Below the pieces are notes generated by a model, which saw only the letters and a program-made list of their open reading frames with translations, did no database searches and was not told the DNA's origin. A DNA stretch of 64,000 bases from Longimicrobiales bacterium. GTDB lineage: Bacteria; Gemmatimonadota; Gemmatimonadetes; Longimicrobiales; Gaopeijiaceae. Location of the stretch: NCBI GenBank assembly GCA_965198065.1, contig CBDAON010000004.1, forward strand, positions 736,001 to 800,000. The letters run 5' to 3'. Made by a program: the position numbers and the translations under genes. Each line of letters starts with the position of its first letter. Position 1 is the stretch's first letter. Positions 1-64,000 of the stretch are shown piece by piece.

Positions 1-926
1 TCCGGGGCCCCCCGAATCGACGCGGGGGGAAGACGCGTGTGCCCCGGATAGGTCAGCTCGACCAGGAGATCGGCGAGGAGAGACGGATCCGACGGCGTGA
101 GCGTACGGGTCTCTGTACGGGCTCCGTCCGGGCTCGACGCCCAGTACGAGACGTCGGTCTCGAGCGGCGGGAGCGTGAGCGACGCGACGCTCCGCGACAC
201 GCCGAGCGTACGGGCTTCCTCGACCTCTCCGATCGCCCGCCAGTGGACGGTCACCGAGTCGCGGCCCTCGGCCACGACCTCGACCAGCGGCTCCTCTCCC
301 CGGGGCAGTCGGGCATCTCCGGGACGGAGCTCGAGAGGCGGAAGGGGCGGCCGAGCGAGGAGCTCGCGCGGGTGCGCGATACCGGCCCAGGCGGCGCGGG
401 CACGATCTGGAGCCGCCAGGAAGAGCAGGAAGACGATCCCCAGACCGAGGGCGAGCCCCACGCCCGACGCTCGAACGAACCTCGATGCCCTCCGTCCGGG
501 TTCGCCCACCAGACCCCCCGTCTCCACGCCAATCTGGCCTACAAGCGCGGATTCCCCTGCGCGCGCGAGCGACTCCGAAACCCCGGGGGGGAGCGCCCGG
601 CTGAGCTCCGCCTGCGCCAGCACCGCTCCCTCCGGGAGTCGGGTAGTGCGCTCGATCTCGCTGGCGAGGCTCTCCTCGGCGGTCCAGCGATCCAGGGTCC
701 AGGCCGTCCACGCCCCCAGCCCGAGCAACCCGGCCACGCCCCCCAAGAGGAGGATGAGGGGAAGGGTCGTGCCCGGCCGCCAGCCCTCCGGACCGGCCAG
801 GATCCACGCGAAGACGAGCACCACCTGGGCCAGCGTGCACGAGGCCAGGGCCAGCGTGAGCACCAGCCGGATCCGCAGGTGCCGGCGGACGGCGTCGAGC
901 AGAGCGTGCAGGGACACGGGGGTCAT
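1..926 (-). CDS. Membrane protein, DUF4175-like (partial, runs off window start)
   Basis: Not in ORF track. Manual translation from ATG at 926 (ATGA overlap with the stop of the DUF4159 gene) gives MTPVSLHALLDAVRRHLRIRLVLTLALASCTL... with hydrophobic helices, followed by a beta-rich part (...LVELTYPGHTRLPP). Frame is open to the edge. Family inferred from architecture and position after DUF4159. Confidence 0.65.
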   Translation of the reverse strand, partial: MTPVSLHALLDAVRRHLRIRLVLTLALASCTLAQVVLVFAWILAGPEGWRPGTTLPLILLLGGVAGLLGLGAWTAWTLDRWTAEESLASEIERTTRLPEGAVLAQAELSRALPPGVSESLARAGESALVGQIGVETGGLVGEPGRRASRFVRASGVGLALGLGIVFLLFLAAPDRARAAWAGIAHPRELLARPPLPPLELRPGDARLPRGEEPLVEVVAEGRDSVTVHWRAIGEVEEARTLGVSRSVASLTLPPLETDVSYWASSPDGARTETRTLTPSDPSLLADLLVELTYPGHTRLPPASIRGAP

Positions 927-1624
927 CGCGCGTTCCGGCTGATCGCGTACACGAAGAGGTTCACACCCATGCGAAGGGCCGCCTCACGGACGGACGGCGG
1001 ATCCCCATGAACCTCGGGGTCCTCCCACCCGTCCCCCAGGTCGCTTTCGAAGCTGTAGAACACGACGAGCCGCCCCTCATGAAAGATGCCGTACGCCTGC
1101 GGCGCTTCCCCGTCGTGCTCGTGGACCTTCGGGAGCCCCTCCGGAAGATCGTAGAACACGTGGAAGATCGGGTGATCCGGGGGGAGCTGGACCAGGGGCC
1201 GGTCGGGGAAGAGGAGTGCGACCTCACGCCGAAACGAGTCGTCCAGCCCGTAGTTGTCGTCCGCATGCAGAAACCCCCCGGCCTCGAGGTAGCTCCGGAG
1301 CGCGGCCCGCTCCTCCGACGAGAACGCCACGCTGCCGTGCCCCGTCATATAGAGGAACGGATAGTCCCTCACCGACGGGTCGAGCAGGGTGACCACGGCC
1401 TCGACTTCCGACACTGGGATCCCGGTCCGCTCCCTAATCGCGAAGAGGAGGTTCGGGATCGAGGAGGAGTTCGCGTACCAGTCGCCTCCCCCTCCGTACT
1501 GGAGCCGCGCGATCGTGAGCTCGACCTGCACGCTCGGACCTCGGTCGGAGAGGCCGCTCGCGGAGGCCACCATCCCACCGGTCGCGAACGCCAGGGCGCT
1601 CACGGCAACAGTCAGAGAGGGCAA
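923..1624 (-). CDS. DUF4159 domain protein
   Basis: Motifs IARLQYGGGGDWY, YPFLYMTGHG, GGFLHADDNYG, SDLGDGWED and ALRMGVN. Confidence 0.85.
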   Translation of the reverse strand: MPSLTVAVSALAFATGGMVASASGLSDRGPSVQVELTIARLQYGGGGDWYANSSSIPNLLFAIRERTGIPVSEVEAVVTLLDPSVRDYPFLYMTGHGSVAFSSEERAALRSYLEAGGFLHADDNYGLDDSFRREVALLFPDRPLVQLPPDHPIFHVFYDLPEGLPKVHEHDGEAPQAYGIFHEGRLVVFYSFESDLGDGWEDPEVHGDPPSVREAALRMGVNLFVYAISRNAR

Positions 1625-1633
1625 CGGACGGGT

Positions 1634-2503
1634 CTACTCCGGCTCGGGGAGGCCTCGAGAGAGCTCCAAGAGCCAATCATACGCAACGTTCCTCGGGATT
1701 TCCAGCACGGAAGCGACCTCCCGGGCCGCCCGGCTGGGTGAGAGTCCACGCTCGAGGAGGGATCGGGCCAGCGCCTCCCCTTCTGCCCTAAGGCCGGCCG
1801 CATCGGACAGGCCCACTGCCGCGGGCGCGACGACCACCGTCACCTCGCCCCTGGGGGGCTCGTCCCCGTAGTAGCGAGCCAGCTCCGAGAGGGTTCCGCG
1901 CTGGAACTCCTCGTGGAGCTTGGTGAGCTCCCGAGCGACGGCCGCCCGCCGTTCGGCTCCGCACCGGGCCGCAAGATCCCGAAGGAGGGCGGGCGTCCGC
2001 CCCGGAGCCTCGAAGAGGACGACCGTCTCTCTCGACGATTGGACGCGGTCGAGGAACGTCTTCCGGTCGGAGCCCTTCCTGGGAACGAAGCCGAGGAACG
2101 AAAAGGGGGTGGTGGGAAGGCCCGATCCCACCAGGGCGTGGAGCACTGCGGACGGTCCGGGAATCGGGACGACCGCGTGCCCACCGTCGATCGCCTTTCG
2201 TACGAGGCGCTCTCCCGGATCCGACACGAGGGGTGTGCCGGCATCGGAGACGAGCGCCAGGGCCTTCCCCTCGCGGAGCCGTGAGAGCACCTCCTCTGTT
2301 CTGGCCTCCTCGTTGTGGGCGTAGAGGGAGAGCAGGGGAGTCGTAAGCTCGAAATGGTGGAGCAACTTTCGAGTGCGCCGAGTGTCCTCGGCGAGAATCG
2401 TGTCCACCTCGCCGAGGACCCGGCTCGCCCGCGGGGAGAGGTCCTCCAGATTCCCGACGGGCGTGCTGACCATATAGAGGGTTCCCAACTCCGCGCCCTT
2501 CAC
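1634..2503 (-). CDS. rsmI: 16S rRNA (cytidine1402-2'-O)-methyltransferase
   Basis: GTLYMVSTPVGNLEDLS, AEDTRRT, VSDAGTPLVSDPG, ARELTKLHEE. Start estimated at GTG 2503. Confidence 0.95.
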   Translation of the reverse strand: MKGAELGTLYMVSTPVGNLEDLSPRASRVLGEVDTILAEDTRRTRKLLHHFELTTPLLSLYAHNEEARTEEVLSRLREGKALALVSDAGTPLVSDPGERLVRKAIDGGHAVVPIPGPSAVLHALVGSGLPTTPFSFLGFVPRKGSDRKTFLDRVQSSRETVVLFEAPGRTPALLRDLAARCGAERRAAVARELTKLHEEFQRGTLSELARYYGDEPPRGEVTVVVAPAAVGLSDAAGLRAEGEALARSLLERGLSPSRAAREVASVLEIPRNVAYDWLLELSRGLPEPE

Positions 2504-2522
2504 TAGCCCGGAGCGGGCAGCG

Positions 2523-2858
2523 TCACAAGTGCTCCAAGAGCTTCTTCTCGAGGTACGGCTTCGGGACCGCACCTACGACGGTGTCCACATGCTCCCCGTT
2601 CTTGAAGAAGAGAATGGAGGGGATGGAACGGATTCCGAACCGGCTCGCCGTGCCCGGATTCTGATCCACGTCCACCTTCGCGACCACAACAGCGTGGTCC
2701 GCGTACTCCTGGGCCAGCTCCTCCACGAAGGGCCCCACGATCCGGCAGGGACCGCACCAGGCGGCCCAAAAATCAACGATCGCCACGCCGCTGGAGCCCT
2801 CGATCGTCGTCGTGAACGTATCGTCCGTTACCGTCAGGGTGCTCCCGCTCTGTGCCAT
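2523..2858 (-). CDS. trxA: Thioredoxin
   Basis: DFWAAWCGPC active site; GIRSIP cis-Pro motif; 111 aa. Confidence 0.95.
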   Translation of the reverse strand: MAQSGSTLTVTDDTFTTTIEGSSGVAIVDFWAAWCGPCRIVGPFVEELAQEYADHAVVVAKVDVDQNPGTASRFGIRSIPSILFFKNGEHVDTVVGAVPKPYLEKKLLEHL

Positions 2859-2950
2859 GCTACCGCTCTCCTCGCTCTACATGATTCCCGGCTCTACCCG
2901 GCGGTGTGAAAGGAACTCCTGAGCTCGCCCCAGAGTTCCCGGAACGCTCC

Positions 2951-3457
2951 TCAGGCTGTGATCCGATCGAGCCCGACGCTCTCGACGAGCCACCGGCCGT
3001 CAGGGGTCTGCACGACCTCGAAGGGGACGTCCGCGTACCGGCTCGCGCCCCGGACCAGGTCCACCCCGATTCGCGTCGTCCGATTCGAGCGGCCCGGGAC
3101 GGGCGCCTCGGACCGCACGCGGTAATCGTCGTGGAGAAGGACCTCCGCGATGAGGCTCATTCGGATCTCGATCTCCGCCCGTGAGACGCACGGCCGCCCC
3201 CCACCGAACCAGGACCCGAGGCGCCGGAAGGGGCAGGACAGGAAGTTGCCCGTCTCGTCCGCGATCGGACCGTCGGCCGTGCCGAAGATGCGGGCCATGG
3301 CCTCCAGGTCGCCCGTGTTAGCCGCCTGGAGGAAGCGCTCGACCGAGAGTGTGGGCTGAACTCCCGCCATGCGGTCCAGCGCCGGCAGGGCGGTCTGGAC
3401 GCAGGCGGAGAGAGCGACCCCAAAGACTAGCGACGAAGCGAGAACCCGCACGGTCAT
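2951..3457 (-). CDS. Hypothetical lipoprotein
   Basis: MTVRVLASSLVFGVALSAC signal peptide with lipobox. The SVERFLQAAN...GRWLVESVGL pattern suggests a small alpha/beta fold. Start estimated. Confidence 0.65.
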   Translation of the reverse strand: MTVRVLASSLVFGVALSACVQTALPALDRMAGVQPTLSVERFLQAANTGDLEAMARIFGTADGPIADETGNFLSCPFRRLGSWFGGGRPCVSRAEIEIRMSLIAEVLLHDDYRVRSEAPVPGRSNRTTRIGVDLVRGASRYADVPFEVVQTPDGRWLVESVGLDRITA

Positions 3458-3564
3458 TCGGACCTCTGGGAAGCCGTCCACGCGAGCGATGAAGCGTCCA
3501 GCCCTCCAGAGGCGCCTCCGACCCGCCCGCACGCCCGGAAGTTTCGAGCCGCTTCCTCGACGCG

Positions 3565-5779
3565 TCAACCCACGGGCGCCGCGGAAAGCACCTGGAGCTC
3601 GAAGGGCCCCTCTCCATCCGCCGCGGGAGCTCCGACGACCCGCACGCGCGCCCCCTCACCGACGTCCTCCTCGAGCAGCCGGAGGGCCAGCGGGTTCTGG
3701 ATACGCTGCTGAATCACGCGCTTAAGGGGACGTGCCCCGAACATGGGGTCGTAGCCCTCCTCGGCGAGCGCGATCTTCACGTCGTCCTCCACCTCGAGCA
3801 CGACGCCGAGCTCCTCGGCAAGGCGGCGGACCCGCTCGAGCTGGAGGTTCACGATCTGACGGAGGTCGTCCCGGTCCAACGGGCGGAAGACCACCACGTC
3901 GTCCACCCGGTTCAGGAACTCGGGCCGGAAGTGCCGGCGCATCTCGCCCATCACCCGTTCCTCTACCTCCGACCACTCGGCCCGGGGACCCTGCTCCAGG
4001 ATGTACTGGCTCCCTATGTTCGAGGTCATGATGACAACGACGTTCCGGAAGTCGACCGTCCGTCCCTGGGAATCCGTGAGCCGGCCGTCGTCCAGGATCT
4101 GGAGGAGGAGGTTGAACACCTCCGGGTACGCCTTCTCGATCTCGTCGAAGAGCACCACGGAGTGCGGCCTCCGCCTCACCGCCTCGGTGAGCTGTCCCCC
4201 CTCCTCGTATCCGATGTAGCCGGGCGGGGCACCGATGAGCCGCGCCACCGCGTGCTTTTCCATGTACTCGGACATGTCGATCCTGACCATCGCGCGCTCG
4301 TCGTCGAACAGGAACTCGGAGAGCGCCCTCGCGGTCTCCGTCTTCCCCACTCCTGTGGGCCCGAGAAAGATGAACGACCCGACGGGGCGCGCCGGATCCT
4401 GGAGGCCGGCCCGCGCCCTCCGCACCGCGTTCGCCACGGCAGCCAGCGCCTCGGCCTGGCCCACGACGCGCTCCCCCAAGAGCCCCTCCAGGTGCGTGAG
4501 CCGCTGGCGCTCAGACTCCATCAGGCGCGAGACCGGAATGCCTGTCCACTCCGCCACCACCTCCGCAATGTCGTCCGCCGAGACCTCCTCTCTCAGGAAC
4601 TTCCCGTCGGCCTGGAGCTCCTCCAGACGCGCTTCGGACTGGGCGACCTCCGACTGCGCGCGGGGGATCTGCAGCGGACGTAACCATTACGGTGTCCTGA
4701 ATGGCGACCTCCGACTGCGCGCGGGGGATCTCCCCGTACTGGAGCTGCGCGGCTCGCTCGAGATCGCCCACCCGTGTGGCCCGCTCGGCCTCCGACTTAA
4801 GCTCGTCGATCCGTTCCTTCGAGGCCTGGATGCGGGAGATGACGTCCTTCTCGGCCTGCCACTTCGCCTTCATGCCCGAGCTCTTCTCGCGCAGCCCGGC
4901 GAGCTCCTCCTCGATGGCCTCCCGGCGCTCCAGTGCGGAGCGGTCCTCCTCTCGGGCGAGCGCCTGGCGCTCGATCTCGAGCTGTGTGATCCGGCGCTCG
5001 AACTCGTCGATCTCCTCCGGAAGCGATTCGATCTCGATCCGGAGCCGGCTCGCCGCCTCGTCCATGAGGTCGATCGCCTTGTCCGGGAGGAAGCGTCCCC
5101 CGATATAGCGGTCGGACAGCTTGGCCGCCGCGATGAGCGCCTCGTCCCGGATCCGCACCCCGTGGTGAACCTCGTAGCGCTCCTTGAGCCCGCGGAGGAT
5201 CGCGATCGCGTCCTCTACGGAGGAAGGAGCCACGAAGACCGGCTGAAATCGGCGCTCGAGGGCGGGGTCCTTCTCGACGTGCTTCCGGTACTCGTCGAGG
5301 GTGGTGGCGCCCACGAGGCGCAGCTCGCCCCGGGCCAGCATCGGCTTCAGCATGTTCCCGGCATCCACCGCGCCCTCGGCAGCCCCCGCGCCCACGATCG
5401 TGTGCATCTCGTCAATGAATACGACGAAACGACCCTCGGACTCGGTGATCTCCTTCAGGACCGCCTTCATGCGGTCCTCGAACTCGCCCCGGTATTTGGC
5501 TCCCGCCAGCATAGCGGAGATGTCGAGCTGGACGAGCCGCTTGTCCACGAGAGACGTCGGGATGTCGCGGGCCAGCGCGTCGGCGACCCTCCCCTGGAGG
5601 AGCGAGACCCGGAGCCCCGCCTTCTCCAGCACCGGGCCGACGATCCCTCCCTCCTGCTCGAGCAGGGCCTGGAGAAGATGCGCCCCCGACACCTCGGGGT
5701 GTCCGGCGTCCCCCGCGGACCGCGACGCGGCCTCGAGGGCTTGTCCCGCCTTGACGGTTAGACGATCGAGTGCAGCCAT
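3565..5779 (-). pseudogene. clpB: ClpB disaggregase, disrupted (61-bp insertion frameshift plus in-frame deletion in NTD/NBD1)
   Basis: Split into ORFs 4511-5779 ([35 protein letters not shown], coiled-coil M domain) and 3565-4560 ([26 protein letters not shown]). Removing 61 bp from the 4642-4731 repeat restores [46 protein letters not shown]. The NBD1 Walker A is absent. Confidence 0.9.
4642..4731. repeat. Perfect 29-bp direct repeat flanking a 32-bp insert (repeat-spacer-repeat)
   Basis: GGCGACCTCCGACTGCGCGCGGGGGATCT at 4642-4670 and 4703-4731. Insert GCAGCGGACGTAACCATTACGGTGTCCTGAAT at 4671-4702. Confidence 0.95.
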
Positions 5780-5930
5780 CGGCGTGGGCGGCTCCTAATC
5801 GTGTGTTGCTATGCTGTGTTGCTCTCGCGTGTGTCTGGCGTGCTCCAGGCATTCAGGCACGGTGAACCCCGCTGGCCTGTCAATCCGGCAGGATCGCCAC
5901 GCCGAACCCACGGTCGTCCCAGATAGAAAC

Positions 5931-5945
5931 ACAAGAACCGTACCA
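5931..5945 (-). promoter_or_regulatory. Possible sigma54 (-24/-12) promoter of clpB
   Basis: Minus strand TGGTACG-GTTC-TTGT versus consensus TGGCACG-N4-TTGC (2 mismatches, one at the conserved -12 C), ~150 bp upstream of the clpB ATG. Confidence 0.35.
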
Positions 5946-5971
5946 GCCCCGCCGAGCCCCTCATCGAACGT

Positions 5972-7363
5972 TCACCTGCCGACAGTGACCCGCTTCAGCA
6001 GGGTACCCGCCGGAATCGTGTCGCCCGGCCGGAGCTGGTTGATCGTCTCCACCTGCTCGACCGGGATGGTGGAAGGGTAGCGCTCGTGGAACTCCTCGAG
6101 CGTCATGGCCTCGGGGGTCCGGACGAGCGTGATCCGGTCGGGCTGAATGTCCAGGATGGCCCGAACCGTGATGGGGCGAAACGACCCGAGCGCGGCGCGA
6201 AGGGCGGCCGCCCGGACCGTCCACCGCGCTCGCACTGCGAGCCCGAGGATCCGGTAGATCCGGCCTCGGTGCGCGAGGAAGACGGCCGTGCCATCCAGCG
6301 TTCCCTCCTCGGTCTGCGCGGAGAACTCGGTCCACGCAGCCGTGAGCCCGTTCACGGGCGTATCCCGGGAGCTGAGCCCGGTCACGCCGCCCCCGGCGAG
6401 GAAGCGCTCCCGGGCTTCCCGGGGGGAGGCGGCCTCCACGATCGCGAGCGCCAGGATCGCGTCCCTTTCGGGGCTCGCGGCCTGAACCGCGGAGGCCTCG
6501 TTCGTCCCGCCCCATCCCTCGGGGAAGTCCACCTGGAAGGCGAGCTCCGGGTGGATGAACGAGGCGCCCTCGAAGTATCCGTTCCGGGGGTTCGGGCCGA
6601 ACGGCATCCCCTCGAGGCGGCGGAGATAGCTCTCGCGCTCCACCGTCCCGCCCGGCTCGAAGGCCTCGGCCTGCTCGAGGATCCGGTCCCGTCTGGAGAG
6701 GGGGTCCGGGTGAGTGGACAGGAACCCAGGGAGCCGATCTCCGTCGCAGGCGCCGGAAGCCGCAGCGAGCATCTCGAAGGTGGCCGCCATTGCCCGGGAC
6801 TCGTACCCGAGCGCCGTCATGTACCTAAGACCCAGGTCGTCGGCCTGGCGCTCAGCGTCGCGGCCGTAGGAGAGGAAGAGGATCTGGAGCCCCGCCCCCG
6901 CGAGGTCCGCGTAGGGGGCCAGGTCGGGAGCCAGGATCGATCCCACGCCCAGCCCGATCTGGGCGAGCTGCGCCCGGCTCATCTGGGCGGCGCCGTGCCG
7001 CGCCGTGACGTGTCCGATCTCGTGGCCCACCACGCCCGCAAGCTCCGCCTCGGAGGAGAAGTGGGTGAGGATCCCGCGGGTCACGTAAACGAATCCGCCG
7101 GGAAGCGCGAACGCGTTCACGACGGGGTCGTCCACGACCCGGAAGGTCCACGGGAGGCCGGGACGCTCGGAGGCCCGGGCCATCCGGTTCCCCAGGTCCT
7201 GCACGTATTCCTGAAGCGCTGGGTCGTCCACGAGCCCCAGCGCGGGGACAATGTCCTCGTCCGCCTCCCGCCCCATCTGGATTTCCTGCGATTCGCTGAC
7301 GAGGATGAGCTGGCGGGAGCCCGTAGCCGGGTTCACCGCGCACCCGGTCGCCACCCCGATCAC
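5972..7363 (-). CDS. M48 family zinc metalloprotease lipoprotein (BepA/YfgC-like) with a LysM-like C-terminal region
   Basis: GCAVNPATG lipoprotein start, VNAFALPGG, HEIGH zinc motif, YGRDAERQAD, FLSTHP. True start uncertain (roughly 7360-7440). Confidence 0.88.
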   Translation of the reverse strand: MIGVATGCAVNPATGSRQLILVSESQEIQMGREADEDIVPALGLVDDPALQEYVQDLGNRMARASERPGLPWTFRVVDDPVVNAFALPGGFVYVTRGILTHFSSEAELAGVVGHEIGHVTARHGAAQMSRAQLAQIGLGVGSILAPDLAPYADLAGAGLQILFLSYGRDAERQADDLGLRYMTALGYESRAMAATFEMLAAASGACDGDRLPGFLSTHPDPLSRRDRILEQAEAFEPGGTVERESYLRRLEGMPFGPNPRNGYFEGASFIHPELAFQVDFPEGWGGTNEASAVQAASPERDAILALAIVEAASPREARERFLAGGGVTGLSSRDTPVNGLTAAWTEFSAQTEEGTLDGTAVFLAHRGRIYRILGLAVRARWTVRAAALRAALGSFRPITVRAILDIQPDRITLVRTPEAMTLEEFHERYPSTIPVEQVETINQLRPGDTIPAGTLLKRVTVGR

Positions 7364-7472
7364 AAAGCCACACGCGAGGGCGCGGGAGCCGAGCCCGCGG
7401 ACGCGAGCGATACCGAGCCGGGGCGCGGGGGCGGGGTTGACCCTCCCTGGCGGTGCCGGCAGCTTCTGCCCG

Positions 7473-7877
7473 ATGCGCCCGACCCCTTCTGGACGCCTTC
7501 GTCTCGCCGGTGCGCGCGCCCGAACGCGCGGCATCGCGCCCTGGGCGCTCCTCCTCTCCCTGGCGCTCCTGCCCCTCGGGGGCTGCACGGACCCGATGCC
7601 GCCGGCGACCCCGGGCGAGGCGATCCCTCGGGAGCTCTTCATCGACTCGTACGTGGACCTCAGAGTCGAGGCGCTCCAGCGGCCCTCCGGCGTGCTGACG
7701 GCGGAGGAGAGCGAGCCGGTGCTCCGGAGACACGGGGTGACCGACCAGGACCTGAGGACCTTCATCGAGGTGCACGCTCGGGACATGCCCTACATGAGCG
7801 AGTTATGGTTCGAGATCGAGCGCCGTATTCGAGAGCGGATCGGGAGCAGCATCGTGACGCCTGAGCTGGCTCCATAG
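7473..7877 (+). CDS. Hypothetical lipoprotein
   Basis: WALLLSLALLPLGGC lipobox followed by a helical domain (ELFIDSYVDLR...VLRRHGVTDQDLRTFIEVH). Divergent from the M48 gene. Start estimated. Confidence 0.65.
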   Translation: MRPTPSGRLRLAGARARTRGIAPWALLLSLALLPLGGCTDPMPPATPGEAIPRELFIDSYVDLRVEALQRPSGVLTAEESEPVLRRHGVTDQDLRTFIEVHARDMPYMSELWFEIERRIRERIGSSIVTPELAP

Positions 7878-7907
7878 GCGATCCCCGACCGACCTAGTTG
7901 CGGACCA

Positions 7908-8513
7908 CTAGAGCACCAGGAAGGTGAACCCGATCGAAAGGGCCTTGCGCTCCCCCACGCTCCCGGCGATGCGAACGGCCCATCCCGGATCGAACGAGAG
8001 ATCGAGGCCCAGGTCCACTGCAAGACCGAGGGCCAGGTCCTCCGCCTCGGGGTCATCACTCCCCATCAGTGCGTCCAGGATCACGCGCGGGGTGGCGTAC
8101 GGGTTCACCCGCACGCCCTCTCCCTCCATCTCGCGGCCGACCGAGAGGCCGAGCGGTACGCTCAGGAGCACGGAGTCGCCGACACCGAACCCCGCTCCCG
8201 TCACCCACTGGACGTCCACCGGTAGATCGTCCGTCGCTGCGATGAGCCCGCCCGACACATCGACGCCCCCGAACACAGCGACCTCCTCGACCCGATCCTC
8301 GGCCAGCCCGATGCGGAAGCCGAACGGCCCACCACTCCGCCACGTGCTCATGATCCCGATCCCATTCCCGGGAGTGGGGTCGGTCAGATAAACGCCCCAG
8401 CCGAGGGGCGTGGACGGCGAGACCATGAGGGGGCCCTCCCAGGGAACCTGCCCCGAAAGCGGGACCGCCCAGAGAGCCAGACCCAGCGTTACCGGCAGGA
8501 ACGCGTGTCGCAT
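7908..8513 (-). CDS. Hypothetical exported protein, probable small outer-membrane beta-barrel
   Basis: Signal peptide MRHAFLPVTLGLALWAVPLSGQ; alternating hydrophobic strands; C-terminal ALSIGFTFLVL. Confidence 0.6.
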   Translation of the reverse strand: MRHAFLPVTLGLALWAVPLSGQVPWEGPLMVSPSTPLGWGVYLTDPTPGNGIGIMSTWRSGGPFGFRIGLAEDRVEEVAVFGGVDVSGGLIAATDDLPVDVQWVTGAGFGVGDSVLLSVPLGLSVGREMEGEGVRVNPYATPRVILDALMGSDDPEAEDLALGLAVDLGLDLSFDPGWAVRIAGSVGERKALSIGFTFLVL

Positions 8514-8652
8514 TCTCGGGCCACTCCTTGACTGGGCCACGCACGGAAGGACGCCGCCACCCGCCCCCTGACGGGCCGAGGGAGCACGATGCGGTAAAGT
8601 TGCACGAAGGGCCGCGCGGGGAGAAGGGGACGCCGAGCCCCGGTTGCAAAGC

Positions 8653-9543
8653 TCAAGCCCTCCCGGCCGGGTCTCCTGCGTGGCGGGGGGGCGATTTCAA
8701 GCGTCCCACCCACCATATCCGGAGGAGGGTGGCGCCAAGGATCACGGCGCCACCCACCGCTCCCCAGACTGAAGGCCGCTCTCCGTGAACGAGCCACGCC
8801 CAGACCGGGTTCAGCGCCGGCTCCAGGAGGAGGAGGAGGCTCGCCTCGAGCGCGCCGACGCTCTGGAACGCACTGGATAGAAGAACGTACGCGAGCCCGA
8901 TCTGCACGGCACCGAGGTAGAGGATCACGAGCCAGTCCGTGCCGCTCGCGTTCTCGATGGGGAGGGCCACGGGAAGGCACGCCACAAAAGCGATCGCGTT
9001 CCCCATTGCGACGGCCGCCAGCGTAGCGTCGGAGCCCCCGGGCTCCCGACCGAGCCAGCGGAGCCCGGTGACCGTGAGCGCCCACGAGACCCCGCTCAGG
9101 ACCCCGAGCACGTTCCCACGGACTGGGTCGGGCGCCGTCGCGACGGGCACCTCGCTCCCCACGAAGAAGGCGGCGAGCCCGAGGCCCACGGCTGCCATGA
9201 ACGGGAGATCCGAGCGCCGGATCGGCTCTCGGAGCACGAACGGTCCCAGAAGGAGCAGGTAGAGCGGAGCCGTGGACTGGAGGAAGATCGCGTTCGCCGA
9301 CGTCGTGAGGCGGTTCGCCAAGACGAAGAGCACCAGAGTGGACGCATAGGCCACCGCCACGGGGACCAGACGCCACCGCCATCCGCGGCGAGCCGCGGGA
9401 AGGATCAGGAGGAGGGTGACGGCTGCCACCCCGGACCGGAGCCCGGCGATCGGCCAGCCTCCGAGGGAGGCGGCCTTGATGGCGGCGCCCCCGGTCGAGA
9501 ACAACGCCGCCGCCGCGAGGATCTGGAGGCGGCCTACTCCCAC
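8653..9543 (-). CDS. EamA/DMT family transporter
   Basis: About 10 TM helices; [35 protein letters not shown] motifs. Confidence 0.88.
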
Positions 9544-11084
9544 TCGATCGTGGCCGGAGGCTTCGAGCTCACGTCGTAGGCGACCCGGTTCACGCCGCGG
9601 ACCTCGTTGATGATCTGGGTGGAGACGCGAGCGAGGACGTCCGGGGGGAACGGGTACCAGTCCGCTGTCATCCCATCCCTCGAGGTGACGGCGCGCAGGG
9701 CCACCACGTTCTCGTACGTGCGACCGTCCCCCATGACCCCGACAGAGCGGACCGGAAGGAGAACAGCGAACGCCTGCCAGATCTCGTCGTAGAGGCCGGC
9801 CGTCCGGATCCCGTCGAGGAAGATCTCGTCGGCCTCGCGGAGAATCTCGAGCCGCTCCTCGGAGACCTCACCCAACACCCGAACCGCGAGGCCAGGCCCC
9901 GGGAAGGGGTGTCTTCCCACGAACTCCTCGGAGAGCCCCAGCTCGCGCCCGACGTTTCGCACCTCGTCCTTGAAGAGCTCCCGGAGCGGCTCGATCAACT
10001 CGAACGGCATGTCCGTCGGGAGACCCCCCACATTGTGGTGTGTCTTGATCGTAGCTGACGGGCCCCCCGTCGATACGGACTCGATGACGTCGGGATAGAG
10101 CGTCCCCTGGACGAGAAACCGTGCGGCCGCCCCCTCCTCTTCAGCGGCCCGCTGGAAGACGCGGATGAACGTCCGCCCGATGATGCGTCGCTTCTCCTCG
10201 GGATCCGCTACGCCCCGGAGCTCGCGGAGAAACCGCTCCCGAGCGTCCATCGTCACGAGCCGGATTCCCATGTGGCGGCGGAAGGTCCGCTCGACGGATT
10301 CCCGCTCGCCTTTCCGGAGGAGACCGTTGTCCACGAAGATGCAGGTGAGGCGGTCTCCGACCGCACGGTGGACGAGCGCAGCGGCGACGGACGAGTCCAC
10401 CCCCCCTGAGAGGGCGCAAAGGACCCGCCCGCCCCTCGCCCGCTCCCGAATGCGCGCGACGGATTCCTCCACGAACGCTCCGGGCGTCCACGTCGGCTCG
10501 AGCGCCGCCGTCTGGAAGAGGAAGTTCGAGAGGATCTCCTCCCCTCTCGTCGTGTGCGCCACCTCAGGGTGGAACTGGACCCCGAAGATCTTCCGGTCGG
10601 CCTCACGGAAGGCCGCCACCGACAGGGTCGAAGTGGACGCGAGGGCCTCGTATCCCGGAGGCGGCTCGTCCACGTGATCCCCGTGGGAACACCAGACCTG
10701 CGTGGGCGTCTCCGGATCGAAGCCCTCGAAGAGCGAGTCCCGGACGAGCACGCGCAGGTCCGCGCGTCCGTACTCCCGTCGGCCGTGCTGGACGTGAGCC
10801 CCCTCCAACTGGGCGATGAGCTGCATCCCGTAGCAGATCCCGAGGATCGGGATCCCCTCCTCGAGGAGGCACCGGTCGAGGGTCGGCGCGCCTTCGCCGT
10901 ACACGGAGGCGGGCCCTCCGGAGAGGACGATCGCTCCCGGAGCCCACTCCCGGATCCACTCGAGCGACCGGGTCGGAGGATGGATCTCGCAGAAGACGCG
11001 TTCCGCCCGGATCTTGCGGGCGATCAGCTGAGTGTACTGGGACCCGTAGTCGAGGATGAGGACCCGGTTACGATCCGAGCTCAT
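9534..11084 (-). CDS. guaA: GMP synthase (glutamine-hydrolysing)
   Basis: [48 protein letters not shown]. Confidence 0.97.
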
Positions 11085-12415
11085 GGAGGGACGCCTCGAT
11101 TCGGCAGAGACCCGCTCGACGACGAAGGCAGCCTCTTAGGGATCACCTCTCCTTCCGTGAGAGATTCGACCGTTTCACGCCGGCGCACTAGGAGGCCCCG
11201 CCCACCCTCGACGATGACTTCCGCGGGCCGGAGGCGTGAGTTGTAGTTGGACGACATCGCGAACCCGTACGCGCCGGCCGTCCCCACGGCCAGGAGGTCA
11301 CCCGGCTCCGGGAGTGGGAGGTCGCGGGCGAGCCCGAGGAAGTCGCCGGTCTCGCAGACCGGCCCGACCACATCCACGACGACCCGTGGAGCGCCTTCTC
11401 TCGGGCGCACCGGCACGATGCGGTGGAACCCCTGGTAGAGGGAGGGCCGGATGAGGTCCGTCATCCCACCGTCCGTGACGACGAACGTTTTTCCGGCCGA
11501 TCGCTTCACGTAGAGGACCCGTACGAGGAGAACGCCCGCCTCGCCCACGATCGCGCGGCCCGGCTCGAGCACGAGCTCGAGGCCGCGAGGCTTCAGGCGC
11601 CCTATCACCTCCCGCGCGAACGCATCCAGATCCAGGCCGGCCTCGCCGTCATAGCCGATGCCGAACCCGCCTCCGAGGTCCACGTACTCGAGGCCGATCC
11701 CCCCTGCCACGAGCCGGTCGACCAGCGCCGTCACGCTCTCCAGAGTCCGGAGATAGGGCGCGGTGTCCAGGATCTGGGAGCCGATGTGCACGTCCAGGCC
11801 TCGGGCCTCGAGGTGGGCGTCCTCGCTCATCGACCGGTAGAGGTCCTCGGCTTCGGCGGCCGGGATCCCGAACTTGCTCTCCGCGTGCCCCGTCCTCGTA
11901 TACGCGTGCGGCGTCTCGGTGTCTACGCCGGGGTTAACGCGGAGCCCCACGGACGCCACGAGCCCCTTCCGCGCCGATATCCTGCTCAGGAGGGCCAGCT
12001 CCCCAGCGCTCTCGACGTGGAAGGCGAAGATCCCCGCGTCGAGCCCGGCCTCGAGCTCCCGCTCGGTCTTCCCCGCCCCCGCGAAGACGATCAGCTCCGG
12101 GGGGAAGCCGGCGACGAGCGCGCGGTGGAGCTCGCCGAGCGACACGATGTCCGCCCCGGCTCCGAGCGCCGCGATTCGGTTCAGGAGCGCGAGGGAACTG
12201 TTCGCCTTCACCGAGTACGCCAGGAGGAATTCTACCCCCCCGAACGTCTCCTGGAAGCGGCGCACCCGGGCCTCGACCCCCTCGACGTCGTAAACGTACA
12301 GGGGAGTTCCGTGCTCCGCGGCCAGCTCCTCGAGCGGCACGCCCCGACAGGTGAGGACCCCGTCCACCCGCGGGAAGCCCGGAGGCACGCCTTCGCCCGC
12401 GCTCGCCTTCGTCAG
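11081..12415 (-). CDS. lysA: Diaminopimelate decarboxylase
   Basis: [14 protein letters not shown] (PLP lysine), [37 protein letters not shown]. Start uncertain. Confidence 0.95.
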
Positions 12416-13872
12416 TATGCCTTCGCCCAGAGGACCTCCGTGAGCGCCTCTCCGCCTCCGACACACCGTGCCGGGGGCACGTCCGACCGGAACTCGGCGT
12501 CGGGAAGGCAGCGGAGAGTCGCTTTCGTTTCGGCTTTCACCCGCTCCTCTACCTCCGCCTTCCCACTCCAGCCCGTGTAGACGAAGCCCCCCGGACCCTC
12601 CAGGATCTCCTTCAGCTCCTCGAAGGTTCCTACGCCCCGGTGCGTGTTCACCTCCCGGAGCTCTCGGGCGCGCTCGAGGAGCTCACCTTGGAAGGCCTCG
12701 AGGCGAGACGGCACTTCCTCCACGGCCTGGTCCTCGGCGAGGAAGAGCTTTCGCTCCTCGCCCTCGGAGGTAACGCGCTTCACGAGTACGACCTGGCCCT
12801 TCTTCAGGTCCCGCGGGCCGATCTCCATCCGGAGCGGCACGCCCTTTCGCTCCCACTCGTAGAACTTGGCCCCCGGGCTCAGGGAATCCCGATCGTCCAC
12901 GCGCACCCGGACGCCCGCCTGTCCCAGGCGGCGGCCGAGCTCGTGGGCCTTCTCGACCACCGCCGTCCTCTCCTCGTCCGACCTCGAGATAGGGAGAATC
13001 ACAATCTGGATCGGGGCCAGCCTCGGCGGAACGACGACCCCCTGGTCGTCCCCGTGCGTCATGACCAGGGCGCCGACGAGGCGCGTCGAGACACCCCAGG
13101 ACGTGTTCCAGGCGTGCTCCTCCTCGCCCGTCTCGGTCTGGAAGGTGAGATCGAACTGCTTCGAGAAGTTCTGCCCGAGGTCGTGTGAGGTGCCCGCCTG
13201 GAGGGCTCGTCGGTCCTGCATCATCGCCTCCAAGCTGTACGTCCGGACCGCCCCCGCGAACCTCTCGCTCTCCGACTTGACACCGGTAACGACCGGCATC
13301 GCCATCCAATCCTCCATGAACGTGCGGTATACGCCGAGCATGCGGAGCGCCTCCTCGTTCGCCTCCACCTCGGTCGCGTGCGCCGTGTGCCCCTCCTGCC
13401 AGAGGAACTCCGTAGTGCGGAGGAAGAGCCTCGTCCGTAGCTCCCACCGCATCACGTTCGCCCACTGATTCAACAGCACCGGCAGGTCCCGGTACGACTG
13501 CACCCACTTCGCGAACATCGAGTAGATGATCGTCTCGGAGGTGGGCCGTACGACGAGCGGCTCCTCCAGCTCCTTCCCTCCCGCGTGGGTGACCACCGCG
13601 AGCTCCGGCCTGAATCCGGCGACGTGCTCCTTCTCCTTCTCGATGAAGCTCATGGGGATGAGGAGCGGGAAGTAGGCGTTCTCGTGCCCCGTCTCTTTGA
13701 ACATGTCATCGAGCGCGCGCTGCATGTTCTCCCAGATCGTGTAACCCCACGGCCGGATGACCATGCTGCCGCGCACGGGGGAGTAGTCCGCAAGCTCCGC
13801 GCGGAGCACGACCTCGGTGTACCAGGCGCTGAAGTCCTGCCCCCTCGGGGGCAGGGCCTTGTCGTCCGACAT
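12412..13872 (-). CDS. proS: Proline--tRNA ligase (archaeal/eukaryotic-type)
   Basis: FSAWY, RPTSET, NQWANVMRWE, LFLRTTEFLWQEGH, QAGTSH, SWGVSTR; C-terminal KAY. Confidence 0.96.
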   Translation of the reverse strand: MSDDKALPPRGQDFSAWYTEVVLRAELADYSPVRGSMVIRPWGYTIWENMQRALDDMFKETGHENAYFPLLIPMSFIEKEKEHVAGFRPELAVVTHAGGKELEEPLVVRPTSETIIYSMFAKWVQSYRDLPVLLNQWANVMRWELRTRLFLRTTEFLWQEGHTAHATEVEANEEALRMLGVYRTFMEDWMAMPVVTGVKSESERFAGAVRTYSLEAMMQDRRALQAGTSHDLGQNFSKQFDLTFQTETGEEEHAWNTSWGVSTRLVGALVMTHGDDQGVVVPPRLAPIQIVILPISRSDEERTAVVEKAHELGRRLGQAGVRVRVDDRDSLSPGAKFYEWERKGVPLRMEIGPRDLKKGQVVLVKRVTSEGEERKLFLAEDQAVEEVPSRLEAFQGELLERARELREVNTHRGVGTFEELKEILEGPGGFVYTGWSGKAEVEERVKAETKATLRCLPDAEFRSDVPPARCVGGGEALTEVLWAKAY

Positions 13873-13909
13873 GTCGCCCCTCTCGAGCTTCCTCTCTTAC
13901 GCGTCCGAC

Positions 13910-15244
13910 CTACGCGTCCGCTCCCCCGGAGACCCCGCCCGACGTTAGGGCGGTCACGCCGCCCCAGTGCTCGAGGGGAGTCTCCCGCTCCTCTCCCGTG
14001 GCCATGTCCCGCACCTTGGCCACGCCCCTGGACACCTCCTCGGGCCCGAGGATCATCACCTCCCGGGCCCCGGCCGCCGCCGCCGCCGAGAACTGCTTCT
14101 TCAGGCTCTGGTGTCGGAGCGGATAAACGACGCTCCGACCTCGCTCCCGCATGGCCCGTCCCAGGCGGCGGGCAATCGGCACCTCCGTCTCGGATACCGT
14201 GACGACGAACACGTCCACTTCCCGACGGTGCCTGGGAACGAGCCCCCGTTCCACGAGGAGCTCGCTCAGCACGACGTCTCCCATCCCGAACCCCACCGCC
14301 GGGAGGGCCTCCCCACCCGCCCACTCGAGGAGCTGGTCGTAGCGACCCCCGCCACAGATGGCACGGAGCTCGCCCCCCTGATCGAAGATCTCGAAGACGA
14401 GGCCCGTGTAGTACGCGAGCCCCCGCACGATCGAGAGGTCGAACTCGACGAACTCCTGGAGCCCCAGGTCGGCCATCGCGTCCATGAACGCCCGGATCCG
14501 CTCGAGCCTCTTCGAGACGCCCTCGGCCTCCCCTACCGCCGCCTCCACCGCATCCACGCCCCGGCTCCGGAAGAGGTCGAGGATGGACTCCGCGCGCTCG
14601 GGCGAGAGCCCCACCTCCGGGCCGGAGAGCCGCTCGATCAGGGTCTCGGTCCTCTCCCGCTCGATCTTGTCAATGATCGCGAAGGCAGATCCGAGCTTCC
14701 CTTCCGCCACCCCCCGGGCGAGGAGAATCTCCGAGAGCAGGACCCGGTCCGAGACCCGAGCCCGGACGTCCCCGGGCCCCAAGCCGAGCTCCCGGAGGCC
14801 ATCCAAGGCCACGGCCAGGACCTCCGCGTCCGCCTCCACCCCCTCCTCCCCCACGAGGTCCACATTCCACTGGAAGTGCTCGCGGAGCCGGCCCCGCTGC
14901 TGCCGCTCGTAGCGGAACAGATGTGGGATCGAAAACCAGCGCACGGGCTTCGCCATGGACCGGCTGTGCTCGCCCAGGATCCTCGCGAGAGACGGGGTCA
15001 TCTCCGGCCTCAGCGCCACGCGCCGGTCACCCTTGTCCACGAACTCGTAGAGCTGCGCGACGATTTCCGGTCCGCTCTTCTCAGTGTAGAGCTCGAGGGG
15101 CTCCAAAGGCGGGCCGTCGTACTCCAGGAAGCCGTAGCGCCGGGAGACCCGGCGCCACGCATCGAACAGGTGATTTCGGAGGGCCAGCTGCTCCGGAAGG
15201 AAATCGCGAAACCCCGGGAGTTTCGCCTTCCTGGATTTCGACAT
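13910..15244 (-). CDS. hisS: Histidine--tRNA ligase
   Basis: PGFRDFLP, LRPEMT, FRYERQQRGRLREH, RGLAYYTG, GGGRYD. Confidence 0.96.
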   Translation of the reverse strand: MSKSRKAKLPGFRDFLPEQLALRNHLFDAWRRVSRRYGFLEYDGPPLEPLELYTEKSGPEIVAQLYEFVDKGDRRVALRPEMTPSLARILGEHSRSMAKPVRWFSIPHLFRYERQQRGRLREHFQWNVDLVGEEGVEADAEVLAVALDGLRELGLGPGDVRARVSDRVLLSEILLARGVAEGKLGSAFAIIDKIERERTETLIERLSGPEVGLSPERAESILDLFRSRGVDAVEAAVGEAEGVSKRLERIRAFMDAMADLGLQEFVEFDLSIVRGLAYYTGLVFEIFDQGGELRAICGGGRYDQLLEWAGGEALPAVGFGMGDVVLSELLVERGLVPRHRREVDVFVVTVSETEVPIARRLGRAMRERGRSVVYPLRHQSLKKQFSAAAAAGAREVMILGPEEVSRGVAKVRDMATGEERETPLEHWGGVTALTSGGVSGGADA

Positions 15245-15249
15245 GCGCG

Positions 15250-15279
15250 AATCTACCCGGGATCCGCCGCCAGGGGCAA
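15250..15279 (-). promoter_or_regulatory. Putative sigma70 promoter, leaderless hisS
   Basis: TTGCCC-18 nt-TAGATT, then only 5 nt (CGCGC) before the ATG; no SD. Confidence 0.5.
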
Positions 15280-16605
15280 GGCTTCCAGGGGGGTCTTCCC
15301 GAGCCGGGCGAGGGCGTCTCCAACCGTGTGGAGAGAGCCCATCACGACGACCGTTCCGGAGGCGCCCGCGAGTTGTCCCGCGACGTCCAGCGCGGCGTCG
15401 AAGTCCACCGCTAAGCGTCCCCTAGGGGCGGGGAGCGAAGCCAGCGCCGCCTCGGGATCCCAGCGTCGGTCCGCGGGAGCCGACGGCGGGGTGGTGAGGA
15501 CGAGCACGTCGATCGCCTCGAGAAGCTCGTCCAGCATCTCGAGCCAGGCCTTGTCCTGGAGGATCCCGACCACGCCCACCCGCGGCCCGCCCAAGTCCAG
15601 CTCCCCCAGCGTAGCGGTGAGCGCCCGCACGCCGTCCGGATTGTGCGCGACGTCCAGGACCCAGCGCCGCCCCTCCACGAGCTCCACCTGGAAGCGTCCG
15701 GGCATGCGCATCCGGAGCACCCCTTCCCGCACCGCTCCCGAGGTGACCGGGAGGCGGAGGGGCAGAGCCTCCAGCGAGCGGACCGCGAGCGCGACGTTCC
15801 TCATCTGGTGGCGGCCGCACAGGCTCGAGGCCAGCTCGAGGGAACCCCAGCGCTGGGTGCCCACGCTCAGCCGCGAGCCATCGAGGGAGATCTTCCCCTC
15901 CGGCTGCCCGATGCGCCGGAGGGGCACGCCGCGGGCCGCCGCCTCCTCCCGGAGGATCGCCATGGCGACGGGATCGTCGGCGGCCGTGAACGCGGGCACG
16001 CCGCGCTTCAGGATCCCGCCCTTCTCGCGGGCAATCTCCGCCACCGTCCCACCCAGGAGGTCGCGGTGCTCCACTCCCACGTTGGTGATCGCCGTGAGCA
16101 CAGGGGACACCACGTTCGTGGCGTCGAGGCGGCCGCCGAGCCCCACCTCGACCACGGCCACGTCCACCTCGGCCAAGGCGAGGGCGTGGAAGGCGAGCGC
16201 GGTCGCCGCCTCGAAGAAGGAGGGGTCGTCCCTCAGGAAGAGCGGGCGGAGGTCCTGGGACCACTCCTCCAGGAGCTCGTCCGGGAGCGGGCGCCCGTCC
16301 ACAAGGATCCGTTCCCGGAACGAGACGAGGTGCGGCGACGTGTAGAGGCCCGTGCGAAACCCGGCTGCGGACAGGATCCCGGCCCAGAGCCGAGCCACGG
16401 ACCCCTTTCCGTTCGTCCCACCTACATGGAGGATCGGGTAGGAGCGATGGGGGTGACCGAGCGCCGCGAGCATCCGCTCGGTCCTCTCGAGCCCCCACTT
16501 TACGACCCCGGGGAGGGGCGGAAAGAGGCGGGCGGCCAGCGGATCGTCCGACGGAAGCCCGGAGGGATACGCTCCCGAGGTACGCTCGAGGGCTTCCCGG
16601 GTCAC
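15253..16605 (-). CDS. folC: Folylpolyglutamate synthase/dihydrofolate synthase
   Basis: HVGGTNGKGS, YTSPHL, EVGLGGRLDATN, IAREKGGI, LDVAHNPDG. Confidence 0.95.
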   Translation of the reverse strand: MTREALERTSGAYPSGLPSDDPLAARLFPPLPGVVKWGLERTERMLAALGHPHRSYPILHVGGTNGKGSVARLWAGILSAAGFRTGLYTSPHLVSFRERILVDGRPLPDELLEEWSQDLRPLFLRDDPSFFEAATALAFHALALAEVDVAVVEVGLGGRLDATNVVSPVLTAITNVGVEHRDLLGGTVAEIAREKGGILKRGVPAFTAADDPVAMAILREEAAARGVPLRRIGQPEGKISLDGSRLSVGTQRWGSLELASSLCGRHQMRNVALAVRSLEALPLRLPVTSGAVREGVLRMRMPGRFQVELVEGRRWVLDVAHNPDGVRALTATLGELDLGGPRVGVVGILQDKAWLEMLDELLEAIDVLVLTTPPSAPADRRWDPEAALASLPAPRGRLAVDFDAALDVAGQLAGASGTVVVMGSLHTVGDALARLGKTPLEALPLAADPG

Positions 16606-17459
16606 CCACCCCCCGGAGCCGCCGCGAACATGAGGCGCAGAAGACGTATCGTCGTCTCGCGCAGCTCGCGACGGTCCACGACCAGGTCCACCATCCCGTG
16701 CTCGAGGAGGAACTCCGAGCGCTGGAACCCCTCGGGAAGCTCCTGCTTGATCGTCTCCTCGATCACGCGCGGCCCGGCGAACCCGACGAGAGCGCCCGGC
16801 TCCGCCAGGTTCACGTCCCCAAGCATCGAGAACGACGCGGTCACGCCCCCCGTGGTGGGATCCGCGAGCACGCTGACGTACGGGATCCCCGCCTCGTGGA
16901 GCCGCGCCAGGACGGCGGCCGTCTTGGCCATCTGCATGAGGGAGTAAATCCCCTCCATCATTCGGGCTCCGCCCGAGGCGGAGACGAGAATCAGGGGCCG
17001 TTCCTCAGCGAGTGAGCGGAGGCCGAGGCGCGCGATCTTCTCGCCGACGACCGATCCCATCGAGCCGCCGATGAACTCGAAGTCCATCACCCCCACAGCG
17101 ATCGGCATCCTGTCGAGTGTGGCCACGCCAGTCACGACCGCGTCCCAGCGACCCGTCTTCTTCTGCGCCGCGCTCAGCCGAGCTCCGTATGGCTTCAGAT
17201 CCACAAAGCCGAGGGGGTCCGCGCTCTGCACCTGGCGATCGACCTCCTGGAAGGTGCCAGGATCCGAGAAGATCTCGAGGTAGGTCTCGGCCGAGACCCG
17301 AAGGTGGTACCCGCACTTCGGACACACCCTCAGGTTCTGGACGAGCTTCTCCCGGTAAAGGATCTCGCCACAGCCCCCGCACTTCTCGAACACGTCGGAA
17401 GGGAGATCCCGACGATCGTCCGCCCGCAGGGGGGTTTTCTCCTTCCGGAACCAGGCCAT
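16602..17459 (-). CDS. accD: Acetyl-CoA carboxylase carboxyltransferase beta subunit
   Basis: CxxC...CxxC zinc finger, GGSMGSVVGEK, SGGARMMEG, PTTGGVTASF, GFAGPRVIE. Confidence 0.97.
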   Translation of the reverse strand: MAWFRKEKTPLRADDRRDLPSDVFEKCGGCGEILYREKLVQNLRVCPKCGYHLRVSAETYLEIFSDPGTFQEVDRQVQSADPLGFVDLKPYGARLSAAQKKTGRWDAVVTGVATLDRMPIAVGVMDFEFIGGSMGSVVGEKIARLGLRSLAEERPLILVSASGGARMMEGIYSLMQMAKTAAVLARLHEAGIPYVSVLADPTTGGVTASFSMLGDVNLAEPGALVGFAGPRVIEETIKQELPEGFQRSEFLLEHGMVDLVVDRRELRETTIRLLRLMFAAAPGGG

Positions 17460-17481
17460 CGTCCCGCTCCCGGCCGGCCGC

Positions 17482-18729
17482 CTATTCCTCTCCTGCCAGA
17501 CGGGCAGCCAGCGCCGTCATGGTCCAGCACGTGAGGAGGAAGGTGCCGCCGTAGCTCAGGAAGGGAAGAGGGATTCCCGTGATCGGCACGATGCCGATCG
17601 TCATCCCGAGGTTCACGAAAATGTGGACCAGCCAGGTTCCGAAGATACCGACGAGAACCAGGCCGGCAAAGGGATCGGGGCTCCGCTCGGCGAGCCTGAG
17701 CACGCGCCCGAGGAAGAGCGAGAAGAGGCCGATCGCGGCCAGGACCCCGAGGAAGCCGAGCTCCTCTCCAACCACGCTGAAGATGAAGTCCGTGTGCTGC
17801 TCGGGCAGGAAGTCGAGCCGCTTCTGGGTGCCCTCCGTGAACCCCTTTCCGAAGAGCCCCCCGCTCCCGATCGCCACCTTGGACTGGATGAGGTTCCATC
17901 CGGCGCCCCGCGGATCGAGCGAGGGGTCGAGGAAGACGAGCAGGCGATTTCTTTGGTACTGGGCGAGCGAGTTCCAGAGCGGGAGCGCTACGGTCCCCGC
18001 GGCCAGGTTCGCCAGCACGACCGAGAAGGACTCGGCCAAATACAGTCGATACCGGAACGCGTAGAGGACCGCGACCAGACCCACGAAGTATGCGGACCAG
18101 ACCCGCGCGTCGAAGGAGAGGATCAGGGCCAGGCCCGGGCTCGCGAGAAGGAGCATGTAGAGCCAGGGGGTTCCGGCCCAGAAGAGCGCCGCGAAGAGAA
18201 TCCCCACGAACGCGAGGGCGGTGCCGAGGTCTCCCTGGAGGACCACGAGCCCGAGCGGCGCGCCGATGAGCGCGCACGGACCGAGCAGGTCCCTCAGGTT
18301 CCGGGGGGGCTCCTCCCTAGCCGAGAGGAGGCGGGCGAGCCCTAAGACCGCGGCGATCTTCGCAAACTCGGACGGCTGGAATTGGAGAGCACCCAGTTCG
18401 ATCCAGGGTCCGGCCCCCTCGGCCGCGGTCGCGCCGGTACCGACCGCGAACGTCGCCGCGAGGAGGACGAGCGAGAAGAGGTACGCGGGGATCGCAAGCC
18501 ACTCAAACCACGCCGGACGCACCCGCGTCACTACCGTGAACACGGCAAGAGAGATGCCGAGCCAGGCGAGCTGCCGGAGCCACGCGTTCTCAGTGACCTC
18601 GCTCGGCACATTCAGCACCCCGGCCGAGAAGATCATCGCGAGCCCGAAGGCCGTGAGCGCAAGCGCGAGGGTAACGAGCGCGGGGTCCCGCGCCCACCTC
18701 CGGTACCAGTGCATGGGGTCCGTGCGCAC
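17482..18729 (-). CDS. rodA: Rod shape-determining protein RodA (SEDS)
   Basis: FQPSEFAK, QGDLGT, QSKVAIGSGG, LPEQHTDFIF, GIPLPFLSYGG; follows mrdA. Confidence 0.95.
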   Translation of the reverse strand: MRTDPMHWYRRWARDPALVTLALALTAFGLAMIFSAGVLNVPSEVTENAWLRQLAWLGISLAVFTVVTRVRPAWFEWLAIPAYLFSLVLLAATFAVGTGATAAEGAGPWIELGALQFQPSEFAKIAAVLGLARLLSAREEPPRNLRDLLGPCALIGAPLGLVVLQGDLGTALAFVGILFAALFWAGTPWLYMLLLASPGLALILSFDARVWSAYFVGLVAVLYAFRYRLYLAESFSVVLANLAAGTVALPLWNSLAQYQRNRLLVFLDPSLDPRGAGWNLIQSKVAIGSGGLFGKGFTEGTQKRLDFLPEQHTDFIFSVVGEELGFLGVLAAIGLFSLFLGRVLRLAERSPDPFAGLVLVGIFGTWLVHIFVNLGMTIGIVPITGIPLPFLSYGGTFLLTCWTMTALAARLAGEE

Positions 18730-18741
18730 GGTGACCGCGGG

Positions 18742-20592
18742 CTAGGGCACTCGAACCCGGCCCTCCCATCGGACGCCCCCGAGGAGGTGCTCTCGGTAAG
18801 TCTGGATCGTGTCCACGGGCACCCCGTACTTGCGCCGCAGATAGAAGTCAGCGGCCTTTGCGCCAATGGGGGCCGCGGCGGCGGATCCCGAGGCCCCCTC
18901 CTCCACGAGGACCACCATCGCCACCTCGGGGGGCCGGTCCCAGGGCCCGGCGAGCCCGATGAACCAGGCGTGGGGCGCTGCCTGCTGGGGTCCCCGCTGC
19001 GCCGTGCCCGTCTTCCCGATCAGGTCCCAGTGCTCCAACGTGGACATGTACGCGGTCCCGCCCGGCTGGGTCACCTGCCGGAGCCCCTCCATGAGCGCGG
19101 CGAGGTTCTCCTCGCTCAGATCCAGGCTCCACTCGGCTTCGACTTCCTCCCCTTCACCGAGTCGCCTGAGGCGGGGGGCCGGGGCGGTCCCGTCCCGAGC
19201 AAGGGCCATGTAGAACTGCGCCATCTTGAGCGGCGTCTGATCGTTTGGCCCCTGCCCGATCGCCATCGCCATCACCTCGTTCTCGTACGGCAGGTAGCCG
19301 AACTGCTCCTGCCAGAACGCGAAGCTCTCGGGGAAGACGCCCCGCGACTCGAAGGGCAGGTCCACGCCGCAGCGCTCGCCGAAGCCGAGCCCGCTCGCCT
19401 CCTGGACCAGACGCTCAAGCCCGACCCGGAGGCCCAATTGGTAGAAGTAGACGTTGCACGAGTTGGCGATCGCACCGGCCAGGTCGAGGTAGCCGTGCCC
19501 GGTGGGGTTCCAGCACCGCCGCACGACGTTCTGGAACTGATAAGCGCCGGTACATGGCACCGACATGAACTCGTGCGGATCCACGACGCCGAGCTCGAGT
19601 GCGATCGCTCCGGACGCCAGCTTGAACGTGGACGCGGGGGGGTACCTGCCTAGGACCGCACGGTTGAACAGGGGGCGTCTCGGATCCCGGTTCAGCTCCT
19701 CCCAGAGCGCGCGATCGATGCCGCCCACGAACGCGTTTGGGTCGAAGGAGCGGGCCGAATAGAGCGCGAGGACCCCCCCGTCGTCCACGTTTAGGAGCAC
19801 GACGGCCCCGTTCATCGAGTCCGGGAAGATCCTGTGGATGAACTCCATTAGCTCGAGATCCACGTTCAGATGGATGTCCTCGCCCGGGACGGCCGGCTGC
19901 GCGGCCTGCGCGTCGAAGGACCCCACGAGCCGCCCCACCGCGTCCACCTCCACGTATCGGACCCCATGGACGCCCTGGAGCTCGGCCTCGTACTGGCGCT
20001 CGAGCCCGTCCTTTCCGACGACCATGCCGGCCTCGTAGCGCTCGAATCGGGGCATCTCGAGCTCGGCCTCCGACACCTCGCCCACGTAGCCCATCACGTG
20101 ACCCACGACCGCGCCTCCGACGTACCGCCGCTTGGGGCGCATCTCGACCGCGACTCCGTGGAAGTCCGCCCTCACTTCCTCCAGGGCGGCAACCGCGTCG
20201 TACTGAGCGTTGCGGAGCACCACGAGGGGCTGCCGACGGTCCTCGCGCGCCCGTTCCATGAGCGACTCGACGGTGGCCTCATCGAGCCCGAGGATCGGCC
20301 CCAGCCGGTCGAGGCTGCTCCGCATGGAATCGAGCGTCGCCGGAAACAGGGACACGGTGAACGACGGGATATTCTCTGCGATTACGCGCCCGTAACGATC
20401 GAAGATGGTGCCACGGGGAGCGGGCACCTGGACGACGCGGAGCCGGTTCGACTCGGACTGGAGCGCCCATGCCGAGCCGCGAACCACTTGGATGCGGAAG
20501 AACGCCACGCCCAGGACCGCCATCGCGGCCAGGAGGCCCACCAGGGCCGCGCGCGCCCGGCGCCGCCGGACCTCGGGGTGGACGGCCTTCAT
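18742..20592 (-). CDS. mrdA: Penicillin-binding protein 2
   Basis: N-terminal TM, APRGTIFDRYG, YPPASTFK (SxxK), SCN, KTGT; mre operon context. Confidence 0.95.
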   Translation of the reverse strand: MKAVHPEVRRRRARAALVGLLAAMAVLGVAFFRIQVVRGSAWALQSESNRLRVVQVPAPRGTIFDRYGRVIAENIPSFTVSLFPATLDSMRSSLDRLGPILGLDEATVESLMERAREDRRQPLVVLRNAQYDAVAALEEVRADFHGVAVEMRPKRRYVGGAVVGHVMGYVGEVSEAELEMPRFERYEAGMVVGKDGLERQYEAELQGVHGVRYVEVDAVGRLVGSFDAQAAQPAVPGEDIHLNVDLELMEFIHRIFPDSMNGAVVLLNVDDGGVLALYSARSFDPNAFVGGIDRALWEELNRDPRRPLFNRAVLGRYPPASTFKLASGAIALELGVVDPHEFMSVPCTGAYQFQNVVRRCWNPTGHGYLDLAGAIANSCNVYFYQLGLRVGLERLVQEASGLGFGERCGVDLPFESRGVFPESFAFWQEQFGYLPYENEVMAMAIGQGPNDQTPLKMAQFYMALARDGTAPAPRLRRLGEGEEVEAEWSLDLSEENLAALMEGLRQVTQPGGTAYMSTLEHWDLIGKTGTAQRGPQQAAPHAWFIGLAGPWDRPPEVAMVVLVEEGASGSAAAAPIGAKAADFYLRRKYGVPVDTIQTYREHLLGGVRWEGRVRVP

Positions 20593-21074
20593 CCGACGAC
20601 GTCCCGTGACCACGCGCCCGTGGCCAGGAGCACGAACGTCCCCGCGGCCGCGGCGTACACGGCCGCCACGGGGCCCTGGACGACGAGCGCGTTCCACGGG
20701 TCCGTGCGCGCCCCCTCCCCGGAGAAGAGCCAGTGGAGCGCCACCCTCGACCAGCTCCCCAGCGCGAGATACGAAATCAGGAAGACGAGCGAGTCGCCGA
20801 GGAAGAGGTCGCGCGAGCGCGCCCCGAGGATCCCCAGGATCGTGAGAGCCATCGCGTTGGCCCCGAAGGAAAGGACGGAAAAGGCGTCTTCCAGGAGCCC
20901 CAGGCCGAACCCGAGCCCCGCGGCCGGACCGGGCCGAACCTCGCGGGCAACCAGGAGCAATCCGACCGACAGCAGGTCGGGAGCCCAGGCGCCCAGCCCG
21001 AGTCCCACACGTAGAAGGAAATGCAAGATCGGCAGGAGGAGCGCAACTGTCCAGAAGAGGCGCGGTCGCCTCAC
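20589..21074 (-). CDS. mreD: Rod shape-determining protein MreD
   Basis: Hydrophobic ~160 aa with PDL and GFGLGLLED motifs, between mreC and mrdA. Confidence 0.85.
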   Translation of the reverse strand: MRRPRLFWTVALLLPILHFLLRVGLGLGAWAPDLLSVGLLLVAREVRPGPAAGLGFGLGLLEDAFSVLSFGANAMALTILGILGARSRDLFLGDSLVFLISYLALGSWSRVALHWLFSGEGARTDPWNALVVQGPVAAVYAAAAGTFVLLATGAWSRDVVG

Positions 21075-21994
21075 GGCGCCGCTTGCAACGGGGCCCCCGA
21101 AGGGACGCCCTCGGGTACGAGGTCCGACGGAAGGACGGGCGCTTCGCGGAGCCAGAGGGAGTCGAGGGGCCGGTCCGTCCCCGGGCCCGACGCGATCAGC
21201 ACCAGCACGTGGGTCGCGGTTCCCGGGCGGGCCGCAGGCTCGACCCAGAAGCTCTTTCTCCACCCGGCCTCAGCTTCGGCGAGGGCCGACACCGTGCCCA
21301 CCGGAATCCCCCGCGGGTAAACGCTTCCCCGTCCACTCGTCACCAGCCGCTCCCCCTCCTCGACGGGCGTGTAGAAGGGGACTCCGTTCAGGATCAGCCG
21401 ATCCTCTTCGCGGAAGGCACCCTGGCGCGACTCAATGAAGCCGAACGCCTCGCCGTCCTCCGTCATCACGCTCACCCCGAACTCGGGGTGCGTCCAGTCC
21501 ATGACCACGGCGGACCCCGCAAACACCTCACGGACCACTCCGATCAGGCCGTCCGCGACGATGACCGGGTCGTAGAGGAAGACGCCGTCGGCCGTCCCCA
21601 CATCGAGGAGGAACATGCTCTCCGAGCCCAGCGTCCCCGGACGGATCGCGCTGGCCGCGAGCGCGCCCGCCCCGGCCCGAGTGCGAAGACCGAGAAGCGC
21701 GCGGAGCCGCTCGTTCTCCTCCACGAGCGTCGTCTGGGAGAGGAGCGCGGTCACCACCGAGTCGAGGCGGTCACGAAGCTCGGACGCCTCCTCGGCTCGC
21801 ACCCGGCCGCTCGACAGCTCCTCCTGGGTGAGAATGAACGGAGCCAGGATCGAGGCCCGCAGGCCCGAGGAAATCCGCTGCTGCAGGGGGGGGGGGAGGA
21901 CCAGGAGGATGGCGGAAAGAGCGACGAACAAGAGCGGGAGGATCCACTCCCGTCGGTCCCGGGCGTCGCTCTTTTCGGCCTCGAAGGGAAGCAT
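21071..21994 (-). CDS. mreC: Rod shape-determining protein MreC
   Basis: TM, coiled coil EENERLRALLGL, LVTSGRGSVYPRGIPVG. Confidence 0.92.
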   Translation of the reverse strand: MLPFEAEKSDARDRREWILPLLFVALSAILLVLPPPLQQRISSGLRASILAPFILTQEELSSGRVRAEEASELRDRLDSVVTALLSQTTLVEENERLRALLGLRTRAGAGALAASAIRPGTLGSESMFLLDVGTADGVFLYDPVIVADGLIGVVREVFAGSAVVMDWTHPEFGVSVMTEDGEAFGFIESRQGAFREEDRLILNGVPFYTPVEEGERLVTSGRGSVYPRGIPVGTVSALAEAEAGWRKSFWVEPAARPGTATHVLVLIASGPGTDRPLDSLWLREAPVLPSDLVPEGVPSGAPLQAAP

Positions 21995-22008
21995 CGTCCC
22001 CAGGTCCG

Positions 22009-23052
22009 TCAGTTCACGAGCACGTTCCGGTACTTCTGAAGGTCGTCCAGGATCCTTCCGGCCCCCCGGACCACGCACGTGAGGGGCTCCTCGTCCACGT
22101 GGATCGGGAGGTTCGTCTCGGCGGTGAGGAGCCGGTCGAGTCCCCGTATCATAGCCCCGCCCCCCGTCATCACGATCCCCCGATCCACGATGTCGGACGC
22201 GAGCTCGGGCGGGGTGATCTCGAGCGCGCGCCGCACCGCTTCCACGATCTGCTGGATCGGCTCCTGCGTGCACTCCCGGACCTCGTCCGAGTGGACGGAG
22301 ACCGTCTTCGGGATGCCGCTCACCAGGTCGCGCCCCTTGACGTCCATCGTCCTCTCTTCGCCGAAATCGAACGCCGACCCGATCTGAATCTTCACGGCCT
22401 CCGAGGTCGGCTCCCCGATCAGGAGATTGTAGTTCTTCCGGAGGAACGTGACGATCGACGCGTCCAGCTCGTCCCCCCCGACCCGGATGGACGTGTTGGA
22501 CACGATCCCCGACAGGGCGATCACCGCGATCTCGGTCGTTCCCCCGCCGATGTCGATGATCATGTTCCCCGTGGGCGTCTCGATCGGGAGCCCCACGCCG
22601 ATCGCGGCCGCGGTCGGCTCGGCCACCATGTAGACGGCCTTGGCCCCGGCGGCCATGGCGGAGGAGCGCACGGCGCGCCGCTCGAGCTCGGTGATCCCGG
22701 ACGGGACCCCGACCACCACACGGGGCTTGATGCGGAAGATGTGCTTCGAGGTGACCTGCTTAAGGAAGTGGCGGAGCATCATCTCCGTCACGTCCACGTC
22801 CGCGATGACCCCATCCTTCATGGGCCGGACGGCCTCGATGTTCTCGGGCGTGCGCCCGAGCATTCTCTTCGCCTCGAGCCCGATCCCCAGGACCCGCATC
22901 GAGCCCTTCTCGACCGCCACGACGGACGGCTCGTTCAGGGCGATCCCCTCGCCCTTGACGTATACCAGCGTGTTGGCCGTCCCCAGATCGACGGCGATGT
23001 CATTCACGGGAACGAGGGAGCCGGAATTAAACCACTTAGAGAACGAAGCCAA
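22009..23052 (-). CDS. mreB: Actin-like protein MreB
   Basis: DLGTANT, NEPSVVA, RPMKDGVIAD, DIGGGTTE, PPELASDI, MTGGGA. Confidence 0.97.
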   Translation of the reverse strand: MASFSKWFNSGSLVPVNDIAVDLGTANTLVYVKGEGIALNEPSVVAVEKGSMRVLGIGLEAKRMLGRTPENIEAVRPMKDGVIADVDVTEMMLRHFLKQVTSKHIFRIKPRVVVGVPSGITELERRAVRSSAMAAGAKAVYMVAEPTAAAIGVGLPIETPTGNMIIDIGGGTTEIAVIALSGIVSNTSIRVGGDELDASIVTFLRKNYNLLIGEPTSEAVKIQIGSAFDFGEERTMDVKGRDLVSGIPKTVSVHSDEVRECTQEPIQQIVEAVRRALEITPPELASDIVDRGIVMTGGGAMIRGLDRLLTAETNLPIHVDEEPLTCVVRGAGRILDDLQKYRNVLVN

Positions 23053-23090
23053 GACTTGAGCCGAACGGGATCTGAGGCCGAGCGGGCCAG

Positions 23091-23125
23091 AAATAAAAAG
23101 CTCCAGCGCGCCGCAACGCCGGAGC
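23091..23125 (-). terminator. Intrinsic terminator-like hairpin in the mreB 5' leader
   Basis: Minus strand GCTCCGGCG-ttgcggcg-CGCTGGAGC (9 bp with one GU) followed by TTTTTATTT. Confidence 0.7.
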
Positions 23126-23132
23126 GTGCTCG

Positions 23133-23161
23133 ATTGTACGATTCCGAGGCAACCCGGGCAA
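23133..23161 (-). promoter_or_regulatory. Putative sigma70 promoter of the mre operon
   Basis: TTGCCC-17 nt-TACAAT. Confidence 0.65.
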
Positions 23162-23185
23162 GCCTCGGGACCGACCCGCGGCGCG

Positions 23186-23265
23186 CCCCGTCCAGGGCCC
23201 TCGGTTCATCCCCGTCCAGGGGCCTCGGCTCATCGCCCTCCAGGCCCCTCAGCCCCTCCCCGTCG
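23186..23265. repeat. Imperfect 24-bp tandem repeats across the dut stop codon
   Basis: ccccgtccagggccctcggttcat / ccccgtccaggggcctcggctcat / cgccctccaggcccctcagcccct / ccccgtc... Confidence 0.75.
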
Positions 23266-23692
23266 AGCCGAACCCGCCTTTTCCACGCGCGCTTTCCTCC
23301 ACGCGCTCCGATTCGGCCGTCTCCGGAGTCTCGAACCGCGCGAAGACGAGCTGGGCGATCCGTTCGCCTCTGGAGATCGTCACGGGCCGGTTCCCCAGGT
23401 TCATGAGGATCACCTTGAGCTCTCCCCGGAAGTCGGGATCGATCGTGCCGGGGGCGTTCGGAACCGTGATCCCGTGCCGGAGAGCGAGCCCTGACCGGGG
23501 CCGGACTTGGCACTCGAGCCCGTCGGGCATCTCCATCACGAGCCCGGTGGCTACGGCCTTCCGCCGGCCCGGCGCCAGCTCGAAGTCCGGCTCCGCCGAG
23601 CGGACGTCGTACCCGGCCGCCTGGGCCGATGCACGCTCCGGGAGGGGGAGGTCGGGGTTCGATGGAAGCCTGAGGAAGCGGACGCCGGCCAC
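23249..23692 (-). CDS. dut: dUTP diphosphatase
   Basis: AAGYDV, QVRPRSGLA, NAPGTIDPDFRGE, ERIAQLV, RGKGGFGSTG. Confidence 0.96.
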   Translation of the reverse strand: MAGVRFLRLPSNPDLPLPERASAQAAGYDVRSAEPDFELAPGRRKAVATGLVMEMPDGLECQVRPRSGLALRHGITVPNAPGTIDPDFRGELKVILMNLGNRPVTISRGERIAQLVFARFETPETAESERVEESARGKGGFGSTGRG

Positions 23693-23696
23693 CGGA

Positions 23697-25010
23697 TTAG
23701 GACGCCCGCTCGGGCCGGGGCTCTCCGCCCACACCCGGTCCCAGGTGCAGGATCACCTGGCGATCCGGCCGGAAGTAGCGGGCCGCCACGTCCGCAACCT
23801 GCTCCGCCGTGACGGCTTCGATCGTGGCGAGCAACTCGTCCAGGGTCAGCCTCGGCTCGTCGTAAAGGGCAAAGCTGGCCAGCCGGTAGAGCCGTGAGCC
23901 AGTGGACTCGAGGGAGAGCATCAGCTGTCCTTTGACTTGGTCCTTCACTTCCCGGAGCTCGGTGTCCCCGAGCCCGTCACGGGCCAGCTTCGCGTACTCC
24001 TCCTGAACCGCCTCGGCCGCCCGCTCCCGCCACTCGGGACGGGTTCCGAGGTACACCCCGGCCACGCCGGCCCTGGAGTAGAGGGACTGGAACGAGTACA
24101 CCGTGTACGCCAGGCCGAGCTCCTCCCGGATCCGCTGGAAGAGCCTGGACCCCATCCCTCCGCCGAAGCAGGCCGAGATTAGGACCAGGGGGAACCGGGC
24201 CTGGTCGGCCCTGGGGGGGGTACGCGTCCCGAACACGAGGTGTGCTTGGGTTCCGTCCCTGGAGACCCGGTGCTCCCGCCCTGCCACGTCCTCCGCCACC
24301 TCGGGGATCCTGGACGGCTCGCCGCCCCGGACCCCGGAGAACAGGGCCTCGGCCGAATCCACGAACCGATCGTGGTCGAGGAAGCCCGCCGCGCCCACGA
24401 TGAGCTGTCCTCCCAAGTAGCGCTCCTCGTGGAGCGCCCGAAGCGTCGCCGCCGTCATGCTCCCGACCGTCTCGCGCGTCCCGAGGATCGAGCGCCCGTA
24501 AGGGTGTCCCTCCCAGAGGGCTTCCCCGTGCAGCTCGAACACCAGGTCGTCCGGGGTGTCCTCCATGGCCGCAATCTCCTCGAGCACCACCTCGCGCTCG
24601 AGGTCCAGGTCTTCGGGCCGGAGGAGCGGATCCAGCACGAGATCGGCCAACACCTCTAGGGCGAGAGGAAGGTGCTCCGAGAGGACTCTGGCCTGGAAGG
24701 ACGTGTGCTCGCGCGACGTGAAGGCGTCGAGCGAGCCGCCGAGGCGCTCTAGCGAGAGCGCAATCTCCTTCGCCGTCCGGTTCCCCGTCCCCTTGAAGAC
24801 CATGTGCTCGAGCATGTGACTCGAGCCGGCCACCTCGGGCGATTCGTGCGCGGCGCCGCGACGGACCCACACCCCGGCCGTGACGGATCGCACGCCGGGA
24901 ATCGCCTCCGTGAGGACCCGGATTCCGTTCGAGAGGACCGTCTCCCGGATCTCCCCTTGGATCGCCTCCGGCGTAGCTAGGACGGGGGCCGTGCGCCCGC
25001 GTGAGATCAC
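23697..25010 (-). CDS. M16 family (pitrilysin-like) peptidase
   Basis: HMLEHMVFKGT inverted zinc motif, AFTSREHT, GGGMGSRLFQRIREELGLAY. Confidence 0.93.
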   Translation of the reverse strand: MISRGRTAPVLATPEAIQGEIRETVLSNGIRVLTEAIPGVRSVTAGVWVRRGAAHESPEVAGSSHMLEHMVFKGTGNRTAKEIALSLERLGGSLDAFTSREHTSFQARVLSEHLPLALEVLADLVLDPLLRPEDLDLEREVVLEEIAAMEDTPDDLVFELHGEALWEGHPYGRSILGTRETVGSMTAATLRALHEERYLGGQLIVGAAGFLDHDRFVDSAEALFSGVRGGEPSRIPEVAEDVAGREHRVSRDGTQAHLVFGTRTPPRADQARFPLVLISACFGGGMGSRLFQRIREELGLAYTVYSFQSLYSRAGVAGVYLGTRPEWRERAAEAVQEEYAKLARDGLGDTELREVKDQVKGQLMLSLESTGSRLYRLASFALYDEPRLTLDELLATIEAVTAEQVADVAARYFRPDRQVILHLGPGVGGEPRPERAS

Positions 25011-25052
25011 TCGAGCTTGCTCATCGAGGAGAGTGCTCGTAGTTGCAGCTCA

Positions 25053-27191
25053 CTAGGCGCGGCTCGCGGCCTCGACCTCTTCTACCTTCGAGCCCTCTTC
25101 CTCGAGGGCTGCCTTGCGAGAAAGGCGGAGGCGTCCCTTCTCGTCGATCGAGAGGAGCTTCACGCGGGTGACGACGCCCCTCTTCAGGATGTCCTCCGTC
25201 TTCTCGACGCGCTTCCCCGCGAGCTCCGAGATGTGGACCAGACCCTCCACCCCGGGCAGGATCTCCACGAAGGCCCCGAAGGTGGTCGTGTTCTTCACGG
25301 GGCCCTGGTAGATCCGACCCACCTCGGGCTCCTGGACGATCGCCTCGATCATCTCCCGGGCGCGGGCTGCCGCCTCGCCTGAGACGGCGGCGACCTTCAC
25401 GATTCCCGAGTCCTCGATGTCGATCTTCGTTCCGGTCTCCTCCTGGATCGCGCGAATCGTCTTCCCCTTGGGGCCGATGATCTCCCCGATCTTCTCCGGG
25501 TTCACTTGGATCGAGGTGATGCGAGGCGCGTGCGGCGAGAGCTCCTCCCTGGGCCGGGCGATCGTCTGATCCATGATGTCCAGGATGTGGAGGCGCGCCT
25601 GGTGGGCCCGCTCGAGCGCTTCCCCAAGGATCTCGGCCGTGAGCCCCTCGATCTTGATATCCATCTGAATCGAGGTCACCCCGGCCCGGGTCCCCGCCAC
25701 CTTGAAGTCCATGTCTCCGAGCGCGTCTTCGAGCCCGAGGATGTCCGTGAGGACCGCCATCCGCTCGCCCTCCTTGATGAGCCCCATCGCTACGCCCGCG
25801 CACGCGGCCTTGATCGGCACCCCGCCCGTCATGAGCGCGAGTGAGGTCCCGCACACCGTCGCCATCGAGGAGGAGCCGTTCGACTCCAGGATGTCTGAGA
25901 CCACTCGGATCGTGTATGGGAAGTCGTCGTACGGAGGGAGGAGGGGCTGCATGGCGCGCTCGGCGAGCGCTCCGTGTCCGATATCTCTCCTTGACGTCCC
26001 TCGGATCGGTCGCGCCTCGCCCACCGAGAACGGCGGGAAGTTGTAGTGGAGCATGAACGACTTCGAGACCTCCTCCGGAACGTCGATCGAGTCGATTCGC
26101 TGCTCATCCCTGGAGGTCCCGAGCGTGGCCACGCAGAGCGCCTGGGTCTGCCCCCGGGTGAAGAGCGCAGACCCGTGCGTCCGGGGAAGGAGCCCCACCT
26201 CGCACGAGATGTCCCGCACGTCGTTCAGCCCGCGCCCGTCCGCGCGGATCCCCTCGTCCAGGATCCGAGTCCGCATGCTTGCCTTCTCGATGGAGCGGAG
26301 GATCTCCCCGACCTGATCCTGCGACTGCTCGAACTCCGCTTCGGAGAGCTCCTTCTGGAGGCGGTCTACCACGTCTTCCTTCACGACCGCGAGGGCCTGG
26401 CTCCGCTGCTGCTTCTCGGCGAGCGCCATAGCTTCGGCTACGCGGGGCTTTGCCATGTCCTCCACGCGGGATTTGAGGTCCGCGTTCGGGACCTGGGGCG
26501 TCCACTCCATCTCGGGTTGACGCAGGTTGGCAATGAGCTCCTCCTGCATGTCGATCAGCTGCCGGATCCCGCCGTGCGCGACCTCGAGCCCCTCGAGGAC
26601 GTCGGCTTCGGGTACCTCGACCGCCCCTCCCTCCACCATGATGATCGCGTCCCGGGAGCCGGCCACGACCACGTCCACGTCCGAGTACGCAAGCTGCTGG
26701 AAGGTGGGGTTCAGGATCCAGTTTCCGCGGATGCGCCCGATCCGGACCCCAGCCACCGGGGTGCGAAAGGGGATCTTGGACAGGTTCAGCGCCGTGGACG
26801 CCCCGAGGATCGCCAGCACGTCCGCGTCGTTCTCCTGGTCGGCGGAGAGAATCGAGCAGACGACCTGCGTCTCGTTCATGAACCCGTCAGGAAAGAGCGG
26901 GCGGAGCGGTCGGTCGACCTGCCTCGCGGACAGGATCTCCTTCTCCTGGGGACGCCCCTCCCTCTTGAAGAACCCGCCCGGGATCTTCCCCGCCGCGTAG
27001 GACTTCTCGCGGTACTCGATCGTGAGCGGAAAGAAGGGAAGGTGCGTGGGGCGGTCCTGGACGGTCGCCGCGCAGAGGACCACGGTCTCGCCGAACTGCA
27101 CCAGGCAGGCCCCGTGGGACAGCTTGGCGAGGCGGCCCGTCTCGAGCGTCAGCGTTCGTCCCGCGAACTCTCGTTCGATTCGATGCATCAT
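25053..27191 (-). CDS. pnp: Polyribonucleotide nucleotidyltransferase
   Basis: [46 protein letters not shown] and S1 domains. Confidence 0.98.
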
Positions 27192-27235
27192 GTGGCTTCC
27201 GCTTTACAGGGTGTTTAGTCGGACGTGTCGTCAAC

Positions 27236-27266
27236 AAAAGACGGCGACCGGGGCCCGGTCGGGGTC
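27236..27266 (-). terminator. Hairpin plus short U-tract between rpsO and pnp
   Basis: Minus strand CGACCGG-gcc-CCGGTCG then CCGTCTTTT. Confidence 0.4.
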
Positions 27267-27296
27267 CCCAGCGCGCCGCTGGTATTCTAGAGCCAC

Positions 27297-27569
27297 CTAC
27301 TTCCGGAGCCCAAGATCCTCGATGAGCTGCCGATAGCGTTCCAGATTGGTCCGCTTCAGATACTCCAGCAGCCGGCGGCGGCGCCCCACCATCTTGAGGA
27401 GCCCCTGGCGGCTGTGGTGATCGGCCTTGTGGGCTTCGAAGTGATCCCTGAGATGATCGATTCGTTGGGTGAGGAGCGCGATCTGGACGGGGGCGCTGCC
27501 CCCGTCCCGGTCGTGAAGCTGATATTTCTGGACGACTTCCTGCCTCTCGGTCCTGGTCAAACCAGCCAT
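27297..27569 (-). CDS. rpsO: 30S ribosomal protein S15
   Basis: [40 protein letters not shown]. Confidence 0.97.
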
Positions 27570-27695
27570 TTCGCGGTCCCTCGCGCTGCCGATCAGCGCG
27601 TCCGTTTCTCTCTAACGTTGAGGATTTAGCCCTGTAAGCTATTGGCGGGCGGGTCAGGGGACAACCCGGTGGGAGGCGGTAGCGGGTCAGTCCGT

Positions 27696-27802
27696 CAGAC
27701 CCTCGAGCAGCGTCTGCTCGAGCACCGTTTGGGCAGCCTGAGCCCGAGAAGATGCAGGAGGTCTGCCGAGCGCTGGCGATCGCCATCGGATGCCAGAGCT
27801 GA
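27696..27802 (+). pseudogene. 3' remnant of a PemK/MazF-family toxin gene (5' truncated, frameshifted)
   Basis: QTLEQRLLEHRLGSLSP continues, after a 1-nt shift near 27745, as EKMQEVCRALAIAIGCQS*. This matches the typical MazF C-terminus (recognised from memory). Confidence 0.6.
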
Positions 27803-27888
27803 CTCGGACGATAGAGACACCCCGCCGCACCGATCCCCCGGAATGCGTCAGTGCCGAGTCCGTCAGCTCGTCGCTACCTGCGACGGGC

Positions 27889-28596
27889 TCATGGGCTTGC
27901 GCCGCCCCCTCCAGGCCCCCCTTCCGTCCAGGAGATAGGCACGACGTACCACCGTGAAACGGCGGTGCCCACACTGTCGCTTCCCGTCCCAGGAGTGTCC
28001 AGCATCGCCGCAGTGAGCGCGGCCTGGTCCAGAGTTCGGCGTCCCGAGCTACTGAGAATCCGGGAGATTACCGGTCGACCGGTGGAATCAACCATGACTA
28101 AGAGATCGGTTCTCCCGCGGCCGATGTCGCCAGCCGCCCGCTCACCGAACGAAGTGATGAGCCCGCGTGCCACTTCACCGAGTTGGAGGCTCGATCCGTC
28201 GGCGTAGGCGCCCGGACGCGGCCGATCCTCCAGCGAGAGCGATCGAGCCGTCAAGTTAACCACGGAAAGCTCGGCCTCCTGAGGGGCCAGCAGCCAGTTC
28301 ACTGCCAGCGAATCGCCGCGACTCGTCCAGAGGGCGGCGACCCTGCACCATGCCGTAGCAGATGCAATCGATCTCTCGGTCGGTGCTCCCAGGACCGTTC
28401 CTCGCTCGGCCCCACTGTCCCCCAGAACGACCGTGAACTCGCGATCGCCTCGGATCGATAGAGTGTCGAGTCCAAGCCCAGGGACATCTAAAGCATTCGC
28501 CAGATCTGCGTACGTCGGAGCGGCGCCCGGTCCGCACACCTGAGCCAGGACCGGCGCGGGAAGAAGAACCAGAGCCGCCAGACGCCACATCAACAT
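27889..28596 (-). CDS. Exported protein with a C-terminal TonB_C-like domain
   Basis: Signal peptide MWRLAALVLLPAPVLAQ. C-terminus GRTDLLVMVDSTGRPVISRILSSSGRRTLDQAALTAA...GTAVSRWYVVPISW fits TonB_C. Lower GC than the flanks. Confidence 0.65.
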   Translation of the reverse strand: MLMWRLAALVLLPAPVLAQVCGPGAAPTYADLANALDVPGLGLDTLSIRGDREFTVVLGDSGAERGTVLGAPTERSIASATAWCRVAALWTSRGDSLAVNWLLAPQEAELSVVNLTARSLSLEDRPRPGAYADGSSLQLGEVARGLITSFGERAAGDIGRGRTDLLVMVDSTGRPVISRILSSSGRRTLDQAALTAAMLDTPGTGSDSVGTAVSRWYVVPISWTEGGPGGGGASP

Positions 28597-28744
28597 GGAT
28601 CCGCGTAACATCGGGGGAGGCAAGTCAGCCTGTCTCAACCGACCTCGAAAGAGAAGCGCGACCATCGCGAGCCAACCGGGTGTCAGGACACCACGTACAC
28701 CGACCACGTTCGGAAGGTGGCACGGCCCGCGGCCGCCCTCTCCA

Positions 28745-30316
28745 TCAGTGAGGCGCGTCCGTTGCCCGTCCCGCCCCGCTCTCGCCATCCGGCAACGGAA
28801 CGCTCCGTGAATCCCCAAGGATCCACGCCAGCCCCGCAGCCACACCCATCACGACCGCGGCCGCGATAAACACCTCCCGGAACGTCTCGACCTGGGCCTC
28901 CTGTACGAGCTGGAGGAACTCGGGGGACCTGAAGTCGAGCGTGCTGGCCCTCGCGTAAAAGCGGCCGAACCCATGCGACGTGAGGATGGCGGCCCCGAGG
29001 AGCATCCCGGTCATGCGAGCGAGGGTGAGCCAGGCAGCGGCAGTCGCTCGCCGGTCCTCACCCACCTGATCCAGGACCGCCGCGCTTAGGGGCGCGAGCA
29101 CGAGGCCGAAGCCGAGCCCGCCCGCGATCTGGGGAGCCGTTCGCATGAGCTGGGTCAGGTCGCGGTCCCAGGCCTGGAGGCCGAGGAACCCCACAGCCAC
29201 CAGGAGACAACCGACGACCGCCGGTCCGCGGAGCCCGATGCGTCCGCCGAGCCAGCCACCGAGGAGCGCCCCGATCGGCACGGCGGCCGTGAGGCGCATG
29301 AGCGTGAGCCCCCCGGAAAGCGCTCCCTCGGCCAGGACGAGGTTCACGAACAGGGGCACACCCATGAGGGCCGTTATGAGGCCCACGCCCACGAGGAGCA
29401 TAGTCAGGTTCGACGCGAGGACCCGACGCCCGACGAGCTCCGCGAGGCGCACCATCGGCTCCCGCCCCTCCCGCTCGACCCGACGCTCGTGGAGCACGAA
29501 TACGACGGCGAAGACCGCGGCCACGAGGAGGATCCCGCCGGTTGCGGCGAGCGGCCTTGGATTCACGGGGTCCGTCACGAGCCCGTAGGTGAGGACAGCG
29601 AGAGTAGCACCCAGGAGACCGGCCCCGCGCCAGTCGATCCTCCCGCTGCTTCGGGAGCCCCCCGCGAGCCACCAGGCCCCCAACAGGGTCGGGGCGACGA
29701 CGCCCAGGTTGATCCAGAACACCCACCGCCAGCTGAGCCAATCCGTGATGATCCCGCCCCACGCGGGACCGATCAGGGCCCCGGCCTCGGTCGCGGCCGC
29801 GATAGCGCCGAGCCCCATGAGCCGGCGCTCCGGCGGGAGTTGCTCGACCACGATCGCCATGGCGACCGGGACTACGCCTCCCCCGCCCAGCGCCTGGAGG
29901 GCGCGCGCCGCGACGATCCAGTCGAAGGTCGGCATGAGGGCCACGGACGCGCTTCCGAGCATGAAGACGACGAGCGTCGAGGCCAGAACGCGGGCCAGAC
30001 CGTAGACGTCCGCAATCCGTCCTACGATCGGGAGCGCGACGAGGTAGCCCAGGAGGTAGCCGTTCACGACCCAGGACGAGCGATAGAACTCGCTGATCGG
30101 AAGCCCCACATCCTGAATGAGGGCGGGGAGCACGACCACGATGGACGTCTGATCGCTCGCCGTGATGAAGACGCCCACGCCCACGATGAAGAGGAGGAGC
30201 CGCCCCCTGGCGGCGTCGACCCCCCCCCTCGAGAGCCATCCCGCCTGGAGCCACGGGGGGACCCGGGGCCGCGGACCGGCCGCCGCCCCCAGCCCGTCCC
30301 CTTCCCGGAGAGACAC
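28745..30316 (-). CDS. 14-TM MFS transporter, Rv1410c/P55-like
   Basis: ASDQT, WVVNGYLLGY, GRIADVYG (motif A), ATEAGALIGP, SWRWVFWINL, ARMTGMLLG. Confidence 0.88.
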   Translation of the reverse strand: MSLREGDGLGAAAGPRPRVPPWLQAGWLSRGGVDAARGRLLLFIVGVGVFITASDQTSIVVVLPALIQDVGLPISEFYRSSWVVNGYLLGYLVALPIVGRIADVYGLARVLASTLVVFMLGSASVALMPTFDWIVAARALQALGGGGVVPVAMAIVVEQLPPERRLMGLGAIAAATEAGALIGPAWGGIITDWLSWRWVFWINLGVVAPTLLGAWWLAGGSRSSGRIDWRGAGLLGATLAVLTYGLVTDPVNPRPLAATGGILLVAAVFAVVFVLHERRVEREGREPMVRLAELVGRRVLASNLTMLLVGVGLITALMGVPLFVNLVLAEGALSGGLTLMRLTAAVPIGALLGGWLGGRIGLRGPAVVGCLLVAVGFLGLQAWDRDLTQLMRTAPQIAGGLGFGLVLAPLSAAVLDQVGEDRRATAAAWLTLARMTGMLLGAAILTSHGFGRFYARASTLDFRSPEFLQLVQEAQVETFREVFIAAAVVMGVAAGLAWILGDSRSVPLPDGESGAGRATDAPH

Positions 30317-39059: not shown

Positions 39060-40342
39060 GCCCCGTCCACGCGTTGGATCTCCGCACCAACGCCCCGCAG
39101 GCGGTCGTCGATGCGCTCGTACCCACGCTCGATCTGCCCGATGTTGTGGATCGTGCTGGTCCCCCGCGCAGCGAGAGCGGCAAGGAGGAGCGCCATCCCC
39201 GCTCGGATGTCCGGGCTCTCGACGGCGCCCCCGCGAAGGCGGGCCGGCCCTACGACGACGGCCCGGTGCGGATCGCAAAGGATGATCTGGGCGCCCATGC
39301 CGACGAGCTTGTCCGTGAAGTACATTCGCGACTCAAACATCTTCTCGTGGATGAGGATCGTTCCGCGGCACTGCGTCGCCGTGACCAGCGCGATCGGCGT
39401 CAGGTCAGCGGGAAACGCGGGCCACGGCCCGTCGTCCATCTTCGGAATGTGGCCGAAGTGGTCCGCCCGGATCTCGCGGTCCCGGTCGCCGAGGACCACC
39501 AGGTCCGTCCCTTCGACTTCGCAGGTCACGCCCAGCTTCTCGAAGGCGAGGAGCGTCGAGTCGAGATGCTGGAGGGGCGCCCCCTCCACCCGAATGACGC
39601 TCCCGGTAGCGGCGGCGAGCCCGATGAACGACCCCACTTCGATGTGATCCGGCTGGATCGGGAAGGTCGCACCGGCCAGGCTCTTCACCCCTTCGATCTC
39701 GAGCACGTGCATCCCAACCCCGGAGATGCGCGCACCCATTCGCTGAAGGAGCCCGCAGAGGTCCTGCACGTGCGGCTCGGCGGCCGCGTTCCGGATCAGC
39801 GTGCTTCCCCGGGCCAGCACGGCCGCCATGACGGCGTTCTCCGTGGCCGTGACCGATGGCTCATCCAAGAAGATGTCACCGCCCCGGAGCTCCGGGGCAT
39901 GCACCTCGAAGCCCTCCTTTTCGAACGACGTCTCAGCCCCCAGCTTTTGAAACGCCAGGAAGTGGGTATCAAGACGCCGCCGCCCGATCACGTCCCCGCC
40001 GGGAGGGGGAAGGCTCACGCGTCCCACCCGCGCGAGGAGCGGACCGGCCAGGAGGATCGAGGCCCGGATCCTCCGGGCGAGCTCTGGATGGAGGCCCGCG
40101 GTCGGTACGTCGCGCGCCTGGATGCGTACGGTTCCGGGCGCCGGCCAGTCCACGGCGGCGCCGAGGGATCCGATGATCTCGAGGAGCGTTTCCACGTCCC
40201 GGATTCGGGGAACGTTCTCCAAGACGACCGGCTCGGCCGTGAGGAGGGCCGCCGCCATGCAGGGGAGGGCCGCGTTCTTGTTTCCGGAGGGCCGTAGCGC
40301 GCCCGACAGGGGGCGCCCCCCCTCCACGACAAAGGAAGACAT
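39056..40342 (-). CDS. murA: UDP-N-acetylglucosamine 1-carboxyvinyltransferase
   Basis: SGNKNAALP, RASILLAGP, PPGGDVIGRR (Asp at the E. coli Cys115 position), SVTATEN, PDIRAG, IERGYE. Confidence 0.96.
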   Translation of the reverse strand: MSSFVVEGGRPLSGALRPSGNKNAALPCMAAALLTAEPVVLENVPRIRDVETLLEIIGSLGAAVDWPAPGTVRIQARDVPTAGLHPELARRIRASILLAGPLLARVGRVSLPPPGGDVIGRRRLDTHFLAFQKLGAETSFEKEGFEVHAPELRGGDIFLDEPSVTATENAVMAAVLARGSTLIRNAAAEPHVQDLCGLLQRMGARISGVGMHVLEIEGVKSLAGATFPIQPDHIEVGSFIGLAAATGSVIRVEGAPLQHLDSTLLAFEKLGVTCEVEGTDLVVLGDRDREIRADHFGHIPKMDDGPWPAFPADLTPIALVTATQCRGTILIHEKMFESRMYFTDKLVGMGAQIILCDPHRAVVVGPARLRGGAVESPDIRAGMALLLAALAARGTSTIHNIGQIERGYERIDDRLRGVGAEIQRVDGA

Positions 40343-40435
40343 GGGGCGCAGAACTTACCTCAGGGGTTCGGTCACTACAACGGGGAGCGGCCGCCCCAGT
40401 GGATCGACGCGGCGTCCGCCGGTTATTGTCCTTGT

Positions 40436-41089
40436 ATGACGCTCGGTACGACGCTCGCACCCATGCAGGGACTGGCCCCGGCCGATACAGTGGCCACGGT
40501 GGCGGCACGAGACACGATCGACTGGATCGTAGCCGCGGCCGCGGGCTCCGTGGTCCTCCTGACGCTGCTCCTCCTCGTCACGGTCGTCTTCGTGTTCGTC
40601 CAGGCCCGACAGGCGCGACGCGGGCTCGCCGAGGTGAGCCGGAAGCTGTCCGGGGATCCGGCCATGGAGAGCCTGCGCCGCGCAGCCGAGAACGTGGCCC
40701 GGGTCTCCGATGCCGTGCGGGACGAGGTCGAGCGATTCTCCGGCTCCGTCGCTCGGCTCTCCGATCAGCTCGAGCGGGCGTCGGCTAGGATCGAGGAGCG
40801 GATCGACGAGTTCAACGCCCTTCTCAAGGTCGTTCAGCGGGAGGCCGAGCAGGCCTTCGTGGAGGGGGCGTCCAAGGCGCGTGGCGTGCAGGCGGGGCTC
40901 GGCGCCCTGAGGAGCGACCCCGCCGACCGCGGTTCAGGAGCCCGGCAGACAGACGGCTCCAGCGACGGGGGGCGAGCCCCCCTCGGCCGGGAGGGGGAAC
41001 GCCCGCACGACGCCCATCCGGACGATTCCCAGATCGGAGACCCCGGCGGCGAGGCGCGAGAGGAAGCTCGCTCGGAGGAGGACGTGTGA
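40436..41089 (+). CDS. Membrane-anchored coiled-coil protein (DUF948-like), hypothetical
   Basis: One long TM helix, heptad-like helical region and a disordered acidic tail. Confidence 0.6.
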   Translation: MTLGTTLAPMQGLAPADTVATVAARDTIDWIVAAAAGSVVLLTLLLLVTVVFVFVQARQARRGLAEVSRKLSGDPAMESLRRAAENVARVSDAVRDEVERFSGSVARLSDQLERASARIEERIDEFNALLKVVQREAEQAFVEGASKARGVQAGLGALRSDPADRGSGARQTDGSSDGGRAPLGREGERPHDAHPDDSQIGDPGGEAREEARSEEDV

Positions 41090-41093
41090 CCGC

Positions 41094-42104
41094 GTGGGGG
41101 GGGCCCTGAGGGCGGTCGGGCGGCGTCCCGGGGAGGCGCTCGCGCGTTCCCTCCTACTCTCTCTGGCCACGGCGATCGTCTGGCTCCTGATCGCTCCGTC
41201 GGAATTGCTCGCGTGGGGGCCGGCCACACACGTCGCGATCGGCGAGGCGGTTCTCGCGTCGCTCCATCTCCTTTCCCCCGCCGTCCGCGTCCTTCTCGAC
41301 CGACACCGGCTCGCCTTCCTCTACGGGTCGGTGGCAGCGGACATCTCGTTCGCGAAGAAGTACGCCGCGGTGGGGCGCCACTCCCATCACTGGCACATCG
41401 GACATGAGATCCTGGAGAGCGCCGACTCGGAGTTCCTGCGCGCGGTAGCTCTCGGCTACCTGTCCCATCTCGCCGCCGACACGATCGCCCACAACTTCTT
41501 CGTTCCGAGGCGGCTCCTCCTCACCAGCACGTCCCACACGGTCGGGCACACGTACTGGGAGCACCGGATGGACGTCCATCTCGGGAAGCGCTTCGGGGGA
41601 AAGGCTCGCAAGATCGTCCTCTTCAACGACCACTCCAAGGCGGACGAGCTCTTCGACCGCGTGCTCTCGCGGACGCTCTTCTCGTTCCGGACAAACCGCC
41701 GGATCTTCCGCGGCATGATCGCCTTCCAGGACGACGAGCGCTGGCAGCAGATCTTCGAAGAGATCCTCCGTCGCTCGCGATTCGACCTGCCGAGAGAGTA
41801 CAGGGATCGCTACATCCGGCTGTCGTACGATTTCGTGATGGAGTTTCTCGCCGACGGAGCGAGGGCCCGCGCCATGTCGCTGGACCCCATCGGGACGGAG
41901 CACCTGAGGCTCGCGAAGGTTATCCGGAGGGAGGTCCGGTTCGCCCCCGGAGGCCTGGATCCGGTGGCGATCGAGGCGCTCGCCGAGCGACACTTCGCCC
42001 TCCCCCCCGAGCCCCTGATCTACGTTCCTCGCGCGCCCAATGGAATCGCGGTGCCCGGGCTGCGCCGCGGGGAGGCGGCGGTTTCGGACGGGCGCGCCGG
42101 CTGA
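41094..42104 (+). CDS. Zinc-dependent phospholipase C family protein
   Basis: Signal peptide then WGPATH, FLYGSVAADI, GYLSHLAADTIAHN and HTYWE zinc-ligand pattern. Confidence 0.82.
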   Translation: MGGALRAVGRRPGEALARSLLLSLATAIVWLLIAPSELLAWGPATHVAIGEAVLASLHLLSPAVRVLLDRHRLAFLYGSVAADISFAKKYAAVGRHSHHWHIGHEILESADSEFLRAVALGYLSHLAADTIAHNFFVPRRLLLTSTSHTVGHTYWEHRMDVHLGKRFGGKARKIVLFNDHSKADELFDRVLSRTLFSFRTNRRIFRGMIAFQDDERWQQIFEEILRRSRFDLPREYRDRYIRLSYDFVMEFLADGARARAMSLDPIGTEHLRLAKVIRREVRFAPGGLDPVAIEALAERHFALPPEPLIYVPRAPNGIAVPGLRRGEAAVSDGRAG

Positions 42105-42125
42105 ACCTTCGGGCGCCGCCGCCTC

Positions 42126-43628
42126 TCAGCTCCCGAGCTTCGCCCCCAGGAGGCGCGCCACCTCGCCGGGATCCGCCTTTCCGCGGGACGCCTTCATCAC
42201 CTGTCCCATGAAGTAGCCCTGGAGCTTCTTCTCTCCGGCCCGGAAGCGAGCCACCTCGTCGGTGTGGGCGCCGAGCACCTCGTCCACCCACCCTTCGAGT
42301 TGGCCGCGATCCCTCACCAGGGCCAGCCCCTCGGTCTCCACGATCTCGCCCGGTGCACACCCGGTCTCGATCACCCGCCTCAGAACGTCCTTTCCCACCG
42401 ACTGGCTGATCTTCCCACCCTCGACGAGCTGGATCACCCGCAAGAGGGTGTCGGGCGCGACGGGGTACTCCTCCGGCGCCCAATCCCTCTCCTTGAGGGT
42501 CGCGAGGACCGGCCCCATGACCCAGTTGGACGCTTGCTTCGGATCAGCTCCGCCTGCCACCTGCTCGAAGTAGTCCCCGAGCGCGCGGGTGGCCGTGAGG
42601 ACCTCAGCGTCGTACGCGGGAAGTCCATATGCATCCCGGAAGCGAGCGCGCCGGGCGCCCGGAAGCTCGGGGAGCGTGTCACGGATCCGCTCGACGTCGG
42701 ACGGCACCACTACGAGCGGAGGAAGGTCGGGGTCGGGAAAGTAGCGGTAATCGTGGCTCTCCTCCTTCGTTCGCATGGGACGCACCTCCCCCCGCACCTC
42801 GTCCCAGAGCAAGGTGACGTGCTCAACACTCTCCTCGCGGGCGAGGAGCCCTTCCTGGCGAGCCAGCTCGATGCGGATCGCCTTCTCCACGCCCGAGAAG
42901 GAGTTCATGTTCTTGATCTCGGTCTTAACGCCGAGCGCCTCCGCTCCCCGCAGCCGGACGGACACGTTCGCGTCCACCCGGAGTGACCCTTCCTCCATGT
43001 TGCAATCCGAGACGTCCAGGTATTCGAGCACCTGCTTCACCTGCTGGAGGTAGGCGCGCGTCTCCGCCGGCGAGCGGAGGTCCGGCTCGGAGACGAGCTC
43101 GATCAGGGGCGTCCCGGTGCGGTTCAGGTCCACGGCTGTGGCCCCGGGGAAGCGATCGTGGATCGACTTTCCCGCGTCCTCCTCCAGGTGGATCCGCCGG
43201 ATCCGGACCTCGCGCTCCCCGCCTCCCTCGCCCACGACGAACCGGCCGCCGGTCGCCAGCGGCCGCTCGAACTGGGAGATCTGGTAGCCCTTGGGAAGGT
43301 CTGGATAGAAGTAGTTCTTCCGCGCGAAAATGCTCGTCTCGTGGACTGTGCAGCCGAACGCGAGCGCCGCGCGGACCGCGAGCTCGACCGCCTCCCGGTT
43401 CACCACCGGGAGCGCGCCAGGAAGACCCAGGCACACGGGACAGACGTTCGAGTTCGGGGCGTCGCCGAAGCGAGTGGAATCGGCGCAGAAGAGCTTCCAG
43501 TCCGTGCGGAGCTGAACGTGAATCTCGAGACCGATCACGGCCTCCCACTCCCCTTCGGCCCGGGCCCGCGCGCGCCCGGTCACCGGGCCGCTCCCGTGCG
43601 CGTCGCGGTGGGAGACGGCTGGGGCCAC
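42126..43628 (-). CDS. gatB: Asp/Glu-tRNA amidotransferase subunit B
   Basis: VIGLEIHVQL, RKNYFYPDLPKGYQISQ, HLEEDAGK, YRYFPDPDLPP. Confidence 0.97.
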   Translation of the reverse strand: MAPAVSHRDAHGSGPVTGRARARAEGEWEAVIGLEIHVQLRTDWKLFCADSTRFGDAPNSNVCPVCLGLPGALPVVNREAVELAVRAALAFGCTVHETSIFARKNYFYPDLPKGYQISQFERPLATGGRFVVGEGGGEREVRIRRIHLEEDAGKSIHDRFPGATAVDLNRTGTPLIELVSEPDLRSPAETRAYLQQVKQVLEYLDVSDCNMEEGSLRVDANVSVRLRGAEALGVKTEIKNMNSFSGVEKAIRIELARQEGLLAREESVEHVTLLWDEVRGEVRPMRTKEESHDYRYFPDPDLPPLVVVPSDVERIRDTLPELPGARRARFRDAYGLPAYDAEVLTATRALGDYFEQVAGGADPKQASNWVMGPVLATLKERDWAPEEYPVAPDTLLRVIQLVEGGKISQSVGKDVLRRVIETGCAPGEIVETEGLALVRDRGQLEGWVDEVLGAHTDEVARFRAGEKKLQGYFMGQVMKASRGKADPGEVARLLGAKLGS

Positions 43629-43647
43629 TGAGCGACGCTCATCGGGC

Positions 43648-45123
43648 TCACGCGTAGGCTCCTGAGACGCTCGCCTCGAGAGCCCGAGCCGCTCGGATCA
43701 TCGTGCCCTCCTGCCACATAGGAGCGAGGATCTGCCCCCCCACCGGGAGCCCGTTCACGGCTCCGATGGGAAGCGAGATCCCGGGGATCCCGGCCAGGTT
43801 CGCGGTCACGGTGAAGATATCCGAGAGGTACATCGCGACCGGGTCCTCTGTCCGCTCGCCGAGCGGAAACGCGGGGCTGGGCGTGACCGGTGTGAAGAGG
43901 AGGTCTACCCCAGCCTCCCACACGCGCTGGAAATCCCGGGCGATGAGGGTCCTGACCTTCTGAGCGCGTCCGTAGTAGGCGTCGTGGTAGCCGGCCGAAA
44001 GGGCGAAGGTCCCGAGCATGATCCGGCGGACGACCTCCCTCCCGAACCCGCGGGTCCGCGACTCCTCGTAGACCGCCCGCACGGAGTCGGCCCCGGGCGC
44101 ACGGAACCCGTATCGGACGCCGTCGTAGCGGGCCAGGTTCGAGGACGCTTCGGCCGGCGCCAGGACATAGTACGTAGGGACGGCCCACGGGGTGTGCGGC
44201 AGGGACACGTCCTCGATCTCGGCCCCCGCCTCCCTCAGCCGGTCCACTGCTTCCCGGCAGATCAAGGCCACCTCGGAATCGAGCTCGTCGGTGAAGTACT
44301 CGCGCGGGACCCCGATCCGAAGCCCCTTGATGCCCGGCTCCTTGTTCCGAATCCAGTCCGGAACGTCGAGGGGCGCCGAGGTCGCGTCCCGGGAGTCGTG
44401 CCCCGCGACGGCGTGGAGGAGGAGCGCCGCGTCCTCCACGGTCGCGCCGAGCGTCCCAACCTGATCGAGGGACGAAGCGAACGCGACGAGGCCGTATCGG
44501 CTCACCCGCCCGTAGGTGGGCTTGATCCCGACGACACCGCAGAACGCCGCGGGCTGTCGGACCGAGCCCCCCGTGTCGGATCCGAGGGCGCAGGGCACGA
44601 CCCCTGCCGCCACCGCAGCCGCAGATCCCCCAGAGCTCCCCCCAGGGACCCGGGACCGATCGCGTGGATTTCGCGTGGGGCCGAAGCCGGAGTTCTCCGT
44701 CGAGGAGCCCATCGCGAACTCGTCCATGTTCGTCTTTCCGAGAACGATCGCGCCCGCGCCGCGAAGACGCCGGACAACGGTAGCCTCGAACGGCGAGACG
44801 TATCCCTCCAGAATCCGGGAGCCACACGTGGTAGGCAGCTCCATGGTGCAGAGGTTGTCCTTCACGGCCACGGGCACGCCGGCGAGGGGACCCGCGCGCG
44901 GGCCCTGGCCGGGGTCGCCGCCGGCACCCGGGCCGCCGGAGCCGACCTCGCCCGGCGGCGGCGGACGGCTCTCGGGACCCAGGGCGAGGAACGCATGCAC
45001 GGGATCGGCTCCGGCCTCGACCTCTCGGGCCCGAGCGAGTGCCTCCCCGACGTAATGATCGGGGGGGACCCGCCCGGCCCGAACCGCCTCGGCCATCTGC
45101 CGGGCATTCGGAGTCGCGCTCAC
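43648..45123 (-). CDS. gatA: Asp/Glu-tRNA amidotransferase subunit A
   Basis: [44 protein letters not shown]. Confidence 0.97.
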
Positions 45124-45211
45124 CGGGGCACCTCGCTCCGTCGCAGTCCCGTCCGTCGCTGCGGGTCACACCTAATGCCGCGCCCGCCCCCCCGTTGCCG
45201 TGAGTCTCGCC

Positions 45212-45544
45212 TCACGCCGCGCCGCCCTCCCTTTCCGAGGCCTCGCCCTCGTCGAGGGCCGGAAGACGGGGCACGATGAAGAAGCCATCCGCACACTCGG
45301 GGGCCCGGTCGCCCGGCGCCCCGGAGGCGAGCTCGTCCCGACCGAGGCGCGGGTCCCTGAACGCAACGACCTCGGAAACGGTCCATCCGCCTTCGGCCAC
45401 TTGCGACACGTCCACCTCCTCCAGCGCGCGAACGTGGCCCAGGATCCCGTTCAGCTCACCGGTGAGGCGATCGACCGCAGCCTTGTCGGGCCGGAGCCGC
45501 GCGAGCCCGGCAATCTTTCGGACCTCCTCTCCTGAAACCTCCAC
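45212..45544 (-). CDS. gatC: Asp/Glu-tRNA amidotransferase subunit C
   Basis: EEVRKIAGLARL, FFIVPRL; upstream of gatA. Confidence 0.88.
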   Translation of the reverse strand: MEVSGEEVRKIAGLARLRPDKAAVDRLTGELNGILGHVRALEEVDVSQVAEGGWTVSEVVAFRDPRLGRDELASGAPGDRAPECADGFFIVPRLPALDEGEASEREGGAA

Positions 45545-45573
45545 GCCCCCTCCCAGTCTAGACCCCACCCCGC

Positions 45574-47910
45574 TCAGAACTCCTTCTCGAGCCCCGCGTA
45601 GCGGACCACGAGCTTCTTCCTCCCCACCGAGTGAAAGTCCACCGTGACCTTCACGTCTCTCCCGAATCCGGTGACCTCGACGACCCTGCCCGCCCCGAAC
45701 GTCGGGTGGCTCACGCGCTCGCCCTTCCGGAGGTCGGGAAGATCCTGGTTCATTTCCGCTTCGAGGGCCAGGTCGTCCCCGTCGGCCGCCGCGCTCCTGG
45801 ACGCGCCGACGCCCTGGGCCCGGCCTCGCGAGGGGCGCCGTGGCCCCTCCCAGCTTCCCGTAGACGCGAACGCCTCCTCGCTCCGGGGGAGCCCCGGGCC
45901 GCCCCAGTCCCGAGCCAGCCCTCGGGACCTCGTCTCCTTCACGAGGCCAGCGGGAATGTCCTCCACGAACGAAGAGAGCGTTCCCACCATCCAGTCCCCT
46001 CCGCGCCGGCGCTCCCGAGCCCAGCTGAGATAAAGCCGATCGCGGGCTCGGGTGATGCCCACGTAAAAGAGCCGGCGCTCCTCCTCGAGGAGGTGGGGCT
46101 CATCGTACGAGCGCATGAGCGGGAAGAGCCCCTCCTCGAGCCCCGAGATGAACACGACGGGGTACTCGAGCCCCTTCGCGTTGTGAAGGGTCATGAGCGT
46201 GATCGCGTCTGACTCGGGATCGTGGCGGTCTATGTCCGTGACAAGCGCCACCTGCTGGAGGAAGAGGTCCAGTTCGGTCACGTCGTCCGCGGTCGCTCCC
46301 TCCTCCTCTTCGACCTGGAGCTCGAGGTCGGTGGCTCCCGCGATCAGCTCCTCGACGTTCAGGACCCGTTCTTCCCCCTCGGGTCCCTCCGCCCGGAGCG
46401 ACTGGAGGAAGTCGATCCGCTCTACGAGCTCCTCGATCAGGGGGCCGACTGCGAGCGTTCGCGCGCTCGCCCTGAGATCCCGGATCAGCGCCGCGAATCG
46501 GCCTATCCCCCGGGCGGCACCCGCCGAGAGCCCAGAGACCTCTCCGGCCCGACCGGCGCCCTCCAGGAGGGACACGCCCGCCTCTCCGCACCACGACCTC
46601 AAGCGCTCGAGGCTGACCTTCCCCACACCCCTCCGGGGCAGATTTACCACCCGTTCGAACGCGGCCGTGTCGCGGGGGTTCGACACCAGGCGCAGATAGG
46701 CGAGCAAGTCCTGGATCTCGCGGCGCTCGTAAAAGCGAACCCCCCCGACGATCTGGTACGGGATCCCGCGCCGCCGGAACACGTCCTCCAGCGCCCGTGA
46801 CTGCGCGTTCGTTCGGTAGAGGACTGCCGTGTCTCGGTACCGGGCGAGGTCGCCCGACTGGAGCAGCGACTCGACCTCGCCGGCCAGGCTCGTGGCCTCG
46901 TCACGCTCGTCCTGGACCTCGAGCACCGTGATGTGCGCCCCCGCCTCGCGTGCCGTCCGGAGCGTCTTGGGTTTCCGGTTCAGGTTCCTGCGGATCACGG
47001 CGTTCGCAGCGCCGAGGATCGTCCCGGTAGAACGGTAGTTCTCCTCGAGCCGGACCACACGGGCGCCCCCGAACGTCTGCTCGAAGTCGAGGATGTTCCG
47101 GATGTCGGCTCCCCTCCAGCCGTAGATGGACTGATCGTCGTCCCCCACCACCACGAGGTTCCGGTGCACGCGCGCGAGCAACTCTACGAGCCGGAACTGG
47201 GCGTGGTTGGTGTCCTGGTACTCGTCCACGAGGATGAACTGGAACCGCTCCTGGTAGCGCGCCAGAAGCTGAGGATCCGCCTCGAACAGCTCGACGGGCT
47301 TCATCAGGAGATCGTCGAAGTCGAAGGCGTTCTGGCGGTGGAGGGATCGCTGGTACTCGGGGTAGACCTTGGCGGCCATCCGCCCCAGGAGCTGGACGCC
47401 CTCCTCGTTCTCGCGCGCGAAGCGTTCCGGACCGATCAGCTGGTTCTTCGCGTCGCCCAAGACGCTCTTCACCGCCTTCGGGCGCCAACGCTTCTGATCG
47501 ATGTCAAGCGCCTCCATGACGCGCCCCACCTCGCGGACGCTTTCGTCGGCGTCGAAGATCGTGAACCGGGCATCCCAGCCGAGCGCGCCCGCGTGACGCC
47601 GGAGAAAGCGGGCGCTGAGGGCGTGGAACGTTCCTATCCAGGCACCCGTGGGTTCTCGACCCAACAGAGCACGAATCCGACGCCTCATCTCCCCCGCAGC
47701 CTTGTTCGTGAACGTCACGGCAAGGATGCGGGCGGGTGGGACGCCGTGCTCCTGGATCAGCCGCGCGACCCGGACCGTGAGGACGCGCGTCTTTCCGGAC
47801 CCGGCACCAGCTAGGACGAGGAGCGGACCGTCCAGGTGCTCGACCGCGGCCCGTTGCTCGGGGTTCAGCTCCCTCGCAGCCTCGTCGAAAGGATGCTTCG
47901 TGGGAGTCAA
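45574..47910 (-). CDS. pcrA: ATP-dependent DNA helicase PcrA/UvrD
   Basis: LAGAGSGKT, VTFTNKAA, VDEYQD, VGDDDQSIY, YRTNAQSR, LHNAKGLEY, EEERRLFYVGITRA; C-terminal Tudor-like domain. Confidence 0.95.
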   Translation of the reverse strand: MTPTKHPFDEAARELNPEQRAAVEHLDGPLLVLAGAGSGKTRVLTVRVARLIQEHGVPPARILAVTFTNKAAGEMRRRIRALLGREPTGAWIGTFHALSARFLRRHAGALGWDARFTIFDADESVREVGRVMEALDIDQKRWRPKAVKSVLGDAKNQLIGPERFARENEEGVQLLGRMAAKVYPEYQRSLHRQNAFDFDDLLMKPVELFEADPQLLARYQERFQFILVDEYQDTNHAQFRLVELLARVHRNLVVVGDDDQSIYGWRGADIRNILDFEQTFGGARVVRLEENYRSTGTILGAANAVIRRNLNRKPKTLRTAREAGAHITVLEVQDERDEATSLAGEVESLLQSGDLARYRDTAVLYRTNAQSRALEDVFRRRGIPYQIVGGVRFYERREIQDLLAYLRLVSNPRDTAAFERVVNLPRRGVGKVSLERLRSWCGEAGVSLLEGAGRAGEVSGLSAGAARGIGRFAALIRDLRASARTLAVGPLIEELVERIDFLQSLRAEGPEGEERVLNVEELIAGATDLELQVEEEEGATADDVTELDLFLQQVALVTDIDRHDPESDAITLMTLHNAKGLEYPVVFISGLEEGLFPLMRSYDEPHLLEEERRLFYVGITRARDRLYLSWARERRRGGDWMVGTLSSFVEDIPAGLVKETRSRGLARDWGGPGLPRSEEAFASTGSWEGPRRPSRGRAQGVGASRSAAADGDDLALEAEMNQDLPDLRKGERVSHPTFGAGRVVEVTGFGRDVKVTVDFHSVGRKKLVVRYAGLEKEF

Positions 47911-49115
47911 AGCGACGCGGCGTCCGACGCTCGGGCTGGAGGGACGCGGGCAGGTAGCTTCACCCGGAACAGGGTCCCCTTCGGGCCCGTCTCAACCAGA
48001 TCGATCCGCCCTCCATGGATCTCCTCCACGATACGCCTGGCCAGCGTCAGGCCCACGCCCCAACCCCCGGACTTGGTGGTCGTTCCGGCCTGGAAGAGCT
48101 GGTCCAGGATCTCAGGATCGACGCCCGGGCCCGTGTCGCGAACCTCCAACGTGACCCAGCCAGGCTCGCCGGGGAAGGCCCAGATCGCGATCGTGCCGGC
48201 CCGTCCCGCGAGCGCGTCCAGCGCGTTCTTCACGATGTTCTCCAGAGCCCAGGTGAGGAGCACCTTATTCCCTAGGATGCTGGGAAGCCCCGGGTCCACG
48301 TCCACGTTCAGCCGGACCCCGGGTCCGAGCCTCGGCATGCGGACACCGATGTAGCGCTCAACCGCTAAGATCACGGTCTTCAGGTCGAGGGACTCGAGCA
48401 CGGTCCTCCGTCCGATCAGCTCGAAGCGCCGGCTGACGCGCTCGAGCCGGTCCACGTCGGCCCCGATCTCGGACGCGATCTCGGGATCCTCGATGTCGCT
48501 CGGGCGCTCGGCCGGCGGTAGGGAGAGAACCTCGAGCCAGCCCTTGAGCGAGGAAATCGGCGTGCCGAGTTGGTGCGCCAGCTCCCGCGCCGTGGACGTC
48601 CACGCCTGGTCCGCCTCCGCCTTCCGCTGCGATCGGATCACCGCCGAGCCGGTGAGGAAGATCAGGAGGAGGCCCCCGACCTGGAACCAGGGAACCCACC
48701 GAAGCCTCTGGAACTGGGGTGGGACGCCGAAGTGGATAACCTGCTCGAAGCTCGCCACCGGGGGATTCCGGAGATCGAGCTCACGCGAATACTCGAGCAC
48801 CCTGGCCTGGCCCTCCGGAGTGTCCAGGTCGACCTCGAACGGGAGGTTCTGGACCGACGCGACCGAGTCGCCGGAAACTGTGAGGACCATGGGGACCTCG
48901 AACTCCAGGATGATGTCCTGCAGCCGGACGAGCGATTGGTCTACGGCGAAGTCGGTCGGCGAGGTCAGCGCCCGATGCACCTCGGAGTACATCCGGCTCA
49001 TCGTCTCGGTCTCGGCACGGAGCGCCCGGACGACCTGCTCAGTGTAAACGAGGTACCAACCCAGGATGGCGAGGAAGAGCACCGCCAGGGCCGTGGACCA
49101 CCTTCCCTTGAGCAC
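47907..49115 (-). CDS. Membrane sensor histidine kinase
   Basis: Two TM helices, H-box ELAHQLGTP, N-box ENIVKNALDA, DTGPG, TTK..GWGVGL. Confidence 0.92.
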   Translation of the reverse strand: MLKGRWSTALAVLFLAILGWYLVYTEQVVRALRAETETMSRMYSEVHRALTSPTDFAVDQSLVRLQDIILEFEVPMVLTVSGDSVASVQNLPFEVDLDTPEGQARVLEYSRELDLRNPPVASFEQVIHFGVPPQFQRLRWVPWFQVGGLLLIFLTGSAVIRSQRKAEADQAWTSTARELAHQLGTPISSLKGWLEVLSLPPAERPSDIEDPEIASEIGADVDRLERVSRRFELIGRRTVLESLDLKTVILAVERYIGVRMPRLGPGVRLNVDVDPGLPSILGNKVLLTWALENIVKNALDALAGRAGTIAIWAFPGEPGWVTLEVRDTGPGVDPEILDQLFQAGTTTKSGGWGVGLTLARRIVEEIHGGRIDLVETGPKGTLFRVKLPARVPPARASDAASL

Positions 49116-49140
49116 GCTCGCCCCTCCGGACTCCGTAAGG

Positions 49141-50421
49141 TCAGGGGACCGGGAGCTTCGAGACCCCCATTCGATCGTGGAGCGCCCGGGGGAGCGTGAC
49201 ACTCCCGTCTTCCTCCTGGTAGGTCTCGAGGAGTGCGACCATAAGCCTGGGCAGCGCGAGCGCCGAGCCATTCAGCGTGTGCACGAGCTCGGGCTTCTCT
49301 CCCGGCGCGGGACGGTACCTCAGGTTCGCTCTCCGCGCCTGATAGTCCGTGAAGGTGGAGCAACTCGATACCTCGAGCCACTGCTCCACACCTGGCGCCC
49401 ACACCTCCAGATCGTAGGTCATCGCAGACGAGAAGCCCAGATCGCCAGCCGCGAGGCGCACCACCCGATAGGCGAGGCCGAGGACCCGGAGAGTGGTCTC
49501 CGCCTGCGAGGTCAGCTCCTCTAGGGCGGCCCGGCTCTGCTCCGGCTTCTCGTAGCGGACCAGCTCCACCTTGTCGAACTGATGGATGCGGAGGAGGCCT
49601 CTAGTGTCCTTTCCGGCCGCCCCAGCCTCCCGACGAAAGCAGGGGGAATACGCGGTGTAGCGCAGGGGGAGCGCGTCCGCGTCGAGGATCTCGCCCCGAT
49701 GGAGGTTCGTGACCGGCACCTCGGCCGTTGGAATGAGCCAGAGGTCGTCCTGGGAGGTCACCCAGGACTCATCCGCCATCTTGGGGAGCTGCCCCGTGCC
49801 CGTGAGCGTCTCCTCCGTCACGAGATACGGGACCCGGAGCTCCTCGTAGCCGTGGTCGCGGGTATGGAGGTCGAGCATCGAGTCGATCAGGATCCGCTGG
49901 AGGCGCGCCCCGGCACCGACGAGCAGCGGGAACCCGGACCCGGAGATCTTGGCCCCGCGAGGGAGATCGAGGAGACCGAGAGACGCCCCCAGCTCCCAGT
50001 GGGGGCGTGCGGGAAAGGCGTGGGTCACCGGCTCCCCGTACGTTCGGACCACCTCGTTCCGCTCGGCGCCGCCTTCCGGCACCTCATCGAGGGGAAGGTT
50101 CGGGACGCGGAGGAGGATCTTCCGGATCCGTTCGTCGGTCTCTGAGGCGACCCGCTGGTGCTCCGCGATCTCGGCGCCGACCCGTTGCATCTCGGCGATG
50201 AGCGCGGATGGATCCTTCCCCTCCTGCCTCAGCGCGCCGACGGTCTTCGACGCCTCGTTCCGCCGGGCACGCAGCGCGTCCCCCCTGGTGATCGCCTCCC
50301 TCCGGCTCTGATCGAGGTCGAGGATCTCTGGGACGACCTCCGGACCTCCGCCGGCCCCGCGCCGCAGGAGTCCCGCTCGCACCGCGTCAGGGTCCTCCCG
50401 GATCGCTCTCAGATCGAGCAT
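49141..50421 (-). CDS. serS: Serine--tRNA ligase
   Basis: MLDLRAIRE, LIPTAEVP, CFRREAG, HQFDKVE, EVSSCS, HTLNGSALA. Confidence 0.97.
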   Translation of the reverse strand: MLDLRAIREDPDAVRAGLLRRGAGGGPEVVPEILDLDQSRREAITRGDALRARRNEASKTVGALRQEGKDPSALIAEMQRVGAEIAEHQRVASETDERIRKILLRVPNLPLDEVPEGGAERNEVVRTYGEPVTHAFPARPHWELGASLGLLDLPRGAKISGSGFPLLVGAGARLQRILIDSMLDLHTRDHGYEELRVPYLVTEETLTGTGQLPKMADESWVTSQDDLWLIPTAEVPVTNLHRGEILDADALPLRYTAYSPCFRREAGAAGKDTRGLLRIHQFDKVELVRYEKPEQSRAALEELTSQAETTLRVLGLAYRVVRLAAGDLGFSSAMTYDLEVWAPGVEQWLEVSSCSTFTDYQARRANLRYRPAPGEKPELVHTLNGSALALPRLMVALLETYQEEDGSVTLPRALHDRMGVSKLPVP

Positions 50422-50424
50422 CGG

Positions 50425-50979
50425 TTACTCGGGGGGAGGGACCAGGCTTCGGTTGTTGCAGTCCGGGCTCGTGTCGTGCAGGAAGCGCAGGACCCCGGCC
50501 TCCTCATTGACTTCTAGCGGCTCCATCTTGCCGTAATGCTGACACACAGAGCCGAACGAGCCTGACTGCTGGCGGGTGCGAACGACGTAGATCGTCCCGA
50601 GCCGGATCGAGAGGGGCTCCACGGTCGAGTAAAGCAGCGTATCCTCCGGTGCCTCCCGCACGTCCTCGAACTCGACCCCCTCGATGGGGGCGATCCCGGC
50701 CCCGGACGTGATCCCGAGCGTGCGCGGAAGCACGAGCACGAGCTCCCCGTCCACGCGGTCGAGCGCGAAATCCCACTGCCGGCTCGTGAGAGGGTTCTCG
50801 ACGACCACGGGCAGGCGACCCGACATGTCGAACGCCGACGGGCGATAGAGCTCGTCCCGGTCGAGCGAGTAGATCGTCGCCTCCTGCGGGTTCTCCTGCC
50901 AGAACACGAGGAACGGGTCTTCCCCGCAGGCTGCGGCCCCCGCGAGGGCCGTGACGGTCAGGACGAAGCGGAGGCTCAC
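50425..50979 (-). CDS. Hypothetical lipoprotein
   Basis: Signal peptide with lipobox AAAC; beta-rich; ends 3 nt before the serS start. Confidence 0.7.
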   Translation of the reverse strand: MSLRFVLTVTALAGAAACGEDPFLVFWQENPQEATIYSLDRDELYRPSAFDMSGRLPVVVENPLTSRQWDFALDRVDGELVLVLPRTLGITSGAGIAPIEGVEFEDVREAPEDTLLYSTVEPLSIRLGTIYVVRTRQQSGSFGSVCQHYGKMEPLEVNEEAGVLRFLHDTSPDCNNRSLVPPPE

Positions 50980-51043
50980 GGTCGGTTCCCCGTCTCCGGA
51001 GGGCGTTGGATTCGGAAGCGGACCCTCCCAGGAGAAGGCGTGA

Positions 51044-51073
51044 ACACTACCCGCCCCGGCGAGGTGGTGTCAA
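51044..51073 (-). promoter_or_regulatory. Putative sigma70 promoter (lipoprotein-serS operon)
   Basis: TTGACA-18 nt-TAGTGT. Confidence 0.55.
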
Positions 51074-51094
51074 CCCCGGAAAGCCGCTCATTTC

Positions 51095-51123
51095 TTGACT
51101 TTACACCGCCCCGGGGGTAAGTT
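51095..51123 (+). promoter_or_regulatory. Putative sigma70 promoter (response regulator operon)
   Basis: TTGACT-17 nt-TAAGTT, back-to-back with the previous promoter. Confidence 0.6.
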
Positions 51124-51203
51124 TCGCCGCGCGTCCGCGTGACTCCGGGGAGCTGTCGTCCGCGTCGGGTGAGCCGCCGCTCCCTCCCGTCCCAGGAAGC
51201 TCC

Positions 51204-51605
51204 ATGTCCGAAGCTCGTACTGGCCGTGCGGGCCCCCACCGCATTCTGCTGGCGGAAGACGAGCCTCACGTTCGCCGAATCCTCTCCACGCTGTTCGAGG
51301 GCCCAAACTTTGAGTTGGAGATCGTCCACGACGGGGCAGCCGCCATCCGGGCCCTCCGGAGCGAGAGCCCGTACCATCTGATCCTGCTCGACATCGTGAT
51401 GCCGGAGGCCTCTGGGCTGGACGTGCTCCGGGAGATCCGTACGTTGCCTCGCAGGGCCGGCACCCCGGTCATCGTCCTCACGGGCAAGGGGCAGGACACC
51501 GACCGGCAGGAAGCTTTCGCGCTTGGCGCCGACGAGTTCCTCACTAAGCCGTTCAGCCCCAAGAAGTTGCTGACTCTCGTGGATGAGCTCCTTGCTCGAC
51601 GTTGA
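51204..51605 (+). CDS. Single-domain response regulator
   Basis: ILLAEDE, LILLDIVMP, PVIVLT, GADEFLTKPFS. Confidence 0.92.
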   Translation: MSEARTGRAGPHRILLAEDEPHVRRILSTLFEGPNFELEIVHDGAAAIRALRSESPYHLILLDIVMPEASGLDVLREIRTLPRRAGTPVIVLTGKGQDTDRQEAFALGADEFLTKPFSPKKLLTLVDELLARR

Positions 51606-52698
51606 GCGCCACGTACGCGTCGTGGTCATGGCCGGCGGGATCGGCTCCCGCTTCTGGCCTGCCAGCACTCCCTCCCGTCCGAAGCCGCTCCTCGCCCTCG
51701 GATCTTCCGACCGGCCCCTGATCGCGGAGACGGTCCGGCGCGGGCTCGCCCTCGTACCCGCCGAGCGGCTCCACGTTCTCGCCGGAGCGTCTCTGGTCGG
51801 CGCCTTCCGCGATGCGGTGCCCGACCTCGGGCCGGCCAGTTTCTGGATCGAGCCCCGCGCCCGAGGCACCGCACCGGTGCTGGCCTGGGCAGCCCACCGG
51901 ATCCACCAGCAGGACCCGGAAGCCGTCATGGTCTCCCTCCACTCAGATCACGTGGTCCGTCCGGAGACCGAGTTCGGCCGGCAGATCCCCGAAGCCGCCG
52001 CCCTCGCGAGCGAGCGGGATTGCCTGTTCACGGTGGCGGTGCCACCGACCCGACCCGAAACCGGCTTCGGGTACATCCGACCGGGCGCGCCAATCCCGGG
52101 ACGTGGTTCTCCCTCTACGGGCACGGGCCTGGAGGCGTTCGAGGTGTCCGCCTTCGTGGAGAAGCCCGACCAGGCAACGGTCGAGCGCTACCTCTCGGAG
52201 GGGTACCTCTGGAACTCCGGGATCTTCCTCTTTCCGGTCGCTCGGTTCCTCGAGGAAGTCCGGTCGCACGCACCGGAGATCGGACTGCACCTCCGACACC
52301 TGGACGATGGCGACGAGGCCGGCTTCTTCGAGTCGGTCCCCACGATTTCCGTGGACGAAGCCGTTCTGGAGCGGACCCCGCGGGTTGCGGCCGTGCGTGC
52401 CGCCTTCGAGTGGGACGATGTGGGGAGCTGGGAGGCGCTCGCGCGGACCCGGCCAGCGGACGAGGCCGATAATCACACGGCGGGCGACGTCGAGGCCGTG
52501 GACTCCGGAGGGTGCGTCGTGTGGGCCGAGGACGGGGCCGTCGTGCTCTTCGGCGTCGAGGACCTGGTCGTCGTGCGGTCGGGAGACGTGACGCTGGTGT
52601 CGGCCCGAGACCGGGCCCCGGATCTGAAGAGCCTCCTCTCGCGGCTCCCCGGACGGCTTCGCGGCGAACGCGCGACGAGGTCAGGGGGGGCGGAGTGA
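51583..52698 (+). CDS. manC: Mannose-1-phosphate guanylyltransferase
   Basis: VVMAGGIGSRFWP.S..RPK, EP..RGTAP, PETGFGYI, FVEKP, WNSGIF, WDDVGSW. Confidence 0.9.
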   Translation: MSSLLDVERHVRVVVMAGGIGSRFWPASTPSRPKPLLALGSSDRPLIAETVRRGLALVPAERLHVLAGASLVGAFRDAVPDLGPASFWIEPRARGTAPVLAWAAHRIHQQDPEAVMVSLHSDHVVRPETEFGRQIPEAAALASERDCLFTVAVPPTRPETGFGYIRPGAPIPGRGSPSTGTGLEAFEVSAFVEKPDQATVERYLSEGYLWNSGIFLFPVARFLEEVRSHAPEIGLHLRHLDDGDEAGFFESVPTISVDEAVLERTPRVAAVRAAFEWDDVGSWEALARTRPADEADNHTAGDVEAVDSGGCVVWAEDGAVVLFGVEDLVVVRSGDVTLVSARDRAPDLKSLLSRLPGRLRGERATRSGGAE

Positions 52699-53972
52699 GG
52701 GGTGAGGGCGTGCAGCTGACCGTCCTCCTCTTCGACGATCCAGTCGCCCGCGGCTGGCACCCGTTCTCCCTCACGCGGCCCGCGGGAGAGCTCCTCTTCG
52801 GCGCCTCCCTGCTCCGGGAGAAGCTGGAGCGCGTGATCGGCGTTCAAATCTCGGCGTACGTCGCGGCTCCTGGACTCGACAGGTTCGAGGAGGAGGGAGC
52901 TCCGGCGGCCCTTCCCGAGGACCGGCTCCCCCCCTCGGCCGCGCGCCTCGTGCTCTCCACCCGTTACCTGGCGCCGGCCCGGGAGGGAAGCCCGCTCCGA
53001 GCCCTTCCCGCCAACCCGCCCCCGGGGGGGCTGCCGCTGGTCGTGGAGGGGGGAGGGGCCGTGGGATGGCTCCTCGGAGGCGCCGACCCCGTGCCAACGC
53101 CCGACCGACTGGCGAACAACGACGATCGCCCGGCCCTCTCCCTTCCGGGCCGGCTGATCGAAACCCCCTGGCAGCTCGTGTCGGAGAACGCCCGGCAGAT
53201 CGCCGACGAACTGGACGACACGCGGGCCTGGCGAGGCGACCCGGGACGCGAGGTGCTGAGGAAGGCCCAGGGCGTCCACCTCCTCGGAGACCGGCCCATC
53301 ACGGTCGAATCGGGAGTGCGGGTGGACCCGCTCGTCGTCCTAGACTCGAGGCCGGGACCGATCCACATCTCGCATGACGTCTGGGTCCAGTCTTTCACGC
53401 ACCTGACCGGTCCGGCGTTCATCGGCCCAGGGAGCGTCCTCATGGGAGGGGCCTTCGAGGCGGTCAGCTGCGGTCCCCACTGCAAGCTCCGCGGGGAGAT
53501 CCGGAACTCCGTCGTGCTGGGCTACTCGAATAAGGCCCACGACGGCTACCTCGGCCACTCCATGCTGGGACAGTGGGTGAACTTGGGGGCGCTTACCACG
53601 AACTCGGACCTCAAGAACAACTACGGCTCCGTCCGGGTGGGGCGCCAGGGGGGCACGACCGACACGGGGCTCGTGAAGCTCGGCGCCCTCCTGGGAGACC
53701 ACGTGAAGACCGGCATCGGAACGCTCCTCGGAGCCGGGACGGTGGTCGGCGCCGGCACCAACCTCTTTGGCGACGGGCTCTCCGCGAAATGGATCCCCCC
53801 CTTTTCGTGGGGGAGCGCGGCAGAGCACGAGCCGTACCGGCTCCGCCCGTTTCTGGAGACCGTCGAGCGAGTCATGGCTCGACGGCAGCTCTCGCTCACC
53901 CAGGGACAGCGCCGCTCTCTGGGGAGCGCGTGGCGCCGGGCCCACCCCGGCCTCTCGGAGAACGGAGGTTGA
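52695..53972 (+). CDS. Putative sugar nucleotidyltransferase/acetyltransferase (alternative GlmU-like, FCB type)
   Basis: PFSLTRP.GEL, hexapeptide region, GYSNKAHDGYLGHS, NLGALTTNSDLKNNY, GDHVKTGI. Start estimated. Confidence 0.82.
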   Translation: MRGEGVQLTVLLFDDPVARGWHPFSLTRPAGELLFGASLLREKLERVIGVQISAYVAAPGLDRFEEEGAPAALPEDRLPPSAARLVLSTRYLAPAREGSPLRALPANPPPGGLPLVVEGGGAVGWLLGGADPVPTPDRLANNDDRPALSLPGRLIETPWQLVSENARQIADELDDTRAWRGDPGREVLRKAQGVHLLGDRPITVESGVRVDPLVVLDSRPGPIHISHDVWVQSFTHLTGPAFIGPGSVLMGGAFEAVSCGPHCKLRGEIRNSVVLGYSNKAHDGYLGHSMLGQWVNLGALTTNSDLKNNYGSVRVGRQGGTTDTGLVKLGALLGDHVKTGIGTLLGAGTVVGAGTNLFGDGLSAKWIPPFSWGSAAEHEPYRLRPFLETVERVMARRQLSLTQGQRRSLGSAWRRAHPGLSENGG

Positions 53973-54012
53973 CGAAGCGGGGCCGCGGCGTGTCGCGCGT
54001 GGAGGCGGGAGC

Positions 54013-54834
54013 GTGAAGATCGCGTCGCTCGGAAGCGGCAGCGGAGGAAACGCGTTCGTGATCGCGAGCCGGCGGACCACGCTCCTCGTTGACGGAGGCT
54101 TCAGCGCCCGACGGCTCGCCGACCGTCTGATCGGGGTCGGCATGGATCCCGGTGCCGTCCAGGCCATCGTGGTCACGCACGAGCACGCCGATCACACCCG
54201 GGGGATCGGCGTCTTCGCCCGCCGGTTCGGTACCCCCCTTCACATGACCGCCGGGACGCGCGATGCATGCGCCCGGCTCTTCCGGGGCGGCGAGGACGTG
54301 CGCCATTACGAGCCCGGACGGAGCTTCACGATCGGAGACCTCCGGGTCGAACCGTTCCTCACGGTCCACGACGCGCTGGACCCGGTGGCTCTGACCGTGA
54401 CCGGACTCGAGTGCGGCACACGCATCGGGATCGCTACGGATCTCGGGCGTCCGACCGCCGGCATCCGGCACTCTCTCGGCGGGTGCGACTTCCTCGTGCT
54501 CGAGGCCAACCACGACGAAGGGCTCCTCCGGAGCGGCAGGTACCCTCCCGGGGTCCAGGCGCGGATCGCGTCTTCGCATGGGCATCTCTCGAACCGGGCC
54601 GCGGCAGCTTTCGCGCGGGAGCTGCTGCACCCCGGGCTCGCGGGCATCCTGCTGGCTCACCTCTCGTCGGAGTGCAACCGGCCGGAGCTGGCGCGCGAGG
54701 TCGTGGGCGGCGCGCTCGAGCGGGCTGGCTGGCACGGGTTCCTCGGGGTCGCGGGGCAGGAAGAACCAACCCCGCTTGTGGACGTCATGGAGCTCCGCCT
54801 GGGTCGAGCCGGCGGGCAGCTCTCGCTACTCTAG
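54013..54834 (+). CDS. MBL-fold metallo-hydrolase (YycJ/WalJ-like)
   Basis: SLGSGSGGN, THEHADH, HDA, TDLG, LEANHD, GHLSN, AHLS. Confidence 0.9.
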   Translation: MKIASLGSGSGGNAFVIASRRTTLLVDGGFSARRLADRLIGVGMDPGAVQAIVVTHEHADHTRGIGVFARRFGTPLHMTAGTRDACARLFRGGEDVRHYEPGRSFTIGDLRVEPFLTVHDALDPVALTVTGLECGTRIGIATDLGRPTAGIRHSLGGCDFLVLEANHDEGLLRSGRYPPGVQARIASSHGHLSNRAAAAFARELLHPGLAGILLAHLSSECNRPELAREVVGGALERAGWHGFLGVAGQEEPTPLVDVMELRLGRAGGQLSLL

Positions 54835-55039
54835 GCCATCGTGAGAAGGGGGCCTGCCTCGGCCCCGGCCACGAACTGACCGACAGAGCCGCGCAGGAGT
54901 GTCTCCGCCTCGGCACGCTCGCCCCTGTCCACTTCCGCCCCGTTCATTCGACGTAGAGGGTGAAGAGGCCACGCGAAGGGAGAACGTGCCCGGGAGGGCT
55001 ACCCCCGGCTGCCGCGACGTCGATTGCGACGTGAGACTG

Positions 55040-56509
55040 CTACCCGAACAACCGGTCGAACACCCGGAGCAGGTCGTTCCCCAGCGCGAGCGCCATGATC
55101 CCGATCAGCACGACGAACCCGACCTGACTCCACCGGAGGCGCTGCTCTACCGAGAGCGGCCGGCCCCGGAGGCCCTCCACTCCGAGGAAGAGGAGGTGGC
55201 CCCCGTCGAGGACCGGGATGGGGAGCAGGTTCAGAACGGCCAGGTTCACCGAGAAGAACGCCATGAAGCGGAGAAACACGGGCAGCCCCTGCGCGGCAGC
55301 CTGACCCGAGGCCTCGCCTATCGCAACGATGCTCCCCAGGCTCCGAGCGGAGACCTGTCCCGTGAAGAGGTCCCGGAGGAAGTCCAGGATCAGACCCGTC
55401 ATCCCGACCGTATCGGCCAGGCCGAGCTGCACGGCCTCAACGGGCGGAACCCGCGAATAGGTGATGCTCGGTAGGGTCGGAAAGACCCCGATCTGCCCGA
55501 TCGTCCGCGTCTCCCCCGTGACCGGGTCGGCCTGAGTCTCCCGAGCCGGCGTCACCCTCCGGATCACGTTTCCGCCGTCCCGGCTCAACGTGAGCTCTAT
55601 GGGAACCTCCGGATGGGCCTGCACGACCTCGACGAATTGCGGCCAGGTCCGGATCGGGACCCCGTCTACGGCCATGATGCGGTCCCCTCGCCTCAGGCCG
55701 GCCCGATCGGCAGGGGTGCCCGGGTTCACTCCGTCGATCACCGGCTCGGACCAGAAGTCCAGGGCCCGGTAGATCCGACTGCGCTCCTCGTCCCCCGAGG
55801 CCGTCACCGTCACCTCTCCCGACGGATCCAAATACGAGAACGTGAGCACTCCGTCGGGCGCCGTGAGGATGGCGTCGCGCACCTCCCCCCAGTGGGAAAC
55901 GAGCCGGTCCGCGACGCGCGTGAGGGTCGCGCCAGCGGGAAGGTCCCCCAGGCCCGAGGCTCCGGATGGGAGCGCTTCGACTCGAACGGCCCCGACGCGG
56001 GTCGTGTCCAGCTCCGGGTTCCCCCACCGAGCCGCAGTCAGCGTGTAGAGGAAGAAGGCGAAGAACATGTTCATGGCGACGCCGGCCGTGATCACCCACG
56101 CCCGTGCCCAGAGCGGCTTGGCGTCGAAATCTCCCTCGCGCCGAACCCTGCCGCCTCGCTCCCTGGTCACCGACTCGGCCGGGGGGGCGGCCGACAGATC
56201 CTCCGGAGCCTCCGCCGCTCTTCCGTCCTCCGACGACGCCGCGGGGACGGACTCCGCGGTCTCTGCCCTCCCGCCTTCCACGGCCTCCATGACCTCGTCG
56301 TCCATCCCTCCCATCTTCACGTACCCACCCAGCGGGATGGCGCTCACGACGTATTCCGTCTCGCCGCGCACAAACCCGAAGATCCGGGGCCCGAGCCCGA
56401 TGGAGAAGCGCTCGACGCGAACCCCGACGGCCCGGGCCGCGAGGAAATGCCCGAGCTCGTGGACGAAGATGAGCACGCCCAGGACGATGAGAAGGGACAG
56501 GATGGTCAT
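55040..56509 (-). CDS. rseP: RIP metalloprotease RseP
   Basis: HELGH, IPLGGYVKM, PDZ domains, NLLPIPVLDGG. Confidence 0.96.
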   Translation of the reverse strand: MTILSLLIVLGVLIFVHELGHFLAARAVGVRVERFSIGLGPRIFGFVRGETEYVVSAIPLGGYVKMGGMDDEVMEAVEGGRAETAESVPAASSEDGRAAEAPEDLSAAPPAESVTRERGGRVRREGDFDAKPLWARAWVITAGVAMNMFFAFFLYTLTAARWGNPELDTTRVGAVRVEALPSGASGLGDLPAGATLTRVADRLVSHWGEVRDAILTAPDGVLTFSYLDPSGEVTVTASGDEERSRIYRALDFWSEPVIDGVNPGTPADRAGLRRGDRIMAVDGVPIRTWPQFVEVVQAHPEVPIELTLSRDGGNVIRRVTPARETQADPVTGETRTIGQIGVFPTLPSITYSRVPPVEAVQLGLADTVGMTGLILDFLRDLFTGQVSARSLGSIVAIGEASGQAAAQGLPVFLRFMAFFSVNLAVLNLLPIPVLDGGHLLFLGVEGLRGRPLSVEQRLRWSQVGFVVLIGIMALALGNDLLRVFDRLFG

Positions 56510-57735
56510 CGGCCGGACCCTCCCCCGGCCACCTCACGGGCAGTTTCGCGCGCTCCCCGATCGGCCTCGAAGACCTCCGATAGGTCGCTCACGGGCCGGG
56601 CCGGAATCCGGTCGATCGTCTCCACAACCACGTCGATCATCCTCGGAAACGAGATCTGGCCCTCCAGGAAAGCCGAGACGGCCACCTCGTTCGCCGCGTT
56701 GAAGGTGATGGGTGCGGTCCCGCCCCCGCGCCCCGCCTCGTATCCCAGCCGGAGGAGGGGGAAGCGCTCGTGGTCGGGCACCTCGAACGTCAGCGGCGGG
56801 AAGCGCACCGGATCGAACGTCCTCAGCTCCGGGTCGTCCGCGCGTTCGGGATGCGTGAGCGCGTACAGGATCGGTAGTTCCATGTTTGGAAACCCCAGCT
56901 GGGCCACTACGGATCCATCCACGAACTCCACGAACGAGTGGACGATCGACTGAGGATGCACCACCACCTCGATCCGCTCGTACGGAATGTCGAAGAGAAA
57001 GTGGGCTTCCATGACCTCGAGCGCCTTGTTCGCCAGGGTGGCCGAGTCCACGCTCACCTTGGCGCCCATGTCCCAGGTCGGGTGCTTGAGTGCGTCCTCG
57101 GGACGCGCGAGCGCCAGGCGGTCGCCGTCCCATCCTCTGAATGGCCCTCCCGAGGCGGTGAGGACGACCTTCGCGATCGACGCGCCCGGACGCCCCTCGA
57201 CGCACTGAAGGATCGCGGAGTGCTCCGAGTCAATCGGGACCAGTCGCCCACCTCCTCGCTCCATGGCTCGCGAGACCAACTCCCCCCCCGCGACGAGGGA
57301 TTCCTTGTTCGCCAGCGCCAGTCGCTTCCCAGCCTCGAGGGCCGCGAGGGAGGGCTCGAGCCCGGCGAACCCCACGAGCCCGTTCACGACCACGTCCACG
57401 TCGGGACGGCGGACGGCGTCGATCAGGGCCTCTCGCCCCCCGACCCAATCCGTCCCGTTCTCGGCGCACGCGGAAAAGGCCCGTTCGTCCGTCACGACCA
57501 CGCAGGCGGCCGCGTGCTCTCTGGCCTCCCGGGTGAGTGCCTCGACGGAGCGGTTTGCCGTCAGCACGGTCACGCGGAAGCGATCCGGGTGGCGCCGGAT
57601 CACCTTGAGCGCGCTCATCCCGATCGACCCGGTGGCCCCGAGGACGGCCACGTGGATGGGCCGGCGCCCCCTGGACGCGCCCTCGAGCGCGGCTCCAGCA
57701 CCCGACCACCTCGTCGATCCGACCCCGGGAGTCAC
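56506..57735 (-). CDS. dxr: 1-deoxy-D-xylulose-5-phosphate reductoisomerase
   Basis: LGATGSIG, LANKESLV, PIDSEH, TASGGPF, HPTWDMG, NAANEVAV. Start estimated. Confidence 0.96.
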   Translation of the reverse strand: MTPGVGSTRWSGAGAALEGASRGRRPIHVAVLGATGSIGMSALKVIRRHPDRFRVTVLTANRSVEALTREAREHAAACVVVTDERAFSACAENGTDWVGGREALIDAVRRPDVDVVVNGLVGFAGLEPSLAALEAGKRLALANKESLVAGGELVSRAMERGGGRLVPIDSEHSAILQCVEGRPGASIAKVVLTASGGPFRGWDGDRLALARPEDALKHPTWDMGAKVSVDSATLANKALEVMEAHFLFDIPYERIEVVVHPQSIVHSFVEFVDGSVVAQLGFPNMELPILYALTHPERADDPELRTFDPVRFPPLTFEVPDHERFPLLRLGYEAGRGGGTAPITFNAANEVAVSAFLEGQISFPRMIDVVVETIDRIPARPVSDLSEVFEADRGARETAREVAGGGSGR

Positions 57736-58598
57736 GGGAGGAACAGGGGAAGCAGGAGGTACGCGAGGGGGACCGTGAACAGCACCGCGTCGAAGCGGTC
57801 CAAGATGCCGCCGTGTCCGGGAATGAGCGTGCCCGAGTCCTTTACGCCGGCCTCTCGCTTGAGGACCGACTCGACCAGATCGCCCAGCTGGGCGACCCCA
57901 CCCAACAGAAGCCCCAACACGGCAGCGCCCAGGACAGGCAGGGGCGGTCCCTCCATGGGATCCGCGAGAACGAACGTGAACAGAGCTGCCGCAGCCGCGG
58001 CCCCGACGAGCCCGCCGATCGCCCCTTCCACGGTCTTCGACGGGCTCACCGACGGAAGGAGTTTTCGACGGCCCCACCGGCGACCCGCGAAGTAGGCTGC
58101 GGCATCGCCGCACCAGGTGCCTGTGAGTACGAATATGAGAAGGAACGCTCCACCCCACCCGGCCACGCCGTCGCTGACTTCCGGGAATGCCCTGAGGTGC
58201 ACGGCGAAGCTCAGGGTCGCTCCCACGTACACGACGCCCAGCACGGTGGCCGCGACCGCGGCGAGCGGCCCCCGCTCCGTTCCTCCCCGGAACACGGCGG
58301 CCACCAGGCAGGCGAGCGCGACCGCGAGGAGCGAGGCCCATCCCCAAGTGCTCCAGGCAGCCACGGACCCGGTCCAGGCCGCCGAGAGGACGAGGAAGGC
58401 CGATGCGAGGATCCCGACCCAGCGGAACGGTCGCGTCCCTCGGGCCTCGGCAAGCCGGTACACCTCGGCCGTCCCTAGCGCAGCGATGAGGGCCATGACC
58501 CCGGCGACCCACCAGTCTCCCAGATAGATCACGGCTATCCCCAACGGGATCCCGAGCGCCGCGACGGCCAGGCGACGACGAAGGTCGCGGGTGATCAC
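57732..58598 (-). CDS. cdsA: Phosphatidate cytidylyltransferase
   Basis: DAAAYFAG, SPSKTVEG, GDLVESVLKREAGVKDSG, PGHGGILDRFD. Start estimated. Confidence 0.95.
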   Translation of the reverse strand: MITRDLRRRLAVAALGIPLGIAVIYLGDWWVAGVMALIAALGTAEVYRLAEARGTRPFRWVGILASAFLVLSAAWTGSVAAWSTWGWASLLAVALACLVAAVFRGGTERGPLAAVAATVLGVVYVGATLSFAVHLRAFPEVSDGVAGWGGAFLLIFVLTGTWCGDAAAYFAGRRWGRRKLLPSVSPSKTVEGAIGGLVGAAAAAALFTFVLADPMEGPPLPVLGAAVLGLLLGGVAQLGDLVESVLKREAGVKDSGTLIPGHGGILDRFDAVLFTVPLAYLLLPLFLP

Positions 58599-58667
58599 GG
58601 GGAAGAGCAGGGTCCGGGTCTCAAGGGAAGCAAGGGATCGCATGACCACGCTCGGCGAGTCGCCCGA

Positions 58668-59414
58668 TCAGGTCGACGAGACCCGCCCGAACCGCCGCTC
58701 GCGCCCCTGGTACTCGCCGACCGCACGGAAGAGGTCCTCTCGAGTGAAGTCGGGCCAGAGCACAGGGGTGATGTGGATCTCCGAGTACGCAAGCTCCCAC
58801 AGCATGAAGTTCGAGATGCGGAACTCCCCCGACGTGCGGATGAGGAGGTCCGGATCCGGGAGATCTCGCGTCGACAGCGCATTCGCAAACCTGGTCGAAT
58901 CGATATCCGCCAGATTCAGCTCGCCTCGTGCGACGCCCCGCGCAAGCGCTCGCGCGGCCTCGACGATGTCGGACCGTCCCGAGTACGAGATCATGAGGTT
59001 CATCCGAAGCCTGGATCCACCGGCCGTCCAGCTCCGAATCAGGTCCACCGACTCTCGCGTTCCCTCGTCGATCCTCGCCAGATCGCCAAGGACGTGGACC
59101 TCCACGCCCTTCTTGCGAAGCTCCTGTCGCTCCTTCTCCGCGTAAGCACGGAGGAGCGACATCAGCGCGTGTACCTCTTCCTCCGGCCTCGCCCAGTTCT
59201 CGGTCGAGAACGCGAAGAGGGTGAGGATCTCGAGTCCCGCCTCGATCGAACCTTCCACGACCTCCCGGACCGCTCTCATTCCTTCGCGGTGGCCGGCGTA
59301 GCGGGGCAGCGCTCGCTCAGCCGCCCACCGGCCGTTCCCGTCCATGATGATGGCAACGTGCCGGGGAACCGGGCCGTCCAGGGCTGGCCTGGAAGTAGAG
59401 TCCTCCCCCATCAC
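58668..59414 (-). CDS. uppS: Undecaprenyl diphosphate synthase
   Basis: HVAIIMDGNGRWA, FSTENW, PDLLIRTSGE.RISNF, RERRFG. Confidence 0.97.
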   Translation of the reverse strand: MMGEDSTSRPALDGPVPRHVAIIMDGNGRWAAERALPRYAGHREGMRAVREVVEGSIEAGLEILTLFAFSTENWARPEEEVHALMSLLRAYAEKERQELRKKGVEVHVLGDLARIDEGTRESVDLIRSWTAGGSRLRMNLMISYSGRSDIVEAARALARGVARGELNLADIDSTRFANALSTRDLPDPDLLIRTSGEFRISNFMLWELAYSEIHITPVLWPDFTREDLFRAVGEYQGRERRFGRVSST

Positions 59415-59962
59415 ACTTTCATGACCTCCTCCTCCTTCGAGGCCAGTATCTCGTCGATCTTCCCGACGTACTCATCCGTGAGCTTCTGGATCTCCTCCAT
59501 CCGTCGATGCCCCTCGTCGTCCGAGATCTCGTGGTCCTTCATGTTCTGCTTGACGGACTCATTCCCCTCCCGCCGGGCGTGCCGGATCGAGATCCGCCCC
59601 TCCTCCGCCATCTTGTGGAGCAGACGGACGTACTCCTTTCGGCGCTCTTCGTTCAAGGGCGGGATCGGCACACGGATTACCTTCCCGTCATTCGCCGGAT
59701 TCAGGTTCAGGTCCGCCTCCAAGATCCCGCGCTCGATTTGGGGCAGAATGCTGGGATCGAACGGCTGGATGACGATCAGGGACGGCTCGGGTGCCGAGAC
59801 TGTGGCCACCTGGTTCAACGGAAGCTTGCTTCCGTAGGCGTCCACCCGGACGGTGTCGAGAAGGCTGGGGCTCGCCTTCCCCGTTCGCACCGTCGCGAAC
59901 TCGCGGCGCACCGCGTCCAGGGCCGCGTCCATGTGCTGCTTGACCGCGTCGATCGTAGCCAT
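59411..59962 (-). CDS. frr: Ribosome recycling factor
   Basis: VRTGKASP, PLNQVA, IPPLNEERRK. Confidence 0.97.
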   Translation of the reverse strand: MATIDAVKQHMDAALDAVRREFATVRTGKASPSLLDTVRVDAYGSKLPLNQVATVSAPEPSLIVIQPFDPSILPQIERGILEADLNLNPANDGKVIRVPIPPLNEERRKEYVRLLHKMAEEGRISIRHARREGNESVKQNMKDHEISDDEGHRRMEEIQKLTDEYVGKIDEILASKEEEVMKV

Positions 59963-60005
59963 CTGTCCTCCCCTCCCTCCGACGAGAGGGTCACTGGCGG
60001 AAACG

Positions 60006-60710
60006 TCAGGAGACCAGCGTACCCACAGCGTCCCCGCGGATCGCGGCCGCGATCGCCCCGTGCTCGGCCAGACTCAAGACGATGATCGGAAGGTCGTTCT
60101 CCCTGCAGAGCGAGACCGCCGGGGCGTCCATCACGGCCAGCTCTTGGGTCATCACCTCCTGGAAGGAAACCGTGGGGAGGAAGGTGGCCTCGGGGTGCTC
60201 GGCCGGATCGGCGGTGTACACCCCGGCGACCTTCGTGGCCTTGATGATGACATCCGACTCCATCTCGATCGCGCGAAGCACCGCAGCGGTGTCCGTGGAG
60301 AAGTAAGGGTTTCCGGTCCCCCCGGCAAAGAGCACGACCCTTCCCTTCTCAAGATGGCGGAGGGCTCGGCGGCGGATGTAGGGCTCGGCGAGCTCCTCCA
60401 TGCGAATCGCGCTCATGACTCGCGTCTCGACTCCCTTCCGCTCGAGCATGTCCTGCAGCGCCATGGCGTTGATCACCGTGGCCAGCATCCCCATGTAGTC
60501 GGCCGTGACCCGGTCCATCCCCCGCTGCGAGGCGATCGTGCCACGCACGATGTTGCCGCCACCGATCACGAGGCCCAGCGTGGCCCCCATGCGGTGGACC
60601 TGGATGACCTCGTCCGTGAGCCGGTCCACGACGGGTGGGTCGATTCCGAACCCCTTTTCCCCGGCGAGGGCTTCCCCCGAGAGCTTCACGAGCGCCCTCC
60701 GGTACTTCAT
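60006..60710 (-). CDS. pyrH: UMP kinase
   Basis: KLSGEAL, GGGNIVRG, DYMGMLAT, GNPYFSTDT. An alternative GTG start lies at 60737. Confidence 0.97.
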   Translation of the reverse strand: MKYRRALVKLSGEALAGEKGFGIDPPVVDRLTDEVIQVHRMGATLGLVIGGGNIVRGTIASQRGMDRVTADYMGMLATVINAMALQDMLERKGVETRVMSAIRMEELAEPYIRRRALRHLEKGRVVLFAGGTGNPYFSTDTAAVLRAIEMESDVIIKATKVAGVYTADPAEHPEATFLPTVSFQEVMTQELAVMDAPAVSLCRENDLPIIVLSLAEHGAIAAAIRGDAVGTLVS

Positions 60711-60739
60711 GGGTCCCCCGTCGGCGGTCCTGGACACGG

Positions 60740-61339
60740 CTAACCCGACCGCCCCACCTCGAACCGCGCGATCCGGCTGACCTCGATCTTCTCACCCGTC
60801 CTCGCGGAGAGCTCCGTCACCAGCTCCCCGACCGTCCGGTTCGGATCCCGGACGAAAGGCTGCCGGAGTAAGATGGATTCCTTAAAAAACTTCCGGAGCT
60901 TCCCCTCGATGATCTTCTCTTGGATCTTCTCCGGCTTCCCTTCCGCCCGGACCTGCTCCAGGTAGATCTGCCGCTCCCGCTCGACCACCTCGGAGGGCAC
61001 GTTCTCCTCGCTCACCGCGATCGGGCTCGTGGCCGCGACGTGCATGGCGATCTCCCGGGCGAGCGTCCGGAACTCGTCGGTGTTCGCGACGAAATCCGTC
61101 TCGCAGTTGAGTTCCACGAGGACGCCGATCCGACCCCCATGATGCAGGTAGTGTCCGACGGTCCCCTGATCCGCAGACCGCTCGGCCCGCTTGGCCGCCT
61201 TCGCGGATCCCCGGGTCCGCAGGTAATCGATCGCCGCTTCCACGTCGCCCCCGGTCTCCTCCAGGGCCTTCTTGCACTCGAGCATACCGGCCCCGGTCCG
61301 ATCCCGAAGGACTTTCACTTCCTTCGCGCTGATGCTCAT
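60740..61339 (-). CDS. tsf: Elongation factor Ts (short form)
   Basis: LRDRTGAGMLECKKAL, ELNCETDFVA; 199 aa. Confidence 0.96.
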   Translation of the reverse strand: MSISAKEVKVLRDRTGAGMLECKKALEETGGDVEAAIDYLRTRGSAKAAKRAERSADQGTVGHYLHHGGRIGVLVELNCETDFVANTDEFRTLAREIAMHVAATSPIAVSEENVPSEVVERERQIYLEQVRAEGKPEKIQEKIIEGKLRKFFKESILLRQPFVRDPNRTVGELVTELSARTGEKIEVSRIARFEVGRSG

Positions 61340-61432
61340 CTCACTCCCACCTCGTCCGCTCCCGAGCCGAGGAGGCCCGGCACGCGGACAGCCGCACGCG
61401 TGCCCGGCATCCCCGCGGGACTTCCGGTCATG

Positions 61433-61509
61433 AAAAGAGGCGGGAGCGACGAGGGCAGAGGCGTCCGGAATCCGTCCGAAGCGCTTTCTGCCATTCGGCT
61501 ACCGCCTCA
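61433..61509 (-). terminator. Long imperfect hairpin plus short U-tract between rpsB and tsf
   Basis: Minus strand nested pairs GAGGCGG/CCGCCTC, GGCAGA/TCTGCC and TTCGGA/TCCGGA, followed by TTTT. Confidence 0.5.
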
Positions 61510-61530
61510 CCAGCGTCGTCGATCGAACTG

Positions 61531-62463
61531 CTAGTTCCCTTCCTCTTCTTCGCCTCCCTCGGCTCCCTCTCCCGCGGGAGCGTCCTGCGCCTCGGACCGG
61601 TGTATCTGCGCGATCGCCTCCGGTCGCGGGCGCCGGCGCCGACGGACGCGGCGACGGTCCGCTTCGTCGCCGGCCGCCATCTTCTCGCCGGTCTCAGTCG
61701 AGTAGGTGATGGCCTCCACTTCCTCCGCCCGTCTGCGGTCCTCCTCCGGCACCTCGTGCCGGGTAGCCTCGACGACGTCCGCGATCGCCCTCGTGATGAG
61801 GCCCACGGAGCGGATCGCGTCGTCGTTTCCAGGGATCGGGTAGTCGATCAGGTCCGGGTCCGCGTTCGTGTCCGTGATCGCGACCACCGGAATCCCCAGC
61901 CGATTCGCCTCCCGGACCGCGATGATCTCCCGCTTCGCGTCCACGACGAACATGGCCCCGGGGAGCCGCCCCATGTCCTTCACGCCAGAGAAGTACTTAT
62001 CGAGCTTGAGGCGCTCGCGGTCGAGTAGCAGCTGCTCCTTCTTCGTGTAGAACTCGAACGCGTTCTCCTCCTGCCCGCGCTCGAGCTCCTTCAAGCGACG
62101 GATCTGCTGCCGGATCGTCTGGAAGTTCGTGAGCATCCCTCCCAGCCAGCGCTCGGTCACGAAGAACGCGCCCGATCGCGTCGCTTCCTTCTCGATCACG
62201 TCCCTGAGCTGAGGCTTCGTGCAGACGAAGAGGAGCCGATCTCCCGCCATTACGACGCTCCGGCTGATCTCCTCGGCGGCCCGCAGCCGGTCGAGCGTCT
62301 TTCTCAGATCGATGATGTGGATCCCGTTCCGCTCAGTGAAGATGAACGGCCGCATCTTCGGGTTCCAGCGGCGGGTCTGATGACCGAAGTGGACCCCGGC
62401 TGCTAGGAGGTCGTTCAATCCGACCTGCTCCGACTCCTGCGTGATCGTGTCGACCAAGGTCAT
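61531..62463 (-). CDS. rpsB: 30S ribosomal protein S2
   Basis: [41 protein letters not shown]. Confidence 0.98.
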
Positions 62464-62864
62464 CTCTTACTGAACTGGAACCGCTTGCGGGCCTTCGGTC
62501 GTCCCGGCTTCTTTCGCTCGACCTTGCGAGCGTCGCGGGTGAGGAGGCCATGCTTTCGCAGGAGCGCCCGGGTCTCCTGGTCCCCCTGGAGGACGGCGCG
62601 GGCGACCGCCAGTCGGATCGCGTCGGCCTGCCCGGAGATCCCTCCGCCACGGACCCGCACCTCCACGTCGAACTGACCGTCGGTCGACGTGACCTTCAGC
62701 GCCTCCTCGGCACGCTTGCGATGAAGGATGCGGGGGAAATAGGTCTGAAGGTCACGCCCGTTCACGGACCAGCGCCCGCTGCCGGGCATGAGCACGACCT
62801 GCGCCCTGCTCGTCTTGCGCCGTCCAACCGCACGGAACCCCCCGCTCGACTCCTTCGGCATCAC
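62460..62864 (-). CDS. rpsI: 30S ribosomal protein S9
   Basis: [34 protein letters not shown]. Confidence 0.97.
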
Positions 62865-63289
62865 AGCTCCAGGGGCTGTGGGTCCTGACCCCGGTGCGGA
62901 TGCTCCGCGCCCGGATACACCTTGAGCTTCGCTCGCATACGCCGGCCGAGCGCGTTCTTGGGGAGCATCCCCTTCACGGCGAGCTCGATGACGCGCTCCG
63001 GGCGGGAGCGAATCATCCTGCTGAAGGGAATGAACTTCTCCCCGCCGATGTATCCGGAATGCCGGAAGTACATCTTCTTCTCGGCCTTGTTACCCGTGAG
63101 CCTCACGCGGGAAGCGTTCAGAACGACCACGTAGTCCCCGGTGTCCAGGTGCGGCGTGTAGATCGGCTTGTGCTTTCCGCGAAGGACGCGGGCGACCTCG
63201 GTGGCCAGTCTTCCCAGAGGTCTATCGGCGGCGTCCACCGACCACCACCGACGCTCGATCTCGTGTGCCTTGGGCGTATGCGTCTTCAT
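62861..63289 (-). CDS. rplM: 50S ribosomal protein L13
   Basis: [36 protein letters not shown]. Confidence 0.97.
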
Positions 63290-63344
63290 GGGACGGATCG
63301 GTGAACGGATGTCCTGCTGAAACCACCTGGACACAGAGCATCGA

Positions 63345-63373
63345 ATGATATTCGCGGGCCGGAGGGGTGTCAA
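63345..63373 (-). promoter_or_regulatory. Sigma70 promoter of the rplM operon
   Basis: TTGACA-17 nt-TATCAT. Confidence 0.75.
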
Positions 63374-63426
63374 CGTGGGGGCGGGCGGCGGAAGTGGGGC
63401 CAGAAGTCGCCGTTCCGTCTGGGATT

Positions 63427-64000
63427 CTAGCGGGTGAAGGTCTCCAGAAAACGGGAGCGGGAGGCGTGCCTGAGGCGAGCCAGGGCCTTCTCCTTGATCT
63501 GCCGGACCCGCTCCCTGGTGATCCCGAGGAGTGATCCGATCTCCTCCAGCGTCATCGGCTCCTGATCGTCCAGCCCGAAGTAGAGGCGGAGCACCTTGGC
63601 CTCGCGCTCCTTCAGCGTCGCGAGCGCATGGTCCACCGTATCGCGGAGGGCGTGCTCGTACGCCTCGTTCTCCGGGTCCGGCGAAAACTGGTCGGGGAGA
63701 TAGTCGAGGAGACGATTGTCTTCGCCGGGCGTGAGCGGCGCGTCAATCGAAAGGTGAGACTGCGAGATGGCGAGCGTGGAGGCGACCTCCTCCTGGGAGA
63801 GCTCCAGATCCTGCGCGATCTCGTCCACGGTGGGCTCGCGGCCGAGCTCCTGCAGGAGCGTGGACGACCTCCGGCCGATCCGGTGAAGCGCTCCCGCTCG
63901 GTTCAGGGGGACCCGCACGATCCGACTCTGCTCCGCCAGGGCCTGAAGGATGGCCTGCCGGATCCACCATACCGCGTACGAGATGAACTTGATGCCCCTC
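63427..64000 (-). CDS. RpoD/SigA-family sigma-70 factor (5' part outside window)
   Basis: [14 protein letters not shown] (region 2.3/2.4), GREPT (region 3), [17 protein letters not shown] (region 4.2). Confidence 0.93.

Follow-up and report, generated by a model that had tools for sequence, protein, structure and literature searches.

Off-target integration by the type I-E system of E. coli and the resulting 'neo-CRISPR' loci were reportedly described by Nivala, Shipman and Church in 2018 (Nat Microbiol 3:310), and isolated and orphan CRISPR arrays are said to be the subject of Shmakov et al. (2020). In the accessible portions of further reports, off-target events are documented by shotgun sequencing of Cas1-Cas2-overproducing E. 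coli (PMC7054753), circumstantial evidence for off-target integration is given for two other species (10.1101/148544), and off-target sites used in vitro have repeat features in common (PMC6698737). Type I-E adaptation is described, in the sections available, as duplicating 28 bp, with a 33-bp protospacer that brings a PAM-derived G (PMC10011333). Motifs in two inverted repeats anchor the rulers that set the second insertion site, according to an excerpt of PMC5039180, and the canonical reaction uses an IHF-bound leader (partial texts of PMC10011333 and PMC5039180). Off-target acquisition also figures as one of three proposed origins of isolated and orphan arrays in the available part of PMC13142298. 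As far as these partial sources extend, prior support for natural off-target acquisition comes mainly from laboratory over-expression and circumstantial cases.

The window analysed here, a stretch of 64,000 nucleotides, corresponds to C4:736001-800000 of the genome G000 (3.05 Mb, 67% GC, 87.6% complete) and contains a clpB gene interrupted by a duplication with an insert. For one protein encoded nearby, the closest Atlas clusters belong mostly to Gemmatimonadota, which is no more than a lead. Identical 29-mers (4642-4670 = 4703-4731) flank a 32-bp insert, and the duplication cannot be extended; whole-genome comparison shows that the perfect 29-bp duplication around a unique insert reported in an earlier note is exact. 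By hand arithmetic at 67% GC, an exact 29-bp repeat inside 100 bp would arise by chance somewhere in 3 Mb with a probability of about 1e-8. The insert is 17/32 GC, and its lack of a second copy, observed before in the window, extends to the whole 3.05-Mb genome, where no 14-mer of it recurs and the best other match is 22/32. The duplication had been described as 29 bp because 4642 = 4703 adds one base to 28-bp copies. All 28+33 readings were enumerated, and the clpB unit can be read as a 28-bp duplication around a 33-nt insert with a 61-bp period, which is type I-E geometry. The features of the locus are as follows, A1 being one of the genome's own CRISPR arrays:

4643..4670, plus strand: first (leader-side) copy of the 28-bp target, clpB coding sequence in antisense; 18/28 against the A1 repeat
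4671..4703, plus strand: insert (spacer) of 33 nt with a leading G; the 32-mer of the earlier note is 4671-4702
4704..4731, plus strand: second copy of the 28-bp target; the match reaches one base further left (4642 = 4703)
4511..5779, minus strand: 5' part of clpB, with a Clp_N fragment, deleted NBD1, AAA lid and coiled coil; 422 aa
3565..4641, minus strand: 3' part of clpB, with NBD2 and the D2-small domain, severed from the 5' part by the unit
5567..5568, minus strand: junction of a second lesion, an in-frame loss of about 155 codons

The clpB unit is real and recent. Strains were compared on assembled contigs from four runs (X1, X2, X3 and X7) of 22 listed, the small-share runs X14-X22 being left out. 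A single 806-bp contig of X1, which is possibly the source sample of G000, covers 4290-5095 with the unit present and 0 differences. The contigs of X2, X3 and X7, from three other studies, jump exactly from 4641 to 4703, with 29 letters fitting both sides, and show 4-5 differences per 730-841 bp, corresponding to about 99.5% identity with G000. Because these three runs carry the empty site, the single-copy state is the ancestral one, and only about 0.5% divergence separates the strains with and without the unit. The insertion is therefore not 'fixed', as had been proposed, since three of the four runs examined show the empty site. In the suggested comparison with clpB of relatives, all 14 ClpB proteins examined cross the site gap-free.

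A scan for isolated 28-29-bp duplications with 32-33-bp inserts, also suggested before, found three in G000, including the one in clpB. The search covered exact repeats of at least 20 bp at periods 40-99 across the whole genome and returned two more isolated units with a 61-bp period:

L001:5242-5330 (G000:C4:1619241): mutY unit, 28+33; early stop in mutY
L002:5217-5306 (G000:C4:1860216), minus-strand orientation: intergenic unit, 29+32; convergent genes on either side

The intergenic unit begins 2 bp past the stop of a DUF4159 gene. A mismatch-tolerant scan at periods 30-120 gave no additional unit at 61. Once arrays, tandem copies lacking an insert and coding repeats that stay in frame are set aside, there are five isolated duplications that have an insert and a period not divisible by 3 (47, 61, 61, 61 and 64). 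Three of these five share the exact 61-bp period of the genome's two I-E arrays (binomial probability about 1.5e-4). Duplications with this period were found at none of 18 clpB and mutY loci of relatives.

The mutY site is empty in all three runs that cover it (X1, X2 and X3; X7 does not). X1 and G000 show 0 differences over 1,940 bp at mutY, yet X1 lacks the unit. A 1-bp loss near L001:5888, in the C-terminal domain of mutY, is common to G000 and X1 and absent from X2 and X3. Because this loss is shared by G000 and X1, and the unit is found in G000 only, mutY was likely damaged before the spacer arrived, unless X1 excised the unit.

CRISPR arrays and one remnant of a cas locus are found elsewhere in the genome:

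G000:C4:1501851-1503282: array A1, 24 repeats, 61-bp period, orphan type I-E
L003:11283-12288 (G000:C4:1503282-1504287): Cas5 fragment beside A1, Pfam PF09704
L004, G000:C4:1749917-1750720: array A2, 61-bp period, orphan type I-E-like
L005:2308-3400: orphan array on C1, 37-bp repeat, 71-73-bp period, degenerating tail

The type I-E system that the earlier note expected elsewhere in the genome is thus present in part: there are I-E arrays with a 61-bp period, and the repeat of one of them, A1, matches the site at 19/29, but cas1-cas2 was not found in the assembly. Profile searches of G000 (87.6% complete) found no cas1, I-E cas2, cas6e or cas7. The Cas5 fragment, located with proteins from relatives' I-E loci, corresponds to residues 90-200 of P0001, a full-length Cas5 of 231 aa from 10 public contigs, and is identical to it at 111/111 residues; the identity extends to two further members of its cluster of 10. 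The absence of any amino-acid change in this remnant indicates that the A1 operon was intact very recently. On its 3' side the fragment breaks off where an IS1595 copy ends; this copy shares 99.4% identity with another one and is truncated in turn, 25 bp from the first A1 repeat. These breakpoints suggest that an IS insertion in cas5 was followed by deletion of cas6e, cas1, cas2 and the leader, and that both events were very recent. As P0001 matched just 2 of 400 other genomes of the class, at 40-44%, and its named relatives are proteobacterial, the A1 system was likely acquired horizontally. I-E cas1 is present in 9/156 genomes of the same family and 20/300 of the same order, together with similar repeats. 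In GTDB, the A1 repeat occurs in two distant genomes, with cas genes near both; neither the repeat nor P0001 was found in viral contigs, and G001, a genome of the same genus, has no match to array A1.

Array A2 contains two tandemly duplicated spacers and has no leader-like sequence upstream. At about C4:1750527 it shows a perfect palindromic junction, beyond which the repeats run the opposite way; this looks like an inversion through the inner palindrome of the repeat, ending at an IS3 fragment.

Other sources and causes within the genome or its relatives were considered and rejected. The 37-bp array on C1 has no isolated units at periods 70-74, the matches there being coding repeats and the array's own tail, and no Cas4-Cas1-type gene was found in G000. 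A Cas1 is encoded by 6 of the 30 closest relatives, and the three that were translated look like I-C or Cas4-Cas1 fusion types. Loss of host IHF/HU finds no support as a cause, with two intact family members in G000, as in 5/5 relatives. A third HU/IHF-family gene, frameshifted and truncated, which we take to be IhfB-like, lies at C4:1778200-1778432, about 28 kb from A2, and is an extra with respect to these five relatives.

The three duplicated targets resemble the repeat of A1. On the plus strand, the clpB target (4643-4671) agrees with it at 19/29 positions; the clpB-sense orientation adopted previously reaches 13/28 and would leave an insert that begins with C, with no G, so the plus strand is the better fit. 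The mutY target agrees at 17/29 and the intergenic target at 15/29. When strand and register are left equally free, random sites attain 19 at a frequency of 2.2e-4, 17 at 4.5e-3 and 15 at 4.4e-2. The intergenic unit by itself is only moderately repeat-like, its 15/29 being reached by 4% of random sites; for all three units together (sum 51) the joint null is about 4e-7. A match of at least 18/28 to the A1 repeat has a genome-wide frequency of 1.1e-4, and six other duplications score 11-15 against A1 with equal or more registers.

Nine of 28 positions (1, 9, 10, 16, 17, 18, 20, 21 and 27) do not vary among the three targets and the two repeats, compared with at most 8 in 200,000 null draws; the motif is derived from the same three sites, and the nulls include the choice of strand and register. 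The leader-distal inverted repeat, which serves as the ruler anchor, holds five of the nine. Agreement in the leader-proximal inverted repeat is limited to 3-4 of 6 positions across the targets; for the clpB target it is 4/6 there, against 5/6 in the distal one. A G occupies position 29 in 3/3 units and follows 24/24 A1 repeats, although the mutY unit yields G in both orientations and is not an independent case. Over 28 positions the targets in clpB, mutY and the intergenic region score 18, 16 and 14 against A1, and 14, 15 and 15 against A2. In G000 the A2 repeats are followed equally by A, G and C (4/4/4), and in four metagenome arrays with the same repeat the next base is mostly C. Since G follows all 24 A1 repeats and not the A2 repeats, the A1 system is indicated.

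No leader-like sequence lies upstream of any of the three targets. The 100 bp upstream of the clpB unit are clpB coding sequence with 34% AT, as against 42-52% AT and a common AAGA end in the leaders of six relatives. In its testable sequence features, the clpB unit fits an off-target integration and not a functional array: it has one spacer and no leader, and neither cas6e nor cas7 was found in G000. The idea that such an insertion was seeding an array finds no backing at any of the three sites, each having a single spacer and no leader, with no cas1 or cas2 in the 87.6%-complete assembly.

Exact scans of viral contigs with the 32/33-mers of the clpB, mutY and intergenic inserts, which miss any mismatch, gave no hit, and the clpB insert has no full-length match in JGI metagenomes. 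In blastn searches against phage and plasmid records, the clpB and mutY inserts matched nothing beyond chance (best E 0.9 over 24 bp). The foreign source and adjacent I-E PAM proposed for the 32-mer thus did not emerge from the phage/plasmid, viral-contig or JGI searches. No protospacer was found for any insert in the collections searched with it or in its own genome, hence no PAM was seen. Self-derived spacers were rejected after examination of the three inserts and the array spacers, whose best other matches are only 21-25 of 32-33. The spacers presumably came from a foreign source, and the leading G would then be PAM-derived. On the plus strand, the insert at 4671-4703 reads as nine codons closing with a stop, followed by ATG, like a junction of two genes, which is a hint only.

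The unit shifts the frame of the 5' part of clpB, which runs to a stop at 4511, and had been held to have knocked out a chaperone. Deletion of the 61 bp, said to restore a normal ClpB, does produce a single open reading frame of 717 aa, but the gene still lacks about 155 residues at 5567/5568. This second lesion spans model positions 66-219, taking in the second half of the N-domain and everything up to and including the NBD1 Walker A; its size is 155 codons in comparison with 9 of 14 relatives and 156 with 3 of 14, the remaining 2 being partial. X1 has both clpB lesions, the second on another X1 contig, and the unit-free contigs of X2 and X3 depart from the window sequence at the 5567/5568 junction. 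ClpC is intact in G000. In G001 (1.6 Mb, 92% complete), ClpC is present and no ClpB match was found; three other relatives have a full ClpB. With an in-frame deletion in the same gene, an intact ClpC and a congener with no clpB match, the knock-out reading is not supported. Because clpB has a second break, the insertion likely did no harm and left a neutral scar, not a working array.

Insert-free tandem duplications of 49 bp (C4:624517, a frameshift), 87 bp (C4:2626559, in frame), and 50 bp and 60 bp (C4:1706541 and C4:297493) are also present; the gene at C4:624517 is presumably rimO-like and that at C4:2626559 presumably encodes a DegP-like protease. The IS load of G000 amounts to 114 IS3-like and 16 IS1595-like hits. 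This load, together with the frameshifting duplication in the rimO-like gene, makes the genome look to be eroding. Signs of relaxed selection comprise the second clpB lesion, the older mutY frameshift, the 49-bp rimO-like duplication, the IS3-like hits and the 1.6-Mb sister genome lacking clpB; such scars likely survive where selection is weak. Given that G001 has no ClpB match, both early and late stages of genome reduction seem to be represented in the genus. Because the runs containing this genome are coded-organism and seawater samples, a host association is suggested only indirectly.

The clpB unit is best explained as the scar of a natural off-target type I-E Cas1-Cas2 integration, most likely neutral, to which we assign a probability of about 0.88. 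Natural off-target spacer integration had been proposed for this site before, and the 61-bp arrays, the two additional units, the repeat-like motif and the empty alleles bear it out. A type I-E Cas1-Cas2 would have docked on the repeat-like 28-mer on the antisense strand of clpB and inserted a 33-nt prespacer, leaving the 28-mer duplicated. The likely origin of the integrase is the I-E locus next to A1, to which the adjoining Cas5 fragment provides the link; that locus would later have lost cas6e, cas1, cas2 and its leader through the IS1595 insertion and deletion. The scar has likely persisted because clpB is dispensable in an eroding lineage. We consider this enzyme assignment probable; what was observed in its favour is the 28+33 structure with a G at the head of the insert, a target that resembles the repeat of the genome itself, an ancestral allele without the unit, the two sister units and the cas5 remnant.

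The same chemistry could have been carried out by Cas1-Cas2 acting in trans, from a plasmid, a phage, an unassembled locus or the A2 system; this explanation, which departs from the preferred one only in the source of the enzyme, is possible though unlikely. It would account for the lack of cas1 in the assembly and for the absence of the mutY unit from the otherwise identical X1, because the integrase may have been active after the A1 operon was lost. For the mutY difference between X1 and G000 to arise, the integrase must have been active after the two split very recently, or the sample must be polymorphic, or the unit must have been excised precisely. The difference also sits awkwardly with the missing cas1, which counts against the preferred explanation. 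The targets do show 14-15 matches to A2, but A1 fits better, with the G in addition, and the variable base after A2 repeats argues against that system. Moreover, the unchanged cas5 remnant places an intact A1 operon in the very recent past.

Explanations without a Cas integrase are far less probable. Replication slippage or end-joining that duplicated 28-29 bp and captured filler DNA is very improbable: tandem duplications of 49, 50, 60 and 87 bp do arise in G000, alongside two other insert-bearing duplications, of periods 47 and 64, but such a process would not yield 28+33 three times, a repeat motif and a leading G, and the inserts have no template in the genome. Slightly less credible still is an assembly or library artefact, such as a chimera, an adapter or a minority haplotype. 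The presence of the clpB unit in only 1/4 runs, possibly the source sample, and of the mutY unit in 0/3 covering runs would be compatible with it, but the separately assembled X1 contig reproduces the clpB unit without a difference and a second X1 contig has the other lesion; the three inserts are also mutually different, and an artefact has no reason to pick repeat-like targets. The least probable alternative is the footprint of an integrative element or transposon, with a long target duplication or att core and a 33-bp remnant. Although G000 is IS-rich, the inserts are unrelated and have neither element ends nor a transposase between the copies, every unit is more than 20 kb away from the nearest IS3- or IS1595-like hit, and no Cas1-family (casposase-like) gene was found in G000. 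Target duplications of IS elements are, in addition, generally much shorter.

Building on off-target integration as the origin of the clpB unit, a broader reading can be formulated, in which a horizontally acquired I-E integrase is a recurring endogenous mutagen in a genome starting symbiont-type erosion; as a whole, this is doubtful. Leader loss through IS damage, or nucleoid proteins that do not enforce leader specificity, would then direct integration to repeat-like sites in core genes, and the spacer, not the deletion, would have been the first hit in clpB. If this broader reading were true, the mutY unit difference would be a sign of ongoing acquisition by an integrase outside the assembly.

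Compared with canonical type I-E adaptation, as far as the available sections describe it, the clpB unit shares the 28+33 structure, the leading G and the leader-distal anchor at the canonical distance, but it differs in its location within a gene, the lack of a leader, the weak proximal inverted repeat, the single spacer and the absence of any remaining Cascade. Like the isolated and orphan arrays covered by the partial source, it is a repeat-spacer structure distant from cas genes; unlike them, its 'repeat' is host coding sequence that resembles the true repeat at 15-19/29 positions across the units. Because the 'repeat' is host sequence of such limited likeness, the origin of the unit can be read directly from the empty allele. 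No published title on strain-level before-and-after alleles was found, and natural cases or a site motif in Nivala 2018 and Shmakov 2020 may bear on this point.

The clpB locus is thus a well-supported natural case of an already known type of event, with unusually complete evidence. What this genome provides is three events, alleles lacking the unit that are about 0.5% and 0% diverged, the cognate repeat and a cas locus broken only recently. The three targets show the repeat positions on which a wild integrase depends when no leader is present, and 28+33 scars could be used as a record of lost CRISPR systems. As in E. coli neo-CRISPR loci, within what the accessible text on them reports, single repeat-spacer-repeat units lie off-array at repeat-like chromosomal sites with the type I-E period. 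In contrast to the E. coli experiments, in which Cas1-Cas2 was overproduced and oligonucleotides were supplied, the three units described here occur in a Gemmatimonadota-like genome from nature, where strains that differ by no more than about 0.6% show the alleles before and after insertion and the cognate system has just been lost.
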